From Candidatus Limnocylindrales bacterium (lineage in GTDB: Bacteria > Moduliflexota > Moduliflexia > Moduliflexales > JAUQPW01): a DNA stretch of 64,000 nt. Shown piece after piece: positions 1-64,000 of this stretch (position 1 is the first letter of the stretch; the number at the start of each line of letters is the position of its first letter). The notes beneath the pieces are model-generated. The model had not been told where the DNA came from. It was given only the letters and a program-made list of their open reading frames with translations, and ran no database searches. The stretch spans positions 62,001 through 126,000 of the forward strand of contig DATMBG010000037.1 in the NCBI GenBank assembly GCA_035559535.1, given 5' to 3'. The translations under genes were made by a program, and so were the position numbers.

Positions 1-2677
1 CATCCCAGTGCTCATCATCTATAGGAATGCCATAATCATCGGGCCGTATAAACGGATTGGAACTGACAATCACATTGGGCAGATAAGGCGTTGCTTCGGG
101 TCCTTCACGGTGTACAATGAAGTTCTCTCCATATTCAATGGCTTCTGGAATATCGGAATAAGCATGGAGGCGGCCTGTATCCGTGTAAAAGGGTTCATTA
201 TCATGGATCTGTTCGTAAAATGGGATGCGTGGATAAGTGCGGAATAACATCAACGCACCTCCCGGAGGGCCATATTTTCCGGCCATGATATCTTCCAGGT
301 TATACCCTGCTGTGGTGGTCGACGAATCCAGTAACCGCTGGATGTAAACCTTACGTTTACCTTCGTATTCAAATTTAAAATAATCGGTAAACCGGGTATC
401 CCCTGTTACTTTCGCCAGACTTTTGGCAATTCCTGCGATGATGGTCAGATCGTCTTTGCTATCGAATACCGGTGGGATGCCTCCTTTCCAGATTTGCAAA
501 AACGGATTAGAGCAACTGGCCGTTATTTCCAGGTCTTCAAACTCCAGCCAGGAGTTAGCCGGTAAAGCCAGATCAGAATACTCGATGGAAGCGGTCATCT
601 GGATGTCAATGGAGACGATCATCTCTACATTGGGATTGACGTTTTTGAGCATCTCGTAAACCCACTTGGCATTATTAATCAGATTGACGTTGGTAAACAA
701 CATGGCTTTAGTAGGCGTGGGCATATGGGTTTGGCCCGTGAAATTTTTCCTTCCATACTTGGGAGTTTCTACAATCAGGGCCTTGTCTCCATGATTCCAG
801 TAAGCCGGCTCTTCATCCTTGGTATAGGCATGGGCTTTAATATCTTTTCCATGGGCATTGGGATCCAGGTTGGGTTCAAAGGGATCTTCGGCTACCCAAC
901 CTTTAAAACCGGGTCCGGTCCAGGGGGAGCCCTGAAACAGAGCGGCTTTATAATTCCCTGCCCAGGTATGGCAACCCGCTCCGGGTTTTCCTATATTCCC
1001 TGTCAACATAAGAGGCAAATAGGCTGCCCGGTTCATTTCGGTAGCATGGAACCAGTGGTTAATCCCTTCACCCTGATGAATGGCTACCGGCTTGAGGGTT
1101 GCAATGTCTTCGGCCAACTGCTCCACCAGGTTCCGGGGTGCGTGGGTAATCTCACAAACGGTATCAATATCATAGTCTTTGAGATGGATTTGATACAACG
1201 TCCAGAGCGTGGCCACTTCGACCTCTTTACCGTCTATTAACTTAATTTTAAACTCTCCTTCCAGGGCCGGATTGATGCCTTTCTTCTCAAGGGTCTCACC
1301 CACATCGTCCCGGGTGACTGCCCGGGGTTTGTTACCGGTAAGGTCCCACACCACAAAGTCACCCAGCTTTTCATGCTGTTCCTTCGTGAATCCCTGGATC
1401 TTCATGGAAGGTCCTTCCGGGGAAAGATCGCTTTGATAATTGGGAAAGACTTCGTGGGCCCGCAACCGTTTAAGCGTATCCTTACGAATCAGCAGGGGAA
1501 AATCGGTAAACTGTTTAACAAACTTCTCGTCATACTGCTTACGGTCTATCATCAGTTTCGTAACTCCCAACCAGAGCGCTGCATCGGTGGCAGGGCGAAT
1601 GGGAATCCAATAATCTGCTTTGGTAGACGGAGGCCCGTACTCGGGGGCAATCACCACAATTTTGGCCCCTCGTTCCATGCATTCAATAAACCAGTGGGAA
1701 TCGGTCAGCTTGTTCTCCACCAGATTTTTGCCGTCCATGATGATTAACTTCGAGAACCTCAGGTCATTAAAATCGCAGTCCGAAGCTTGAAGGCCATGCA
1801 CCCAGGGTTGACCAGGGGCCTGATCTCCGTGCCAGGTATAATTAGACCAGGTACGTCCGGCAAGGGCTTTATCAGGACCTACGCCGCGAATCTTTGCATC
1901 CAGCAGAGCAAGGGAATTACACAGACGATACATTCCATATTTGCCCATGACCCCCAACAAACCCATACCACCTCGCATTTTGATACAGCGGGTACCGGCT
2001 CCTTGGGTAGCCTCTACCATTTCAGGCTGATAACCCTGAGCAAGAAGTCGCTTTTTTCCCTCCTCACCACTGTAACGTGTTGCAATGGCTACCAACGCCT
2101 TCGCGATACTGTCAAAGGCATCTTCCCAAGAAATCTGTATAAATTCATCCTCGCCCCGGCTGTCGAATTTGTATTTGGTTTTTAGTTCAGGTGTAAGGGC
2201 TGGAAATCCGGCATCTGCCCAGGCTTTCCAGCCTTTACGAACAATGGGATGTTTCAGTCGATAGGGACCGTAAATAACACGATGGAATGTATATCCCTTG
2301 GCACACTGACGAGGATTCCAGTTATGGGTGGCACGATTCCCGTAAAGATCCCTGTAATTCTGATAATCATAGGTAGCCCCCAGACGAGTTACAATACCAT
2401 TTCGGACATAGGCACGAACCCGACATGCATGGGTATCGTTGGGAGAGCAGACCCAATCAAACCAGGAGTCGTATTCATACTGGTTCCGATAAATTTTTTC
2501 CCAATCTCGATTTATGGAACCGGCCAACGGGTTTTCATTTGGATTAGCCGCTGCAAGAAGTTTAAGGGGCATATTGAGATTAAGGACGGTTGCCCCGGCA
2601 CCGGCTCCTAACCAGCGCAAAAATTGGCGTCGGTTTATAAGGTTAAAACCTTCCAGGCTGTGCTCAAAATTTTCCAT
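1..2677 (-). CDS. nxrA: Periplasmic nitrite oxidoreductase / nitrate reductase alpha subunit (type II DMSO reductase family, Nitrospira/anammox-like); 3' end runs off the window
   Basis: Hand translation of the minus strand from ATG at 2677: MENFEHSLEGFNLINRRQFLRWLGAG (Tat motif)...WEKIYRNQYEYDSWFDWVCSPNDTHACRVRAYVRNG...WNPRQCAKGYTFHRVIYGPYRLKHP...RGGMGLLGVMGKYGMYR...WSNYTWHGDQAPG, and in the same frame ...NPFIRPDDYGIPIDDEHWD at the window edge. The middle was not translated in full. Absent from the ORF track, consistent with no stop codon before the edge. Confidence 0.9.
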   Translation of the reverse strand, partial: MENFEHSLEGFNLINRRQFLRWLGAGAGATVLNLNMPLKLLAAANPNENPLAGSINRDWEKIYRNQYEYDSWFDWVCSPNDTHACRVRAYVRNGIVTRLGATYDYQNYRDLYGNRATHNWNPRQCAKGYTFHRVIYGPYRLKHPIVRKGWKAWADAGFPALTPELKTKYKFDSRGEDEFIQISWEDAFDSIAKALVAIATRYSGEEGKKRLLAQGYQPEMVEATQGAGTRCIKMRGGMGLLGVMGKYGMYRLCNSLALLDAKIRGVGPDKALAGRTWSNYTWHGDQAPGQPWVHGLQASDCDFNDLRFSKLIIMDGKNLVENKLTDSHWFIECMERGAKIVVIAPEYGPPSTKADYWIPIRPATDAALWLGVTKLMIDRKQYDEKFVKQFTDFPLLIRKDTLKRLRAHEVFPNYQSDLSPEGPSMKIQGFTKEQHEKLGDFVVWDLTGNKPRAVTRDDVGETLEKKGINPALEGEFKIKLIDGKEVEVATLWTLYQIHLKDYDIDTVCEITHAPRNLVEQLAEDIATLKPVAIHQGEGINHWFHATEMNRAAYLPLMLTGNIGKPGAGCHTWAGNYKAALFQGSPWTGPGFKGWVAEDPFEPNLDPNAHGKDIKAHAYTKDEEPAYWNHGDKALIVETPKYGRKNFTGQTHMPTPTKAMLFTNVNLINNAKWVYEMLKNVNPNVEMIVSIDIQMTASIEYSDLALPANSWLEFEDLEITASCSNPFLQIWKGGIPPVFDSKDDLTIIAGIAKSLAKVTGDTRFTDYFKFEYEGKRKVYIQRLLDSSTTTAGYNLEDIMAGKYGPPGGALMLFRTYPRIPFYEQIHDNEPFYTDTGRLHAYSDIPEAIEYGENFIVHREGPEATPYLPNVIVSSNPFIRPDDYGIPIDDEHWD

Positions 2678-2700
2678 TTTATGCTCAGGCAATTAAGGAA

Positions 2701-2829
2701 AAGTAGGGGAGAGTGGAAGTATGGGAGTATGGGAGTGTGGAAGTGTGGGGGTAAATCCTTCCATCCCTCCATACCCCCTCCATACTCCCATCCCTCCATA
2801 CTTCCAATACTTCTCTGCCTCCCTACTTT
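2701..2829. repeat. Imperfect long hairpin built from ~8-nt units (GGAGTATG/GGAGTGTG ... CATACTCC)
   Basis: Purine-rich tandem 8-mers followed by their pyrimidine-rich reverse complements; related copies at 37235-37366 and 58787-58894. Confidence 0.8.
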
Positions 2830-2840
2830 CCCTTGCCGCC

Positions 2841-4514
2841 TCAGGGGACTATAATAAGATCCTGCCAGATGGTTACAGATTTTTTTCCATCCCGATCTCC
2901 CGCATGCCCATTCCATACAGCAAAAGCAACACGTATCGTTCGACCCGAGATGAAATCAAAACTATTCGGACCGGTTCCTTTGAAGGAGCGACGAAACACC
3001 ACACGATAGGTACCTAAATTGTAAACTCCCTTAGCACGAACACTCTGATCCAGAGCAGGACGTGCTTTCAGGGTCCCAAATCCCTGTGCCGTGAGTTCTT
3101 CTGCGGCGGTTTGGCGAAGCGGGTCTGAGACGATATTGCCGGCTCCCCAACCCGTTACAAAGGTGGGATCGGACTCCAAAGTTAAAGCATGTCGGGTAGG
3201 TTGCTCAACGGGAGATTTCATTAGATTGGGATAGGAATCAATCCCTATATTGGGATAGACCTTGTCAATATCCTGAAATGCCGGCTCTAAATCGGCTTGT
3301 CGTTCTGATTTCCACATCCAGATGTTCACAACCTGCCCCGTTTGACCCATACCAAAAAAGGGGGGATCATCTGCTAATGAAAACTCTACGGCTGCGGCAT
3401 CTCGAAAATCTTGAGTACGAATGGCAGTGTGGTCGTAGGTTTCGTCTACCCACATCAACCGTAAAGCCAGTTCACTCCCATTATGCAGCGCTTTTACGTT
3501 TAAAATCTCCGGACGGTTTTCCCGCCACCAGAGGGGCATCATGTGTAAATTCACCCCCGGTACATCTCGCCAGATCCCTGCATCGGGATGGTCCGGAATT
3601 TCCTGGGCCCAGGGTACTACGATTCTGAATTTTTTCATTTCTACCCGTTCCCTTTGTTCTGGACTGGACATGGAAAGGACTAAATGAGTCAGATGCCAGG
3701 CATCCTGCCCATAGGCCCAATCACTCATGGGCATAGGAGATCCAGGCATGCCGGCCACAATCCTGCGATAAATATCTTTCGGGTCCGGATTTCCTTTAAA
3801 GATCCCCTGGGTCAGATCCCTGGGACGAATGGGGTAGCCCTTTTCATCAAACTGCTCCTGAACCCCATCTCCTCGACCTGTTTCTCCATGACAGGAGGCG
3901 CAGGCATCACGAAATATCTCTTTAGCCCGCGTCTGGGCTTCCATATCATAGGGAGGCTCCGGAGGTACCTTGATAATTCCAGGGTGTGTTTCCCCTTCGC
4001 TTTTTTCTGTACTCCCCTGCTGTTCGAGCTCTTCCTCAGTCTCTACAAGACTCGGCTGGATCGGTTTTTCTGCAAAGGTTTTAATGTAATGGACCAGAGC
4101 CCACCGGGTTTCTTCGGGTAAATGGGCCCAGGACGGCATAGCCGATCCTGGAATACCACGGGAAATAGTTACAAACAAATCTCTATCCGTTGGAACCCTT
4201 TCCCACGTGGAGACCATGCGATATTGGGCGGTAACAAAATCGCGAGGTTTTGGATACAGAAGGTAAGCCGCTGGTCCCTCACCACGACCATCCAGGCCAT
4301 GACAGGGTGAACACTCTTTATTGTAGACCGTTTTCCCCAAAGCTAAAAGCTCCTCAGAAGGGGCTATAGCCCGTGTGGGTACAATCGAAACAGGAATAGG
4401 ACCCGTCTGTAAGGCTTCTCCTTCGATCCCCTTGGAGTAGTTCAGAAACCAAAGCACCAAAATTAAATTGGACAACCCAAAACCTATTATTATAAATAAG
4501 GGAGGTTTTTTCAT
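2841..4514 (-). CDS. Membrane-anchored diheme cytochrome c fused to an ethylbenzene-dehydrogenase-gamma (EbdC/NxrC-like) heme-b domain
   Basis: N-terminal hydrophobic anchor; two CxxCH motifs (CSPCH, CASCH), each followed by a G-S-x-M-P distal Met; C-terminal domain with FRDAAAVEF, VNIWMWK and AFAVWNG..GDRDGKK motifs typical of EB_dh domains. Confidence 0.85.
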   Translation of the reverse strand: MKKPPLFIIIGFGLSNLILVLWFLNYSKGIEGEALQTGPIPVSIVPTRAIAPSEELLALGKTVYNKECSPCHGLDGRGEGPAAYLLYPKPRDFVTAQYRMVSTWERVPTDRDLFVTISRGIPGSAMPSWAHLPEETRWALVHYIKTFAEKPIQPSLVETEEELEQQGSTEKSEGETHPGIIKVPPEPPYDMEAQTRAKEIFRDACASCHGETGRGDGVQEQFDEKGYPIRPRDLTQGIFKGNPDPKDIYRRIVAGMPGSPMPMSDWAYGQDAWHLTHLVLSMSSPEQRERVEMKKFRIVVPWAQEIPDHPDAGIWRDVPGVNLHMMPLWWRENRPEILNVKALHNGSELALRLMWVDETYDHTAIRTQDFRDAAAVEFSLADDPPFFGMGQTGQVVNIWMWKSERQADLEPAFQDIDKVYPNIGIDSYPNLMKSPVEQPTRHALTLESDPTFVTGWGAGNIVSDPLRQTAAEELTAQGFGTLKARPALDQSVRAKGVYNLGTYRVVFRRSFKGTGPNSFDFISGRTIRVAFAVWNGHAGDRDGKKSVTIWQDLIIVP

Positions 4515-4834
4515 TTCCAGATCCTTTCTTTGAATCTGTTAAATTCAGGCGAGGCAAAAAGATAGGTAGACAGGTCTGTCTTTTTGCCTACTGATTTCTG
4601 GTTCCTATATCAATTCACCATGAAAAGGTTACCTGATGACCTGTGGAACTTCCCCTACGGCTTATGTAAAGTTTCAATGAGGAAATGGCATAAGCCTCTT
4701 ATTCTTGTCATATCGGCCATAAGCTCCACAATAAATATCCTGAAAGGCCTTCTGTAACATCTTTTGAATTTGAATTACCTTCTGTCCTTTGACAGATAGG
4801 TATATATCGGGTTTACTGGTTGTTAAGGAGATAT

Positions 4835-4850
4835 CGCAAAGGGTATGCCG
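4835..4850 (-). promoter_or_regulatory. Putative sigma54 (-24/-12) promoter for the cytochrome c-nxrA operon
   Basis: Minus strand reads CGGCATACCCTTTGCG: GG-N10-GC with TTGC at -12, about 320 nt upstream of the 4514 start. Confidence 0.55.
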
Positions 4851-5093
4851 GGTTTTAAAATACAAAGACCTCGGGGGAAGATACCGCTACGCCGAAGATT
4901 GCAGGTATAGGATTGGCTTCAGATTAGAAGGTTGGGGGTTATATTTCCTGCCTTAAAGTCGTACAACATCGATGAAAACCCAACGTCTCCGGAGGAGATG
5001 AGGTGGTGTCTTGAATCAGGACAAAAGACAGATCAGGTAAGGATTCTAAATACCTTGCTTTCAGAGTAAGCGGTTAGGCCATTTCTCCTATGG

Positions 5094-5121
5094 GTACGGG
5101 CGGGGGGCCCCCCGCCCCTAC
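5094..5121. repeat. REP-like palindrome
   Basis: GTACGGGCGGGGGGCCCCCCGCCCCTAC, near-perfect palindrome with GTA...TAC ends. Confidence 0.7.
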
Positions 5122-5332
5122 TGCAATCATTTCTGTTTTGAAAGGTTGGCCTTTATCTTAGATCTTTGGATAAACTTGTTCTGAATTTATGGAAGGGTTC
5201 AGGATAGATTTATTACGGGAGGAAAGAGGAAAGGGTGATAAGGTTTTACCTTTCGACAGGCTCCGGGCGAACGGAGTACAGTCATTAATATTTCAAGTAA
5301 TACCAGGTTCATTTTGAAATTATCCCTGGAGG

Positions 5333-5360
5333 GTAAGGGCACGTTGCAACGTGCCCTTAC
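5333..5360. repeat. REP-like perfect 28-bp palindrome overlapping the M20 peptidase stop codon
   Basis: GTAAGGGCACGTTGCAACGTGCCCTTAC is its own reverse complement. Confidence 0.8.
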
Positions 5361-6523
5361 GCTTCAGCCAGGTGGATTTCCACCGTTCGGGCCAGTATTT
5401 CAGTTGCTTTTCGGATCTGGTCGATCTCTACGTACTCATCGGGTGCATGGGCCTGTTCGATGTTGCCGGGTCCGAAGACGAGACATTTTTGATTTCCGGT
5501 TTTAACGGAGATCATCCCCACATCGGTATAGTAGGGAACTCCAATTTCTTTAATCTCGCCGCCCATGGTTTCTCGATAAGCTTTTCGCATATCGGCCAGG
5601 ATTCTGGCATTGGGATCTATTCTTAAGGATGGCCGGGCGGCTGTCATGGGTTGAACTTCTCCACGAGTACCTGCTACTTCCTGACCGGCTGTTTGGACAA
5701 TCTCCTGGACCAGGGTCGTGAGCGACTCTGGAGTAAGGGGAGGTGGATAGCGAATATCGATTTCGGCACGGCAGGTCCCGCAGACCACGTTGGTTTTTTG
5801 CCCACCTTCTATTCTTCCAATAGAAACATAGGTTCGCCCTACCAGGGGGTCCTCGATCCCGAGTTCGGCAATTTTTTGTTTAATTTTAACCAGAATAAGG
5901 GCCATGGCATGGGCCGCATCAGCTCCCTTGTAGGGAGTTCCGGCATGGGCATTCTTTCCGTACGTTTTGATTTCAAACCAGGCCACCCCTTTATGGGCTA
6001 CAACCATATGGAGATTACTGGGTTCGGTGGCTATAAGGGTCATATCATTATCCACAATTCCGGCATCGGCCAGGTCTATGGCCCCCCGCATGTGGGACTC
6101 CTCGTCAATGGTTGCACAAAGGAGGAAATCTCCCTTTAAAGTCTTCCGATTCTGCGCCAGGTATTTGAGGGTGACCAAACTGGCTGCCAGACCGCTTTTC
6201 ATATCGGCGGCTCCCCGTCCATACATTTTACCGTTTTCTATCACCGCCTCATAGGGAGGTTTTGTCCAACCCTCTCCCAGGGGCACCGTATCCATATGGG
6301 CTACAATCGCAAGGGCCGGCCTCTGTCCACTTCCTCGAATACGACCGATAATATTATCCCGATCCGGAAGTACATTCTTCCTTATCACTTCAACTCCGGC
6401 TTCTTTCATATAACGCTCTACATAATAGCTGATCTCTTTTTCTCCGACGGTTGGATTTAAGCTGGGAATTTTAATTAAGTCCTGAGTGACCTGGACGGCC
6501 TCGTCAAGGTAGGTTTTATCCAT
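5357..6523 (-). CDS. M20 family metallopeptidase/deacylase (ArgE/DapE-like)
   Basis: AHMDTVP, YGRGAADMKSG, DEE and AHAPDEYV motifs. Start moved to MDKTY because the upstream extension is heptamer repeat. Confidence 0.9.
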   Translation of the reverse strand: MDKTYLDEAVQVTQDLIKIPSLNPTVGEKEISYYVERYMKEAGVEVIRKNVLPDRDNIIGRIRGSGQRPALAIVAHMDTVPLGEGWTKPPYEAVIENGKMYGRGAADMKSGLAASLVTLKYLAQNRKTLKGDFLLCATIDEESHMRGAIDLADAGIVDNDMTLIATEPSNLHMVVAHKGVAWFEIKTYGKNAHAGTPYKGADAAHAMALILVKIKQKIAELGIEDPLVGRTYVSIGRIEGGQKTNVVCGTCRAEIDIRYPPPLTPESLTTLVQEIVQTAGQEVAGTRGEVQPMTAARPSLRIDPNARILADMRKAYRETMGGEIKEIGVPYYTDVGMISVKTGNQKCLVFGPGNIEQAHAPDEYVEIDQIRKATEILARTVEIHLAEA

Positions 6524-6525
6524 GA

Positions 6526-6560
6526 AAAGTCCAAAGCCCAAAGTCTAAAGCCCAAAGTCC
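6526..6560. repeat. Tandem heptamer repeat (AAAGYCY x5)
   Basis: aaagtcc aaagccc aaagtct aaagccc aaagtcc. Confidence 0.8.
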
Positions 6561-6604
6561 AGGGTTTATTCGGCCTGGAACAGGAGGCTCTAAACTCTGC
6601 ACTG

Positions 6605-8317
6605 TTAAATTCGGTTCAGTTTGATTCGAAAGGTAGTTCCTCTTCCGACTTCGGATTCCACTTCAATCTCGCCTTTATGTTCATCGATGATCTTCTTAAC
6701 CATCGCAAGTCCTAATCCGGTCCCCTGCTCCTTCCCCTGGGTTACAAAGGAATCGAAAAGTCGATCTCGAATCTCCTCCGGGATTCCACATCCGGTATCG
6801 GATAATTCAACCACCACATGGGAATCTGTTAAGTAAGATTTAACATTAAAAACGCCTCCTTGTGGCATCGCTTCGATGGCATTTCGAATGATGTTGTAAA
6901 ATACCCGCTTCATCTTGGATTCATCCACATAGACATGAGACCTGTATTTCAGATCTACTTTCAATTGGATGTTTCTACTTTCAAAATCCGGTCGCATCAA
7001 ATCCAGGACGTCATTGACAATAGCAGACAGATAATATCTTCGCAGTAAGAGGTTCGTTTCTCCTTTGGCAAAATTGAGAATTTCCCGGGTCATGTTAGTC
7101 AGAGATTCGATTTCCCGAAGGATAATTTTACAAAATTTTTTTCGATTTTCCTCGGTAGTTTTATCCAGGCTGATAAGTTCGACAAAGCCGATGATACTGG
7201 AAATAGGATTCTTTAGGTCATGGATAATGCCGCTTACCATCTGCCCCACCATGGCCAACCTTTCCTCTTTGGCTTCTTTTTCTCTCAGTCTATGGGTCTC
7301 AATGGCCCTGGCTACCTGACTTCCTATAACCTCCAGGAGCTTCAGATCATCTTCGGTAAACACATTATCCTCACCTTTTTTATTAATGAGTTCCAAAGCT
7401 CCTAATATCCGATTATTCTCGACCAGTGGCACACAGATAATAGATCGCGTGGGAAATTGAATTTTAGCCGAAATATGACCGGCAAATCGAGGGTCCTCAG
7501 CCACATTGTTTACAATCACAGGGGTTTTGGTAGAAGCCACCCATCCGACAATTCCTTCTCCCATCTTAATCTTAAATTTTCGGAGTTCTTCGGCTTTTTC
7601 CCCGGTAATACTCTTGAAATAAAGGAGATTGGTTTTCTCTTCCAGCAGGAAAATGGATCCGGCTTCGGCATGCAGGGTCTGGGTAGTTTTGAAAAGGATT
7701 TTATCCAAAAGCTTATCTAAATCCCACGAACTACTGATTTCTTTTTCAATCTCGTACAAGATATCTAATTCACGAATTTTCTGCTCCAGTTGTCTTTTTG
7801 CCTCAACCAAAGCTCTGTTTTTAGCCCGAATATGCTGGTATAGCTGGGCATTTTCTATGGCTATGGCGGCTTGAGAGCAAAGGGCGTCCAGGAGTTTTTC
7901 ATCCCGCTCTGTAAAGGCCCCTCCTTTTTTATTTAAAACCTCGATGACGCCTATTCTCTGACCATAGGTATTGACCAGTGGTTTACAGAAAATGGTCTGG
8001 GTAAGATACCCTGTCTGCTCGTCGAAGGCACGATTAAACCTGGGATCTTTATAGGCATCGGTAATATTCAAGGTCTCACCGGTTGCCATTACAAAGCCCG
8101 CAATCCCTTCCCCTAATTTAAGTCGTATTTCCTTGATCTCAGAATCTTGAGCAATCTTCGACCATAGCTCTTGCTTTTCCTCATCATAGAGAAACAAGGT
8201 ACTTCGCTGGGCTTCTATCGATTTAGTAATTTTATTCATGATGAGGATGAGGAGTCGATTTAAGTCCACCGTTTCAATCACGGGTTCGGAATCCATAAAC
8301 TTCCAATTGTCTACCAT
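6605..8317 (-). CDS. Cytoplasmic GAF-GAF sensor histidine kinase
   Basis: Two GAF domains ending in LNKK..F...D; H-box IIHDLKNP; N-box NIIRNAIEA; DTGCGI and GTGLGL motifs. Confidence 0.92.
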   Translation of the reverse strand: MVDNWKFMDSEPVIETVDLNRLLILIMNKITKSIEAQRSTLFLYDEEKQELWSKIAQDSEIKEIRLKLGEGIAGFVMATGETLNITDAYKDPRFNRAFDEQTGYLTQTIFCKPLVNTYGQRIGVIEVLNKKGGAFTERDEKLLDALCSQAAIAIENAQLYQHIRAKNRALVEAKRQLEQKIRELDILYEIEKEISSSWDLDKLLDKILFKTTQTLHAEAGSIFLLEEKTNLLYFKSITGEKAEELRKFKIKMGEGIVGWVASTKTPVIVNNVAEDPRFAGHISAKIQFPTRSIICVPLVENNRILGALELINKKGEDNVFTEDDLKLLEVIGSQVARAIETHRLREKEAKEERLAMVGQMVSGIIHDLKNPISSIIGFVELISLDKTTEENRKKFCKIILREIESLTNMTREILNFAKGETNLLLRRYYLSAIVNDVLDLMRPDFESRNIQLKVDLKYRSHVYVDESKMKRVFYNIIRNAIEAMPQGGVFNVKSYLTDSHVVVELSDTGCGIPEEIRDRLFDSFVTQGKEQGTGLGLAMVKKIIDEHKGEIEVESEVGRGTTFRIKLNRI

Positions 8318-8372
8318 AGTCCCTCTTATTTTAGAAGGTTTGGTGGTTTTTAGGTAATTATTTCTCAGGTAA

Positions 8373-9638
8373 TTATAGGGTTCTTCCAGAAGGGATCTCA
8401 GAATATTTCGATTTTGAAACGACGATCCCCGGATGGATCAGGCAATTTCTGCCTATCTGAATGTGGTCCTCGACTTCAGCACCTTTACCCAAGACGGTAA
8501 TCCCGGTATGAAAGTAGGAGGGGTAAGATAAATTGGCAACTTGAGGGTCTCCAGTTCCTACAACAGCATGGGCTCCAATCAAAACATCTTTATCGGCAAC
8601 TACCCGGTCGACAAGGGCGCCGGTACCAATCTGAGTATCATGCATGATAACCGAATCACGAACTACGGCATCCTTTTCTACCACAACTCCCGGGGAAAGA
8701 ACACTTCTCTCTACTCTACCCCTGATCAGACAACCCGGTGAAATGAGGGAATTGATTACCTCGGCAGAAGGATCACATCTGGCCGGAGAACGGTCACCGA
8801 TATTTCTATCCTCTAAATTGGTCCGGACAGACCAGTTCCACAGATCGATCTCCGGTTGATCTTTAAGGAGATCCATATGAAGTTTCCAGTACTCATCAAT
8901 GGTACCACAATACTCCCAGGTTCCGGTAAATGGGTAAGCGTAGAGTCGATACTTCCCTACAAGGTTTGGGATAATATTATAAGCAAAACTATGGGAAGAG
9001 TCTTTCTGCTCGGCATCTTCTTGTAATCTCTCTAAAAGAAAGGGGGTATTAAATACATAGATCCCCAGAGAATAGTAATTCCCCTTAGGAACCTGAGGTT
9101 TTTCTTCGTAACGTAGAACTTTTCCGTCCTCATCCATAGCTAAGATTCCAAATCGGGATGGATTTAGAACGGGTAGCTTCTTACAAACAATGGTACAGTC
9201 GGCCTTTTTACTGATGTGAAAATCTATGACAGGAGAATAATTCATCGTATAAATATGCTCCGCCGATAGAACCAGCACATAGTCTGGATGGTGATCTTCA
9301 ATAAAATTTATATTTTGGTAAACGGCATCGGCAGTTCCTCTATACCAGTCTGAGTCTACCTCTCCTTTGTAAGGAGGTAAAATCCGGACATAGCGGGTTC
9401 TCCCTATAAAATCCCAGGGAGCCCCAATACCTACATGATCCATTAAAGAACTGGGTTTATACTGGGTGAGGATGCCGATAATATTGATCCGAGAGTTCAT
9501 CAAATTACTCAATACGAAATCAATGATCCGATAAATCCCTCCAAAAGGGATAGCCGCCTTGGCCCGCCTCTGGGATAAGATATTCAACGCCGGTACCATC
9601 CCCCCCGCCAGAACCATGGCTATAACTTTTCGTGTCAT
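8373..9638 (-). CDS. glgC: Glucose-1-phosphate adenylyltransferase family protein (GlgC/GlgD-like) with degenerate catalytic motifs
   Basis: RAKAAIPFGG, WYRGTADAVYQN, YEEKP and a C-terminal left-handed beta-helix are present. LAGGMVPAL and LSAEHIY deviate from the GlgC consensus. Confidence 0.8.
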   Translation of the reverse strand: MTRKVIAMVLAGGMVPALNILSQRRAKAAIPFGGIYRIIDFVLSNLMNSRINIIGILTQYKPSSLMDHVGIGAPWDFIGRTRYVRILPPYKGEVDSDWYRGTADAVYQNINFIEDHHPDYVLVLSAEHIYTMNYSPVIDFHISKKADCTIVCKKLPVLNPSRFGILAMDEDGKVLRYEEKPQVPKGNYYSLGIYVFNTPFLLERLQEDAEQKDSSHSFAYNIIPNLVGKYRLYAYPFTGTWEYCGTIDEYWKLHMDLLKDQPEIDLWNWSVRTNLEDRNIGDRSPARCDPSAEVINSLISPGCLIRGRVERSVLSPGVVVEKDAVVRDSVIMHDTQIGTGALVDRVVADKDVLIGAHAVVGTGDPQVANLSYPSYFHTGITVLGKGAEVEDHIQIGRNCLIHPGIVVSKSKYSEIPSGRTL

Positions 9639-10196
9639 ATATCCTCAGGACTACCTTGGGTTCCGTACCCCCATAACGGGGAGCGCACGTTGCACAAACA
9701 GGGTTATTTACTTTATACTATAAGGTGTCTTTCTAAAATTTGTCCCCCTAAAAACTCATTTTTTATTTTCATTTCAAAGGATAGAGTAATACTGTGGAAA
9801 TTATGCTCCGTTTTCCAAAGGACTGTCAAGATAATTTTCCTCGGCAGGATGTTTAACTGAAAGTATAACCTTTTCGTCCCTATATCTTTGTCAACCTTCA
9901 ATACCTCCAGGGATAAAAGCCATGAAACAGGCTCTTTGAGCCGGGAAATAGCTTCATTCCCTTCGCTTTACCCGGGACTTCGGCTTACACGGCAAGTAAC
10001 CGGTTTCCCTATCGAAGTTGTAAAGGAGGTGGGATGAAACGCCGGGTTTTGAACTTTTGGAAAAAAAGCTTCAATCCCACGAAGTTCTCTTGACTTTTAT
10101 GATAAGACACTCATAGTATAACTTAGGGTGAAATGCTTACTTTAATTAATTGAATTAAAATCCTTTGTAAAATGCCTTCTTATCTGTATCTTATCT

Positions 10197-10310
10197 ATGG
10201 TGTTAAAAACCATTTTAGCCCTTCTAGGAATTGCTTTAGGATTATTGATAGGGCTCGCTATCGTTGCCGTAACCATAAAAACGAAACGGGTCATGCGGGG
10301 AAGAAGATGA
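10197..10310 (+). CDS. Small single-pass membrane protein (37 aa)
   Basis: MVLKTILALLGIALGLLIGLAIVAVTIKTKRVMRGRR: hydrophobic helix plus basic tail; below the ORF track cutoff. Confidence 0.5.
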   Translation: MVLKTILALLGIALGLLIGLAIVAVTIKTKRVMRGRR

Positions 10311-10346
10311 TGAAAGATTACTTTTTTCCGTCTACTTAAAGGAGTC

Positions 10347-10631
10347 GTGATTTTTTTTATGAGTTTGTTTAGAGATGAGTCTATGTCTCATGAAGAGATG
10401 GTAGAAATCGAGAGCCGATTAACCAAATTAGAGAGTAGTCTTACGGCTAGCCGGGAAATGTTGGAGAAGTGGAGGGCCCAGGTGAATTTAATCAAAAAGC
10501 TACTGGGAGATCTGGAATTGAGTATTCGTGAGAGTCGCAAAGAAAGCTTCATGATGGACTTTGGGAGTCTCAATCGTGATGTGAATTTGAGCGAGTCGTT
10601 GGAGAAAGAGGATATAGAAGACGAATCTTAA
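10347..10631 (+). CDS. Hypothetical coiled-coil protein
   Basis: AAGGAG RBS; heptad-like helical composition. Confidence 0.55.
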   Translation: MIFFMSLFRDESMSHEEMVEIESRLTKLESSLTASREMLEKWRAQVNLIKKLLGDLELSIRESRKESFMMDFGSLNRDVNLSESLEKEDIEDES

Positions 10632-10709
10632 GCCGCACTAGAATTCAGAGGCCAGGACTCAGACTCGAAATTGGGTTGTTTTCTGACTTCTGATTTCTGA
10701 CTCTGGAGT

Positions 10710-10973
10710 ATGCTCGCAGAATCCAATGAAGAGGCCTTAGAAGCGAAGGTCCAAATGAAGAAGGAAACGGAATATAAATCCAGGATTGTTCGTAATCATA
10801 CTCCACTTATAACAGAGTTTTTAGATAGTTATAAGGATATCTTGAAAGACAAAAAGCTCTGCGAAGAAGGGGCCAGGGGTAAACTGGTTGAAATACCCAT
10901 GCAACCTTTTCTCCTTCAACTCCTTCTCGACTATGAAGATTTTAAAATAGAAAAGAAAAAGTTACTTTTTTGA
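10710..10973 (+). CDS. Hypothetical protein
   Basis: GGAG RBS; ends 15 nt before pepP. Confidence 0.55.
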   Translation: MLAESNEEALEAKVQMKKETEYKSRIVRNHTPLITEFLDSYKDILKDKKLCEEGARGKLVEIPMQPFLLQLLLDYEDFKIEKKKLLF

Positions 10974-10988
10974 AGGGGGAATGCTGAT

Positions 10989-12281
10989 ATGTTTCAGATG
11001 AGACGAGCTCAATTTATGGAAAAAATGGGGAAAGGTGTGGCCATCTTCAAGAGCGCACCTGTTGCTACTCGCAACCAGGACGTAGATCATGAATATCGTC
11101 AGGATAGTGACTTTTACTATTTGACCGGGTTTGAAGAACCTGAATCTCTGTGCCTGCTGGCTCCCGAGCATCCAGAACACCAGTTCGTCATGTTTGTGCG
11201 ACCCCGGGATAAAGAAAAAGAAACCTGGACCGGTAAACGAGCAGGTCCAGAAGGTGCCATAAAGGATTATGGAGCTCAACAAGCCTATACCATCGACAAG
11301 CTGGATGAAATGCTTCCTAAATATTTGGATCAGGTAGATAGAATTTACTATCGGATTGGAAAAGATCCGGAACTGGATCGCAAGATCATGGGTTTAGTCT
11401 ATTCTTACCGTACGAAGTCCCGGGCAGGTATTTCAGGTCCTTATATGTTAATCGACGCAGCCGAGATTCTCCATGAAATGCGCCTGATCAAAAAGGAGGA
11501 AGAATTATCTTTGCTGCGCCAGGCCGTGGATATTTCCTGCGAAGGTCACCTGGAGGCTATGAAGGCAGCCCGGGGAGGAATGTACGAGTATGAAATCGAA
11601 GCCCTTATAGAGTATACCTTTCGCAAAAGGGGTTCTCCTCGAAACGGCTACCCCAGCATCGTGGGCTCCGGTCCTAATACCACCATCCTTCACTACGATA
11701 CCAATAATCGACAAATGCAGGAAGGAGAACTGCTGTTGATCGATGCAGGGGCAGAATATGGATACTATACCGGTGATATTACCCGAACCTTCCCGGTTAG
11801 TCGAAAATTTTCTCCTGAACAAAAGCAGATCTACCAGATTGTTCTGCAAGCCCAACTGGAAGCCATCGACCGGGTTAAACCAGGGGCAAGTATCATGGAT
11901 GTGCATAACCGCGCTGTAGAAGTTATTACCGAGGGACTTGTAGCCCTTGGTTTTCTACGGGGGAATGTAAAAGATTTGATCGAAAAGGAAGAGTATCGTA
12001 AGTTTTATATGCATAAAACCAGTCACTGGTTGGGGATGGATGTCCATGATGTGGGAAAATACAACCTCAATGGGAAGTGGCGGGTGCTAGAGCCGGGGAT
12101 GGTTTTAACCGTAGAGCCCGGGATTTATATTCCTGAAGGAACCGAACAGGTGGATCCTAAATACTGGAATATAGGAATTCGAATCGAAGATGATGTTTTA
12201 GTCACCCCCCAGGGTCATGAAGTCCTGACGGCTAAAGTACCTAAACAAATAGAGGACATTGAGGCGATAAGAGGTTCCTAA
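10989..12281 (+). CDS. pepP: Xaa-Pro aminopeptidase
   Basis: YRQDSDFYYLTG, LLIDAG, DITRT, HWLGMDVHD, TVEPGIY and GIRIEDD motifs. Confidence 0.96.
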   Translation: MFQMRRAQFMEKMGKGVAIFKSAPVATRNQDVDHEYRQDSDFYYLTGFEEPESLCLLAPEHPEHQFVMFVRPRDKEKETWTGKRAGPEGAIKDYGAQQAYTIDKLDEMLPKYLDQVDRIYYRIGKDPELDRKIMGLVYSYRTKSRAGISGPYMLIDAAEILHEMRLIKKEEELSLLRQAVDISCEGHLEAMKAARGGMYEYEIEALIEYTFRKRGSPRNGYPSIVGSGPNTTILHYDTNNRQMQEGELLLIDAGAEYGYYTGDITRTFPVSRKFSPEQKQIYQIVLQAQLEAIDRVKPGASIMDVHNRAVEVITEGLVALGFLRGNVKDLIEKEEYRKFYMHKTSHWLGMDVHDVGKYNLNGKWRVLEPGMVLTVEPGIYIPEGTEQVDPKYWNIGIRIEDDVLVTPQGHEVLTAKVPKQIEDIEAIRGS

Positions 12282-12342
12282 TCGTTGTCTTTGTCAATAA
12301 CCGGATGAAACCTATCCTGGTTCCCCCAGGATCCTGGAAAAG

Positions 12343-13317
12343 CTACTGGAAAAATATGCGCCAGTAGCTATCCACCAGCCAATGGGTAATGGCAGCAGCC
12401 GTAACTTTTCCGGTTCTTATATAGGTAAGCCCATAAAACCATCCGGCCAGGGTGGCCAGAATCACATAGACCCAGTTCGGGGAATCGGGCCGGTGAATGT
12501 GAGATAGACCGAAAATGGCCGAGGAGATCATTAAAGCCACGTAGGGTTTTTCCTTCAATCGCTGAGAAATCAGGTTGTGAATCACTCCACGAAAGACCAA
12601 TTCTTCAGGTAAAGCAATGGAAAATGCAATAAGAACCAGAGAGATAAAGATCTGAGTACCTGATTTCAGGGTCGGGGGTATGGTAATGAAATGGGTAGGT
12701 ACGGCAATGGGAATGGCAAAAAAAGCGACAAATACGGCAAAGTAAAGACCTGCCCACCGGATATCGTTCCTATGCAACTGAAAAGTATAACCTACCCTCT
12801 CTAAAGGGCGTACAACCAGAAAAAGAAAAATCCCCCAGATCAGGCCCAGGACTCTATCCAGAGATTCCCCATGCTCTACCGGAATACTAACCAGCCGGAT
12901 CCACCCTCCCAGGAGGGGAACCCAGAGGGTCGTAATCACCAACACATCCTGGATGGTTAATCCATCCGTTTTTGGCCTCGCAACCAGGAGGATGAAAGCA
13001 GGAATGAAAAGATATAACGCATATATCCCCACATCTTCCCAACGAAATCCGGCAACGGAAAGTGCGTAAAAAGCATACATAATAAGCAGAATCAATGCTA
13101 TACCGAAAACCTTCGCGCAATTAAACCTGATGTTTTCCTTTAATTTTTCGACTAATTCAGGAATCCCGAGCAGAAGATAGAGGGATATAAGGAATATGAA
13201 CAGAGTAATGGCCGCAAGCTGACTTTGAAGATCTAATTTAAGAGTTAATACGTATACAGAAAAAATTGTCGTTAAAAAAACGATGAGTGGAAGAATAACC
13301 CAGTTCTTACCTTTCAT
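12343..13317 (-). CDS. CPBP (CAAX/Abi) family intramembrane glutamic protease
   Basis: PEELVFRG, FGLSH and AAAITHW motifs; many transmembrane helices. Confidence 0.9.
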   Translation of the reverse strand: MKGKNWVILPLIVFLTTIFSVYVLTLKLDLQSQLAAITLFIFLISLYLLLGIPELVEKLKENIRFNCAKVFGIALILLIMYAFYALSVAGFRWEDVGIYALYLFIPAFILLVARPKTDGLTIQDVLVITTLWVPLLGGWIRLVSIPVEHGESLDRVLGLIWGIFLFLVVRPLERVGYTFQLHRNDIRWAGLYFAVFVAFFAIPIAVPTHFITIPPTLKSGTQIFISLVLIAFSIALPEELVFRGVIHNLISQRLKEKPYVALMISSAIFGLSHIHRPDSPNWVYVILATLAGWFYGLTYIRTGKVTAAAITHWLVDSYWRIFFQ

Positions 13318-13523
13318 GTCGATTTTCCTTTTCGCGTTAAAAAGACTCTGTCAAACAAGAGTTTTCTCTAAACCTATCTTCCCATTGTTTTTAACATGTT
13401 ATGGTAGGCTTAAAAAAGCAATATAACCCGATAAAAAAGGAAAAGATTGACTTAAACCTTGCAGAGTAAAGGGGATTTTGGATTCTCATTTTGCGTGGTT
13501 TAAGTAATCGAGGCTAACAGCTT

Positions 13524-14606
13524 ATGAAAATTACCCAAATCGCTTCGGCACTTTATCGGATTCCCCCTCTTCGTCCCAGGAAGGATGCTATTCAGGAGTT
13601 CAGTGCCATGGAACTCCTTCTGGTAGAGATCTTCACAAATGAAGGATTAACCGGGGTGGGTTACTCCTATACCATTGGACAGGGAGGCAAAGCAGCCAAG
13701 GTCCTGTTGGATGAAGATCTCGTTCCTTGCATTCTGGGCGAAGATCCTTCCAATGTGGAGCGTATCTGGCAGAAGATGTGGTGGCGAATTCATGCGGTCG
13801 TCGGTGGGATTTCTCCGGTTGCCATGGCTGCAGTGGATATAGCCTTATGGGATCTCAAAGCCAAGATGGCAAAATTACCGCTTTATAAACTCTTGGGAGG
13901 TTATCGAGATCAAATATCCGTGTACACCACAGAAGGCGGCTGGCTTAATATGAGTTTGGAGGAGATAAAGGAAGAAGCCATAAAAGCCGTCGAAGAAGGA
14001 TTTACAGGGGTAAAACTGAAGGTAGGCAAGGAAGATCCCCTTGAGGACGTTAAAAGGGTTGGTGAAGTTCGTAAAGTTATAGGGGATTCTGTGAAGCTTA
14101 TGGTCGATGTTAACCAAAAATGGACCTCTACGGAAGCCATTACCCGTGGGAAACAACTGGAAGAGTTTAATATTTTTTGGTTGGAGGAACCTCTCCCCCA
14201 CGATGATGTGAGTGGACACGCCACCTTAAAGGCACATCTGACCGTCCCTATTGCCCTGGGAGAGAGCCTTTACACAAAGCAGGCGTTTAAAGCTTATTTG
14301 GAGCAGAAGGCTGTGAGCATTTTACAACCCGATGTGGGTCGGGTCGGGGGGATTACCGAATGGATGAAGATTGCAGCCCTGGCTGAAGCCTGGAACCTTC
14401 CGATAGCCCCTCATTTCCTGATGGAAATCCATTTTCACCTTGCCGCTGCAGTCCCCCATGCTTTGTTCGTAGAATACATTCCGCAATTGGATCCCATTTT
14501 GGAAGAACCTTTTAAAATTAAAAAGGGAATCTTCGAGCTTCCTCCAACGCCAGGCCATGGGATTCGATTCGATAAAGGCAAATTAAAAGCTTATCAGGTC
14601 CTGTGA
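13524..14606 (+). CDS. Mandelate racemase/muconate lactonizing enzyme family protein (probable acid-sugar dehydratase)
   Basis: AAVDIALWDLKAK, KLK, MVDVN, WLEEP, LGE and APH motifs. Confidence 0.92.
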   Translation: MKITQIASALYRIPPLRPRKDAIQEFSAMELLLVEIFTNEGLTGVGYSYTIGQGGKAAKVLLDEDLVPCILGEDPSNVERIWQKMWWRIHAVVGGISPVAMAAVDIALWDLKAKMAKLPLYKLLGGYRDQISVYTTEGGWLNMSLEEIKEEAIKAVEEGFTGVKLKVGKEDPLEDVKRVGEVRKVIGDSVKLMVDVNQKWTSTEAITRGKQLEEFNIFWLEEPLPHDDVSGHATLKAHLTVPIALGESLYTKQAFKAYLEQKAVSILQPDVGRVGGITEWMKIAALAEAWNLPIAPHFLMEIHFHLAAAVPHALFVEYIPQLDPILEEPFKIKKGIFELPPTPGHGIRFDKGKLKAYQVL

Positions 14607-14632
14607 AATTACTTTAACAAGGGTCAGGGGCC

Positions 14633-15586
14633 ATGTTATTTCGCCCAAACAGAAGGCAAAAATATGTGTGGTCCTCCCTCACCGTGATCATCCTTTTTTT
14701 ATCTCTGCTGTTTCTTTCCACGGAACTCTATAAGGAACGGGACTTCAGCCAGATTTTCCTGGATCGGAAAGGAAGTCTCGTCGAGATTGAAGAACGGTCC
14801 CTGGATCCTAAAAAGTATGAAATTCGGCTTCGTAGCTCAAATGGTCTTACCGTGGAGGGATTTATTAAAATTCCGGATTCTTCGACCCTATCTGCACCGG
14901 CGGTTATTGTTTTTAATGGGCTGGAGACCGGAGCCTGGGTGGTGGATCTGATCGGTGGCGTCCAGGAAGTTGAGGAGACGGTGATCATGGCGATGAATTA
15001 TCCTTACAAGGGAGAGGTTTCCCTGGAAGGAGCTCAACTCCTATTGACACTTCTTCAGTTTCGCCAGGCTATTTTTGATACCGTTGTCGGTGGTTTACTT
15101 ATGGTGGATTACCTGACCCAACGTAAAGGGGTAGACCCCGAACGGATTACCATGGTCGGGATCAGTTTTGGAAGTCCTTTTGCCGTGGTAGTGAGTGCCC
15201 TGGATCCTAGAATTCGGGGAGTGGCCATTCATTATGGCGGAGGGGATCTGGAAAAGCTTCTTTTCCATAATATTCAATCGGGAAATTGGATTTCCAGAAA
15301 GTTGCTGAGCTCTCTGGGTGCCCTGATTTTGGCACCCATAGAACCCCTCAAATATATCGACCGCATAGCGCCTCGACCTCTTTTTATGATTAATGGGGAA
15401 CAGGATGAAAGAATCCCCCAGGAGAGTGCCAGGACCTTGTTCCAAAAAGCCCATTTCCCCAAAGAGATGGTTTGGCTGGAGTCCGATCATGTTTATCCTT
15501 CCAAAACAGAGTTGATCCAGGAATTAACCCGCAGAACCGCTCAGTGGATGAAAAAGAACCATCTTCTTAAGGTCTTTCCAAAGTAA
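14633..15586 (+). CDS. Membrane-anchored alpha/beta hydrolase
   Basis: N-terminal TM helix; GISFG nucleophile elbow; GEQDERIP and SDH. Confidence 0.85.
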   Translation: MLFRPNRRQKYVWSSLTVIILFLSLLFLSTELYKERDFSQIFLDRKGSLVEIEERSLDPKKYEIRLRSSNGLTVEGFIKIPDSSTLSAPAVIVFNGLETGAWVVDLIGGVQEVEETVIMAMNYPYKGEVSLEGAQLLLTLLQFRQAIFDTVVGGLLMVDYLTQRKGVDPERITMVGISFGSPFAVVVSALDPRIRGVAIHYGGGDLEKLLFHNIQSGNWISRKLLSSLGALILAPIEPLKYIDRIAPRPLFMINGEQDERIPQESARTLFQKAHFPKEMVWLESDHVYPSKTELIQELTRRTAQWMKKNHLLKVFPK

Positions 15587-15773
15587 AAAAGTAAATAGCG
15601 TAGAATCCAAGACTTTGAAAAGTCAAATAGTTACAAATTTTCTAGTTGACAATTCAAGAATTTTCCGGTTAAATAATTTAAATAGTTTTAATCAAGTGCC
15701 TGATTATTTACAGGTATAAACAGACAGACCCCTTGAGAACTAACGCCGGAGTTAAAATATACCTACGCTTCAT

Positions 15774-16547
15774 ATGCCCTATATAAATATTAAAGACAAT
15801 AAGATTCGATATATTGTAGTGGAGAATACCCATAAAGTAGGACATGGCGAAAAGATTTTTTTCCTTCATGGGTTGGGAGGAAATATTTATAACTGGGCGT
15901 ATCAAATTAAATATTTCTCAGAATCTTATCAGGTGATTGCTTTGGAGTTACCCGGTCATGGAAGATCTCCGGGAAAAGGAGCCACCGCCATTTCCGATTA
16001 TACCAACTTGCTACGAGAATTTTTTGAAGTCATGGACCTGGATGAAGTGATTTTAGTGGGTCATTCCATGGGTGGGGCTATTGCTCTAGATTATGCGATT
16101 AAATATCAAGATTCATTAAAAGCCCTTGGACTTGTAGCTACAGGAGCGAAATTTGAGATTTCTACCCAAACCCTCATAAAAATGAAGGACAACATTGAGT
16201 CTATTTTTGGAGCTTTGGATAAAGCCAAGGAAAAAATGAAAGATATCGATGAACGGTTGGTGACCAACGATATCAATGTGATGCTGGGAGATGTGGTGGC
16301 TGCCAGAAAGTTTAACGTAACCTCCCAGTTATCGACCATTCAAATTCCAACTTTAGTCGTTTGTGGTACCGAAGATCCCTTAATTCAAATCTCAATGGCC
16401 GAATATCTCCGGGATCACATTCCGGGTGCTCAACTTGCCCTCATTAAAGGAGCCGGTCATATGGTCATGGTAGAATACCCCCAAGAGTTTAACACCATTT
16501 TGGAGCAGTTTGTTATTAACTTAATGGTAAACTCTTTATGGGACTAA
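15774..16547 (+). CDS. Alpha/beta hydrolase
   Basis: FLHGLGG, GHSMGG, GTEDP and GAGH motifs. Confidence 0.9.
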   Translation: MPYINIKDNKIRYIVVENTHKVGHGEKIFFLHGLGGNIYNWAYQIKYFSESYQVIALELPGHGRSPGKGATAISDYTNLLREFFEVMDLDEVILVGHSMGGAIALDYAIKYQDSLKALGLVATGAKFEISTQTLIKMKDNIESIFGALDKAKEKMKDIDERLVTNDINVMLGDVVAARKFNVTSQLSTIQIPTLVVCGTEDPLIQISMAEYLRDHIPGAQLALIKGAGHMVMVEYPQEFNTILEQFVINLMVNSLWD

Positions 16548-16633
16548 AAGTTGAAGGGATAGTAAATTATTTGTAATAAGGAGTAAAAGGGTTTAGCTTC
16601 CTTTACTTCTTACTCTGGATAACTTACAGAATT

Positions 16634-18661
16634 ATGGAACCCTCCCTAGATAAGATCCGTAACCTGGGCATTATGGCCCATATCGATGCCGGTAAAACAA
16701 CCGTCACGGAGCGAATCCTGTACTATACCGGGCGCTCTCATAAAATGGGGGAGGTTGACGAGGGATCTGCCACGATGGATTGGATGCCCCAGGAACAGGA
16801 ACGGGGCATTACGATTACCGCGGCAGTTACAACCTGTACCTGGAAAGGTTGTCAGATTAATATCATCGATACGCCGGGTCATGTGGATTTCACCATTGAA
16901 GTCGAACGGGCTTTAAGAGTTCTGGATGGAGCCATAGCCGTTTTCTGTGGGGTAGAGGGTGTAGAGCCTCAATCTGAAAAGGTGTGGCGGCAGGCGGATC
17001 GTTACCATCTTCCCCGGATAGCTTTTGTCAATAAAATGGATCGGGTTGGGGCCGATTTCTTTCGGGCCATCCAGAGCATGGAAGAAAAACTGAAAGCCCG
17101 GGTTGTTCCTATTCAACTCCCCTGGGGAGGAGAAGGTGATTTCCGGGGGGTTATTGACCTTATTGAAATGAAGGGCCTTCTCTGGCAGGATGAATTGGGG
17201 ACGCAAATTGCAGAGGTTGAAATTCCGGTGGATAAGATCCAGGAGGCGAAAAAATACCGAGACAGGCTCATAGAGACCCTGGCCGAGACGGATGATGTTC
17301 TGCTCGATAAGTATCTCAATGAAGTACCTTTGACGGCCGAAGAAATAAAAGCCTCCTTACGGAAAGAGACGTTACAGGGCCGGCTCTTTCCCGTACTTTG
17401 CGGTTCAGCTTTAAAAAATAAAGGCATACAACCTCTGCTCGATGCCGTCATCGACTATCTCCCTTCTCCCATAGAAGTTCCTATAACCCGAGGAATAAAT
17501 CCCCTCACCCAGCAGGAAGAAATTCGTAAGCCGGATTCTACAGAACCTCTGTCGGCTCTTGTATTTAAAGTCATGACCCATCTGGAAGGTCCCACCATCT
17601 TTTATACCCGGATTTATTCCGGTACGTTGTCAGTGGGAGATACCGTCTATAATCCACGTTCGTGTAAGAGGGAAAAAGTTCTGAGGGTCCTTCAACTCCA
17701 TGCCAACAAAATCAACCAAATCGATAAGGCTTATCCGGGGGCCATCATCGGGATTATCGGCTTGAAGTTCACCACGACCGGGGATACCCTCTGTGACGAA
17801 GCCCATCCCATTCTCCTGCAATCCATTGAGTTTCCAGAACCGGTCATCTCCGTTGCTATTGAGCCGAGAACCCAGGCCGATCAGGAAAACCTGGACGAAG
17901 CTCTTCGAAAATTGGCCAACGAGGATCCCACTTTTCAAGTTAAGAAAAATGAGGAGACCGGCCAGACGATTATTTCCGGAATGGGGGAGCTCCATCTGGA
18001 AATTCTCGTGGATCGACTCCTGCGGGAACATAAGGTCAAAGCTCGGGTTGGAAAGCCCCAGGTGGCCTTTAAAGAGACGATTCGGAAGAAAGTAGAAGTG
18101 GAAGGGAAGTTCATCAAACAAACCGGGGGAAGGGACCATTATGGGCATGTGTGGTTGCGGGTAGAACCCAATGAAAGGGGAAAGGGTTTTAAGTTCGAAA
18201 CCGATCTAAAAGAAGGAACCTTACCGCCGATATATATTGCTGCAGTGGAAGCAGGGATTCGGGATACATTGGGAAGCGGGGTATTGGCCGGATACCCCAT
18301 AGTGGATGTCAAAGTCACCCTCTTCGGAGGTTCTTACCATGAAGAACATTCTTCGGAACTGGCTTTTAAGATCGCGGCTGCAACGGCCTTCAATGATGCC
18401 TGTCGAAAAGCAGATCCGGTGCTTCTAGAACCGATTATGCGGGTCGAGGTTAACACCCCCAAGGCCTATACCGGTGAGGTCATAGAAGATCTAAATACCC
18501 GTAAAGGAAAAATTCAAGGATTGGAAACCCGAGAAACTACGGAAATTATTAAGGCTCTGGTCCCTTTGTCGCAAATGTTCGGCTATACCACCAGTCTCAG
18601 ATCTCTGACTCAAGGCCGGGCAACCTTCTCTATGGAACTGTCTCACTATGACGAAGTCTAA
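16634..18661 (+). CDS. fusA: Elongation factor G, stand-alone paralogue outside the str operon
   Basis: [35 protein letters not shown] and LRSLTQGRA motifs; no rpsL, rpsG or tuf neighbours. Confidence 0.95.
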
Positions 18662-20333
18662 GCAAGAGCAAGGAAAAGGAAAAAGGGAAATGATGGACAA
18701 AAATCAGCGTATAGAGAAGTGTGGACCTGTTGCCACTTTCTGTATGTTTGTCTGTGGCCTCTTCCTGGGTCTTGTGGGAGTTCTATCCTCTCACCTGGCC
18801 ATCAGTTTCTATAGGTATCATTTTGTCCTCTTATTTCCTGTCTGGATGGGAATACTCCTGGGAATGGGAGTTTCAATGGGGGCGCGGATAGGAAGATGTA
18901 CCCGACAGTTGTCTGGATTCTTGATGGTTACGCTGCTGAGTATCTTTTGCTACGCCCTGCTTTTAATCCTCAATAACTTTACCTCCCTGACAGAGCCGGG
19001 TACGGCTGTAAAAGAGTATTATTACTTGAGAAGAGATTTTGTAGAACCCCTTCAAAAAACCGTTTCCCAATACGGACTGGATCTCAAGACCTGGGATACC
19101 CTCAAAGAAGTTTGGTTCCAATGGGCTTCTTTATTACCGGCTTATGATGAAAAAGCCATGGTTTCTAACCATGAATTTTCAGTTTTTTTAGAGTATCCTC
19201 CCCTTACCAGGTGGCAGGCACAAAGGAAGATCTTAGAATTCGAGAAGGTCCAAAACTGGATGGTATGGGGTGTGGAACTTCTCGTTTTGATCCTGGTTGC
19301 CTGGGAAAAAACTCATAAAACGATCCAATACAACTACGCCAGGGCTTATTCCAGAAAAATGCTCCAATCCGAAGTGAAGAGCTCTCCGACCGAGACAAAA
19401 ACCCTGGAAAATCGGCTGGCTAACTTGAATCTGGAGCCTGGACGGGTTTCCGAAGCATCTCAGCAGGCCAAAAAGCCTGAGGCCCCTGTTAAAACGCCGG
19501 GTACAGAAACTCCCACGGTTACCATCCCCCCTATGCCGGTGGATCACACCGAAATCCCTGCAACCATGATCCTTGATCGGCAGGTTGATACCACCAAAAC
19601 CCTCACACTGCCTCAGCCAGATATGCCGGGTACTGGTCCAACAACCTCGACTTCTGCAACGCTTAACCGGCCAACTGATACCCCAAAAACCCAGGAGTCC
19701 CCGGAGATAAAGGCCCAACAACCACCGCCAGGCCCCGGGTATGCACTTTTACTTCGAGGATATGATCCAGCACGGACAGAAGCGCTGGTGGATTTCATGA
19801 CCAAATCCCTGAACATGTCCATGGATAAAGCTAAAGTCTTACTTAAAACCCCCTCTCTGTTAAAAGCTCCGGTAACGGACCTGGAAGCTCAGACTCTCGT
19901 AAAAGCGTTTAATCAATTGGGTGCTCGCGTTCAAGTTATCACCCTGGAGCAACTCCGAGCTATAGCCGAAAAACAAAGGAGGCAGAAGAGTAAAGAACCC
20001 TCGAGAACCCTATCGGAATCTGTTACCCAGGGTTTGGAAGTTCCAACCCTCATGACCCCTCCGTTCTCCAGGGATAATCCGAGATATGGGGTTTTATTAC
20101 AAAAATTTGATAAGACCTATGAAGAAGAAGTTCTTCACCTCCTTGCTTCGCTAACCGGATTAACCATAGAACGTCTGAAATCGGCTCTCAGAACTCCTGC
20201 CCTTGTAGTAAAAAATGTGACTCAAGAAGAAGCAGACCGGATCGGTCAACAATTTAAGGGTATCGGTGCAGAAGTAACTATTTTAACCATGCAGGAGGTA
20301 GAAAAATTGTTTGCCCCCAAACGATCTGCGTGA
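18648..20333 (+). CDS. Membrane protein with N-terminal TM region, Pro/Thr-rich linker and two C-terminal ribosomal-protein bL12-CTD/ClpS-like domains
   Basis: About four TM segments; two repeats of Y-x-[LV]-L-L...L.[LM]....[AL]K..L.TP.[LV]....VT..EA......F..[LI]GA.V resembling the L7/L12 C-terminal domain. Alternative start at 18690. Confidence 0.7.
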
Positions 20334-20388
20334 AACGTAGTCTTATAGAAAGACCTTACGTTTTACGCCCTATGGTTTACAGACAGGT

Positions 20389-20595
20389 ATGATTGAAAAA
20401 ACCACTATTTTCATCGAAGGAATGAGCTGCAATCATTGTAAAATGACCCTGGAAAAAGGTATCGGTGGCTTGAAAGGAGTCTCCTCGGTCAAAGTGGATC
20501 TCGATCAGAATCAGGCAGAAGTTCAATTTGATCCCGACGAGATATCCTTGACAGATATTAAAAAGAAAATTGTTGATTTAGGCTATAAGGTTTAG
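20389..20595 (+). CDS. copZ: Copper chaperone (HMA domain)
   Basis: GMSCNHC motif, 68 aa. Confidence 0.92.
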   Translation: MIEKTTIFIEGMSCNHCKMTLEKGIGGLKGVSSVKVDLDQNQAEVQFDPDEISLTDIKKKIVDLGYKV

Positions 20596-20605
20596 AACAG
20601 GAGGA

Positions 20606-21691
20606 ATGATTATGCCTTGGAAAGACAGAAATCCCAGACGAGGTCCTGGAGGGGATTTTGATGAAGAACCCGAGTTTAAATTACCCGGTTTAGATTTACC
20701 CCGGGTGTTCTGGCCGAAAACTTTTAATCTGGTAATTATTTTGGTGGTGGTTCTGGGACTTTTTATAGCCGCCGGAGTCTATAAGGTGAACCTGGGTGAG
20801 GTGGGAGTGGTCAAGCGTTTCGGTAAACTCAACCGGATCGTCAGTCCGGGCTTACATTATCGAATTCCCTTCATCGAAGAGGTAGCAACTCCCAAAGTAG
20901 AAGAAGCTAAACGCGAAGAAATCGGCTTTAGGACCATAGATCCGGGCCCCCCGGCCAAATATCAGGATGTACCTAAAGAATCCCTCATGCTCACCGGAGA
21001 TGAAAACATTATCGATATCGATGTCATTGTACAATATCGAATTAAGGATGCAGCCGCCTATTTGTTTAACGTGAGAGATCAACAAAAAACCGTGCGAGAT
21101 GCTGCCGAAGCGGCTATCCGAGAGATTATAGGGAATCGAACCATTGATGAAGCTTTAACGACCGGGAAAACAGATATTCAGAACAGCACCCGGGAACTCC
21201 TTCAACAGATTTTAGATAAATACCAAAGTGGAATCGTCATCGAAATGGTTCAGCTCCAAGATGTTCATCCCCCCCAGCAGGTTTTTGCTGCATTTCGAGA
21301 TGTAGCCAGTGCAAGGGAAGATCGCAATCGACTCATCAACGAAGCCCAAGGGTATCGAAACGACATTATTCCTAAAGCAGAAGGGGCGGCGGCTGAAATT
21401 ATTCAGCAGGCGGAAGCTTACAAGCAAGAGAGAATCAACCGGGCCCTTGGGGATGTTACCCGATTCCGCCAGATTCTGACGGAATACCAAAAGGCTAAGG
21501 AGATCACCAAGCAGCGGTTGTATCTCGAAACCATGGATGAGATCTTACCGGGTATCGATAAGTACATTATCGATGAAACTTCCCAAAAAGGATTGTTACC
21601 CATACTCCAGCTCAATAAAGAAGAATACCGTAAAGACGAGAATCATCCGGTTGGAAATGCATCCGAGGAAAGAAAAGGAGGAAATCCATGA
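20606..21691 (+). CDS. hflK: FtsH protease modulator HflK
   Basis: SPFH domain; MLTGDENI, AFRDVASAREDR and RLYLETM motifs. Confidence 0.95.
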   Translation: MIMPWKDRNPRRGPGGDFDEEPEFKLPGLDLPRVFWPKTFNLVIILVVVLGLFIAAGVYKVNLGEVGVVKRFGKLNRIVSPGLHYRIPFIEEVATPKVEEAKREEIGFRTIDPGPPAKYQDVPKESLMLTGDENIIDIDVIVQYRIKDAAAYLFNVRDQQKTVRDAAEAAIREIIGNRTIDEALTTGKTDIQNSTRELLQQILDKYQSGIVIEMVQLQDVHPPQQVFAAFRDVASAREDRNRLINEAQGYRNDIIPKAEGAAAEIIQQAEAYKQERINRALGDVTRFRQILTEYQKAKEITKQRLYLETMDEILPGIDKYIIDETSQKGLLPILQLNKEEYRKDENHPVGNASEERKGGNP

Positions 21692-22596
21692 AGAGTTCAC
21701 TGAGTACCATTGCTCTCCTTGTTGTCGTCTTGATTCTGATAAACTCCCTTTTTTACACTGTGGATGAAACCGAGCAAGCCGTGGTCACCCAATTCGGTAA
21801 ATTTGTAAAAACAGTGACAGAGCCCGGTTTACATGTCAAAGTTCCTTTTCTTCAACAGGTTACCCTCTTCGAAGATAGGGTTCTGGGATATGATGCCGCT
21901 CCTAAAGAAGTGATCAGCCGGGATAAAAAGGCGATTGTCATGGACAATTATGCCAAATGGCGCATTGAGGATGCTCAAAAGTTCTATGAAAGTGTCCGGG
22001 ATGAGGCCCGTGCTCAATTCCGAATCGATGATATTATCTACTCCGAGCTGAGAGCGGAACTCGGTATGCACGATTTTGCCTCTATCATTGGAAAAGAGCG
22101 GAGCCAGATTATGGATAAGGTAACCGAGAACAGTAATCGACAGGCATCTAAATACGGAATTGAAATCGTGGATGTTCGGATTAAGCGAGCCGACTTACCC
22201 CCCGAAAACGAAAAATCTATCTTCGGGCGCATGGAAACAGAACGCCAACGAGAGGCCAAGCAATACCGCTCAGAAGGGGCAAGGGAAGCAACTAAAATAC
22301 GAGCTGAAGCCGATAAAGAAAGAGCCATTATTCTGGCAGAAGCTTATAAAAAAGAACAACAAATCAAAGGAGAGGGAGATGCTGAGGCTATTAAAATCTA
22401 CGCCGAAGCTTATCAGCAGGATCCAGAGTTTTACGGCTTTATCAGGACTTTAGAAGCCTACAAACGGTCCCTCAAAGAGAGATCAACCCTTGTGCTATCC
22501 CCGAATTCTGAGTTTCTAAAATATTTAACCCGGTTTAACCTGGATTCAGACTCCCGGCACAATCAGACGAACAATAAGGAAGACCATGGAAAATAA
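21688..22596 (+). CDS. hflC: FtsH protease modulator HflC
   Basis: DVRIKRADLP, RMETERQREA and FYGFIRTLEAY motifs; overlaps the hflK stop. Confidence 0.95.
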   Translation: MKSSLSTIALLVVVLILINSLFYTVDETEQAVVTQFGKFVKTVTEPGLHVKVPFLQQVTLFEDRVLGYDAAPKEVISRDKKAIVMDNYAKWRIEDAQKFYESVRDEARAQFRIDDIIYSELRAELGMHDFASIIGKERSQIMDKVTENSNRQASKYGIEIVDVRIKRADLPPENEKSIFGRMETERQREAKQYRSEGAREATKIRAEADKERAIILAEAYKKEQQIKGEGDAEAIKIYAEAYQQDPEFYGFIRTLEAYKRSLKERSTLVLSPNSEFLKYLTRFNLDSDSRHNQTNNKEDHGK

Positions 22597-22657
22597 AAAA
22601 ACAAACTTCTCCCTTTAAGAGCTTAAAGGCTTTTCAGCAATTTTTGAGGAAAGAATC

Positions 22658-22888
22658 TTATTCTAAGATTTCAAGGATGCATCGGGTTCCAACTTTGCGT
22701 CCGGCAGCATTCAAAATCGTCCGTAAAGCACGTGCGGTCCTTCCCTGCTTTCCGATAATTTTTCCAATATCACTCTGGGCTACCCGAAGCTCGACAACAA
22801 TCGTTTTCTCACTCTGCACTTCCGTCGCTTGAACTTTCTCCGGTTCATCCACCAACAACTTAGCTATATACTCAACCAGCTCCTTCAT
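22658..22888 (-). CDS. khpA: KH-domain RNA-binding protein (KhpA/UPF0109)
   Basis: [14 protein letters not shown]...[18 protein letters not shown]. Confidence 0.93.
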
Positions 22889-23226
22889 CCGAAAGTACCT
22901 CCTTATCCTATGAGATGATAGGAATTAGAACACTTGCACCAACTTAGGCACTACCTTAACTATTGACCGACCTACACAGCTACAACTTCTTAATTTGTCA
23001 AGGTTAGGATAACCTTGTTTTTATGTCAAGGGATTTTTTGCAAATAAGAGATAACTACGTATTAGTCGGTCGTTAAAATACATACAGAGTGTTATAATCC
23101 GACTATTTTCTATTTTTCAAAAAATTTTTTTGATTTTGATAAGAAATCTTAAAATTGAGTGGAATCAAACCGAAATCCTTCAAGAAAAGGTTTGACAAAA
23201 CCCTGAAAGGGCTATATCCCATAGGT

Positions 23227-24105
23227 ATGGGAGAATCCTTTCAAAAACTTCTGGAGAGACGATGGGAAAAAGGATTTTTTGTCTGCATAGGTTTAGATTC
23301 AGAGCTCGGGAAAATTCCCAAGGTTGCCCGGGCAGGTTCTGTCAAGGAAACCCTTTTAAAATTTAATCGGGAAATTATTGAAGCTACGGGAGACCTGGTC
23401 TGTGCCTATAAACCCAATATAGCTTTTTATGAAGCGGAAGGACCCGAGGGTTTGGAAGCCCTTATCTCTACAGTGGGATTTATCCATGCTACTTATCCCG
23501 AGGTTCCCGTTATTCTCGATGCTAAACGGGCCGATATCGGACATACCAATGCCGCCTATGTAAAAGCCATGTTCGATATCTATGGCGGAGATGCTCTAAC
23601 CGTTCATCCTTATGTGGGACAAGAAGCCCTTCAAACTTTCCTGGATCGGAAAGAGAAGGGAATCTTTGTCCTCTGTCGAACTTCAAATCCAGGGGCCGGA
23701 GAATTCCAAGATTTACAGGTCCTCAAAGAAGGGCAAAGGTTACCCCTTTATCAAGTCGTTGCCCATCAGGTGGCAACAAAATGGAATCGTAACCAGAATT
23801 GTGGGCTTGTGGTAGGAGCCTCTTACCCGAGAGAACTTAAAGAAATCCGACGGATCGCAGGAGATCTGCCTGTTTTATTGCCCGGCATTGGAGCCCAGGG
23901 TGCCGAACTTACCCAGGCCCTCGCAGCCGGATTGGATTCGAAGGGTACTGGACTCATTGTGAACGCCTCACGGAGTATTATTTTTGCCTCTTCAGAAGCC
24001 GATTTTGCCCTGGCAGCCCGACGAGAAACCGAAAATCTCCATAAGGCTATCCAACAGTATAGATTAAGCCTTAATTTAGCTAAGTTAACAGGTCGAGAAT
24101 TTTAG
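23227..24105 (+). CDS. pyrF: Orotidine-5'-phosphate decarboxylase
   Basis: CIGLD, YKPN, ILDAKRADIG and RTSNP motifs; start moved to the ATG downstream of a TTGACA at 23192. Confidence 0.93.
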   Translation: MGESFQKLLERRWEKGFFVCIGLDSELGKIPKVARAGSVKETLLKFNREIIEATGDLVCAYKPNIAFYEAEGPEGLEALISTVGFIHATYPEVPVILDAKRADIGHTNAAYVKAMFDIYGGDALTVHPYVGQEALQTFLDRKEKGIFVLCRTSNPGAGEFQDLQVLKEGQRLPLYQVVAHQVATKWNRNQNCGLVVGASYPRELKEIRRIAGDLPVLLPGIGAQGAELTQALAAGLDSKGTGLIVNASRSIIFASSEADFALAARRETENLHKAIQQYRLSLNLAKLTGREF

Positions 24106-24117
24106 TGTATAAAAAAT

Positions 24118-24146
24118 TTGACAACATAAAGAAAACATTATATCCT
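24118..24146 (+). promoter_or_regulatory. Putative sigma70 promoter of pyrE
   Basis: TTGACA-N17-TATCCT. Confidence 0.55.
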
Positions 24147-24216
24147 TTAGCTTTAGAGTTAAACCTCATGGTTAAAGGAAATTTTTTTAAACTTCATCGA
24201 TCCCATCACTTCCATT

Positions 24217-24837
24217 GTGACCGAAAAGCAAGAAATTTTGGCTTCGGACCTTTTTGAAATCGGAGCCATTAAATTCGGAGCTTTTAAGCTCAAACTTCAT
24301 GAAAAAGTCCCTGATGCCCCTCTTTCTCCCATTTACATTGATTTGAGGATTCTCCGTTCCTTTCCCAAGGTCCTTCGAAACACCATCGAGGTCTTTAAAG
24401 AACTGATAATCGGATTAAAATTTGACCTCCTGGCCGATATTCCAACGGCTGTTACACCCCTTGTAGCCATTCTATCCTACGAAATGGGAATTCCCATGAT
24501 TTCTCCCAGAAAAGATGAAAAAACCCATGGATTATCTCGCCGAATCGATGGAGTCTTCCAAACCGGGCAAACGGTTCTTCTCCTGGACGATTTAATTACC
24601 AAGGCAGATAGCAAATTTGAAGCTATTCAAGCTCTTCAAGAAAATGGACTGCGCGTTCAAGATGTCCTGGTCTTAGTGGACCGGGAACAGGGAGGGGCTC
24701 AGCAGCTTGAAGCAGCCGGATATCGTCTCCATGCAGTTTTTAAGCTCAAAGATTTACTGAGTTACTATTTAAAGAAGGGCCAGCTTGAGCCCGCAAGATA
24801 TGAAGAAATTATGCGATATCTTGCGATGGGTACTTAG
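24217..24837 (+). CDS. pyrE: Orotate phosphoribosyltransferase
   Basis: SPIYIDLR, RKDEKTHG, LLDDLIT and VDREQGG motifs. Confidence 0.93.
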   Translation: MTEKQEILASDLFEIGAIKFGAFKLKLHEKVPDAPLSPIYIDLRILRSFPKVLRNTIEVFKELIIGLKFDLLADIPTAVTPLVAILSYEMGIPMISPRKDEKTHGLSRRIDGVFQTGQTVLLLDDLITKADSKFEAIQALQENGLRVQDVLVLVDREQGGAQQLEAAGYRLHAVFKLKDLLSYYLKKGQLEPARYEEIMRYLAMGT

Positions 24838-24865
24838 GATAGGTCCACAGGACATCTTGTTAAAT

Positions 24866-25060
24866 GCTGTAATCCCAGAGATCCAGGCTTTCTGGGGTAG
24901 GTTTTTTGGATCTAACCCTTCCAACTCTCCGCCCCTGGGAGGGAAGAGGAGAGTGGGGAAGAAAGGCCCTCTCCGATTTCCCCTTCCCGCATCGGGAAGG
25001 GGGGGTCAGGGGATTAGGTTATAAAAAACCTGCCTCTGAGAACTCTGTATCCCCCTACAG
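24866..25060. repeat. Nested palindromic element (CCCTTCCC...GGGAAGGG hairpins inside imperfect inverted ends)
   Basis: TTCTGGGGTAGGTTTTTT pairs imperfectly with AAAAAACCTGCCTCTGAGAA; internal C-rich/G-rich stems resemble those at 36170-36270. Confidence 0.6.
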
Positions 25061-25099
25061 AATCTTCATTGAAAGTACCTGGACAGGGTTTTAAAGGCT

Positions 25100-26164
25100 A
25101 TGGGTAAAAATAACCTTCTAAAACTCCCGGGACTCATTGATCCCCACGTGCACTTGCGAGATCCCGGGAGTACGGAGAAAGAAGATTTTTTTACAGGCAC
25201 CTGTGCGGCAGTAGCCGGAGGCTATACGGCTATTATAGACATGCCCAATAACCCCCATCCCATCACCAGCGAAGAAGCCCTCTCCGAGAAAATATCCCTG
25301 GCGAGCCGAAAAATCGTCTGCGATGTAGGGTTTCATTTCGGAGCGTCTCCCTCAAACTATCCGGTTTATAAGCAAATTGAAGCTAAAGTAAAAGGTTTGA
25401 AGCTTTACCTGAATCAAACGACGGGCCCTCTACTTATAAAGGATCTCGAAGCTATTCTAAATATTTTTCAACACTGGCCCGGTCAGAAACCTATTCTGGT
25501 CCACGCAGAAGGGGTCACGGTTGCCATGGTGCTGGCTTTAAGCTATTTATACCGAAAGTCGGTCCATTTTTGCCATATCAGCCAAAAATCCGAAATCGAG
25601 CTTATTAAAAAGGCAAAAGAGCAGGGCTTTCCTGTTACCTGCGAAGTAACCCCCCATCATTTGTTTTTAACTCAAGAGGATGTTAAAAGTCTCGGTGGAT
25701 TTGGCATTATGAAACCCCCCCTGCCCTCTAAACGAGATCAACAGGCGCTCTGGGAAAACCTGGCAGTTGTCGACCTGGTTGCTTCGGATCATGCGCCCCA
25801 TACCCTGGCTGAAAAGCAAAGTCCTCAACCCCCTTTTGGAGTCCCGGGTTTAGAGACCACCCTTCCTCTTCTTTTAACGGCTGTATTTGAAAAACGATTG
25901 ACCCTGGAACGTCTGGTTGAATTAACCTTCCTGAATCCCTCTCGTATTTTTAAGATTCAACAAGATCCGACCACATTCACAGAAGTGGATCCCCAGGAAA
26001 GCTATTTTATTCAAGGCTCCGAACTTAAAACCAAATGCCGTTGGTCTCCCTTTCAAGACTGGAGGGTCTGCGGAAGGGTCCGACGCGTAACCCTTCGAGG
26101 TCAAATCGTTTTTGAACAGGGACAGGTGCTGGTGCCCCCAGGTTTTGGGCGCATATTGTACTGA
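25100..26164 (+). CDS. pyrC: Dihydroorotase (CAD-type)
   Basis: DPHVHLRDPG, DMPN, GLKLYLN, CEVTPHHL, SDHAPH and PGLET motifs. Confidence 0.92.
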   Translation: MGKNNLLKLPGLIDPHVHLRDPGSTEKEDFFTGTCAAVAGGYTAIIDMPNNPHPITSEEALSEKISLASRKIVCDVGFHFGASPSNYPVYKQIEAKVKGLKLYLNQTTGPLLIKDLEAILNIFQHWPGQKPILVHAEGVTVAMVLALSYLYRKSVHFCHISQKSEIELIKKAKEQGFPVTCEVTPHHLFLTQEDVKSLGGFGIMKPPLPSKRDQQALWENLAVVDLVASDHAPHTLAEKQSPQPPFGVPGLETTLPLLLTAVFEKRLTLERLVELTFLNPSRIFKIQQDPTTFTEVDPQESYFIQGSELKTKCRWSPFQDWRVCGRVRRVTLRGQIVFEQGQVLVPPGFGRILY

Positions 26165-26306
26165 TTTACCATAAAATAATAAATAATCTTAATAAGAGAT
26201 AAAATAAGTATACGCATGTGTATATTTTATCCTTATATAGTAAGAGGTTATCCAAAAACTATGGAACCCTTTTCCGCTTTTAACTATCTTATAAAAGGAG
26301 GTGTAT

Positions 26307-27332
26307 ATGCTTACAAAGGAAAATATTAAATCTCCAGCGGAGATACCGGTATTACCGGAAAAAATAGATGGACACTTTTACGGAAAAGATATTCTCTCTG
26401 TTGAGCAATTCTCCCGAAGGGATTTAGAGATTCTGTTTGCCCGGGCGCAAGAAATGAAAGCGCTTAAAGAACAGCAAGGGTCTATCGACCTTTTACATGG
26501 GAAAGTCCTTGTTAACCTTTTTTATGAAGCAAGTACTCGAACAGATGCGGCTTTCAGCATAGCCATGAAACGACTGGGAGGAGAAGTTCATAATATTGTG
26601 GGAGTTCAGTTCTCCTCGGTATCCAAAGGCGAGACCCTGGCGGATACGGTTCGGGTTTTAGCAACTTATGCCGATGTGATTGTCTTGCGCCATCACGAAA
26701 TGGGTTCTGCGCTCAAAGCGGCTACTTATATTCGGAAGTTAAAACTCCGGACCCATCAACCTCCGGTTCCCCTTATCAATGGAGGAGATGGCGTCGGTGA
26801 GCATCCAACCCAGGCGTTTTTAGATGCCTATACCATTGAGCAAAAGTTTGGAACCCTCGAAGGCCTCACCGTGGCTATGGTCGGTGACCTGAAACATGGC
26901 CGTACGGTTCATTCCCTGGCGAAACTTTTATCTCTTTTCAAAAATGTCCGCCTTATTTTCGTCTCTCCGGATAGCCTGCGGATGCCAAGAGAGTTGTTAC
27001 TGGAATTACAAAGAAAGGGGGTTTCGGTTTCTGAAGCAGATTCGCTCTCAAAGGTTGCCTTTGAAGCCGATGTGTTTTATATCACGCGGGTTCAACAGGA
27101 ACGGTTCAGTGATCCAGATCTGTACCATCAGGTACAAGGTTCTTACAAGGTGGATGCAGCCTTTCTGGAGAAAATAAAAGAAAACGCCATTATTATGCAC
27201 CCACTTCCCCGGGTTGGTGAAATCACGGAAGAGGTCGATGAGAGTCCCCATGCAGTGTATTTTGAACAGGCTGAAAATGGAATGTACATCCGAATGGCTT
27301 TGTTAACCAGTGTATTACTTAAATGCTATTAG
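26307..27332 (+). CDS. pyrB: Aspartate carbamoyltransferase catalytic subunit
   Basis: EASTRT, HPTQ, GDLKHGRTVHSL, TRVQQER and MHPLPR motifs; AAAGGAGG RBS before the ATG at 26307. Confidence 0.95.
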   Translation: MLTKENIKSPAEIPVLPEKIDGHFYGKDILSVEQFSRRDLEILFARAQEMKALKEQQGSIDLLHGKVLVNLFYEASTRTDAAFSIAMKRLGGEVHNIVGVQFSSVSKGETLADTVRVLATYADVIVLRHHEMGSALKAATYIRKLKLRTHQPPVPLINGGDGVGEHPTQAFLDAYTIEQKFGTLEGLTVAMVGDLKHGRTVHSLAKLLSLFKNVRLIFVSPDSLRMPRELLLELQRKGVSVSEADSLSKVAFEADVFYITRVQQERFSDPDLYHQVQGSYKVDAAFLEKIKENAIIMHPLPRVGEITEEVDESPHAVYFEQAENGMYIRMALLTSVLLKCY

Positions 27333-27348
27333 CGGTAGGAGTAGAGGT

Positions 27349-27434
27349 ATGACAAAAGTAAAAAACCGGGCTCAGTTTGAGAATCGTCCCTTTTTAAGTC
27401 TCCCACAGGAATCAAAGGTCTGGACGAAGTTACT
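27349..27434 (+). pseudogene. Possible N-terminal remnant of a KaiC/RecA-like ATPase gene
   Basis: GAGG RBS, then MTKVKNRAQFENRP and, after a frameshift in a T-run, KSPTGIKGLDEVT; no continuation. Confidence 0.45.
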
Positions 27435-27642
27435 GCTCCCGGTCCATTTTGTGTCCGGGTTATGGATGATAAGGTAAATAGGGCAACAACCTGGGTTGGA
27501 GAACCGATGTTCTAAATCAAAAAACAAATCCCAGGTCAAAAGCCTGTTTCAGGCAATTTTCTTAACTCAAAAGAGAAAAATCCCTTGACCTTTAAAGGAA
27601 AATCTTTTAAGCTTTTTTACGTTATCCACGGAGGTTTTTACA

Positions 27643-28413
27643 TTGCTTGTTGATTCCCATGCACATTTAGATGCTTCTCAATTCGATGAAGATCGAGATG
27701 AGGTTATCCAACGAGCCAGGCAGGATCAGGTTGAGTGGATTCTTACCGTTGGAACCAATCTGGTTGAAAGCCGGAGAGCTGTTGAGATTGCCCTCCGATA
27801 CCCGCAGATTTTAGCAGCCGTAGGGGTCCATCCCCATGAGGCTAAAGAGGTAACCGAAGAGGTCTATACAGATTTAAAAAACCTTTCCCAGTCCGAGAAA
27901 GTTGTCGCCATCGGCGAAATCGGGTTAGATTTTTATCGGCAGCTATCCCCTCCGGAAATTCAAGAGGAGGTGTTTCGCCGACAAATTCAGCTCGCCCGAG
28001 AACTTCATCTACCGATAATTATTCATGATCGAGAGGCTCATGGAGAAACCCTCCAGATACTCCGATCTGAAAAAGCTTCGGATGTGCGAGGAATCTTCCA
28101 TTGCTTTTCTGGAGATTATCAACTGGCCAGAGAGGCCATGGATATGGGATTTTATATCTCCATTTCGGGGATTGTAACCTTTCATAATGCAGCCTGGTTA
28201 CGAGACGTTGTTAAGGAAATTCCTCTGGATAACCTTCTGGTTGAGACGGATTGTCCCTATTTGGCACCTGTCCCTAAGCGGGGAAAACGAAATGAACCCG
28301 CCTATGTCACCTATACGGCAGCTAAAATAGCAGAGATCAAAAATATCGAGGTCGAAAAGGTCGAAGAGGCCACCTCTGAAAATTTTTTAAAATTTTTTAA
28401 CTTGAAAATATGA
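27643..28413 (+). CDS. tatD: TatD family hydrolase
   Basis: DSHAHL, GVHPH, GEIGLD, IHDREA, HCFSG and ETDCPYLAP motifs. Confidence 0.95.
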   Translation: MLVDSHAHLDASQFDEDRDEVIQRARQDQVEWILTVGTNLVESRRAVEIALRYPQILAAVGVHPHEAKEVTEEVYTDLKNLSQSEKVVAIGEIGLDFYRQLSPPEIQEEVFRRQIQLARELHLPIIIHDREAHGETLQILRSEKASDVRGIFHCFSGDYQLAREAMDMGFYISISGIVTFHNAAWLRDVVKEIPLDNLLVETDCPYLAPVPKRGKRNEPAYVTYTAAKIAEIKNIEVEKVEEATSENFLKFFNLKI

Positions 28414-29156
28414 AAAAAACGGGAAAAAGTGCCGGTATCCTTATCATAGGAAATGAAATCCTCTCAGGTAAAACGGTAGATTCCAATTCGCCTTATTTAT
28501 GTCGTGAGCTTCGGAAGCTGGGAGTTGAGGTAAAAAAGATTTCGGTTATTCCTGATGACCTGGACGCTATTGCTAGAGAGGTTTCCCTTTTCTCTCAATC
28601 ATACGACCTGGTTTTTACGTCTGGGGGGGTAGGTCCAACCCATGATGATGTAACCATGGAAGGAATTGCTCGAGGGTTAGGAAGAAAAGTGGTGTTGCAT
28701 CCGGAATTGGAAAAGCTGGTAAAGGACTTCTATGGGACCGACATGAACCCGGCTAAACTGAGGATGGCAGAGGTACCTGAAGGTACCCAACTTATTAAAG
28801 ATGAAGGGCTCATTTTTCCGGTTGTAACCGTAGAGAACATTTATATCTTCCCGGGAATCCCGGAAATTCTTAGAAAAAAGTTTGAAGCCATTAAAAAGCA
28901 GTTTCTGGATGAACCCTTTTTCATGAAACAGGTTTTTGTGAATCAATGGGAAGTCGATATCGCCCATCATCTGAATCGTTTATTAGAAGCTTTCCCCCAG
29001 CTCTTATTGGGTTCTTATCCTGAGTTAAATAATGCTGAGTATAAGGTCAAGTTAACTTTAGAATCTAAAGATAAGAGTTATCTTGAACAGGCCTTTCGTC
29101 AACTCGTTACACTTTTACCGGCAGATGCTATTGTGCGAGTTGAAGGGTTTCCCTGA
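28410..29156 (+). CDS. CinA/MoeA-like molybdopterin-binding-domain protein (no PncC domain)
   Basis: IGNEILSG, GGVGPTHDDVT and FPGIP motifs. Confidence 0.88.
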   Translation: MKKTGKSAGILIIGNEILSGKTVDSNSPYLCRELRKLGVEVKKISVIPDDLDAIAREVSLFSQSYDLVFTSGGVGPTHDDVTMEGIARGLGRKVVLHPELEKLVKDFYGTDMNPAKLRMAEVPEGTQLIKDEGLIFPVVTVENIYIFPGIPEILRKKFEAIKKQFLDEPFFMKQVFVNQWEVDIAHHLNRLLEAFPQLLLGSYPELNNAEYKVKLTLESKDKSYLEQAFRQLVTLLPADAIVRVEGFP

Positions 29157-29165
29157 TTCTGAAAT

Positions 29166-29630
29166 ATGCCTAACCCAACCCCTATTCAAGATAAAATAAA
29201 CACCCTCAAGCGTATGCTTGATACCCAGCCGGAACAACTGGCTCAAATTCGAGATTCGTGTGCGCAGCTTATAGCAGAAATTGATAAGCATCTTCAGACC
29301 GAAAAACGTCAGTATGCCCGATTGGATTTAATTTTATCGGTTAAATACTCCCTGTATGGGGAAAATGAAACCCAGGCCGAACAACTGGGAGTTATTCGAG
29401 ATATCAGCCTGGGAGGCGCAAGTATTGAAATGAAGGAAAAGCCATCTCCAGAAACTCCCGTTGTCCTTAACCTCCTCCGGAATAATGGGAACCCCATTCA
29501 AATCAAAGGACGGGTGGTACGGGTGAGAGATTTTAAAGAAGGTACCTGGCTGGTCAGTGTGGAGTTTACCGAGATCGAAGAAAAAGATCTGAGAGCTATT
29601 TTCCGATTCCTGGCAGAGAATTACGGATAA
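29166..29630 (+). CDS. PilZ-domain protein (c-di-GMP receptor)
   Basis: RxxxR (RQYAR) and DxSxxG (DISLGG) motifs. Confidence 0.88.
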   Translation: MPNPTPIQDKINTLKRMLDTQPEQLAQIRDSCAQLIAEIDKHLQTEKRQYARLDLILSVKYSLYGENETQAEQLGVIRDISLGGASIEMKEKPSPETPVVLNLLRNNGNPIQIKGRVVRVRDFKEGTWLVSVEFTEIEEKDLRAIFRFLAENYG

Positions 29631-29648
29631 ATGGCTCAAAATTAAATT

Positions 29649-30704
29649 TTAGAATCCCAGGGTTGGAGCGGCCACTCCCCCTTCTGGAATAATCCCAAGT
29701 TTTTTAAAATTTTCAACCAGTTCCCCGGTATTCTTGAAGATCTGGGTACACAGACGAGAGAAAAAAGGGGAGGGATTATAGGGAAATACCGCATAGACGT
29801 CTTTGTTGTAACGATGGGCAAAATTCATTTCGCTCAATACTCCCGGGGATAAATATTCGGTTGGATAAAGAACAATAATCATATCGCTTTGATAAATAAA
29901 CTGATAATCCCGATCGATCGTCCGAGTTTCAATTTTTTCTGCCTCGGTTTTGTCAATATACTCGATTTTCTGTCCTTCTTCATCACTTTGCTTCAAAAGA
30001 AGATCGGTGTCTTTAATATCCAAAGGATCAAAAAGAACCAGATATTTACGGAGATAGTTACCGAATTCCCGAATTTTGTCGATCTTCTCCGGGAACTCCC
30101 GTTCGATATGCGTAATGGGATAGCTTAAATAGACTTTCTTTTTATTTGAAAAAATCAGGTCATAGAAATTATCCAGAGGATGCTGCCGGGATACCAAATA
30201 GTAGGGTTTATTATACCGTTCTGCTAAGATCTGGGTAATGAATTTTTCCTCGTCCAGCCAGACATTAATCTCGTTGAGATTCAGTTTATCCCTCCACTGG
30301 GGATTTTCTTGCATCCGACGCTTAATATCGTCCAGATTATCTACGATATTGATATAAATATCCGGTCTGAGCCGATCCAGATTATTAAAGTCAAATCCCG
30401 GAAGAAGCAACCCCCGCCATCGAAAACAGGCATGAATGGTGATAAAAGAAGGCCCCGGGCTTTTCTCCAGTTCTCGGGTGATTCGTTCGAGGGCCAGAGC
30501 ACGCATGAGTTTCAAGACTTTCTCATCGACATCCAGAATCTTTTCTGTAGTCAGGGGGAGCCCCTGCTCTCTGGCAATATTCAGGATATGGCTTCCCATG
30601 TCAAAGAAGCTGATAGGCTGTCCCCGCCGGGTACAGTACTCCTGAAATTCACGCATAAAAATGCCTTTTTCACTACAACTTATTCCGGTACAGAGAACTT
30701 TCAC
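29649..30704 (-). CDS. Fusion of an archaeal-adenylate-kinase-like P-loop domain and a nucleoside-deoxyribosyltransferase/Rcl-like domain
   Basis: N-terminal LCTGISCSEK (degenerate Walker A) and TIHACF...LLPGF; C-terminal VYLSYPIT...FDP...RDYQFIYQSD...SPGVLSEM. Confidence 0.6.
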   Translation of the reverse strand: MKVLCTGISCSEKGIFMREFQEYCTRRGQPISFFDMGSHILNIAREQGLPLTTEKILDVDEKVLKLMRALALERITRELEKSPGPSFITIHACFRWRGLLLPGFDFNNLDRLRPDIYINIVDNLDDIKRRMQENPQWRDKLNLNEINVWLDEEKFITQILAERYNKPYYLVSRQHPLDNFYDLIFSNKKKVYLSYPITHIEREFPEKIDKIREFGNYLRKYLVLFDPLDIKDTDLLLKQSDEEGQKIEYIDKTEAEKIETRTIDRDYQFIYQSDMIIVLYPTEYLSPGVLSEMNFAHRYNKDVYAVFPYNPSPFFSRLCTQIFKNTGELVENFKKLGIIPEGGVAAPTLGF

Positions 30705-30819
30705 ATTAAAATCACGGAGCCACAGGCAAAAGTAAAAAGCAAGGGAAGAAAATCAGGCCGATTTTCTTCTGAACCCTTCCTCTCCGGTCCGCTCCATTTT
30801 TACCTTTAGCCTTTGGCCT

Positions 30820-31911
30820 TTACTTAGAAAGATATCCTTTCTTTAACTCGTCCAGTAACCGTTCCCTTTGGTCATAGAGTCGTTTTAATTTACGAGGTGG
30901 ATGTTTCGCCACTGCATAGGCCGTAATAATGGGAAGGGCTACCGTGGAATCCAGATAGCAAACCACCGTATCGGGTAGTTGATCCGGGTTTACCTTCCCC
31001 CAGCTCACGGCTTCGGAGGGAGTCGCGCCGGAAAGTCCACCGGTATCCGGTCGGGCATCGGTAATCTGAATAAAGTAATCGTGGCCCTTTTCCTGAATAC
31101 CTAAAACTTCCTGGAGTTGAGGCTCGGTTTGAAGCAGAAAGTTTTTAGGCGATCCTCCCCCTAGAATAAACACCGCACTTTTACCCCCTGAGCGCTTAGC
31201 ACCTAGGACGATGGCAGCCGTTTCGTTCACATCTCTGGAAACATCTATTTTTAGGCCATTTCCCTCCAGAGCTTTGGCTGCAATGTTCATCCCAATGGAA
31301 CTATCTCCAGGGGAAGGGGTATAAATGGGAACCCCATATTGATAAGCCGCCGAAAGGAGGGATCTGGTTCCAAGGCCTAAAGCCTTCTCCCGTTCATGAA
31401 CATAGCGACCAGCCAGATAATGGAACTCTGCCGTACTCATCTCGCGTTGAAATTCCGGAGCGGTTATTATCTGTTGGAAGAAGGCATCAGTTGAAAGTAG
31501 TACCTCGTAATCAAAAAAAATATCATAAATGCGAATAACCCCTTCCTGACGAAGGACTACGTCGTTAACCTGGTGGGTTCCTTGATACAAATCCAGGCCG
31601 ATTCCAAAGTGTATGTCGTGATAAAGATTGGCTCCGGTACTCACGATCCAGTCGATGAACCCATGGGTAATAAGGGGGATAAGCGATGAAATACCCAAAC
31701 CGGCCGGCGTTAAAGCACCGGTCAAGCTCATTCCTACCGTGACATTGTCTTCTAATATTTTCCGGGTAAACAGGTGACAGATCTCACGAAGCCGGGCCGC
31801 GTTATAAGCCATAAAAGTCCTATCCACAAGATCAACAATGGATATGGACGGATGAATAGGTTGTGGATCGATTTTATTTCCTCGTAGAAATTTGCTTTTC
31901 GATTTCATCAA
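30820..31911 (-). CDS. Deoxyhypusine synthase-like protein (homospermidine synthesis type)
   Basis: [16 protein letters not shown] and [18 protein letters not shown] motifs. Confidence 0.9.
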
Positions 31912-32116
31912 AAATAAAATATAAAAGATAGAACATGGCCGGAAACCATAATTTATCTTTTACATTTTATGATTTAGGTTTTACGTTATGTAACATAGTA
32001 CAAAATTAAAGAGCAAAGCGTCAATAGAAAATCCCTTTTTATGATAATAGATTAACCTCTAATCAGATTTCCTGGCTCAAATGCGGCTTTATAACTCATT
32101 AAAGGGAGGAACTATC

Positions 32117-33070
32117 ATGAAGGTGGCTTTAAGTGCACTCGATCTCATCGGCCGTACCCCTCTTGTGGCTTTGGATAGGCTTACAGAAGGTTTGAATGGG
32201 CGCGTATTAGCTAAGGTCGAGTACTATAATCCCGGAGGGAGTATAAAGGATCGGATTGCCCTTCGGATGATCGAAGATGCCGAAAAGAAAGGATTATTAA
32301 AAAAAGGGGGTACAGTAGTGGAATTAACCAGTGGAAATACCGGAATCGGTTTGGCTATCGTTTGTGCCGTAAAAGGGTACCGGATGATCGCAGTTATGTC
32401 CGAGGGGAACAGTGTAGAACGCCGACGCATGCTGGAAGCCTTCGGAGCTGAAGTGGTTTTGGTTCCCCAGGTCGGTGGCCATCGACCCGGTCAGGTTTCT
32501 AAAGAAGACCTGGAAGCTGTGGATAGAAAAACGGCCGAGCTGGTTAAAGAACTTAATGCCTTTCGTCCCGATCAATTTAACAATCCAAGCAATGTAGAAG
32601 CCCACGAGTTTACCACCGGGGAAGAAATTTGGGAACAAACGGAAGGAAAGGTAGATATCTTCGTAGCCATTGTAGGAACAGGTGGGACCTTTGTGGGAGT
32701 CTCTCGCGCTTTAAAGAAACATAATCCAAAGATTAAAGCTTACGCCGTAGAACCGGCCAATACCCCTTTCATAGCCGGAAAGGAAATCAAAACCACCAAA
32801 CATAAACTTCAAGGTGCCGGCTATGCCTTGATCCCTCCCCTCTGGCAACCCGAACTTTGCGATGGGTTCCTTACAGCAACCGACGAGGAAGCCATCACAA
32901 CTGCCAGATTATTGGGTACTCGAGAAGGAATCTGTGCAGGATTTTCTTCCGGAGCCAATGTGGCCTGCGCCCTTAAATTGGCCAGGGAAGTCGAAAAAGG
33001 AACTACCATTGTAACAATTTTATGTGATACCGGATTAAAGTATTTAAGCACGGACTTATATCCTGATTGA
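32117..33070 (+). CDS. cysK: PLP-dependent cysteine synthase family protein
   Basis: NPGGSIKDR, TSGNTG, GTGGT and GFSSGAN motifs; GGAGG RBS before the ATG at 32117. Confidence 0.88.
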   Translation: MKVALSALDLIGRTPLVALDRLTEGLNGRVLAKVEYYNPGGSIKDRIALRMIEDAEKKGLLKKGGTVVELTSGNTGIGLAIVCAVKGYRMIAVMSEGNSVERRRMLEAFGAEVVLVPQVGGHRPGQVSKEDLEAVDRKTAELVKELNAFRPDQFNNPSNVEAHEFTTGEEIWEQTEGKVDIFVAIVGTGGTFVGVSRALKKHNPKIKAYAVEPANTPFIAGKEIKTTKHKLQGAGYALIPPLWQPELCDGFLTATDEEAITTARLLGTREGICAGFSSGANVACALKLAREVEKGTTIVTILCDTGLKYLSTDLYPD

Positions 33071-33339
33071 ATTTGCCGAAAGGGATAAATAGACCGTCAT
33101 CGAATTATACTTTTACTTACTAAGGTAAATAGATAAGGAGCCCCGAAAAAACGATCCATATTGGCCCCTTGTTTACTCACACCTAAAGGCTCAGGAAGCC
33201 TTGGGTAAGTATATTCAGGATCTGGCCCCATTGAGGCTCGATCCATTCCCTTAACCGAAGAGCTGCAAACGTTAGGGGATATCCAGGGCTGGTTGACTTT
33301 CGGGGAGGAAATGGCGGAGGAGGAATTGGAGCGGATGGA

Positions 33340-33933
33340 GTGAACAGGACGTTATTAAGAATCATATATGTGGTCTTGATCTTAATTATTTTTGTTGTTT
33401 CCTATTATTCGACAAGGTCGATGGGTCGACGGCCATCGGCTCGCGGATCTTCAAAGGATCAGGTAGCCAAAATACCCCGGAGCTTAGAAGGGCAGGTAGT
33501 TGAAGTCAAAGACGGGGATACCATTAAAGTACTGGGAGAAGATGGACAGGCGATAACGTGCAGATTATACGGAATTGATGCACCGGAGGTTCCCCACAGG
33601 CGTGAAAATGGACAGCCCTATGGAGAGGAAGCTTTAGAGGAATTATCCCGTTTAGTTTATGGAAAGGTAGTCTACATTGAAACCACCGGGGAGAGAACTT
33701 ACAACCGGGAAGTTTGCCATGTTTTTTTGAAAAATGGGACAAAACAAGATGTAAGTCTTGAAATGGTCAAACGAGGCTACGCCTGGGCCTATCGGCAGTA
33801 TTTGGGAAGAGCCTACGCCTCTGACTATCTTGAAGCAGAAGAAAAGGCAAGGGAAGCGGAAAAGGGACTGTGGAAGCAAAAAAATCCACAACCCCCCTGG
33901 GAGTTTAGAAAACTCAATTCGAGAAGGGTATAA
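33340..33933 (+). CDS. Membrane-anchored thermonuclease (SNase) family protein
   Basis: DGDT, RLYGIDAPE, GQPYG, GYAWAY and KGLW motifs; N-terminal TM helix. Confidence 0.92.
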   Translation: MNRTLLRIIYVVLILIIFVVSYYSTRSMGRRPSARGSSKDQVAKIPRSLEGQVVEVKDGDTIKVLGEDGQAITCRLYGIDAPEVPHRRENGQPYGEEALEELSRLVYGKVVYIETTGERTYNREVCHVFLKNGTKQDVSLEMVKRGYAWAYRQYLGRAYASDYLEAEEKAREAEKGLWKQKNPQPPWEFRKLNSRRV

Positions 33934-34216
33934 ATAAATGCCACCTCTGTTTCAAGACCAACATACGGACAAAGAAGTTCATAGGGAAGATATTAAAATC
34001 GAAGACTAAGATCGCGGCAATCCAGGGGAGGCTCTTATGGTTAGTAAACAGAAAGTAGGAAACAAAGAGAGAAGGTAACCTAACCTGTTAGGTTGGTTTA
34101 AACCATGGAGTAGGGCATTACAGTGCGGAAAAAGAGTTGGGGGCGGGGGTGAACCGTTACCGTTTTATAACCGTTTACCCCTTGCTACCCGCTATTTACT
34201 GCTTGTGGTCTTTTAA

Positions 34217-34510
34217 ATGGGTTTTCTAAATACTTTTAAAGAGACCGCCGGATTTTTGGCGGGGCATGGAAAGGAATTTGCAAAAATAGCAAAGTTAAAT
34301 GTAGATCTCTCGGGTCTTGAAAGAAGACTTGAAAAAGCCTATGCCGCCATCGGAGAACGGATTTATAACACGGAATTACGTCATCGAATTCAAGACCCGG
34401 AGTTAGAAAAGCTTTATCTGGAAATCGGGGAGATCCTGCATCTTATTCAGCAAAAGGAAAAAGAGAAGGAAAGAATTAAAGATTCTATCAAAAAAGGAGG
34501 TACCGCGTGA
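34217..34510 (+). CDS. Hypothetical coiled-coil protein
   Basis: Helical 97-aa ORF whose stop overlaps the gpmI start. Confidence 0.65.
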   Translation: MGFLNTFKETAGFLAGHGKEFAKIAKLNVDLSGLERRLEKAYAAIGERIYNTELRHRIQDPELEKLYLEIGEILHLIQQKEKEKERIKDSIKKGGTA

Positions 34511-36099
34511 GTGTAAAAGAAATCAAGCTACCCTATAGGCCCATTACCCTGATTATTCTGGATGGATGGGGAATTAATCCGAGGACAGAGGGAAATGCCA
34601 TTGCCCAGGCTCGAAAACCTAACTGGGATGAATTAACAGCCCGCTATCCTCATACTTCTTTATGTGCTTCCGGGGAGTGCGTGGGGTTACCTTCAGGCCA
34701 GATGGGTAATTCAGAGGTTGGGCATACCAACATAGGGGCCGGTCGGATCGTGGATCAGGATTTGGTTCGAATCAGTAAGGCTATTAAAAGCGGTGAATTC
34801 TTTCAAAATCCGGTTTTACTTCAAGCCATGTCTAAAGCGAAGTTGGCTCAGCTTCACCTGATGGGATTAGTTTCCGATGGTGGAGTTCACAGTTCCATCG
34901 AGCACCTGTTTGCCTTACTTGAGTTAGCCAGGAGAGAAAAAGTCGAGCAGGTTTATATCCATGCTTTTTTAGACGGTCGGGATACTCCCCCAACGAGTGG
35001 ATTGGGATATATTCAGCAGTTGGAGGATTTTATAACACGACTGGGGACAGGTCGGATAGCAACGGTCATGGGACGTTACTATGCCATGGATCGGGACAAG
35101 CGGTGGGATCGAACTCAAAAAGCATATCTGGCCATGGTTACCGGTGAAGCAGGAACTCCCGATGTTCCACGTTACTTTGCTACAGCTTCAGAAGCTGTAG
35201 AGTATGGCTACAAGCATGGTGAGACCGATGAGTTTCTCATTCCTTCTGTTATCGGCTCCATGGGGAAGGGGGGTAAACCGGTTGCTCCGATGACTCTGAT
35301 TCGAGACCGGGACGTAATTGTTTTCTTCAACTTCCGTGCAGACCGTGCCCGTCAGCTCACCCGTGCATTTATTCAAAAGGACTTTTCAGAATTTGAACGT
35401 AAAGTCCATCCCGAGTTGGGTATGTTTGTTTCGATGACCCTGTATGATGAGACCTTTGATATTCCCGTAGCTTTCAAGCCGGTTGAACTGCACAAAATTA
35501 TGGGAGAGCTGGTAAGTCAGGCTGGTCTTGTCCAACTCCGCATTGCAGAGACCGAGAAATACGCCCATGTCACCTATTTTTTTAACGGAGGAGAAGAAAA
35601 ACTTTTTCCCAACGAAGATCGATGCTTGATCCCTTCTCAAAAGGTGGCTACCTATGACTTAAAACCGGAGATGAGTGCCTATGAAATAACCCAGGAGGTT
35701 GTCCGGAGAATTAACTCCGGTCGTTACGACTTTATTGTACTCAACTATGCGAATCCGGATATGGTAGGGCATACGGGAATTATGGAAGCTGCCGTTCGAG
35801 CCATTGAAGTGACCGATGATTGTATCGGAAGAACGACCCGGGCCACCCTTCAACAGGGGGGAATTACCTTAATTACCGCCGATCATGGTAATGCCGAACA
35901 GATGCTGGATTATGAAACCGGCCAGCCGCATACAGCCCATACCACCAATCCGGTTCCGTTCATTTTAGTTGGGGAGAAATATCGAGGGGTTTCTCTGGCA
36001 GAAGAAGGAATCCTGGCAGATGTAGCCCCCACCCTGTTAGAGATCATGAATTTCCCTCAACCACCGGAGATGACGGGGAAATCATTGATCAGAAGATAA
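34507..36099 (+). CDS. gpmI: 2,3-bisphosphoglycerate-independent phosphoglycerate mutase
   Basis: LDGWG, GNSEVGH, GRYYAMDRD, ETEKYAHVT, DMVGHTG and TADHGNAE motifs. Confidence 0.97.
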   Translation: MSVKEIKLPYRPITLIILDGWGINPRTEGNAIAQARKPNWDELTARYPHTSLCASGECVGLPSGQMGNSEVGHTNIGAGRIVDQDLVRISKAIKSGEFFQNPVLLQAMSKAKLAQLHLMGLVSDGGVHSSIEHLFALLELARREKVEQVYIHAFLDGRDTPPTSGLGYIQQLEDFITRLGTGRIATVMGRYYAMDRDKRWDRTQKAYLAMVTGEAGTPDVPRYFATASEAVEYGYKHGETDEFLIPSVIGSMGKGGKPVAPMTLIRDRDVIVFFNFRADRARQLTRAFIQKDFSEFERKVHPELGMFVSMTLYDETFDIPVAFKPVELHKIMGELVSQAGLVQLRIAETEKYAHVTYFFNGGEEKLFPNEDRCLIPSQKVATYDLKPEMSAYEITQEVVRRINSGRYDFIVLNYANPDMVGHTGIMEAAVRAIEVTDDCIGRTTRATLQQGGITLITADHGNAEQMLDYETGQPHTAHTTNPVPFILVGEKYRGVSLAEEGILADVAPTLLEIMNFPQPPEMTGKSLIRR

Positions 36100-36150
36100 T
36101 CGTTAGAACAAGGATCTTGCCATGATCTGGAAGGTGTTGAGGGTTACCAG

Positions 36151-36312
36151 CAGTGGCATTAAGTTAAGGCCCTCCTTCCTGCCCCTCCCCTTCCCCCCGT
36201 CCACGGGGGGGGAAGGAACGCCGCGGTCAAAGTTCCCTCTCCTGCGAAGCGGGGAAGGATTAGGGTAGGGGTGTCTTTCGTAGGGGCTTCCATCCTTAAC
36301 TTAATGCCATTA
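36151..36312. mobile_element. MITE (~162 bp) with terminal inverted repeats and target-site duplication
   Basis: Perfect 16-bp IR TGGCATTAAGTTAAGG (36154-36169) / CCTTAACTTAATGCCA (36294-36309), flanked by AGGGTTACCAG (36140-36150) and AGGATTACCAG (36313-36323). Confidence 0.8.
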
Positions 36313-36358
36313 AGGATTACCAGGGGCCTGTAGCCACGTGCCCCGGGTTAAGTAAAGT

Positions 36359-37216
36359 TTATCCCTTAGGTACCAGGGCCAGAACCCTTACCGGACTTCC
36401 CGATCCCCCTTCCAGTTTCATAGGCATGGCGATGAGCAGGGCTCCCTTAGCGGGTAGCTTGTCTACATTGGCCAGGCTTGTTAACATATACTTCCCGGCT
36501 CCCAGCATCACATAGTGGGCCGGAAAAGGTGGATTAAAAGAAGCGGCATTACCTGCATCCAGTCCCACGGCCTCCGTTCCAATCCCGTTTACATTCCGTT
36601 CTTTTACGAGGAATTCAGATACTTCCATGGAGAACCCGGGCCATTTAGGTTTTCCGTCGGGATCTAAACCCAGAAATTTTTTAGCATCAGATTGCAGATC
36701 TCCCCAGCCTGTTTTCATGATAACCACAGCGTTTTCCGGAACTTTACCGTTTTTCTTCTCCCAGTCCAGAACATCCTGCTTCGTTAAAAGATAATTCGGA
36801 TTTGCTTTGGCTTTTTCGACCACGTCGATAACAACCGCTTGAGAAATCAACTGATCTACCGGAACTTTATCTACGCAGGCTTTGTCTTTGCCTGTGATCC
36901 AGTGGCAGGGCGCATCGAAATGGGTTCCGGTATGTTCTCCCACTTCAATCCAGTTCCAATACCAGGCAGGACCCTTCTCGTCATACTTGGAAATCAAATG
37001 GCTTGTGTAGCCGGGACTATTGGCCAGGGGAGGTGGAAGTTGAATAACCGGTATCTTTTCATTGAGAGCATGGGACATATCCAGAACCAGGATATCTTTC
37101 TTGACAATGGCCTGGGCAAGCTGATTAAGGTCTACTCCCGGGTTGGAACCGGCCCAGGTGGCCAGGGCTAAAATTAAGGTAACGGCAGAAATAATATAAG
37201 GTAGTTTGTTAGTCAT
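36359..37216 (-). CDS. Cyclase family metallohydrolase (kynurenine formamidase/isatin hydrolase-like) with signal peptide
   Basis: HTGTHFDAP motif, GSGSPVR; hydrophobic N-terminal leader. Confidence 0.88.
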   Translation of the reverse strand: MTNKLPYIISAVTLILALATWAGSNPGVDLNQLAQAIVKKDILVLDMSHALNEKIPVIQLPPPLANSPGYTSHLISKYDEKGPAWYWNWIEVGEHTGTHFDAPCHWITGKDKACVDKVPVDQLISQAVVIDVVEKAKANPNYLLTKQDVLDWEKKNGKVPENAVVIMKTGWGDLQSDAKKFLGLDPDGKPKWPGFSMEVSEFLVKERNVNGIGTEAVGLDAGNAASFNPPFPAHYVMLGAGKYMLTSLANVDKLPAKGALLIAMPMKLEGGSGSPVRVLALVPKG

Positions 37217-37234
37217 CCTCTCAACCCTCCTGCA

Positions 37235-37366
37235 GGGGAGTGTGGGGTATGGAGGTATGAAGGTATGGAGGTACGGGAGTGTGGAAGTATCGGTATGTCA
37301 ATGTATACTCTCATACTTCCACATCCCCATACCCTCCTGCTCCCATACCCCCATACTCCCACACTC
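37235..37366. repeat. 8-mer-based imperfect hairpin repeat
   Basis: Same GGAGTATG/CATACTCC-type units as 2701-2829. Confidence 0.8.
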
Positions 37367-37382
37367 TTTAGTAGTAACGCCC

Positions 37383-38150
37383 TCACACAGCGACCTTCTC
37401 AGGTCGCCACCGACCCAGACGTTTTTCTAACATCCGGAGACTTTCGTTTATTACAATGGCCAATACACAGATAAGACCTACCAGGCTATACAAACTTGCC
37501 GTTTCAAAACTGCTGGTAAGAACAATGATTAAAGTCCCGAGACCTTTTTGAGAAACTACCAGTTCTGCCAGGAATACCCCTAGAAGGGTAAAGTTCATCC
37601 CCAATCGGAGCCCGGTGATCAGGGTTGGGAGCATCCATGGAACTATCACTTTACTGAAAAGTTGAAGCCGACTGGCACCCATGGATCGACTGGCCAGGAG
37701 AAGCGATGGATCAACCCCTCGAACACCGGCCATGGTATTCAGTATAATGGGAAAAAATCCATGGGTAAATCCAAACGCAATTTTAGAGGCTGCTCCAATA
37801 CCAAACCAGAGGACAAAGAGATAGTAAATAGTTACCTGGGGAATGGCGAAAAGGATCAGAATAATCGGACTAAAAAACTGGTAAATTTTATTTTTAAGTC
37901 CGATCAGAAGGCCCATAGGTATGGCTATGCCGGCTGCCAATGCAAAAGCCACCACAATTTCATAAGCCGTGATGGCAAAGGCTGCATGAATATCTGATCT
38001 CGCGAGCAGAACCCAGGTCTTCTGCAAAATCTCACTGGGGGGTACCAGAAATAATCGATCGATATACCCTGCTCTGCAGGTCAGTTCCCAGGCCAGTAAA
38101 CCGGTGCCTATTACCAGCATTCGCAGGGTAAAAATCCATTTTTTCGGCAA
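37383..38150 (-). CDS. ABC transporter permease (NitT/TauT family)
   Basis: EAA-like loop ASRSMGAS; multiple TM helices. Confidence 0.92.
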   Translation of the reverse strand: MPKKWIFTLRMLVIGTGLLAWELTCRAGYIDRLFLVPPSEILQKTWVLLARSDIHAAFAITAYEIVVAFALAAGIAIPMGLLIGLKNKIYQFFSPIILILFAIPQVTIYYLFVLWFGIGAASKIAFGFTHGFFPIILNTMAGVRGVDPSLLLASRSMGASRLQLFSKVIVPWMLPTLITGLRLGMNFTLLGVFLAELVVSQKGLGTLIIVLTSSFETASLYSLVGLICVLAIVINESLRMLEKRLGRWRPEKVAV

Positions 38151-38290
38151 GGGTCATTCAAACCACGAAGGAGCCGAAGAACGGGTCGCGTATAAGAATG
38201 GAAGCGATAGGGCGATACGTTTCATGTTCCTCGGGCTCTTCGGGGAGGGAACATTGTTTTTCCAAATTCTAATACCGGGTCTTTGCCCTC

Positions 38291-38989
38291 CTAAGGGATA
38301 TTGAATTTTCGCTCCATCAGGGATAATAGCATATTAATACCTGCAGCCAGGATCAAAACCACCCAGATATAACTGAACAATAGAGGGGTATCCAGCATGT
38401 CCGAGGCCTGGGCAATTTTGTAACCGATCCCGGCTTTGGCACTGATAAATTCTCCGCCTATGACTGCCAGCAAGACAAAAACCATTCCGATCCGAAATCC
38501 TGAGATCATGGTCGGAAGAGCGGCAGGAAAGATAACTTTAAAAAAGAGCTGGTGAGGTCCGGCCCCCATAGATTTAGCAGCCTTGATAAACTCCGGGTTA
38601 ACCGTACGAACCCCCCAGGTTGTGTTGATCACCACAGGGAAAAAACCGGATAAGGCTGCAAAGGCGATTTTAGAGGCAGAGCCGATTCCAAAAAATAGAA
38701 CACTAAAGGGATATAGAATTACAATGGGAACCGTCGAGATGGCTACCAAAAGGGGTTCAAAGATCTCACCCAAATAGGGGATTCCGCCTAACAGGAACCC
38801 CAGGAAAGTTCCTATCAGAACGGCAATTAAGTAAGCCAGGAGGATCTCTCGCAAGGTAACGGCCAGGTGGATATAAATATCTCCCTCCCTGAACAGTCCC
38901 ACAAAGGTTTTCAAAACCTCGACAGGTGGAGGAAGCAGGGCCGGTAGAACCCATTCATAGGCCGTGGCTATTCCCCAAAAAGCCAGCAA
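38291..38989 (-). CDS. ABC transporter permease (NitT/TauT family); start uncertain
   Basis: AAKSMGAG EAA loop; PAALP...G.RIG. Confidence 0.9.
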   Translation of the reverse strand: MLAFWGIATAYEWVLPALLPPPVEVLKTFVGLFREGDIYIHLAVTLREILLAYLIAVLIGTFLGFLLGGIPYLGEIFEPLLVAISTVPIVILYPFSVLFFGIGSASKIAFAALSGFFPVVINTTWGVRTVNPEFIKAAKSMGAGPHQLFFKVIFPAALPTMISGFRIGMVFVLLAVIGGEFISAKAGIGYKIAQASDMLDTPLLFSYIWVVLILAAGINMLLSLMERKFNIP

Positions 38990-39050
38990 AAGTCCCCATA
39001 AACTGACAAGTATAATCTTTACTTTCTGACCGGAAATAGCACCGGGTCAC

Positions 39051-39130
39051 TGTCATTGCGAGTCAGAAAGAGGCCGAAATAACCTGCCAGAGTTAACCCT
39101 GAGCTTTACCCAAGGGTTCTCGCAAGGACA
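39051..39130. repeat. REP-like element with TGTCATTGCGAG...CTCGCAAGGACA ends
   Basis: 12-bp inverted ends with one mismatch, between the ATPase and permease genes. Confidence 0.65.
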
Positions 39131-39208
39131 GCTTGCATGAGGCTTTGTTCTCGTGTTTCAAGGGTTCATAGAGAAGTTCGTAACCTGCAGCTCAAAAGAA
39201 TCGCTGAA

Positions 39209-40012
39209 TCAGGCCTTATTTTCCTGGAGTACTGCCTTCTTGGATTCTTCATAGAGATTTTTTAACAATTGAATCCGAAGATCTTCAAAGGCATCGGTGG
39301 TCATAATCTCCGGACGTCTTGGATGTGGGAAATCGACCTTTAAAACCTCTTTGATCCGCCCCGGACGGGCCGTCATCACCACAATTCGATCGGAAAGATA
39401 CACGGCTTCTGAAAGACTATGGGTAACAAAGATAATGGTCTTTCGGGTTTCTTCCCAGATTCTCATGAGTTCCTCTCCCAAAACCAGGCGGGTCTGTTCG
39501 TCCAGAGCTCCAAAGGGTTCATCCATCAAAAGTATCTCAGGATCGATGGTTAAGGCGCGGGCGATGGCAACCCTTTGTTTCATTCCTCCGGATAGCTCAT
39601 GGGGATATCGGGTTTCAAATCCCTGGAGCCCAACCAGTTTAATTTTCTCCAAGGCCTTTTCTCGCCGTTCCTGCTTAGAAATCCCTTTAAATTCAAGTCC
39701 AACTTCTACATTCTCTAACACGGTTCGCCAGGGAAAGAGGGTATATTCTTGAAAAACCATGGCGACTTTGTCCGGCCGGGGAGTTTCGATCCTTTCCCCC
39801 TCGATAAGAACTTCTCCCTGGGTAGGTCTCTGGAGTCCAGCCAAAATATGGAGGAGGGTGGACTTTCCACAACCACTGGGTCCTATGATGGTCAAAAATT
39901 CTCCTTCCTTGACCGTCAAATTAAAATTTTCTAACGCAGAAACCGGAGCCAGGGTACGTGAGAGATAGGTTACTGAAATGTTTTGTAAATCGATGAAAGC
40001 CTCCTGACTCAT
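39209..40012 (-). CDS. ABC transporter ATP-binding protein (NitT/TauT family)
   Basis: GPSGCGKST, LSGGMKQR and LLMDEPFGALD motifs. Confidence 0.96.
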   Translation of the reverse strand: MSQEAFIDLQNISVTYLSRTLAPVSALENFNLTVKEGEFLTIIGPSGCGKSTLLHILAGLQRPTQGEVLIEGERIETPRPDKVAMVFQEYTLFPWRTVLENVEVGLEFKGISKQERREKALEKIKLVGLQGFETRYPHELSGGMKQRVAIARALTIDPEILLMDEPFGALDEQTRLVLGEELMRIWEETRKTIIFVTHSLSEAVYLSDRIVVMTARPGRIKEVLKVDFPHPRRPEIMTTDAFEDLRIQLLKNLYEESKKAVLQENKA

Positions 40013-40016
40013 GTTC

Positions 40017-41018
40017 TTAATCTATTTTTACCGGTATAAACTGGCTTGAATAAAGTGTGTGAGGTTCTGGAACCGTTTTGGAAAAGCCCAGATCTGGAAG
40101 AGAGACTGCTACAGCTTCCCAGCCTTTCAGATTCCAGGTTCCGTCGGGAGAGAGTAAAGGTGCTTGAAGTTCATAGGATCTGACCGCTACGGTCTCCGGA
40201 AGTTCTAGTTTTTGCATCATCATTTTTATAGTGTAGTCTTTATTTTCTTTGATGTACCGAACGGCCCGGTACCACCCTCTCAGAAAACGCTGAACCAGTT
40301 GGGGATCGTTCTGAATCGTCTCGTTTTGAGCAAAGAGCACTTCGAAATTGAAATCGGGAATGACCGTATCAAAGGTAAGTAAGATTTTGGCCTTTCCTTC
40401 TTCTACCAATTGAAAACCCCCATCGGCACTCCATACAAAACCCTGGCTTTGACCGGTAGTAAGGGCTGCTACCTGTTCTTTAAATCCGCCCAGCGCCAGG
40501 ATGTTTATTCCCGTTTTAGGATCCCAACCCTGTTGCCTGGCTAATGTTCTGACTAAGTAATCCGTTAAGGCTCCATGGCGGGTTACTCCAATAGATTTTC
40601 CCAGCAAATCCTGAACAGATTGAATACCGGATTGAGGAGCCACCAGTACCATCATGGTTGTTAAGGGGGATATAATGGAAGATACTGCCGTAATGGGGAT
40701 TTTCTTGGAGATGGCATTACCGGCGTCGACTCCGGTTATGGCTCCAAAATCGACGCTCTTAGAGGCCATAGCCACGACAACTTCGCTTCCCCCACGAAAC
40801 GATACCACTTCTACGTCTAAGCCTTCCCTCTTCCAGAAGCCTTGATCCAAAGCAACTTCGGCAGGAATGCGAAAACCAAAATCTTTAGCTACTCCAAGTC
40901 CTAACGTGATCTTTTTGAGTTCCTGAGCAAAAAGATTTGAAGGGATAATAGATCCCAAAATCCAAGCGGAAATAGCCACTCTCCAGCAAAATTCAAAGAG
41001 TTTTTGAGCCACTTTCAT
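40017..41018 (-). CDS. ABC transporter substrate-binding protein (SsuA/THI5-like)
   Basis: Signal peptide; GFWKREGLDVE and DLLGKSIGVT motifs. Confidence 0.9.
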   Translation of the reverse strand: MKVAQKLFEFCWRVAISAWILGSIIPSNLFAQELKKITLGLGVAKDFGFRIPAEVALDQGFWKREGLDVEVVSFRGGSEVVVAMASKSVDFGAITGVDAGNAISKKIPITAVSSIISPLTTMMVLVAPQSGIQSVQDLLGKSIGVTRHGALTDYLVRTLARQQGWDPKTGINILALGGFKEQVAALTTGQSQGFVWSADGGFQLVEEGKAKILLTFDTVIPDFNFEVLFAQNETIQNDPQLVQRFLRGWYRAVRYIKENKDYTIKMMMQKLELPETVAVRSYELQAPLLSPDGTWNLKGWEAVAVSLPDLGFSKTVPEPHTLYSSQFIPVKID

Positions 41019-41077
41019 GTTTTCAAAGGCCTCCGGAAAAGCGCGTAGATTTTACCCTTGACCCTACAACTACCTCA

Positions 41078-41422
41078 CTATAAGTAGGTTCCCTGATCTA
41101 AATTCGTAATTCCATCTTCTTCAAGATTAAATCCTTTTCGATAGGGGAAGTAAACAATGGATTTGACATTTCCCCATGGAATTAAAACTTCCGCAATATG
41201 AGTTTCTTTCTGACGTTCCGAGACGGGAATGAGAGATCCGTCTTCCCTCCGCACGTTTATCACCTCAAACTTGGGATTCTCAATCCATAAGCCAATTTGG
41301 TCATAGCCGACTAATTTGGCGTAGAAATTCCGATCTGTAATTCCAGCTTTTTCTAACCCTTCATGGGAAAATAAAACAATGAGCACCTTTCTGTTAATAA
41401 CCTTTTCGATGTCCATTCTCAT
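41078..41422 (-). CDS. Hypothetical protein, possible Sm/LSm-like fold
   Basis: AKLVGYDQIGLWIE (Sm1-like) and VLIPWGNVKSI (Sm2-like) segments. Confidence 0.55.
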   Translation of the reverse strand: MRMDIEKVINRKVLIVLFSHEGLEKAGITDRNFYAKLVGYDQIGLWIENPKFEVINVRREDGSLIPVSERQKETHIAEVLIPWGNVKSIVYFPYRKGFNLEEDGITNLDQGTYL

Positions 41423-41715
41423 TCTCGATTCTAATAGCTTCTTTCTTCTTCCTATGAATTATTAGGAATCGATTTATCGAACATAACCCAATGGGTTTTA
41501 TTCTGTCAATACAAAAACTGAAAATTAACATGCAAATTGACTTTTCTAAATGATAGAATAGGTTAACCTTTTAGGATTTGACAACAAATTATTACCAGGA
41601 ATCTTTTGTAGGAGGAAATACTTTTTTGCCTCGCGGACGACCCGGCCTGACATTCTGGTCTATAACCTGTTTTCCCACTGGAAAGGTTAAAATTTTAAGA
41701 TTTTTTAAAGCAACT

Positions 41716-41806
41716 ATACCAATTTAGTAGGTGTCACTTTTTCTGTCTGAACACCTCCCCTCCCCCCTGGAGGGGGGAGTGTTTTTTTTAACCTACTAAA
41801 TGGATA
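41716..41806. repeat. Small palindromic/MITE-like element
   Basis: ATTTAGTAGG...CCTACTAAAT inverted ends around a CTCCCCCCT-GG-AGGGGGGAG hairpin. Confidence 0.6.
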
Positions 41807-41830
41807 CGGATACTTTTTTAAATAAGGGTA

Positions 41831-41858
41831 TTGACAAAAATCCTTTTAAGCGTATTAT
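41831..41858 (+). promoter_or_regulatory. Putative sigma70 promoter of cspA with a long 5' UTR
   Basis: TTGACA-N16-TATTAT about 145 nt upstream of the start codon. Confidence 0.55.
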
Positions 41859-42003
41859 ATTACTGTTTGTTTATCTTAAGAGTAAGTTGTTAGTTTGTGA
41901 TGGTAAGTTTTTATTTTTAGAAAAAGAAGCGAGACCAGTTTTTTATTCCTAAAGATGAAGGCTGCTATGAAAGCAAACTAACTGAAAAAGGAGGATAGAT
42001 TCT

Positions 42004-42207
42004 TTGAGGCAAACGGGTAAAGTTAAATGGTTCAATGAAAAGAAAGGTTTTGGGTTCATTGAACAGGAGAATGGGCAAGATGTATTTGTTCATTTTTCGG
42101 CTATCCTGGGTGATGGATTCAGGACTTTAGCTGAAGGGCAGAAAGTTGAATTTGAACTTCAGAATGGTCCGAAAGGGATCCAAGCAGCCAAGGTTGTAAA
42201 GCTATAA
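42004..42207 (+). CDS. cspA: Cold-shock protein
   Basis: [15 protein letters not shown] and DVFVHFSAI motifs; AGGAGG RBS. Confidence 0.97.
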
Positions 42208-42228
42208 TAGATCTATTATAGGACAGTG

Positions 42229-42262
42229 AAAAACCCCTTGGGTAATACCCAAGGGGTTTTTT
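42229..42262 (+). terminator. Rho-independent terminator, possibly bidirectional
   Basis: AAAAACCCCTTGGGTA-A-TACCCAAGGGGTTTTTT. Confidence 0.88.
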
Positions 42263-42379
42263 ATTTATGTTGATTCAGGATCCGGGTTGTGGGGCCGACT
42301 CATGGGAGCCTGTCCGGAGTTCATCCAGGATTCAGCCTGAAGGGGGTTTTGAGTCCTTAGGGCCTTTCGATCTAAAGTA

Positions 42380-43435
42380 TCAGGTTTGAAAGGGAACGGG
42401 TACCTGAAGCTCTCGGGCGATAGTTAAAATTTGATTCCAGGTCTCTTCTTCCACAAAAATCCCTTCTTTTTGTCGGCGTTGGGTCTCCTTGAGCTCCGGT
42501 TCACCGGGGACCAGTACTTCTTCAAACCCCGGCATCGGAGGACAGGTTTTTATATATCGAATCAAATCGGCCACCTGATCTTTAAAAATGGAGATGGGGA
42601 CAAAGTTTTCGACATCAATTACAATAAGAAAAGTCCCATTACCCAGACGACGGGCATCCTCTCGAGAATATCCGGCTGTAGTCAGGATTCCCGAGAAGAT
42701 TTCAATCATAAAAGCCAGACCAAACCCTTTGTAACCGACGGAACCTCCCAGGGGAAGCAGAGCTCCGGGAGGCGTTTTATATAAAACCTCCGGGTCCGTC
42801 GAAGGATTCCCTTCAGGGTCGATCAACCATCCTTGCGGAACCGGCTCTTTCCGATTCACCTTAACCCGGATTTTTCCTTGAGAGACGGTACTGGTAGCAA
42901 TGTCCAGGACAAGGGGAATTTCTCCTTTAGAAGGAACTGCAATGGCTATGGGATTCGTGGCCAATCGCGGGGCCCGCCCTCCGAAAGGGGCTACATTTTG
43001 AGCCTTACCGCAGGCATTAACCATACAAATACCTATCAGGTCTTGTTGAGCAGCCATGAGACAGTAATCCCCTAAGCGTCCCACATGGTTAGAGTTAAAA
43101 ACCCCTACGGCACTGATTTTATGAGTCCTGGCTTTTTCAATAGCCAGCTCCATTGCCTTTCGCGCAATCACCATACCAAATCCCCAATTACCATTTACCA
43201 GGGCTGTAGAAGGCGTCTCCCGGACTACCTCAAATTTGGCTCCTGGAATCAACTGTCCCTTCCGAATAGCCTGAACGTATTGGCTGATCCGAATAACCCC
43301 ATGGGAATCATGACCCGCCAGGTTAGCGGAAACAAGTGCCTCCATAACAAGGGTGGCTTCTTCCTCTGAAGCTCCACTGGCTTTAAAAATATCCCTTCCA
43401 AGTTGCTTGAGCTGTTCTGCAGTAAATCTAGGCAT
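42380..43435 (-). CDS. Ldh_2 family oxidoreductase (malate/L-lactate/ureidoglycolate dehydrogenase-like)
   Basis: GHDSHG, NHVGRLG, TNPIAIA, DIATS and GYKGFGL motifs. Confidence 0.92.
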   Translation of the reverse strand: MPRFTAEQLKQLGRDIFKASGASEEEATLVMEALVSANLAGHDSHGVIRISQYVQAIRKGQLIPGAKFEVVRETPSTALVNGNWGFGMVIARKAMELAIEKARTHKISAVGVFNSNHVGRLGDYCLMAAQQDLIGICMVNACGKAQNVAPFGGRAPRLATNPIAIAVPSKGEIPLVLDIATSTVSQGKIRVKVNRKEPVPQGWLIDPEGNPSTDPEVLYKTPPGALLPLGGSVGYKGFGLAFMIEIFSGILTTAGYSREDARRLGNGTFLIVIDVENFVPISIFKDQVADLIRYIKTCPPMPGFEEVLVPGEPELKETQRRQKEGIFVEEETWNQILTIARELQVPVPFQT

Positions 43436-43488
43436 GGCTTAACAGGGCATAGTGGGTGGTGGACAGTCAGCCTGTGAGAGGGGTCGAT

Positions 43489-43660
43489 GACCGGAACGTT
43501 AACCTGAGGTTGCAGAACGGAATGACATTTTCGACCCGAAGAATCGTGGATTCGTCTTACCGGTCGTATCAACTACCGATTCACGAACATGAAGGGTTAA
43601 GTCGGCAGCCTTGAGGTTCAACCAGGGAAGAAAAGATTCCTCTTCCGTGAGGGACCGGTC
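43489..43660 (+). ncRNA. Candidate structured RNA (long interrupted hairpin)
   Basis: Nested complementary segments with several G-U pairs that form only on the + strand; no family recognised. Confidence 0.3.
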
Positions 43661-43683
43661 TCCTACTACTCACTGCCCATCGC

Positions 43684-44778
43684 CTACTGCCCACTTTTAT
43701 CTAATAATTTTTCCAAAATCTTTTTATTGGCTTTTGGAAAGGCATACCGGGGTAAATCATCTGGCGAAACCCATTTCCAGTCTATACATCCCAGGGGCTT
43801 GGGGTCCCCCGAAAGGTAAGTACAATGAAAACTATGCAACGTAATTCGAAAATGGGTATAAGCATGCCGGACCACCATAAACGGTTTGTCAACTTTGACC
43901 TCAATCCCAAGTTCTTCGCGTACTTCCCGCACTACACACGCTTCCAAAGATTCCCCTTCCTGGAGCTTACCACCCGGAAATTCCCAAAGTCCCCCTAAAA
44001 GCCCCTCCAGGGGACGCAAGGCAATAAGAACTTGACGATCCTTCCAGATAATTCCTACGCAAATATGATAATGGGGAAGGGTTTTTTTGGGGGCTTTTAC
44101 CGGTAGGGCAGTGGGATCTCCTGACGCCCGAGCCTGGCATAAAGATCTCAAAGGACAGAGAAGACAAATGGGTCCTTGGGGCCTACAAACTAAGGCCCCT
44201 AATTCCATGAGAGCTTGATTAAAAATACCGGCCTTGCCAGGTGGCAGAAGTTCTCCTGCCAGTTGAAGCAACTCCCTTTTAACCCCCCCAGATCTGGGAT
44301 CTTTATCGATATGAAAGACCCGACAAAGGACGCGAATCACATTTCCATCTAAAACCGGATAATCTTGATGGTAGGCAATGCTCAGAATAGCCCGGACTGT
44401 ATAGGGACCGATTCCCGGCAGTTGGGATAACTCTTTAAACGTATCTGGAATTTTTCCCCCATAATCTTCTACAATTCGCTGAGCAGCTTTGTGAAGATTT
44501 CGAGCCCGGGCATAGTACCCCATTCCTTCCCAAACCTTTAAAACCTTAGAAAGAGAAGCCCGAGCCAGGGCTTCCACCGTTGGAAAGGCTTCAATAAATC
44601 GGTAAAAGTAAGGAAGAACCTGATCCACCTGGGTTTGTTGTAGCATAACTTCAGATACCCAAATCTGATAAGGATCTTGGGTTCGACGCCAGGGAAGATC
44701 TCGTTTCTGATCTTGAAACCAGGTTAAAAGATTTTGTTGAAAATTTTGTTTGAGTTCTGAGGAAATCCCCATAACCAT
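43684..44778 (-). CDS. mutY: A/G-specific adenine glycosylase with C-terminal Nudix domain
   Basis: WVSEVMLQQT, LPGIGPYT, LDGNVIRV, a four-Cys Fe-S motif and a complete Nudix box. Confidence 0.95.
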   Translation of the reverse strand: MVMGISSELKQNFQQNLLTWFQDQKRDLPWRRTQDPYQIWVSEVMLQQTQVDQVLPYFYRFIEAFPTVEALARASLSKVLKVWEGMGYYARARNLHKAAQRIVEDYGGKIPDTFKELSQLPGIGPYTVRAILSIAYHQDYPVLDGNVIRVLCRVFHIDKDPRSGGVKRELLQLAGELLPPGKAGIFNQALMELGALVCRPQGPICLLCPLRSLCQARASGDPTALPVKAPKKTLPHYHICVGIIWKDRQVLIALRPLEGLLGGLWEFPGGKLQEGESLEACVVREVREELGIEVKVDKPFMVVRHAYTHFRITLHSFHCTYLSGDPKPLGCIDWKWVSPDDLPRYAFPKANKKILEKLLDKSGQ

Positions 44779-44973
44779 CAGAATTCAGGAGTTAGAATTC
44801 AAGGATCGGAAGCCAAAGGTCGTTCTGACTCCGACTCTGGCTTCCTGAATTCTGTAGCCTTCAGGTTTTTTCATTTGACAAGTGTTAAAGAACATGATAA
44901 AAGAAGAACTAACGTTAGTAAATTGTGGGGGATGGTTTCCATCTGGTCTTTTAAGGAAAAATAAACAAGAACT

Positions 44974-47013
44974 ATGTTGAGTTCTAAATTATTTATTTCC
45001 ATTATCTGTCCTCATTGTCAAACCAGGTATCGGGTTCCTTCTGAGAAAATTCCATGGGATAAGACCCGTTCTTCAGATCGCCCACTCAAAACCCGGTGCT
45101 TAAAATGTCAATATATCTTCACTTTTTCAAAAAAACCACTGACTTCGGAATTCCCTTCAAAAGAAAAGATTCCTCCTTTTCCCAATTTAACAGAGCAGGA
45201 CCCAGAATCCAGAGAAGGTTTCAACTTAACCCAGAGCCGGCAAACCCAAGACACAGCTTCATCGGTGCGATCAACCCAGAGAAATCTCAAGGACCGGACT
45301 CAGACAAGGTCTAAAAAATTTAAATTCTTTCTCGTTCTCCTTATGGCCTTGTTAACCGGACTTCTTTTTTATGGGCTTTACGACCTCTCAAAATGGATTT
45401 GGATAGGGATACAAATGAAACGTCTGGATATCCAAAGAAATGGAATGGGATTAGCAAAAAAATTTGGTGTTGAAGAAGGCTTAACGGCACAAGGTTACTA
45501 CGAGAAGGGGCGACAATATTTTTTGTTGGACAACGAAGACGGCTACGCCCGGGCAGAAACTTATTATATCAAAGGGATATCCTTAGATATCCATAATCCC
45601 CTATTTCTTGCTGCCTTGGCGGAAAATTATGTAGCCTGGGGACAAAACCGGGAAGATACAGAACTTTTAGAAAAGGGCTATCAGTTGGCAAAAAAAGCCC
45701 TCGGTCTGGCGTCCAACCAGGTTGAAGGGTATCGGGTTATTGCAGACCTTCTGAAGTACCATCATCAGTATGATGAATCCGAGAAAATGATAAAAAAGGC
45801 CTTAGAATTAAAACCTGAAGATGCAGATTCTCAATATGTTCTGGGAAGCCTGGTTCTGGCGAAGGGAGACAACTATGGAGTGGCCTATGAACATCTTAAA
45901 AAAGCACTGGATTTAAATCCTACTTTAGTCCGGGCGTATGCCGATTTAACGACTCTTTTAGCAGATCTTGAACTTTACGAAGAAACCCTGACCTATGCCC
46001 GTAAAGGGCTTGAACTGAATCCAGAACATCTACGTTTAAAAATTAATCTGGCAACAGCCTACAAAGGAGTCAAGGATTATGTCGGAGCCCTTCAGATTTA
46101 TCAACAACTCCTGGAGGTAAGACCCCGACATTTCCAGATTCTTAATAGATTAGGAGAACTCTTTAATACCCTGGGTAATTATGATAATGCCATCTGGTAC
46201 CTGACTCAAGCCACAGAATTTAATCCCTATGAAGCCCTGGGGTATGCCAATTTAGGGGATAGCTATTTCGGAAAAGGGGATTATAAAACGGCGACCCAGA
46301 TGTATCAGAAAGCCATCCAGTTGAGTCCTCAATCGGCTAGTTACCATTATAAATTGGGAGGTACTTACCTGAAACAGCGCAAATTCGAATTGGTTAAGAG
46401 CAGTTATCAGAGGGGGCTGGAACTGGATCGTAATAAGTTTAACTATTATATGGCCATGGGCAAAATGTATCGGGAGCAGCAATTCCATCAGCTTGCCCTG
46501 GAGGCTTATCAGCGGGCCTTTATTTTACAATCCAGAAATAAAGAGGTTTTGGAAGAGTTGGTTAAGACTTATCAAGATCTGAATCGGATTGATGAGGCCA
46601 GGCCTTACCAACAACTCCTGGGACTTCCGGGTCTTGAAAAAATTTCTAGAGCGGTGGAAGGAGGCATTCGCTGCCTGGAAAAAAAGACTTATTCACTGGC
46701 TATTCTCAAATTCCAGGAGGCCTTGGAATGGGATAAAAATTATGCCCAGGCTTATTTTTATCTGGGTAAAACCTACGAATTGTCCGGCAATCCAGAATCA
46801 GCGTTAAGCGCCTACGTTTCTTCACTCAAAGTTCCCGATACCCTGTCGCCGGAAGCTAAGAGTTATCTGGTCAGTTATGTAGAAACCCATGCCGCTGAGT
46901 CTGGAATTTCTGTTCTCATCGATCTTCTAAAAAATGACCCAAATCCAGAAATACAGACTAAAATAACCGAATTGCTTCGGAAAGGAAAGATTCCCGGTTC
47001 GGTCGGCAATTAG
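44974..47013 (+). CDS. Zinc-ribbon (MJ0042-like) + TM + TPR repeat protein
   Basis: CPHCQTRY...RCLKCQYIF, one TM helix, many TPR-like repeats. Confidence 0.85.
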   Translation: MLSSKLFISIICPHCQTRYRVPSEKIPWDKTRSSDRPLKTRCLKCQYIFTFSKKPLTSEFPSKEKIPPFPNLTEQDPESREGFNLTQSRQTQDTASSVRSTQRNLKDRTQTRSKKFKFFLVLLMALLTGLLFYGLYDLSKWIWIGIQMKRLDIQRNGMGLAKKFGVEEGLTAQGYYEKGRQYFLLDNEDGYARAETYYIKGISLDIHNPLFLAALAENYVAWGQNREDTELLEKGYQLAKKALGLASNQVEGYRVIADLLKYHHQYDESEKMIKKALELKPEDADSQYVLGSLVLAKGDNYGVAYEHLKKALDLNPTLVRAYADLTTLLADLELYEETLTYARKGLELNPEHLRLKINLATAYKGVKDYVGALQIYQQLLEVRPRHFQILNRLGELFNTLGNYDNAIWYLTQATEFNPYEALGYANLGDSYFGKGDYKTATQMYQKAIQLSPQSASYHYKLGGTYLKQRKFELVKSSYQRGLELDRNKFNYYMAMGKMYREQQFHQLALEAYQRAFILQSRNKEVLEELVKTYQDLNRIDEARPYQQLLGLPGLEKISRAVEGGIRCLEKKTYSLAILKFQEALEWDKNYAQAYFYLGKTYELSGNPESALSAYVSSLKVPDTLSPEAKSYLVSYVETHAAESGISVLIDLLKNDPNPEIQTKITELLRKGKIPGSVGN

Positions 47014-47027
47014 ATTTTTTGTTTCTT

Positions 47028-47327
47028 CTATTCCTTCTCAAGTTTCCGCCAATCCATGATGAACCAGCTTTTTTCATGGAGCATAGTAGCCAGAGCATCG
47101 ATTAATGTGGTGGTGATTTCCGAGTCTTCTTCTGTACCGTTTACCACCAACGTTTGTTGGACATCTTCGATTTTGTAAGCGGTTAATCCATCCTGGCTGA
47201 TCCAGAACACAGGCCACTTTCCCAGAACTTCTAAAAAATCCGCTCTGGTTATATGGGCTGTTTTGGCGGCTTCTTCTAAGGATAAGGTCCCTGCCTGAAA
47301 TGCTTTAATCACTTCCTTCATATCCAT
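47028..47327 (-). CDS. Small protein with N-terminal UPF0175-like HTH
   Basis: FQAGTLSLEEAAKTAHITRADFLEVL. Confidence 0.55.
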   Translation of the reverse strand: MDMKEVIKAFQAGTLSLEEAAKTAHITRADFLEVLGKWPVFWISQDGLTAYKIEDVQQTLVVNGTEEDSEITTTLIDALATMLHEKSWFIMDWRKLEKE

Positions 47328-47378
47328 ATTACCTGCTCCCGGACGGATCTGGTCCAACTCAAGGAACCTGTTAAGAGG

Positions 47379-47433
47379 ATCACTGAGTCCTACCCCCGGT
47401 ACTCTTAACGGAACTTATCACTGAGTCCTACCC
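47379..47433. repeat. 17-bp direct repeat, two copies, 38-nt period
   Basis: ATCACTGAGTCCTACCC at 47379 and 47417. Confidence 0.85.
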
Positions 47434-47772
47434 AAGTACCCTGGTAAAGATGCAAACCGTGTTCCACCAAGGGACTAGGAACGATATTTTACGGAGACAG
47501 CCAAACCCTGGGGTGAGAGTTGGCTTGACACCTCTCAAAGAGAGGTGAAGGGTTTCCTTACCCTGAAATCTTTTTCATTTTCAACGGAATCCCTTTCGCT
47601 TCATTTTCCGGAATTTCATGGTGTTTACTTAAAGATAGAGGTCAAAGTAAGTCGTTTCACGATGAAAGAACATAATTTCCCGGGATTCCTTTTCTAAAAA
47701 CTCCTTGAACTATCTCATTTTTGGTTATATAATGCATGTAGCATTTAGCGATTCCTCCGGGGAAATTAAAAA

Positions 47773-48231
47773 ATGGCCGAAGAAAAAATTGTATGTACCA
47801 ATAAGACTGCCCGGCATGATTATTTCATAACGGATACCTATGAAGCTGGGATTGTCCTCCAGGGGACCGAAGTTAAATCCCTTCGAGAAGGACGAGCTAA
47901 CTTAAAGGATAGTTATGCCCAGATCAAAGATGGCGAGTTGTTCCTGGTCAACTGTCATATCAGCCCTTATACCCACGGGAACCAATTTAATCACGATCCG
48001 ACCCGTCCTCGTAAACTGTTGCTCCATAAAAAAGAGATCCGTCGGCTCATTGGTAAAGTGGCCGAAAAAGGTTTTACTCTCATTCCCTTGAAGATCTACT
48101 TTAAAAATGGAATCGCTAAAGTAGAGCTGGGCCTGGCTAAAGGTAAAAAAGCCTATGATAAGCGTGAGGATATGAAGGAGCGAGATGCACGACGGGAAGT
48201 TGAAAGGGCCCTTAAAAAGAGCCTTCGATAG
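47773..48231 (+). CDS. smpB: SsrA-binding protein
   Basis: [26 protein letters not shown] and GKKAYDKR motifs. Confidence 0.98.
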
Positions 48232-48277
48232 GTGAGAGGCGAAAGGCAAGAAATAAAGAAGAAGGATTTCTTATTTC

Positions 48278-49777
48278 TTGCTTCTGGTCATGTTATACAC
48301 CCGGCTTAAATTAAGCATTGTATTGATTCTTCTGCTTGGATTTGTTCCTTCTTCTTCCCAGGCAAATACACTGGAACTCGTTTTTGAGGATGGGCGATCC
48401 CGGAGTACCCTTTATACCTTATCTGAAGGTGGGGTCGAATATATTCCTTTAAACCAGGTAGTTCAGGCCTTTAATTTAAGCAGGAACTGGGATTCCCTCA
48501 ACGGGATGATTCTTTTGAGTTATCGAGGCAGAACGGCTTCCATCACTCCCGATCAACCCATTGCTATCGTTGAGCGGCGTTCTTATTCCTTTAAAAATTC
48601 CCCAAAATATATAGAAGGTATTTTGATGATCCCCCTGGACTATGTCATAAATATTCTTCCCCTTCTGTATGATAAAGAGATGAGTTGGGATTCTTCCCGG
48701 CGGGTGCTGAGAATTGGTAGCAGTCGAATCGAAATTGCTTCCATTCAACATGCCGTTTATACTGACTACACGCGGATTGTTATCCAGACCAATAAATCCA
48801 TTGCCTACAAAGTGGTCGAGAAACTTCCAGCCCTTCTCATCCTCGATCTTCCTGAAGCCAGTTTTATACTTCCCAATAATCCCCTTCAAGTAGGGAGTAA
48901 CGTGGTAAAAACCGTCAAAGTTATCAACAGTTATGGGACTACTCAGGTTTTGATCAATTTAGGGGAGCAATTTGCCAGCTATAATCACTTTGCCTTGAAC
49001 GATCCTCCTCGTATTGTGGTGGATGTGTATAGTACGCCGGGAGGAGGGAATATGGCAAGAAAAGAAGAGAAAACGCCTCCGGAAGGTGAATCGCTAAATC
49101 CTCTGAATATTCTTCCGAAGGCAAAGACTCCGACCACGGTAAGGGCCGTTATTATAGACCCCGGACATGGTGGAAGAGATAATGGCATTGCTCTAGGTCC
49201 CGACCTTTGGGAAAAAGATATTACGCTGACCGTGGCCCAAAAGCTGAGCGAATCCATTCGGCGAAGATTAGGAGTGCGCGTGATTTTAACCCGGAATGCC
49301 AACGAGAATCTTTCTCCTGTCGAACGGACGACCTTAGCCAACAGTACCAAAGCAGATTTGTTTATCAGCCTGCATGTGAATAATAGCTTTTCTCCCAATA
49401 CCCGAGGGTTTGAAGTTTATACCCTGGATGCGCCCGGTATCTCAGATAATACGAACCCGGAGGCCCTTTTGGTTAAGGCCTCAGCCCTGGATCATGCCCA
49501 GGAAACCTATTTAGATAAAAGCGAACGTCTGGCAAATTATATTGTCACGGCTTATAATGAAGAAACAAAATCTAAAGATGCCAGAAGTAAAAAAGCCCCT
49601 CTTTTGGTTCTAAAAGGAGCCACAATGCCAGCCGTTCAAATTGAAATGGGTTATTTTTCCAATCCTGTAGATAAAGAAAAAATCACCCAGGAAGACTTTC
49701 AAAGGCTGATCGTTAAGGTGATTACAGATGGGATTGTAAACTTTAAAAGATATCTGGAGCAAGTCAGTTTGAACTGA
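48278..49777 (+). CDS. N-acetylmuramoyl-L-alanine amidase (Amidase_3) with AMIN-like domain
   Basis: IDPGHGG, EK, SLHVN and IEMGY motifs; PPRIVVD. Confidence 0.92.
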   Translation: MLLVMLYTRLKLSIVLILLLGFVPSSSQANTLELVFEDGRSRSTLYTLSEGGVEYIPLNQVVQAFNLSRNWDSLNGMILLSYRGRTASITPDQPIAIVERRSYSFKNSPKYIEGILMIPLDYVINILPLLYDKEMSWDSSRRVLRIGSSRIEIASIQHAVYTDYTRIVIQTNKSIAYKVVEKLPALLILDLPEASFILPNNPLQVGSNVVKTVKVINSYGTTQVLINLGEQFASYNHFALNDPPRIVVDVYSTPGGGNMARKEEKTPPEGESLNPLNILPKAKTPTTVRAVIIDPGHGGRDNGIALGPDLWEKDITLTVAQKLSESIRRRLGVRVILTRNANENLSPVERTTLANSTKADLFISLHVNNSFSPNTRGFEVYTLDAPGISDNTNPEALLVKASALDHAQETYLDKSERLANYIVTAYNEETKSKDARSKKAPLLVLKGATMPAVQIEMGYFSNPVDKEKITQEDFQRLIVKVITDGIVNFKRYLEQVSLN

Positions 49778-49787
49778 GGTTATGTAA

Positions 49788-50375
49788 ATGCGTGAACGGC
49801 GTTGGTTTTTACCGATTGTATTGACGACAATTGGGATACTCTCTCTGGGACTTGCCCTTTACTTCCTTTACTTTTCCAGTCACTCTGGTTCTTTGAGCTT
49901 AATTGGAAATGAGACGACCCAGGATGCCGGTATCCGGCTGTCAGGTCCTACTAAAAAGATAGCTGTATTTCTTATTGCCGGTGATGGGGGTTCTTTAACA
50001 ACTTTAGAAAAAGAGATCCCCGGGGATCTGACTCTCATTGAGCAGGTTAAGGCAGCGGTTCAAAACCTTCTCAGCAAACCCCCTGAAGGGTTGATGACTC
50101 CTCTTCCAGACGGTACCCGGCTTCAAAGTTTGTTTATAGATTCTTCGGGAAACGCTTATTTAGACTTTAGTCGTGAAATTCAGCAGAGCCACATCGGAGG
50201 TTTGACGGCAGAGCTCCTGACGGTGGGAGCCATTGTAAATACCCTTCTGTTTAATTTTAAGGAAATTAAAGGAGTTCAATTATTGGTGGAAGGCTCTGAA
50301 ATTGAAACTTTGGCCGGTCATATAGACTGTACAAAACCTTTTTCCCAGATGCTTATGCTTGAAAATAAAACCTAA
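49788..50375 (+). CDS. GerMN-domain protein
   Basis: N-terminal TM; AYLDFS, AIVNTL and ETLAGHID motifs. Confidence 0.9.
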   Translation: MRERRWFLPIVLTTIGILSLGLALYFLYFSSHSGSLSLIGNETTQDAGIRLSGPTKKIAVFLIAGDGGSLTTLEKEIPGDLTLIEQVKAAVQNLLSKPPEGLMTPLPDGTRLQSLFIDSSGNAYLDFSREIQQSHIGGLTAELLTVGAIVNTLLFNFKEIKGVQLLVEGSEIETLAGHIDCTKPFSQMLMLENKT

Positions 50376-50434
50376 GGAACTATTCAGCAACCCAAAGGCC
50401 CTTGAAGAGTAAAAAAGTTTTCTATCCCTTCAGG

Positions 50435-50463
50435 GTAGGGGCAGGTTTAAAACCTACTCCTAC
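50435..50463. repeat. GTAG-type REP-like palindrome
   Basis: GTAGGGGCAGGTTTAAAACCTACTCCTAC. Confidence 0.7.
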
Positions 50464-50510
50464 TGGGTAGTGAGATCATGGGGGGCTGGATAGTTACAAT
50501 TTATTCATCC

Positions 50511-51248
50511 ATGCGAGTTGATGGACGACAACCCAATAAACTAAGGCCTGTTAAGATTACCCGAAATTATATCAAATATGCCGAGGGATCGGTATTGATA
50601 GAAGTCGGAGATACCAAAGTTATCTGTACGGCCAGTATTGAAGATAAAGTACCTCCGTTTCTGAAGAATACGGGGGAAGGATGGATTACGGCAGAGTATG
50701 CCATGTTACCCAGGTCTTCAGATACACGCATTCCCCGGGATATTACCAAGGGAAAAATAGGTGGGAGAACCCATGAAATTCAGCGTCTTATCGGAAGGTC
50801 GTTAAGGGCGGTGGTGGATCTAACAAAATTAGGAGAACGTACTATCTGGCTGGACTGTGATGTAATCCAGGCCGATGGGGGTACCCGGACTGCTTCTATT
50901 ACAGGTTGTTGCATTGCGTTGTTTGATGCCTTTACCACCCTGCGAAAGGCCGGAAAGTTAGATTCTCTACCTTTACTGGATTTTGTTGCTGCAACCAGTG
51001 TGGGTATCGTAAACGGCAAGGTCTTGTTAGATCTAAACTACGCCGAGGACTCGAAAGCTGAAGTGGATATGAACATTGTGATGACAGGAAGCGGAAAGTT
51101 TGTGGAAATTCAGGGAACTGCAGAAAAGACTCCTTTCACCCCCGAGCAGATGAACGAGATGATTGCTCTGGGGACTCAAGGGGTGAAGGAGCTGATTCAA
51201 ATCCAACGAAGCATCATTGGTCAAGGTTTGTTGGGTTCTTCCCTGTAA
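50511..51248 (+). CDS. rph: Ribonuclease PH
   Basis: [27 protein letters not shown] and [12 protein letters not shown] motifs. Confidence 0.97.
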
Positions 51249-51388
51249 CCGATGAAGGTTACCTGCCGATTTGGTGTCAGAATCCAACAAGAAAATAACC
51301 TGGCATGGGATTACCATTTATTCTAAAACGACCTGCACCGGCTCTTCCCCCCATAGGGGGCTCGTTGGACGTGGAACAGAGCTGTGAT

Positions 51389-51898
51389 TTATTCTAAAAC
51401 GACCAGCGGTTCACCGGAATTCACGGCCATACCTTCGGAGACCTTGATTTCTTTCACAATGCCACGGGTCGAAGCACGAAGTTCATTCTCCATTTTCATG
51501 GCTTCCACCACCACCACCCCCTGACCTGCTTCCACCGGGTCCCCGACCTTCACCAGGAGCTTGATAACCTTTCCCGACATGGGGGCAGAAATAATCTGCT
51601 GGCCCGGTAAGGTGGAGGCCCTGGAGATTCTGAGTCGTTTACCGGCTTCATCCAAAATCTGAATGGAATACGTTTTTCCTTTCAGGTCCACCAGGTAGCT
51701 CCCCTCTGCTTTATAGACAAAGGCCTGGTAAGAACGACCCTGAATAATCAAAGAATAAAGCAGCGGGTCCAGTTGCCGGTAATCTACCACATATTCTTTA
51801 TCCCCTATCTGAACTGTCCCAGTGGAACCGGCTGAATATTGGGCTTCTTTAATTTCCAGGGTATAAATCCGGTTGTTTACCAGAAGTTCCAGGGTCAT
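51389..51898 (-). CDS. Biotin carboxyl carrier protein of an acyl-CoA carboxylase
   Basis: APMSG and EAMKMENE biotinylation motif. Confidence 0.93.
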   Translation of the reverse strand: MTLELLVNNRIYTLEIKEAQYSAGSTGTVQIGDKEYVVDYRQLDPLLYSLIIQGRSYQAFVYKAEGSYLVDLKGKTYSIQILDEAGKRLRISRASTLPGQQIISAPMSGKVIKLLVKVGDPVEAGQGVVVVEAMKMENELRASTRGIVKEIKVSEGMAVNSGEPLVVLE

Positions 51899-51901
51899 CC
51901 T

Positions 51902-53431
51902 CTAAAATCCCCGTCTTAACGCCTGTTGTCGACCTATCCATTTCCAGGGGTTCAAGATATTCCGATCGGTTGAAGGAGTAAGTGGGGAAGAGTCTTTTCG
52001 GTTTTTATAGGCCAAAAAAGCAGCTATTAGCGCGACATCCCGAAGTTCATCGGCATCCGTTTCCTCCTGGAGGGGATACCCGGCTGAGCCATCCAGAAAT
52101 TGAGAGTCGATAAAATGGGTATGAAAATTTCCGGCGATAAAGTGGGGATTCTTCATCACCTTTTTGTGGAAAGGGATCGTAGTTTTAATTCCTAGAACCT
52201 TAAATTCATCCAGGGCCCGGGACATTCTTTGAAGGACTTCCTGGCGGTCACGTCCCCAAACGATTAACTTGGCGATCATGGAGTCGTAATATACGGAGAT
52301 CTCATCTCCCTGGAAGGTTCCACTATCAACCCGGATCCAGGGTCCAAGGGGAGGTTGTAAAACTAGAATTTTACCGGGGGAAGGCATAAAGTGATTTTCC
52401 GGGTCTTCAGCGTAAATCCGACACTCCATGGCAGCCCCGTTTAACCGGATTTCCTCCTGGGAGTAGGAGAGTCTTTCCCCGGCGGCTATTCTAAGCTGCT
52501 CCTTGACCAGATCGATTCCCGTCACCATTTCGGTTACCGGATGCTCGACCTGCAATCGGGTATTCATCTCCAGGAAATAAAAATTCTTGTTCTTATCTAC
52601 TAAAAATTCAAGGGTTCCGGCGTTGTAATACCCTGCGGCCAGGGCTGCTTTTACTGCTGTTTTGCCCATCCTTTGACGCAGGTCTGGATCTACAATGACC
52701 GAGGGGGATTCTTCGATAAGCTTTTGATGTCGACGCTGGATAGAACATTCCCTTTCTCCCAGATAAACCATTTTCCCGTACTTATCCCCCAGAACCTGAA
52801 TTTCTATGTGTCGGGGCTCTTCGATATATTTTTCCAGATACACAGAGGGATCCCCAAAGGCAGATCGGGCTTCGGAGCGAGCACTTCTCAGGGCACTCTC
52901 CATATCCCGGGAGTTCCGGACAATACGCATACCTTTTCCGCCGCCCCCCGCAGCCGCCTTGATAACAACAGGAAATCCTATCTCTTCGGCCAGGCGCATG
53001 GCCATACGGTCGTCTTCAATTACATCTTCTGTCCCCGGAACTACCGGAACCCCCTCCTGAAGAGCTATCTTCCTGGCCGCCGTTTTATTTCCCATCGCCT
53101 GGATAGCCTGACTGGATGGACCGATAAAAACCACTCCTTCTTCCTCACATCTTCGAGCAAAGGTTGCGTTCTCGGATAAGAATCCATATCCCGGATGAAT
53201 TGCTTCGACTTTGGTCGCTCGTGCAATCTCCAGAATTTTTTCTATATTGAGGTAGCTCTGAATCGCCGGAGGCGGACCGACGCAATAGGCTTCGTCGGCA
53301 TATCGTACGTGAAGGGCCTTACGATCTGCTTCGGAATAAATGGCGACTGTTGTAATCTCCAGATCCCTGCAGGCCCTGATAATCCTCAGAGCAATTTCCC
53401 CACGGTTGGCAATAAGAATTTTTTTGAACAT
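51902..53431 (-). CDS. accC: Biotin carboxylase subunit of an acyl-CoA carboxylase
   Basis: ANRGEIA, HPGYGFLSE, GGGGKGM, RECSIQRRHQK and EMNTRLQVEH motifs. Confidence 0.95.
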   Translation of the reverse strand: MFKKILIANRGEIALRIIRACRDLEITTVAIYSEADRKALHVRYADEAYCVGPPPAIQSYLNIEKILEIARATKVEAIHPGYGFLSENATFARRCEEEGVVFIGPSSQAIQAMGNKTAARKIALQEGVPVVPGTEDVIEDDRMAMRLAEEIGFPVVIKAAAGGGGKGMRIVRNSRDMESALRSARSEARSAFGDPSVYLEKYIEEPRHIEIQVLGDKYGKMVYLGERECSIQRRHQKLIEESPSVIVDPDLRQRMGKTAVKAALAAGYYNAGTLEFLVDKNKNFYFLEMNTRLQVEHPVTEMVTGIDLVKEQLRIAAGERLSYSQEEIRLNGAAMECRIYAEDPENHFMPSPGKILVLQPPLGPWIRVDSGTFQGDEISVYYDSMIAKLIVWGRDRQEVLQRMSRALDEFKVLGIKTTIPFHKKVMKNPHFIAGNFHTHFIDSQFLDGSAGYPLQEETDADELRDVALIAAFLAYKNRKDSSPLTPSTDRNILNPWKWIGRQQALRRGF

Positions 53432-54081
53432 GACCGGTAACCCTCTACTTTACAACCAGGATATGATACTTCCTAAGCTTAGACCCATTCCGGGGCAATA
53501 GCCTTTAATAACGGTGCAGTTGTCATCAAAGTACTATACGCTTTGGAAAGCTTCAAGTAAATTTTTTCTATAAAGATAATCCAGAAAGTGGGAAAGAGGC
53601 CCCCCAGGCCTTGGTAAACTAACACGCCCTTCCTGTCGAGGGATTCAGAATTCAGAATTTTCTTCAAGCTTCCTGGCCGTGTCCTGTTAGACAGGTTGCC
53701 CTGCCGGGGCTGACCTTTTCCCTTCAGTCAGGGTTTCCCAGGTCTTATCGGCCTTAACCGTCGTTTTGTGGGTTCCTTCCCATCTAACAAAGTGTTTTCT
53801 TCAATGAAGCCTATACGGTTGCTTTTCCACCTCCTTCCCGGTAAGCACCGTATCTTTTTACAGAGCAAATTTTATGCTATATTCCCAAAGGGAGACTTTA
53901 TTTGTAAAAGGGATCTTTTTTCAATAACTTATAAAAAATTATTTTAGGGAAGCCTTCTTTCTGTCTTGCTAAAGGAGACAATAAAAGAGCTATAGAGACC
54001 TACAAGTTATTTTTTATTAAATAATTGTTTGATGTCTCAGTTTCTAAGACATCTTTCTCCCTGAGAGAGATCTTTATTTTC

Positions 54082-54144
54082 TTGACAATTCAGACCGGGA
54101 ATATTAGTTTTCACATAAATCCTTATCCAGAATAGATAGATTTT
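54082..54144 (+). promoter_or_regulatory. Putative sigma70 promoter and palindromic operator upstream of thrC
   Basis: TTGACA-N17-TAGTTT followed by the imperfect palindrome AAATCCTTATC-N7-GATAGATTT. Confidence 0.45.
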
Positions 54145-54349
54145 CCCAAGAAACTTATGGAAATGACAGAATTCTTTAACCCTACAGGATGACCGAAGGG
54201 AACTTACCGATATAAGCGTTTCTGGGATGATCCTCCTTTTAAACCGTGGAAAGCGGTAGAGGTGTCTGTATTGCTTAATTTTATAAATTGTTCAGTGTCC
54301 GTTGCAAGGAACAGCAGACAACGGACAAAGGACAATGGATAGCGGACCG

Positions 54350-55609
54350 ATGAGTTACGTACGTGGATTAAAGTGTCGGGAATGTGGGCGAGAATATCCT
54401 AAGGAACCCTTACATGTCTGCGAGTTTTGTTTCGGACCATTGGAAGTTGTTTATAATTATGAAGAGATCAAACGGAATATCAGTAAGGAGAAAATTGCCG
54501 AGCGGCAGAAGAACATGTGGCGGTATAAGGAGCTCCTCCCTTTAGAAAAAGACAGCGGAATCGGTATCGATATCGGATTTACGCCGTTAATTCGTGCCCA
54601 TAACCTGGCTCAGGCTCTGGGAGTTTCTGAACTTTATCTTAAAAATGATGCGGCCAATTATCCGACCCTCTCCTTCAAAGATCGGGTTGTATCGGTAGCC
54701 TTGTCCAAGGCCAAAGAGTTCGGCTTTGATACCGTTGCCTGTGCATCTACCGGAAATCTGGCGAATTCAGTGGCAGCCATTGCAGCAGCCAGTAGCCTTC
54801 GTAGCTTTGTTTTTATCCCCTATGACCTGGAGCAGGGAAAAGTTCTTGGAACCATGATCTACGGGACCAATTTAGTAGGCATCAGGGGAAGCTACGATGA
54901 AGTCAACCGCCTGTGTAGCGAGATTGCCGGTAAATACGGTTGGGCCTTCGTCAACATCAACCTGCGCCCTTACTATGCTGAAGGTTCTAAAACCTTTGGC
55001 TACGAAATTGCCGAACAACTGGGGTGGAAGGTTCCCAAACATATCGTGGTTCCCATGGCAGGTGGATCTCTCATTACCAAGGTCTGGAAAGCCTTTAAGG
55101 AGCTGGAAAAGCTGGGTTTTGTTTCCGAGGTGGATACTAAAGTTTATGGCGCCCAGGCGACGGGGTGTGCACCTATTGTGACTGCCGTTAAGAAGAAAAG
55201 CGAGCTGATTACCCCTGTTAAACCGTCTACCATTGCCAAATCCCTGGCTATCGGTAATCCCGCCGATGGCTTTTATGCCATGGGAGTAATCCGAGAAAGT
55301 GGCGGCTGGGCCGAGGATGTATCCGATGAAGAAATCATCCAGGCCATGAAACTTTTAGCTGAAACCGAAGGAATTTTCACAGAAACTGCCGGTGGCGTCA
55401 CATTGGGGGTGACCAAGAAACTCCTGGACCAGGGAGTCATTCCCCGAGATGAATCCATTGTGGTCTCCATTACAGGAAATGGTCTAAAAACCCAGGAGGT
55501 GGTCATAGATCGTGTGGGTAAACCCATCGTCATTGAAGCTAAGCTCTCCCAATTTGATGCCCTTTATAAAGAAAAAGGGGGCAGAAAATCCATTAACCAC
55601 GAAGAATAA
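54350..55609 (+). CDS. thrC: Threonine synthase (PLP fold II, with N-terminal Cys4 motif)
   Basis: PTLSFKDR, ASTGN, EGSKT and ITGNGLKT motifs; the 54302-54349 extension is heptamer repeat. Confidence 0.88.
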   Translation: MSYVRGLKCRECGREYPKEPLHVCEFCFGPLEVVYNYEEIKRNISKEKIAERQKNMWRYKELLPLEKDSGIGIDIGFTPLIRAHNLAQALGVSELYLKNDAANYPTLSFKDRVVSVALSKAKEFGFDTVACASTGNLANSVAAIAAASSLRSFVFIPYDLEQGKVLGTMIYGTNLVGIRGSYDEVNRLCSEIAGKYGWAFVNINLRPYYAEGSKTFGYEIAEQLGWKVPKHIVVPMAGGSLITKVWKAFKELEKLGFVSEVDTKVYGAQATGCAPIVTAVKKKSELITPVKPSTIAKSLAIGNPADGFYAMGVIRESGGWAEDVSDEEIIQAMKLLAETEGIFTETAGGVTLGVTKKLLDQGVIPRDESIVVSITGNGLKTQEVVIDRVGKPIVIEAKLSQFDALYKEKGGRKSINHEE

Positions 55610-55686
55610 AAGATAGAAGATCAAAGGTCGAGGATAAAGCCTGTAGGAACTATCTTCCCTGCTTGATCTTCTATCCTCAAAGAGTT

Positions 55687-56202
55687 ATGAGCGTGATTGT
55701 CAGAATTCCAACGCCTTTAAGGAAATTAGCCGGGGGAAACGCCGAAGTTGAAGTTCAAGGAAGCACCATTTCTGAAGTTATCGACAATCTGGAAAAGTCC
55801 TATCCAGGGCTCAAGGAGCGGATCTGCGATGAAAAAGGAGCCATACGTAGGTTTGTAAATATCTACGTTCGGGAGGAAGATATTCGGTTCCTTAAAAATA
55901 TGGAAACCGAGGTAAAAGACGGAGATGTGGTCTCGATTGTACCGGCCATTGCCGGAGGTGCTATAGAAAAAAGACGGGTTTATTTAACTTTTCCTAAGGA
56001 GTTGGTTAAAGAGCCGTTGATTTATCGGGTAGGACATAAATTTGAAGTGGTTACCAACATCCGTCAGGCCAGCGTTTCCGATGAAATCGGACTTGTAGCT
56101 CTGGAGCTGGAAGGTGAACGAGAGGAAATTAAGAAAGCCATTGCCTACTTCCAGGAACAGGGGGTGAAGGTAGAACCTATCGAGATGGATGTAATCGAGT
56201 AA
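55687..56202 (+). CDS. MoaD/ThiS ubiquitin-like sulfur carrier fused to a NIL domain
   Basis: VRIPTPLR...RFVNIYV...IVPAIAGG, continuing in frame into RVYLTFP...EPLIY...TNIRQASV...GLVALEL...GVKVEPIE. Confidence 0.85.
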   Translation: MSVIVRIPTPLRKLAGGNAEVEVQGSTISEVIDNLEKSYPGLKERICDEKGAIRRFVNIYVREEDIRFLKNMETEVKDGDVVSIVPAIAGGAIEKRRVYLTFPKELVKEPLIYRVGHKFEVVTNIRQASVSDEIGLVALELEGEREEIKKAIAYFQEQGVKVEPIEMDVIE

Positions 56203-56584
56203 TTTTTAACCAACCATTCCCTGAATTTCACGAATTTTATCCTCCCAATTCGTGAAATTCTCTCCTTCTCCCCTTCTCCCCTTCTCCTTACCTCGAAGAT
56301 AAATTTTTTCTGCTTGACATTCCTATCTTGTCTGTTTATGAAAGAGTTATATCCCTTCACCACGAAAATAGGACCTGATCAGACAGGATGATCCTGACCT
56401 TACCTCCCATTTCCCTCTCCTGAAACCTCCAAAGAGGGAGCGTGAGGGGAGAGAGGATAGGCCCTCTGGGATTGTCCTTACAGGTGATGGGGCATTTCAA
56501 TGGGAAAGGGTATTCATCGTTCTTCATTAACTTTTCTACTTACTTCCTCACCCCATTTAAGTATAACTTTAAAGGAGGAAAGGC

Positions 56585-57565
56585 ATGAGACGAGTTATTT
56601 TAAGTTTGCTTTGTGGGCTTTTAGTAAGTTCTGTGATAAGTGATGGTTTGGCGGCAGAGAAAAAATTAAAATTTGCCTTTGTAGCCGGAGTAGCAGACCC
56701 CTTTTACTTCACCATGGAAAAAGGAATCCGAAAAAAGGCTCAGGAATTAGGGGTTGATCTGGTTGTTTCAGAGTATCCAAAAGCCTGGGGACCGGAAGTG
56801 CAGGTTCCTATCCTGGAAGCGGTTGCGGCCCGTGGAGATATCGATTTGATTATGACCGCTCCGACCTCCACCGAGGCGTTGATTCCGGTCCTTAAAAAAA
56901 TCCACGATCAGGGGATCGAGATCATTACCGTGGATACCTTCATCGGAGATGGGGATTATACCAAGGAAAGTAATTATAGCTTCCCTCTGGCTTATATTGG
57001 AACAGACAATAAATTGGGCGGCATCCAGGTTGCCGAACGGCTGGCCAAAATGATCGGTGAAAAGGGGAAGGTCTATATTAATACCACAAATCCCGACGTC
57101 TCCAGTGTAAGGGATCGGGTCGAAGGGTTTAAGGAAGGGATCAAAAAATATCCCAACATTGAGCTGGTAGGAATAGATTACAATCTAGATAGTCAGGAAA
57201 AGGCCCAGGCTCAAACTTTAGCCAAGCTTCAGGCTAATCCAGATATTGTAGGGATCTTCGGAACTAATCTGTTCAGCGCCCAGGGGGTTTATCAGGCTGT
57301 GGTCAATGCAGGCCTGACAGGTACCGTAAAGATCGCTTCCTGGGATGCTACCCAGGATTTGATCAATGCTCTCAAAAAAGGTCAGGTGGATCTGGTACTG
57401 GCACAACTCCCGGCTGAAATAGGTAGCCTGGCAGTGGAATGGGGTTATAAGTATTTTAAGGATAAGACTCCGATTCCTAATAAAAGGGTCGTCCCCGGTT
57501 TCCAGTTCTTTACCAAAGAAAACGTGAATGACCCTGAGATGCAGCAGTATATCTATTCCAAATAG
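56585..57565 (+). CDS. Sugar ABC transporter substrate-binding protein (RbsB-like)
   Basis: Signal peptide; DPFY, IGTDN and R..GF motifs. Confidence 0.92.
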   Translation: MRRVILSLLCGLLVSSVISDGLAAEKKLKFAFVAGVADPFYFTMEKGIRKKAQELGVDLVVSEYPKAWGPEVQVPILEAVAARGDIDLIMTAPTSTEALIPVLKKIHDQGIEIITVDTFIGDGDYTKESNYSFPLAYIGTDNKLGGIQVAERLAKMIGEKGKVYINTTNPDVSSVRDRVEGFKEGIKKYPNIELVGIDYNLDSQEKAQAQTLAKLQANPDIVGIFGTNLFSAQGVYQAVVNAGLTGTVKIASWDATQDLINALKKGQVDLVLAQLPAEIGSLAVEWGYKYFKDKTPIPNKRVVPGFQFFTKENVNDPEMQQYIYSK

Positions 57566-57654
57566 GGGATAATGGGCAGTGGATCATAAGTCTTAAAAAG
57601 GGAAGGTCCTGAGGGGTCTATTGGTCCCTTCTCCCCCTGTGGATCCACCGCCCA

Positions 57655-58746
57655 TTGTCTACTACCCCCGGTACAATCACCATGAAATCCGGCCTGAGAA
57701 GATTCCTGATCCGAGTGGGTCGGAACTGGGCCTTGTTCTTTCTCATTTTGATGCTAACTTACTTTAGCATCTTTGGGCTTGGGTTCTTCAGCCTTAAAAA
57801 CTATCAAAACATTCTCGTTGCCTCTACGACCACCCTTATGCTGGCAGCCGGGGAAACCTTCGTTATCATTACCGGAGGAATTGATCTCTCTGTAGGTTAC
57901 GTCATGGGAGCCGCAACGGTTATCGCTGCCCTTGTCATGAGAGATCTTTACAATTCCGGGGTTTCAGAATCCTTGAGTATCCTCCTGGGATGCCTGGCCG
58001 GGCTTTTTTCGGGGATAATTCCGGGATTTATCAACGGATTTCTCATCGCCAGGTTAAAAGTCCCCCCTTTTATTGCAACTCTGGGTATGTTTGGCGTAGC
58101 CCATGGGGCCGGGCTTATCCTGTCTGGTGGTTTTCCGGTTGTTAACCTGCCTCCTTCCCTGGGTTTTATTGGAAACGGTTATATTTTCTATTATCTGCCG
58201 GAAAAAGGGTTCTCTTTTCTTCAACGTCCGGAGATGGAAAGAACCGAAGTCCGAAATCTCGTTGGAATTATTCCTATCCCTGCCGTTATAGCAGCCATTG
58301 TCTTGATTATTTTTGGTTTTATATTGGCCCAGACCCGATTTGGTCAGCATACCTATGCCATTGGGGGAAATGTAGACGCGGCTCTAAGGGCCGGTATTCC
58401 GGTTTCCCGACACCTGATGATTATCTATATTATCTCGTCCATGTTTGCAGCACTGGGAGGGGTTCTGTACGTGCTTCGCTTTACTACCGGAAGTTCCCTG
58501 GCCGGAGAAGCCAGGATGCTGGATTCTATCGCAGCGGTTGTTATAGGAGGTGCCAGTCTGTTCGGAGGTACCGGTAATCTCAAGGGAACGGTGATTGGAA
58601 CCTTGATCATCGCCACTTTAGAAACCGGATTGGTTATTTTGGGCGTTCAACCCTTTTATCAATTCTTTGCCGTGGGTATCATTATTATTATCGCCGTCCT
58701 CATCGATCAGTTCTTTCCCGAAATGATCTATGAAGATGAATCCTGA
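57655..58746 (+). CDS. Sugar ABC transporter permease (RbsC-like)
   Basis: GGIDLSVG, PPFIATLG, YAIGGN and IAAVVIGGASLFGG motifs. Confidence 0.94.
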   Translation: MSTTPGTITMKSGLRRFLIRVGRNWALFFLILMLTYFSIFGLGFFSLKNYQNILVASTTTLMLAAGETFVIITGGIDLSVGYVMGAATVIAALVMRDLYNSGVSESLSILLGCLAGLFSGIIPGFINGFLIARLKVPPFIATLGMFGVAHGAGLILSGGFPVVNLPPSLGFIGNGYIFYYLPEKGFSFLQRPEMERTEVRNLVGIIPIPAVIAAIVLIIFGFILAQTRFGQHTYAIGGNVDAALRAGIPVSRHLMIIYIISSMFAALGGVLYVLRFTTGSSLAGEARMLDSIAAVVIGGASLFGGTGNLKGTVIGTLIIATLETGLVILGVQPFYQFFAVGIIIIIAVLIDQFFPEMIYEDES

Positions 58747-58786
58747 CCCCTTAGAAACAGAAGGTCAGAATTCTAAAATCGGCGTA

Positions 58787-58894
58787 ATGAAGAAAGTAGG
58801 GGAGTATGGGGGTAAGGGAGTATGGGGGTATGGAGGGGTGGGTGTGTAAGAGAATTTACCCCCATACTCCCCTACTCCCACACCTCCTCTTCAT
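58787..58894. repeat. 8-mer-based imperfect hairpin repeat
   Basis: GGAGTATG-type units and their CATACTCC complements. Confidence 0.8.
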
Positions 58895-58989
58895 GGATGA
58901 GGATTTAAAAACTGCAAAAGTATCATTAAAACCGAAACTTTTAACTGAACAGGACGTCTTAAAAATAAGAATAGAGAGGAGATAAAAAT

Positions 58990-59745
58990 TTGGAATCGTC
59001 TACGCCTATTTTAGAAGTTATCAATTTAACCAAACGATTCGGTGGATTGGTGGCCGTAGATCGGGTCCATATGCAGGTCTTTCCAGGTGAAGTGGTGGGA
59101 TTGCTGGGAGATAACGGAGCCGGTAAGTCCACTCTTATTAAAATGATCTCTGGAGTTTATCAGCCCGATGAAGGACAAATTCTCTTCCAGGGAAAGGAAC
59201 TCAAACTCTCAAACCCCATGGAGGCCTTGAAACTGGGTATTGAAACCATCTATCAAGATCTGGCTCTGGCAGAGAATCTAAATGTCTACGCTAATATTTT
59301 TTTGGGGCGAGAGAAAGTCAAAAAAGTTTTGGGTTTTATTAACGTATTGGATAGAAATTATATGTTAGAGGAATCCAGACGAGTCTTAAAGCGGTTAGAT
59401 ATCGAGATTCCTTCGCTACGGAACAAAATTCAGAAGCTTTCCGGTGGTCAACGACAGGCCGTTGCGATCTCCCGGTCGATTTATTGGAATGCAAAATTTT
59501 TAATCATGGATGAACCTACGGCTGCCCTGGGAGTTGCCGAACAACAGAAGGTTCTGGCCCTTGTTCGAACCCTAAAGGCTCAAGGAGTTCCGGTGATTAT
59601 TATCAGTCATCAACTCCACGATGTCTTTTCCGTAGCAGATCGGTTAATTGTGATGCGTAGGGGAAGGAAAGTGGGCGAGCGCTTAACCCGGGAAACGACA
59701 CCCGATGAAATCGTTGGGCTCATTGTCGGTTCAATCCGGGAATAA
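58990..59745 (+). CDS. Sugar ABC transporter ATP-binding protein
   Basis: GDNGAGKST, LSGGQRQ and IMDEPTAALG motifs. Confidence 0.95.
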   Translation: MESSTPILEVINLTKRFGGLVAVDRVHMQVFPGEVVGLLGDNGAGKSTLIKMISGVYQPDEGQILFQGKELKLSNPMEALKLGIETIYQDLALAENLNVYANIFLGREKVKKVLGFINVLDRNYMLEESRRVLKRLDIEIPSLRNKIQKLSGGQRQAVAISRSIYWNAKFLIMDEPTAALGVAEQQKVLALVRTLKAQGVPVIIISHQLHDVFSVADRLIVMRRGRKVGERLTRETTPDEIVGLIVGSIRE

Positions 59746-59768
59746 CAAGATAAAAAGGAGGCCGTACC

Positions 59769-60167
59769 ATGGCTAGTTATAAAAATAAAGGGTTATGGAT
59801 TTATCTGGGAATTATCTTTTTAGTCGGTCCTGTTTTTCTTGCCGGCTGCCACGATGAGGATAATGGGCCTACAAGTGTCGTTGTATTAGATACTACCCAG
59901 CAATTGGCCCCGGGGGGTTGCGCTTCTCCCCTCTTTAATGGAGAGGCCGGGGTTCCTGTAAAGGTTGAGGCTACGGGACCTTCCAATGAAAATCCAGACT
60001 TAACCATATTCGATCCTAATAATAATCAAGTTGCTACGGCGACCAATTCAACCCTTGGATCGGAAACTCTGGGCTTTACACCCAGTATCACGGGGGGTTA
60101 TACTGTCAGAGTCTGTGATGCGAATAATGTCGGCGGTGCAATCCGGATTGTGGTAACCCAGAGGTAA
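59769..60167 (+). CDS. Lipoprotein with PPC-like beta-sandwich domain
   Basis: Lipobox LAGC; PDLTIFDP...G.YTVRV pattern. Confidence 0.7.
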   Translation: MASYKNKGLWIYLGIIFLVGPVFLAGCHDEDNGPTSVVVLDTTQQLAPGGCASPLFNGEAGVPVKVEATGPSNENPDLTIFDPNNNQVATATNSTLGSETLGFTPSITGGYTVRVCDANNVGGAIRIVVTQR

Positions 60168-60509
60168 TCCTTTGCCCATCTTTATTCTGTTCAACTCTTA
60201 CCATTCCTTATGGGGGCGCCTGAAATATGCCCCTGCCTCCTTTATTTCTATCCCTTTTAAAATCCCTAAAGGACTCATTTTTACCCCTTGAAGGGTCTTC
60301 CTTAACCTCTTTCTTCGCTTCTTCTGCCTCCTGGACTTGAAATAATCCTACCAAAGGATAAACCCAAGAAAACTTGTAGAATTCGGATCTACCGGCTTGT
60401 CCTTGTCTTTGGTTACTTTATTGGAATTTGGGCTTATTAAAATCTTATTTTGGCATAAAAAATGAATAATTAAGAAAATAATAACTAAAAAATAAAAAAG
60501 GAGGAAAGT

Positions 60510-60698
60510 ATGGCTGAGATACATATTCAGAGAAAACGATCCGGTGGTTGGCTTTGGTTTCTGCTGATCCTGGTACTCATGGTTCTGGCTATTATCTTTT
60601 TTTCATGGCGTCGTACTCCAGCTCAAGGAATAAATACCCTATTTACCGGCCAATCCACTTCAGTAATTACAATCTATCCGGTCATTATACCTCATTGA
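60510..60698 (+). CDS. Small single-pass membrane protein
   Basis: AAGGAGG RBS; MAEIHIQRK followed by a TM helix. Confidence 0.7.
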   Translation: MAEIHIQRKRSGGWLWFLLILVLMVLAIIFFSWRRTPAQGINTLFTGQSTSVITIYPVIIPH

Positions 60699-60753
60699 AT
60701 AGGCTCTTTAGGGTAGCCTGAAGGAGGATTTCAGCAAACAGGAGGTAAGAACT

Positions 60754-61575
60754 ATGGCTTTAGCTGAATTATCAAAATTGGATGATTTTGAGGTAGCCGA
60801 TGAAAGCGTCGATATTCGAGGATTTCCGGTTTATAATAAAATGGGAGATTATCTCGGCGATATTGACGAGCTTCTGGTGGATCCAGTCGCCATGAAGGTT
60901 CGGTATGTCATCATCGATGCGGGGACCTGGTTGGAAAGTAAAAAGTTCATCGTACCTGTAGGAATGATTGAGATTGATGATGCTTCTAACCGGGTGTATC
61001 TGGGTACGCTGACCCGGGAAACCATTCATCGACTACCCGTTTATGATGAGTCCCGATGGACGGATCCCGACTATGAACGGGAGTTATTGGGTATTTACTA
61101 CCCAAACAGAGCAGGAAGTTTTGACCAATTTACTTACGAAACCGATGAAGCGTTCCGGTATCCCAGGCGGTTTGAAACCCACGAAACGCCTTTTCGACGA
61201 AGGGATATCTATCGCCCAGGTGAATCCACATGGGGTTGGTTAGACACCTGTAGGATAAATAATCATCAGTGGGATCTTAAAGGGTATGAAGTTTATGGAA
61301 AAAATAACGAGTATCTGGGAGTTGTAACCCGTTATTGTGGCTATAAGGATACCCAACAAACAGAGTATCTGGTTGTAGATACCGGTGGATGGCTCATCAG
61401 CGAAAAATTTCTGGTTCCGGTTAACCGGATTCGGATTGATCCCACAGCAAGAAAAATTTACATCGATAACCTGACCCGGGCTCAGGTAGAAACTTTACCC
61501 AGGTATGATGAAAGTAGGCTCTTCACGCCAGAGTATGAAAACGAATGGCGTAAAGCCTATCAGTATATCGTATAG
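60754..61575 (+). CDS. Tandem PRC-barrel domain protein
   Basis: Two D[IL][RK]G..VY....[DE]YLG repeats with Y[VL][IV][IV]D.G.WL..KF.VPV. Confidence 0.9.
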   Translation: MALAELSKLDDFEVADESVDIRGFPVYNKMGDYLGDIDELLVDPVAMKVRYVIIDAGTWLESKKFIVPVGMIEIDDASNRVYLGTLTRETIHRLPVYDESRWTDPDYERELLGIYYPNRAGSFDQFTYETDEAFRYPRRFETHETPFRRRDIYRPGESTWGWLDTCRINNHQWDLKGYEVYGKNNEYLGVVTRYCGYKDTQQTEYLVVDTGGWLISEKFLVPVNRIRIDPTARKIYIDNLTRAQVETLPRYDESRLFTPEYENEWRKAYQYIV

Positions 61576-61592
61576 AACCAGGAGGTAGAAAG

Positions 61593-61847
61593 ATGGCCGA
61601 GAAAACTCGAAAAGATCAAACTCAGGAAGATAAACAAAAAACCCAAAAGGACTCCCAGGCACCTAATCCTATTCAAGTCCAAAAATATCTAAGCGGAATT
61701 GACTACCCTACCGATAAGCAGGGTTTACTGGAAGCGGCAAGAAGAAATGGAGCCGATGAAAAGGTCTTGAATATTCTCAATGAACTTCCAGAGAAAAGCT
61801 ACGCCAGCCCCAAGGAGGTATCCCACGAGATAGGACAGGTCGAGTAA
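61593..61847 (+). CDS. DUF2795 family protein
   Basis: NPIQVQKYLSGIDYP..K...LP...Y.SP. Confidence 0.9.
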   Translation: MAEKTRKDQTQEDKQKTQKDSQAPNPIQVQKYLSGIDYPTDKQGLLEAARRNGADEKVLNILNELPEKSYASPKEVSHEIGQVE

Positions 61848-61947
61848 ATCCCAGGTTGAATCTATCAGGTTTCAGGTAGTAGAAAAAATACAGATCGGTA
61901 TCCAACTTAATTTTAAATAAACCCTCCCCGGTAAGGAGTAGCTGCTT

Positions 61948-62094
61948 ATGTTGTGGACGATTCTGTTGATTCTTTTGGTGCTTTGGGCTCTTGGTTTTGG
62001 CTTTAGTATAGGAGGTAATCTCATTCACTTGTTATTGATTGTTGGGCTTGTTGTGCTGATTGCCCAGTTGATACGGGGACGGAGAGGAGTCTGA
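61948..62094 (+). CDS. lmo0937-family small membrane protein (48 aa)
   Basis: MLWTILLILLVLWALGFGFSIGGNLIHLLLIVGLVVLIAQLIRGRRGV with AAGGAG RBS; not in the ORF track. Confidence 0.85.
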   Translation: MLWTILLILLVLWALGFGFSIGGNLIHLLLIVGLVVLIAQLIRGRRGV

Positions 62095-62295
62095 GACCCT
62101 TCAGAGAACTATCCAGACCAGTCTGACCGGTTTTCAGAAGCTCTGGTGGGGTGACCTGCTAAGAAATATCTTGCCAATAGGAAGTTTTTGGAGCAAGAAG
62201 TATCTTAAAAAGATTTTAGTCGGCTGTTTATAAAAGTAGCCTGTCCTTCCGTAGGGGGCCCGTTCTGTTTCTGACTTGAGGTTGTACCGGTTGCA

Positions 62296-62339
62296 TCCCG
62301 TTCGTCCTGGGCAGGTGAAAGGGTTCAGGACGAACGGGA
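62296..62339. repeat. Palindromic repeat with perfect 14-bp arms
   Basis: TCCCGTTCGTCCTG...CAGGACGAACGGGA; a related half-copy lies near 5250-5275. Confidence 0.75.
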
Positions 62340-62530
62340 AAGGATTTCCTTCGCTGAACTTTTAAAACAGAAAGGATAGGAGAGGTTCCTTCAGTAGGGG
62401 GAACAGACGAGGAAGGGGCCTAAAACCCATTTGTCGATGGAGCAGTTCTGAAGGAGTACTTCGGGTCTGAGCAACTCCGTAAGGTTTTTTGCTTTTTCTC
62501 CCTTTGTATTTCCCTGGCTTTAAAACTTCA

Positions 62531-63049
62531 CTAAAACACGGCTACCCGGGTGGCCTGGGGTCCTTCTCTACCCTCTTCAAGATCAAACTCTACCGGAATC
62601 CCCACTTCAAGGTTTTCAAAAGAGACGCCTCGAACAGAATTTTTATGGAAATAAACTTCTGTTCCTTCCTCTGTAAGAATAAAGCCATATCCTTTATCCT
62701 TAAAAATTTGGCTGATGGATCCTCTAGGTTGAGTAGACGGCGGCTTGATGGCATGAATCTGTTTTTCCTTGATATAGTCTTTAAGTTCCCTTTCGATGGT
62801 ATCGAAGGCCTTAAAGAGTGCGTTCTCTAGCGTATCATCGGTCTTGTTCGCGACCAGGGTATTACCCGGAACCAGCAGCACAATACGTACACAATCATTC
62901 CCCTTCTGATGGTGGGGATCTTTTTCTAGCGTAATGCGGATATGAATGAGATCGATATCGTATTTAGTAAGTTTGGAGAGTCTTTCTTCAATTAAAGCCC
63001 TTCGTGCCGGGGTTACCTCATCATGGAGTCCTTCAATCTGAATGTTCAT
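62531..63049 (-). CDS. Ribosome hibernation factor (HPF/RaiA) domain fused to a cold-shock domain
   Basis: MNIQIEG...HHQKG...AFDTIERELK, then GYGFI...VYFHKNSV...GPQAT; AGGAGG RBS. Confidence 0.9.
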   Translation of the reverse strand: MNIQIEGLHDEVTPARRALIEERLSKLTKYDIDLIHIRITLEKDPHHQKGNDCVRIVLLVPGNTLVANKTDDTLENALFKAFDTIERELKDYIKEKQIHAIKPPSTQPRGSISQIFKDKGYGFILTEEGTEVYFHKNSVRGVSFENLEVGIPVEFDLEEGREGPQATRVAVF

Positions 63050-63114
63050 ATCAAGCCTCCTTCCCAAAGAAGTGGATGCAAAAAGACGTTCCGATTTTAA
63101 TTTAATACAAATCC

Positions 63115-63130
63115 TGCATAGTTTGTTCCA
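63115..63130 (-). promoter_or_regulatory. Possible sigma54 promoter of the HPF-CSD gene
   Basis: Minus strand TGGAACAAACTATGCA (GG-N10-GC). Confidence 0.4.
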
Positions 63131-63232
63131 ACTAAATAGGTTTTGAGAGTTTTTCTGTTTAAATTTCTCGCGTAGAATCCTGCCTTCAGAAGGATAAGCG
63201 ACGAAAAGAGAGCTACCTGAAGGATATGCCGG

Positions 63233-64000
63233 TTATTCCAAATTTTCTGCCTGCAAATAATCAAAATCACAGCCTTCGTCGGCCTGGAGAACGTGTTCCA
63301 GGTACATCTTCACATAACCCCGTTTATAGGGGGATAGGGGCGGTTTCCAGGCGGCCAGACGACGTTGGATTTCTTCATCGGGTACCAGTAAGTTAAGTTT
63401 TCGATTGGGAACATCCAGTTCAATGAGATCTCCGGTTTGTACAATGGCTAAGGGACCTCCTGCGGCAGACTCGGGGGTTACGTGGAGCACAATGGTTCCA
63501 TAGCTGGTTCCGCTCATACGAGCATCGCTAATTCGGACCATATCCTCGATTCCTCGCTTTAACAATTTAGCCGGAACCGGTAATCTTCCCCACTCCGGCA
63601 TACCCGGTGCTCCTTTGGGTCCTGCATTTCTTAAAACCAGTACGGTATTTTCATCTACCTCCAGATCAGGATCATCAATCCGTTCATACATTTCTTTATT
63701 ACTTTCAAAAACAAGGGCACGTCCTCGATGCTGAAGTAATCTGGGTGATGCGGCAGTTTGTTTAATCACTGCCCCCCTGGGGGCCAGGTTTCCATAGAGG
63801 ATAGCCGTTCCTCCCTCTTTATAGAGGGGTTCTTTCATCGTTCGAATGACATCGGGGTTATAGCATTGGGCATTCCGGATATTTTCTCCCAGGGTTTTAC
63901 CGGTACAGGTCAGGGTATCCAGGTGCAGGAGGGGAGAAATTTCTTTCATGACGGCCTGAACTCCGCCCGCATAGAAGAAATCTTCCATCAGATATTTCCC
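63233..64000 (-). CDS. IlvD/Edd family dehydratase (pentonate dehydratase-like), 5' end outside the window
   Basis: YLMEDFFYAGG, GPKGAPGMPEWG and RISDARMSGT motifs. Confidence 0.92.
   Translation of the reverse strand, partial: GKYLMEDFFYAGGVQAVMKEISPLLHLDTLTCTGKTLGENIRNAQCYNPDVIRTMKEPLYKEGGTAILYGNLAPRGAVIKQTAASPRLLQHRGRALVFESNKEMYERIDDPDLEVDENTVLVLRNAGPKGAPGMPEWGRLPVPAKLLKRGIEDMVRISDARMSGTSYGTIVLHVTPESAAGGPLAIVQTGDLIELDVPNRKLNLLVPDEEIQRRLAAWKPPLSPYKRGYVKMYLEHVLQADEGCDFDYLQAENLE

Follow-up and report, generated by a model that had tools for sequence, protein, structure and literature searches.

An EF-G paralogue encoded next to a membrane protein with tandem bL12-CTD-like domains in the phylum Moduliflexota

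Introduction

To our knowledge EF-G paralogues are common but few of them have a known role, and Margus et al. are said to have distinguished the EFG I, spdEFG and EFG II subfamilies in 2011. We are likewise aware of only one well-described role for the fold of the C-terminal domain (CTD) of ribosomal protein bL12, namely the contact with factors such as EF-G. In the parts of the reports drawn on here, this CTD appears as the common contact site of translational GTPases and touches the G' subdomain of EF-G (PMC5207388, PMC10931766, PMC5887453), the residues reported to contact factors being V66-V68, K70, L80 and E82 in E. coli numbering (PMC5887453), and one of its copies was seen in contact with the N-terminal domain of uL11 (PMC5207388). 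Excerpts of two further papers describe EF4/LepA as stored at the membrane and freed under stress (PMC4324249), and two EFG-I-type paralogues of Pseudomonas aeruginosa as dividing translocation and recycling between them (PMC3832671).

Here we describe a locus in a window of 64,000 nt, the whole stretch of DNA that was analysed, from contig DATMBG010000037.1 of Candidatus Limnocylindrales bacterium (GCA_035559535.1; positions 62,001-126,000, forward strand), a genome from a small phylum known only from uncultured bacteria, with the GTDB lineage Moduliflexota; Moduliflexia; Moduliflexales; JAUQPW01. An EF-G paralogue is encoded there next to a membrane protein with two bL12-CTD-like repeats, which suggests that translation and the membrane are linked in a way not described so far, in which the repeats would bind this EF-G.

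The membrane protein resembles bL12 in having the same fold with the same order of secondary structure elements and in carrying multiple copies of it on flexible tethers. It differs in that the repeats are anchored in the membrane instead of on the ribosome, that the tether of about 140 aa belongs to a membrane protein without the N-terminal dimerisation/uL10-binding domain (only PF00542 was found; TIGR00855 scored 27.1 versus 84.4), and that the repeats have a basic net charge and do not keep the factor-contact residues, the true rplL being located elsewhere in the genome. As for EF-G1A/EF-G1B of P. aeruginosa, a second EFG-I-like gene with its own sequence signature lies outside the str region, but its identity to the housekeeping copy is 61% compared with 84% there. 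From specialised EF-G paralogues the present one is set apart by forming a separate clade with a fixed membrane-protein neighbour; our literature search found no EF-G paralogue with a fixed protein partner, no description of such a neighbour for any EF-G paralogue and none of such a membrane tether for a dedicated EF-G. With EF4/LepA the paralogue shares the EF-G family of translational GTPases and perhaps the location at the membrane, from which EF4/LepA is released to ribosomes under stress (PMC4324249), whereas LepA belongs to another subfamily and the part of that report used here describes no anchor protein with stalk-like domains.

Tandem stalk-type domains beside a private EF-G raise the question whether such domains also function off the ribosome. 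If so, the cell would have a new means of positioning or withholding a translation factor, and the many non-ribosomal L12-domain proteins that still stand unexplained in sequence databases would become easier to approach. If the repeats do not act in this way the fold has a second use, which would also be worth knowing.

Results and Discussion

The gene at 16634-18661 (+ strand, 675 aa) is a paralogue of EF-G and distinct from the str-region copy of the same genome. It shows the Pfam architecture GTP_EFTU, D2, EFG_III, EFG_IV and EFG_C, reaches 990.4 bits with TIGR00484 (cut-off 659.4) and has intact G motifs, [13 protein letters not shown] and NKMD/NKLD being present in 9/9 paralogues. Three EF-G-type genes score above the TIGR00484 cut-off in the source genome, and each of the nine phylum genomes has three EF-G-type genes. 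Besides the paralogue these are here the str-region EF-G on contig C54 (1170.8 bits), located 10 kb from the true rplL, and a third copy on contig C22 with the P-loop GHGHSGKT, which we take to be of the EFG II type. In the phylogenetic tree the paralogues form a single clade (SH-aLRT 100, stem 0.35) with a branching order that mirrors the one of the housekeeping copies; its named database matches are KSB3 and Moduliflexus and the clade has so far been found only in this phylum.

All nine paralogues and none of 20 other EF-Gs have GGR(D/E)H instead of GG(R/K/H)GQ at the tip of domain IV, a replacement of VD within H-x-VDSS in the same domain and (T/M)Hx(E/D)GPxI(F/Y)YTR instead of DP(Y/F)VGxL in domain II. 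Clear clade-specific changes are located at the P-loop flank and in domains II, III and IV, and no clade-specific signature was seen in the G' subdomain when the nine paralogues were compared with the 20 other EF-Gs. As the GTPase core is kept but the 30S-contacting motif of domain II and the tip of domain IV are altered, the paralogue is, judged from its sequence, more likely specialised in splitting, recycling or rescuing ribosomes than a second translocase. Three other identities were tried and rejected, namely the housekeeping translocase (its domain IV tip loops, domain II DP(Y/F)VG motif and str-region location are all absent), EF-G2/EFG II (NF009377, 462.7 bits versus 890; NF058620, 448 versus 1000) and a tetracycline ribosomal protection protein (NF012153, 436.5 bits versus a cut-off of 775).

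The membrane protein is encoded at 18690-20333 (+ strand, 547 aa). ATG 18690, which is preceded by a purine-rich SD-like run and corresponds to the position where the database protein P0001 and most homologues begin, is likely the start rather than 18648, where the longest ORF opens. The EF-G paralogue and the membrane gene would therefore be 28 nt apart without overlap, and the gap is similarly tight in the other genomes. Thus, of the preliminary description, in which fusA overlapped or closely preceded this ORF, the closeness stands and the overlap probably falls. The protein family is rare, a search of 1.84 billion representative proteins giving 44 matches at E ≤ 1e-3, and its members, wherever a source names them, are called 'hypothetical protein'.

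The four TM helices expected from the preliminary description (18726-19310, + strand) were found by hydropathy and in the structure model alike, the modelled helices spanning 13-40, 48-67, 74-94 and 184-230 with a pLDDT of 50-74, and by hydropathy a 93-aa outside loop separates TM3 and TM4. This module matches no Pfam family and only unnamed clusters in the Atlas; a Cys pair, a GxRxGRC loop and a Glu in TM4 are invariant among the homologues. Positive-inside counts for 15 homologues gave 198 K/R inside versus 65 outside, with inside exceeding outside in each of them, and the tandem tail is predicted to be cytoplasmic in 15/15, the side on which the repeats had been expected. Module and repeats are joined by a disordered tether of about 140 aa (19311-19739, + strand; pLDDT of about 30 over model residues 239-347), whose length is 113-233 aa in the 15 homologues and whose composition is not conserved. 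The long Pro/Thr-rich linker noted earlier is thus a feature of this lineage, whereas elsewhere the linker is Lys/Glu-rich.

Repeat 1 (19740-19991, + strand) was modelled as b-a-a-b-a-b plus one extra helix and repeat 2 follows at 20085-20312 (+ strand); their modelled strands b1-b3 at nt 19740-19943 and 20085-20288 fall where two L7/L12-like repeats had been read from the sequence. Modelled alone, repeat 1 reached a pLDDT of 95.6 and its ten best Foldseek matches were L7/L12 structures or ribosome entries (TM 0.81/0.89 and rmsd 1.3 Å to 1ctf; rmsd 1.3-1.8 Å and TM of about 0.8 to L7/L12 structures), with a VIA Z of 12.3 to 8yeq. Repeat 2 (pLDDT 78-89) gave a VIA Z of 10.5 to 1ctf (rmsd 1.4 Å over 67 residues) and matched Pfam Ribosomal_L12 (PF00542) with E 1.7e-7 and 31.9 bits, above the gathering score of 25.9, under which repeat 1 alone stayed with 15.4 bits. 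ClpS, which has a related alpha/beta fold, was the next-best match (VIA Z 8.3-10.2, rmsd of about 2-3 Å) but ranked below bL12 in every structure search, and 0/18 repeat units match its Pfam family at E ≤ 1. As modelled, both repeats adopt the bL12-CTD fold that had been proposed for them and are nearer to bL12 than to ClpS.

The sequence likeness to bL12 is weak, with 6 of the 18 repeat units from the nine genomes matching PF00542 at E ≤ 1. Alignment of the repeats with the phylum's bL12 proteins by hhalign gave a probability of 41% (E 2.7e-4), and the best match in a PDB profile search was bL12 7pao_W (E 1.3e-4). The residues V66-V68, K70, L80 and E82 are invariant in the phylum's nine true bL12 proteins, but the repeats of the nine genomes do not retain these factor-contact residues in helices 4 and 5; in them K70 is replaced by D/H/W/Q/E, E82 by K/R/Q and G79 by S/T/P. 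Moreover, 16 of the 18 units are basic (net +2 to +5, pI 9.5-10.1), compared with a net charge of 0 for the genome's own bL12 CTD, and with both results the idea of a faithful stalk mimic is not supported. Conservation within each repeat is highest in helix 5 and the following loop (LLK-T/V-PSL, LK-T/P-PAL), a basic patch in the same region as part of the bL12 factor-binding face. On the side of the EF-G paralogue, an acidic residue of the G' helix, which presumably corresponds to E. coli E224, is kept in 9/9.

Upstream of the EF-G paralogue an alpha/beta-fold hydrolase of 257 aa is encoded (15774-16547, + strand; Abhydrolase_1, E 5e-30), in whose sequence the nucleophile-elbow motif GHSMGG was read and for which no NCBIfam model scored above its cut-off. 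It is the first gene of a conserved three-gene block, being located directly 5' of the EF-G paralogue in 8/8 other phylum genomes (identity 57-60%, or 98% within the same genus) and also upstream in the metagenome contigs L098, L099 and L100. The genes come in the order hydrolase, EF-G paralogue, membrane protein in all eight genomes and in these three contigs, which are all the metagenome contigs with upstream DNA, L099 appearing identical to the contig of genome G002 as judged from its length of 109,758 bases and identical match values. The linkage of the homologues to a fusA paralogue, on which the preliminary description had depended, thus holds in both sets. The block persists while EF-G identity falls to 61-66%, membrane-protein identity falls to 27-39% and the downstream genes differ. 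The membrane family is present in 9/9 phylum genomes, which are all species genomes of the phylum available to the analysis, and in 0/32 genomes of other phyla. As these nine genomes are all kin within one order, the number of independent observations behind the conserved gene order is small.

We tentatively read the EF-G paralogue and the membrane protein as a dedicated pair in which the membrane protein tethers this EF-G, and give this reading somewhat less than an even chance. It draws on the linkage in 8/8 genomes and 3/3 contigs despite sequence divergence and changed flanks, on the shared history of paralogue clade and membrane family (9/9 genomes versus 0/32 outside), on the match of both repeats to the known contact site of translational GTPases and on the predicted cytoplasmic tail in 15/15 homologues. 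The conserved basic patch at the bL12 factor-binding region together with the acidic G' residue in 9/9 paralogues points in the same direction, as do, in the excerpts used above, the precedents of membrane-stored EF4/LepA and of the P. aeruginosa paralogues with split functions. The four helices would seat the membrane protein in the inner membrane, and a disordered tether of about 110-230 residues would carry two domains of bL12-CTD fold on the cytoplasmic side, like the multi-CTD ribosomal stalk. We infer that the paralogous EF-G is bound by these domains and thereby retained at the membrane. There it could form a reserve that is set free when the TM module senses a signal or, alternatively, serve ribosomes active at the membrane as a local source. 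The hydrolase would belong with the pair.

Further L12-like proteins were found in the same genomes, PF00542 giving 3-5 matches at E ≤ 0.01 in each of the nine, while among 112 genomes of other lineages two have three matches and six have two. Several are membrane proteins that combine a single L12-like domain, a linker and a TM helix with SH3, coiled-coil or FGE-sulfatase domains, which bears out an earlier caveat that such domains occur on unrelated membrane proteins. In this genome no translational GTPase gene lies near the single-domain proteins, and the L12-like domain might therefore bind a partner of a more general kind. In P0016, which is soluble, the same repeat pair occurs together with HEAT repeats and two ClpX-type zinc fingers. 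Together with the lost factor-contact residues, the basic charge and ClpS as next-best fold match, this favours an explanation that we nevertheless consider unlikely, namely that the phylum's membrane proteins use the L12-like domain as a general module for interactions in the cytoplasm and that its partner is not EF-G but, for example, a peptide or protease adaptor (as for ClpS), a different protein, an acidic lipid or RNA. In that case the EF-G paralogue would be co-expressed and act in the same pathway without contact to the repeats. Such a module leaves unexplained why only the tandem-repeat protein, the one member with two repeats among the phylum's L12-like membrane proteins, stays beside a dedicated EF-G phylum-wide, and the better structural match to bL12 than to ClpS and the absence of Pfam ClpS matches among the 18 units also count against it. 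Counted against a dedicated pair were the loss of the factor-contact residues, the basic repeats and the lack of a G' signature, and also the L12-like membrane proteins without a GTPase nearby, soluble P0016, the weak sequence likeness to bL12 and the kinship of the genomes.

A bolder proposal, which we regard as rather improbable, is that in this phylum the bL12-CTD fold was recruited as a general cytoplasmic output module of membrane proteins. SH3, FGE-sulfatase-like and four-TM modules on the outside would sense conditions at the envelope, and by catching or freeing translational GTPases the tethered L12-like heads would pass these signals straight on to translation. The most elaborate example would be the tandem-repeat protein with the EF-G paralogue and the upstream esterase, which might serve to rescue or recycle membrane ribosomes.

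Quite improbable in our view is a tail that works as a broad membrane 'stalk', binding several translational GTPases (EF-Tu, IF2, RF3, LepA and both EF-Gs) or docking near uL11, with translation factors or ribosomes held at the membrane generally and the paralogue as one client. This would agree with a bL12 CTD shared by several factors (PMC10931766) and with the copy touching the uL11 N-terminal domain (PMC5207388), as given in the parts of these papers cited above. Two copies on a long tether also recall the multi-copy stalk and the single-domain membrane proteins fit the same logic, but the missing factor-binding residues argue against recognition of factors that co-evolved with true bL12, and a tail so strictly paired with one paralogue would rather have a specific client. 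An adjacency without functional meaning, inherited as gene order within a small clade, would suit nine genomes of one order that are not independent observations, but is very improbable with a block held together while its flanks were rearranged, with so short a gap here and elsewhere and with factor contact being, as far as we know, the only well-described role of the fold.

Downstream of the membrane gene a copZ-type metallochaperone (20389-20595, + strand; HMA 67.6 bits; TIGR00003 74.2 versus a cut-off of 62), hflK (20606-21691, + strand; TIGR01933 302.3 bits versus 159.4) and hflC (21688-22596, + strand; TIGR01932 265.6 bits versus 134.4) are encoded, the equivalog scores of HflK and HflC both exceeding the NCBIfam cut-offs. 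All genes of the preliminary description were found at their positions, and the gaps of 55 nt or less that it gave for this part were measured as 55 nt before copZ, 10 nt between copZ and hflK and a 4-nt overlap of hflK and hflC. Its full model, in which ribosome recycling or rescue is linked through the pair to HflKC/FtsH membrane-protein quality control, could refer to the fact that in this genome the genes from the hydrolase through hflC lie on one strand with gaps of at most 86 nt, that on the coding strand no terminator-like site occurs between them (one is located inside the membrane gene), and that G001 and L098 show the same order. However, copZ-hflKC follows the membrane gene only in this genus, including G001, and in the related metagenome contig L098. 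In the other family, with seven genomes, the membrane gene has neither hflKC nor copZ next to it, and HHH_3 (ComEA-like) and Competence/DUF4131 (ComEC-like) genes are found downstream (ORFs in 7/7, Pfam-tested in two). As these genes replace hflKC there, HflKC is not part of the conserved core and the coupling appears highly doubtful; copZ, hflK and hflC are probably lineage-specific neighbours outside the core block.

Results and Discussion

An open reading frame map combined with family scans bore out the gene set fusA, membrane protein ORF, copZ, hflK and hflC of the preliminary description. The EF-G paralogue (675 aa, 16634–18661) scores 990.4 bits against TIGR00484 (cut-off 659.4) and has all five EF-G domains, and directly after it comes the membrane protein ORF (18648–20333, longest frame 561 aa), followed by genes for a 68 aa HMA/CopZ-type protein seen in the family scan (20389–20595), hflK (20606–21691; TIGR01933, 302.3 bits versus 159.4) and hflC (21688–22596; TIGR01932, 265.6 bits versus 134.4). 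The most likely start of the membrane gene is the ATG at 18690, as this codon is preceded by a purine-rich SD-like run, the protein's own database entry P0001 has 547 aa and most homologues begin there. Of the two arrangements considered before, fusA thus closely precedes the membrane gene (28 nt from its stop) and the overlap most likely does not exist. Promoter-like (5 versus 11.1 expected) and terminator-like sites (13 versus 9.7 expected) scanned in the window are no help in delimiting an operon, and the Rfam scan of the window gave no RNA family above threshold. Among the listed sequencing runs that contain the window, none is recorded as RNA.

The membrane protein is present in nine of the 41 genomes searched, namely the window's genome and all eight others of its order, which is nine of the nine species genomes of the phylum in the collection, and it is absent from all 32 searched genomes of other phyla. 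Comparison of 12 kb around each of the eight other copies showed the order alpha/beta hydrolase (15774–16547 in the window), EF-G paralogue and membrane protein in every case, on one strand and with tight spacing, the identities to the window's copies being 57–60% for the hydrolase (98% within the genus), 61–66% for the EF-G paralogue (97%) and 27–39% for the membrane protein (85%). Eight loci were found in a metagenome scan, where the block occurs in all three contigs with upstream DNA, one of which (L099) looks identical to the contig of the relative G002; the remaining five contigs do not reach far enough to show it. With the link to a fusA paralogue kept in eight of eight other genomes and three of three informative metagenome contigs, the check on neighbourhood conservation proposed earlier came out positive, and the pairing of the two genes is genuine, of long standing within the phylum and closely maintained.

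This does not extend to the genes further downstream. Only the same-genus genome and contig L098 (EF-G 84% identical) carry copZ and hflK/hflC there, and in all seven genomes of the other family a small HHH_3 (ComEA-like) ORF comes next after the membrane gene and then a Competence/DUF4131 (ComEC-like) ORF, both Pfam-tested in two of the seven. HflKC, not adjoining in that family, is ruled out as part of the block's core. The ComEA-like gene starts within a few bases of the membrane gene or overlaps it (loci L030, L031, L032, L033, L034, L035, L036). On the upstream side of the window's block, just before the conserved alpha/beta hydrolase, lies a second predicted hydrolase (14633–15586, DLH / Peptidase_S9-like, hydrophobic N-terminus); the same-genus genome (91%) and L098 (69%) alone retain it, and the other family does not.

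The AlphaFold2 model of the whole membrane protein (15-row alignment, mean pLDDT 58) shows a TM part of modest confidence (pLDDT 50–74), a disordered linker (about 30 over residues 239–347) and two compact domains at 351–434 and 466–541 (78–89), whose secondary structure runs b-a-a-b-a-b with an additional helix. Modelled alone from an 18-row alignment, repeat 1 reached a pLDDT of 95.6, and its best ten PDB matches by Foldseek are all L7/L12 structures or ribosome entries (E 9.6e-5 for 6gb2_BL; TM 0.81/0.89, rmsd 1.3 Å and 26% identity for 1ctf), with ClpS chains next in rank (TM 0.62–0.72, rmsd 2.1–3.2 Å); a search with the whole-protein model also placed L7/L12 ahead of ClpS. In VIA-align repeat 1 scored Z 12.3 with 8yeq (rmsd 1.7 Å over 70 residues) and repeat 2 scored Z 10.5 with 1ctf (rmsd 1.4 Å over 67 residues), compared with 8.3–10.2 for ClpS. 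Set against Ribosomal_L12 and ClpS, as had been suggested, the modelled repeats can thus be securely assigned to the bL12-CTD fold.

By sequence the tie to bL12 is weaker than by fold. Repeat 2 matches Pfam PF00542 with E 1.7e-7 (31.9 bits versus 25.9) and repeat 1 with 15.4 bits, and six of the 18 repeat units from the nine genomes match at E ≤ 1. A profile of these 18 units found bL12 7pao_W as best PDB sequence (E 1.3e-4), the 13 sequences at E ≤ 1 being 11 L7/L12 and two symplekin, and hhalign of the repeats with the phylum's true bL12 gave a probability of 41% (E 2.7e-4, 52 columns). The membrane protein was also considered as a true second bL12, which is ruled out as it has no N-terminal domain.

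Hydropathy places four hydrophobic segments at 27–47, 57–78, 89–109 and 203–221 (561 aa ORF numbering), the third and fourth separated by a 93 aa loop. Across 15 homologues we counted 198 Lys and Arg residues inside (N-terminus, TM2–TM3 loop and first 25 residues past TM4) against 65 outside (TM1–TM2 loop and flanks of the large loop), with the excess inside in 15 of 15, so that linker and repeats are probably cytoplasmic, as the preliminary description had expected; TM4, which contains an invariant Glu, is of no more than moderate hydrophobicity, and this topology is a prediction.

All nine genomes of the phylum have three EF-G-type genes each, and in the window's genome the three lie above the TIGR00484 cut-off: the housekeeping copy on contig C54 (1170.8 bits, 10 kb from rplJ-rplL), the window's EF-G (991.5 bits in this genome-wide search, 61% identical to the C54 copy) and a gene with a GHGHSGKT P-loop on C22 (C22:75424–77478, 815.1 bits). 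The last one, 44% identical to the window's EF-G and present once in each of the nine genomes, resembles the EFG II / EF-G2 type. The window's EF-G itself was ruled out as EF-G2 and as a tetracycline-type ribosomal protection protein, scoring below the cut-offs of the respective models. Its nearest database proteins are two at 83–84% identity, then about thirty clusters of 683–686 aa at 62–66%, named, where a source gives a name, as EF-G of KSB3 or Moduliflexus, and after them housekeeping EF-Gs of other phyla at about 60–64%.

We reconstructed a quick maximum likelihood tree (LG+G4, 31 rows) from nine paralogues, nine housekeeping copies and 12 EF-Gs of other phyla, and rooted it on the EF-G2-like copy of the window's genome. 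In it the paralogues form one clade (SH-aLRT 100, stem 0.35) whose branching mirrors that of the housekeeping copies with longer branches; the tree fixes neither the place of this clade relative to the housekeeping copies nor whether it arose by duplication or transfer. In an alignment of the nine paralogues with 20 other EF-Gs the paralogues keep the G motifs and do without the C-terminal tail that the C54 copy has, and five changes occur in nine of nine paralogues and in none of the other 20: GKTTVTE replaces GKTTTTE and QSEKVW replaces Q(S/T)ETVW; in domain II, (T/M)Hx(E/D)GPxI(F/Y)YTR stands for DP(Y/F)VGxL(T)(F/Y)xR; and of the two tip loops of domain IV, the first has GGR(D/E)H for GG(R/K/H)GQ and the second has lost its VD pair. 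According to the relevant section of PMC5207388, domain II touches 16S h5/h15 and the domain IV tip touches the codon–anticodon helix; from this and the alignment we infer a specialised role of the paralogue on the ribosome.

Contact with translational GTPases is the only well-described role of the bL12 CTD in the pertinent parts of PMC10931766 and PMC5207388, and for this reason we favour, tentatively and at somewhat less than even chance, the most economical reading, in which the tail of the membrane protein (residues 345–547) would bind the neighbouring EF-G paralogue, which would so be held at the membrane. A complex prediction for the two scored 0.01 against a mark of 0.32; made without control runs, it counts neither way. 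The GTPase of E. coli EF-G is reportedly stimulated by isolated L7/L12.

A plain mimic of the ribosomal stalk, as imagined before, is not supported by the repeats. In bL12 the CTD residues V66–V68, K70, L80 and E82 contact G' of EF-G (PMC5887453, in its passage citing Helgstrand 2007 and Nechifor 2007), and the contact stretch KIQVIK..R..T.LGLKEAK is invariant in the phylum's nine true bL12 proteins. The repeats have D, H, W, Q or E at the position aligned with K70, T, A, S or Q at R73, S, T or P at G79 and K, R or Q at E82; only at K84 is the bL12 residue retained, in most copies of repeat 1. They are also basic, with a net charge of +2 to +5 and pI 9.5–10.1 in 16 of 18 units (the other two, repeat 2 of the window's genus, have net 0), compared with net 0 and pI 6.6 for the CTD of the genome's own bL12. 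Their own conserved patch comprises helix 5 and the loop after it, with LLK(T/V)PSL in repeat 1 and L(K/R)(T/P)PAL and IxQQF in repeat 2. On the side of the paralogues, no specific signature was seen in the G' subdomain in the 29-row alignment.

The altered contact residues and the basic charge, together with many other L12-like membrane proteins in the phylum, keep alive a possible, if less probable, explanation in which the L12-like domain is a generic module of membrane proteins. Each of the nine phylum genomes has 3–5 PF00542 matches at E ≤ 0.01 and three or four at E ≤ 0.001, these genomes being kin and thus not independent; in a 112-genome sample of other lineages 108 matched at E ≤ 0.001, two of them with three matches and six with two. 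Most other bacteria sampled have one match per genome. Four of the additional families are membrane proteins: an N-terminal L12-like domain with acidic linker, TM helix, coiled coil and outside domain; an N-terminal L12-like domain with TM helix and FGE-sulfatase domain (Pfam E 3.8e-46 in locus L063); SH3_3, coiled coil, TM helix, linker and C-terminal L12-like domain (C33:80981–81175, locus L011 319–1716, in the window's genome); and coiled coil, TM helix, very acidic linker and C-terminal L12-like domain. A soluble form of 278 aa is encoded in the window's genome (C6:136926–137117, locus L010 1111–1947). Single-L12 membrane proteins are also found in relatives (L054–L070), and in the membrane families the L12-like domain is predicted to be cytoplasmic. 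Near none of these extra genes in the window's genome was a translational GTPase match found, and the repeat subtype of the window is almost confined to the membrane protein's own family: 62 longer proteins with such repeats came up in a profile search, nearly all of 520–640 aa and unnamed or 'hypothetical', and the full membrane-protein profile found 44 at E ≤ 1e-3 among 1.84 billion representative proteins.

That the tail is a broad tether for factors or ribosomes, which would likewise draw on the fold, is unlikely. Very improbable are both a version of the pair coupled to HflKC, as proposed earlier from genes that adjoin in the window's lineage only, and an adjacency without functional meaning, which would have to be reconciled with the block in all eight other genomes.

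Specialised EF-G paralogues are a known kind, and so are L12-domain proteins outside the ribosome; new are the fixed pairing and the proposed membrane tether, and if binding were shown the pair would be a new kind of system. In line with the earlier remark that no described system like it was known, the literature searched, with subscription journals scarcely covered, gave no account of an L12-CTD protein, be it membrane-anchored or non-ribosomal, with a tie to EF-G. Such a protein is not described in the available portion of a review from 2024 on what ribosomal proteins do outside the ribosome (PMC10931766), and the main text of the KSB3 genome paper (PMC4312070) is without 'elongation factor', 'L12' or 'HflK'.

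One exception to the confinement of the repeats, the soluble metagenome protein P0016 (720 aa), has, besides the same two repeats at its C-terminus, two C4 zinc fingers of the ClpX type (PF06689, E 1.8e-18) and HEAT repeats, a combination which hints at the repeat pair being a portable module that may link to AAA+ protease adaptors. For the TM module, an Atlas search gave only unnamed clusters (best score 0.91). In 15 of 15 homologues Cys25 (18720–18722), just before TM1, and Cys84 (18897–18899), in a GxRxGRC loop between TM2 and TM3, are invariant (561 aa ORF numbering), both on the predicted cytoplasmic face, as are a His after TM1 and the Glu inside TM4; these residues could form a metal or redox site. 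The copZ gene lies 3' of the membrane gene in this lineage only. The four-TM module is an independent one, as it also occurs without the repeats, with its G-x-K/R-x-G-K/R-C-R loop, in shorter proteins of 260–310 aa (P0027, P0036, P0038 and similar), which have a different C-terminal part containing CxxC pairs.
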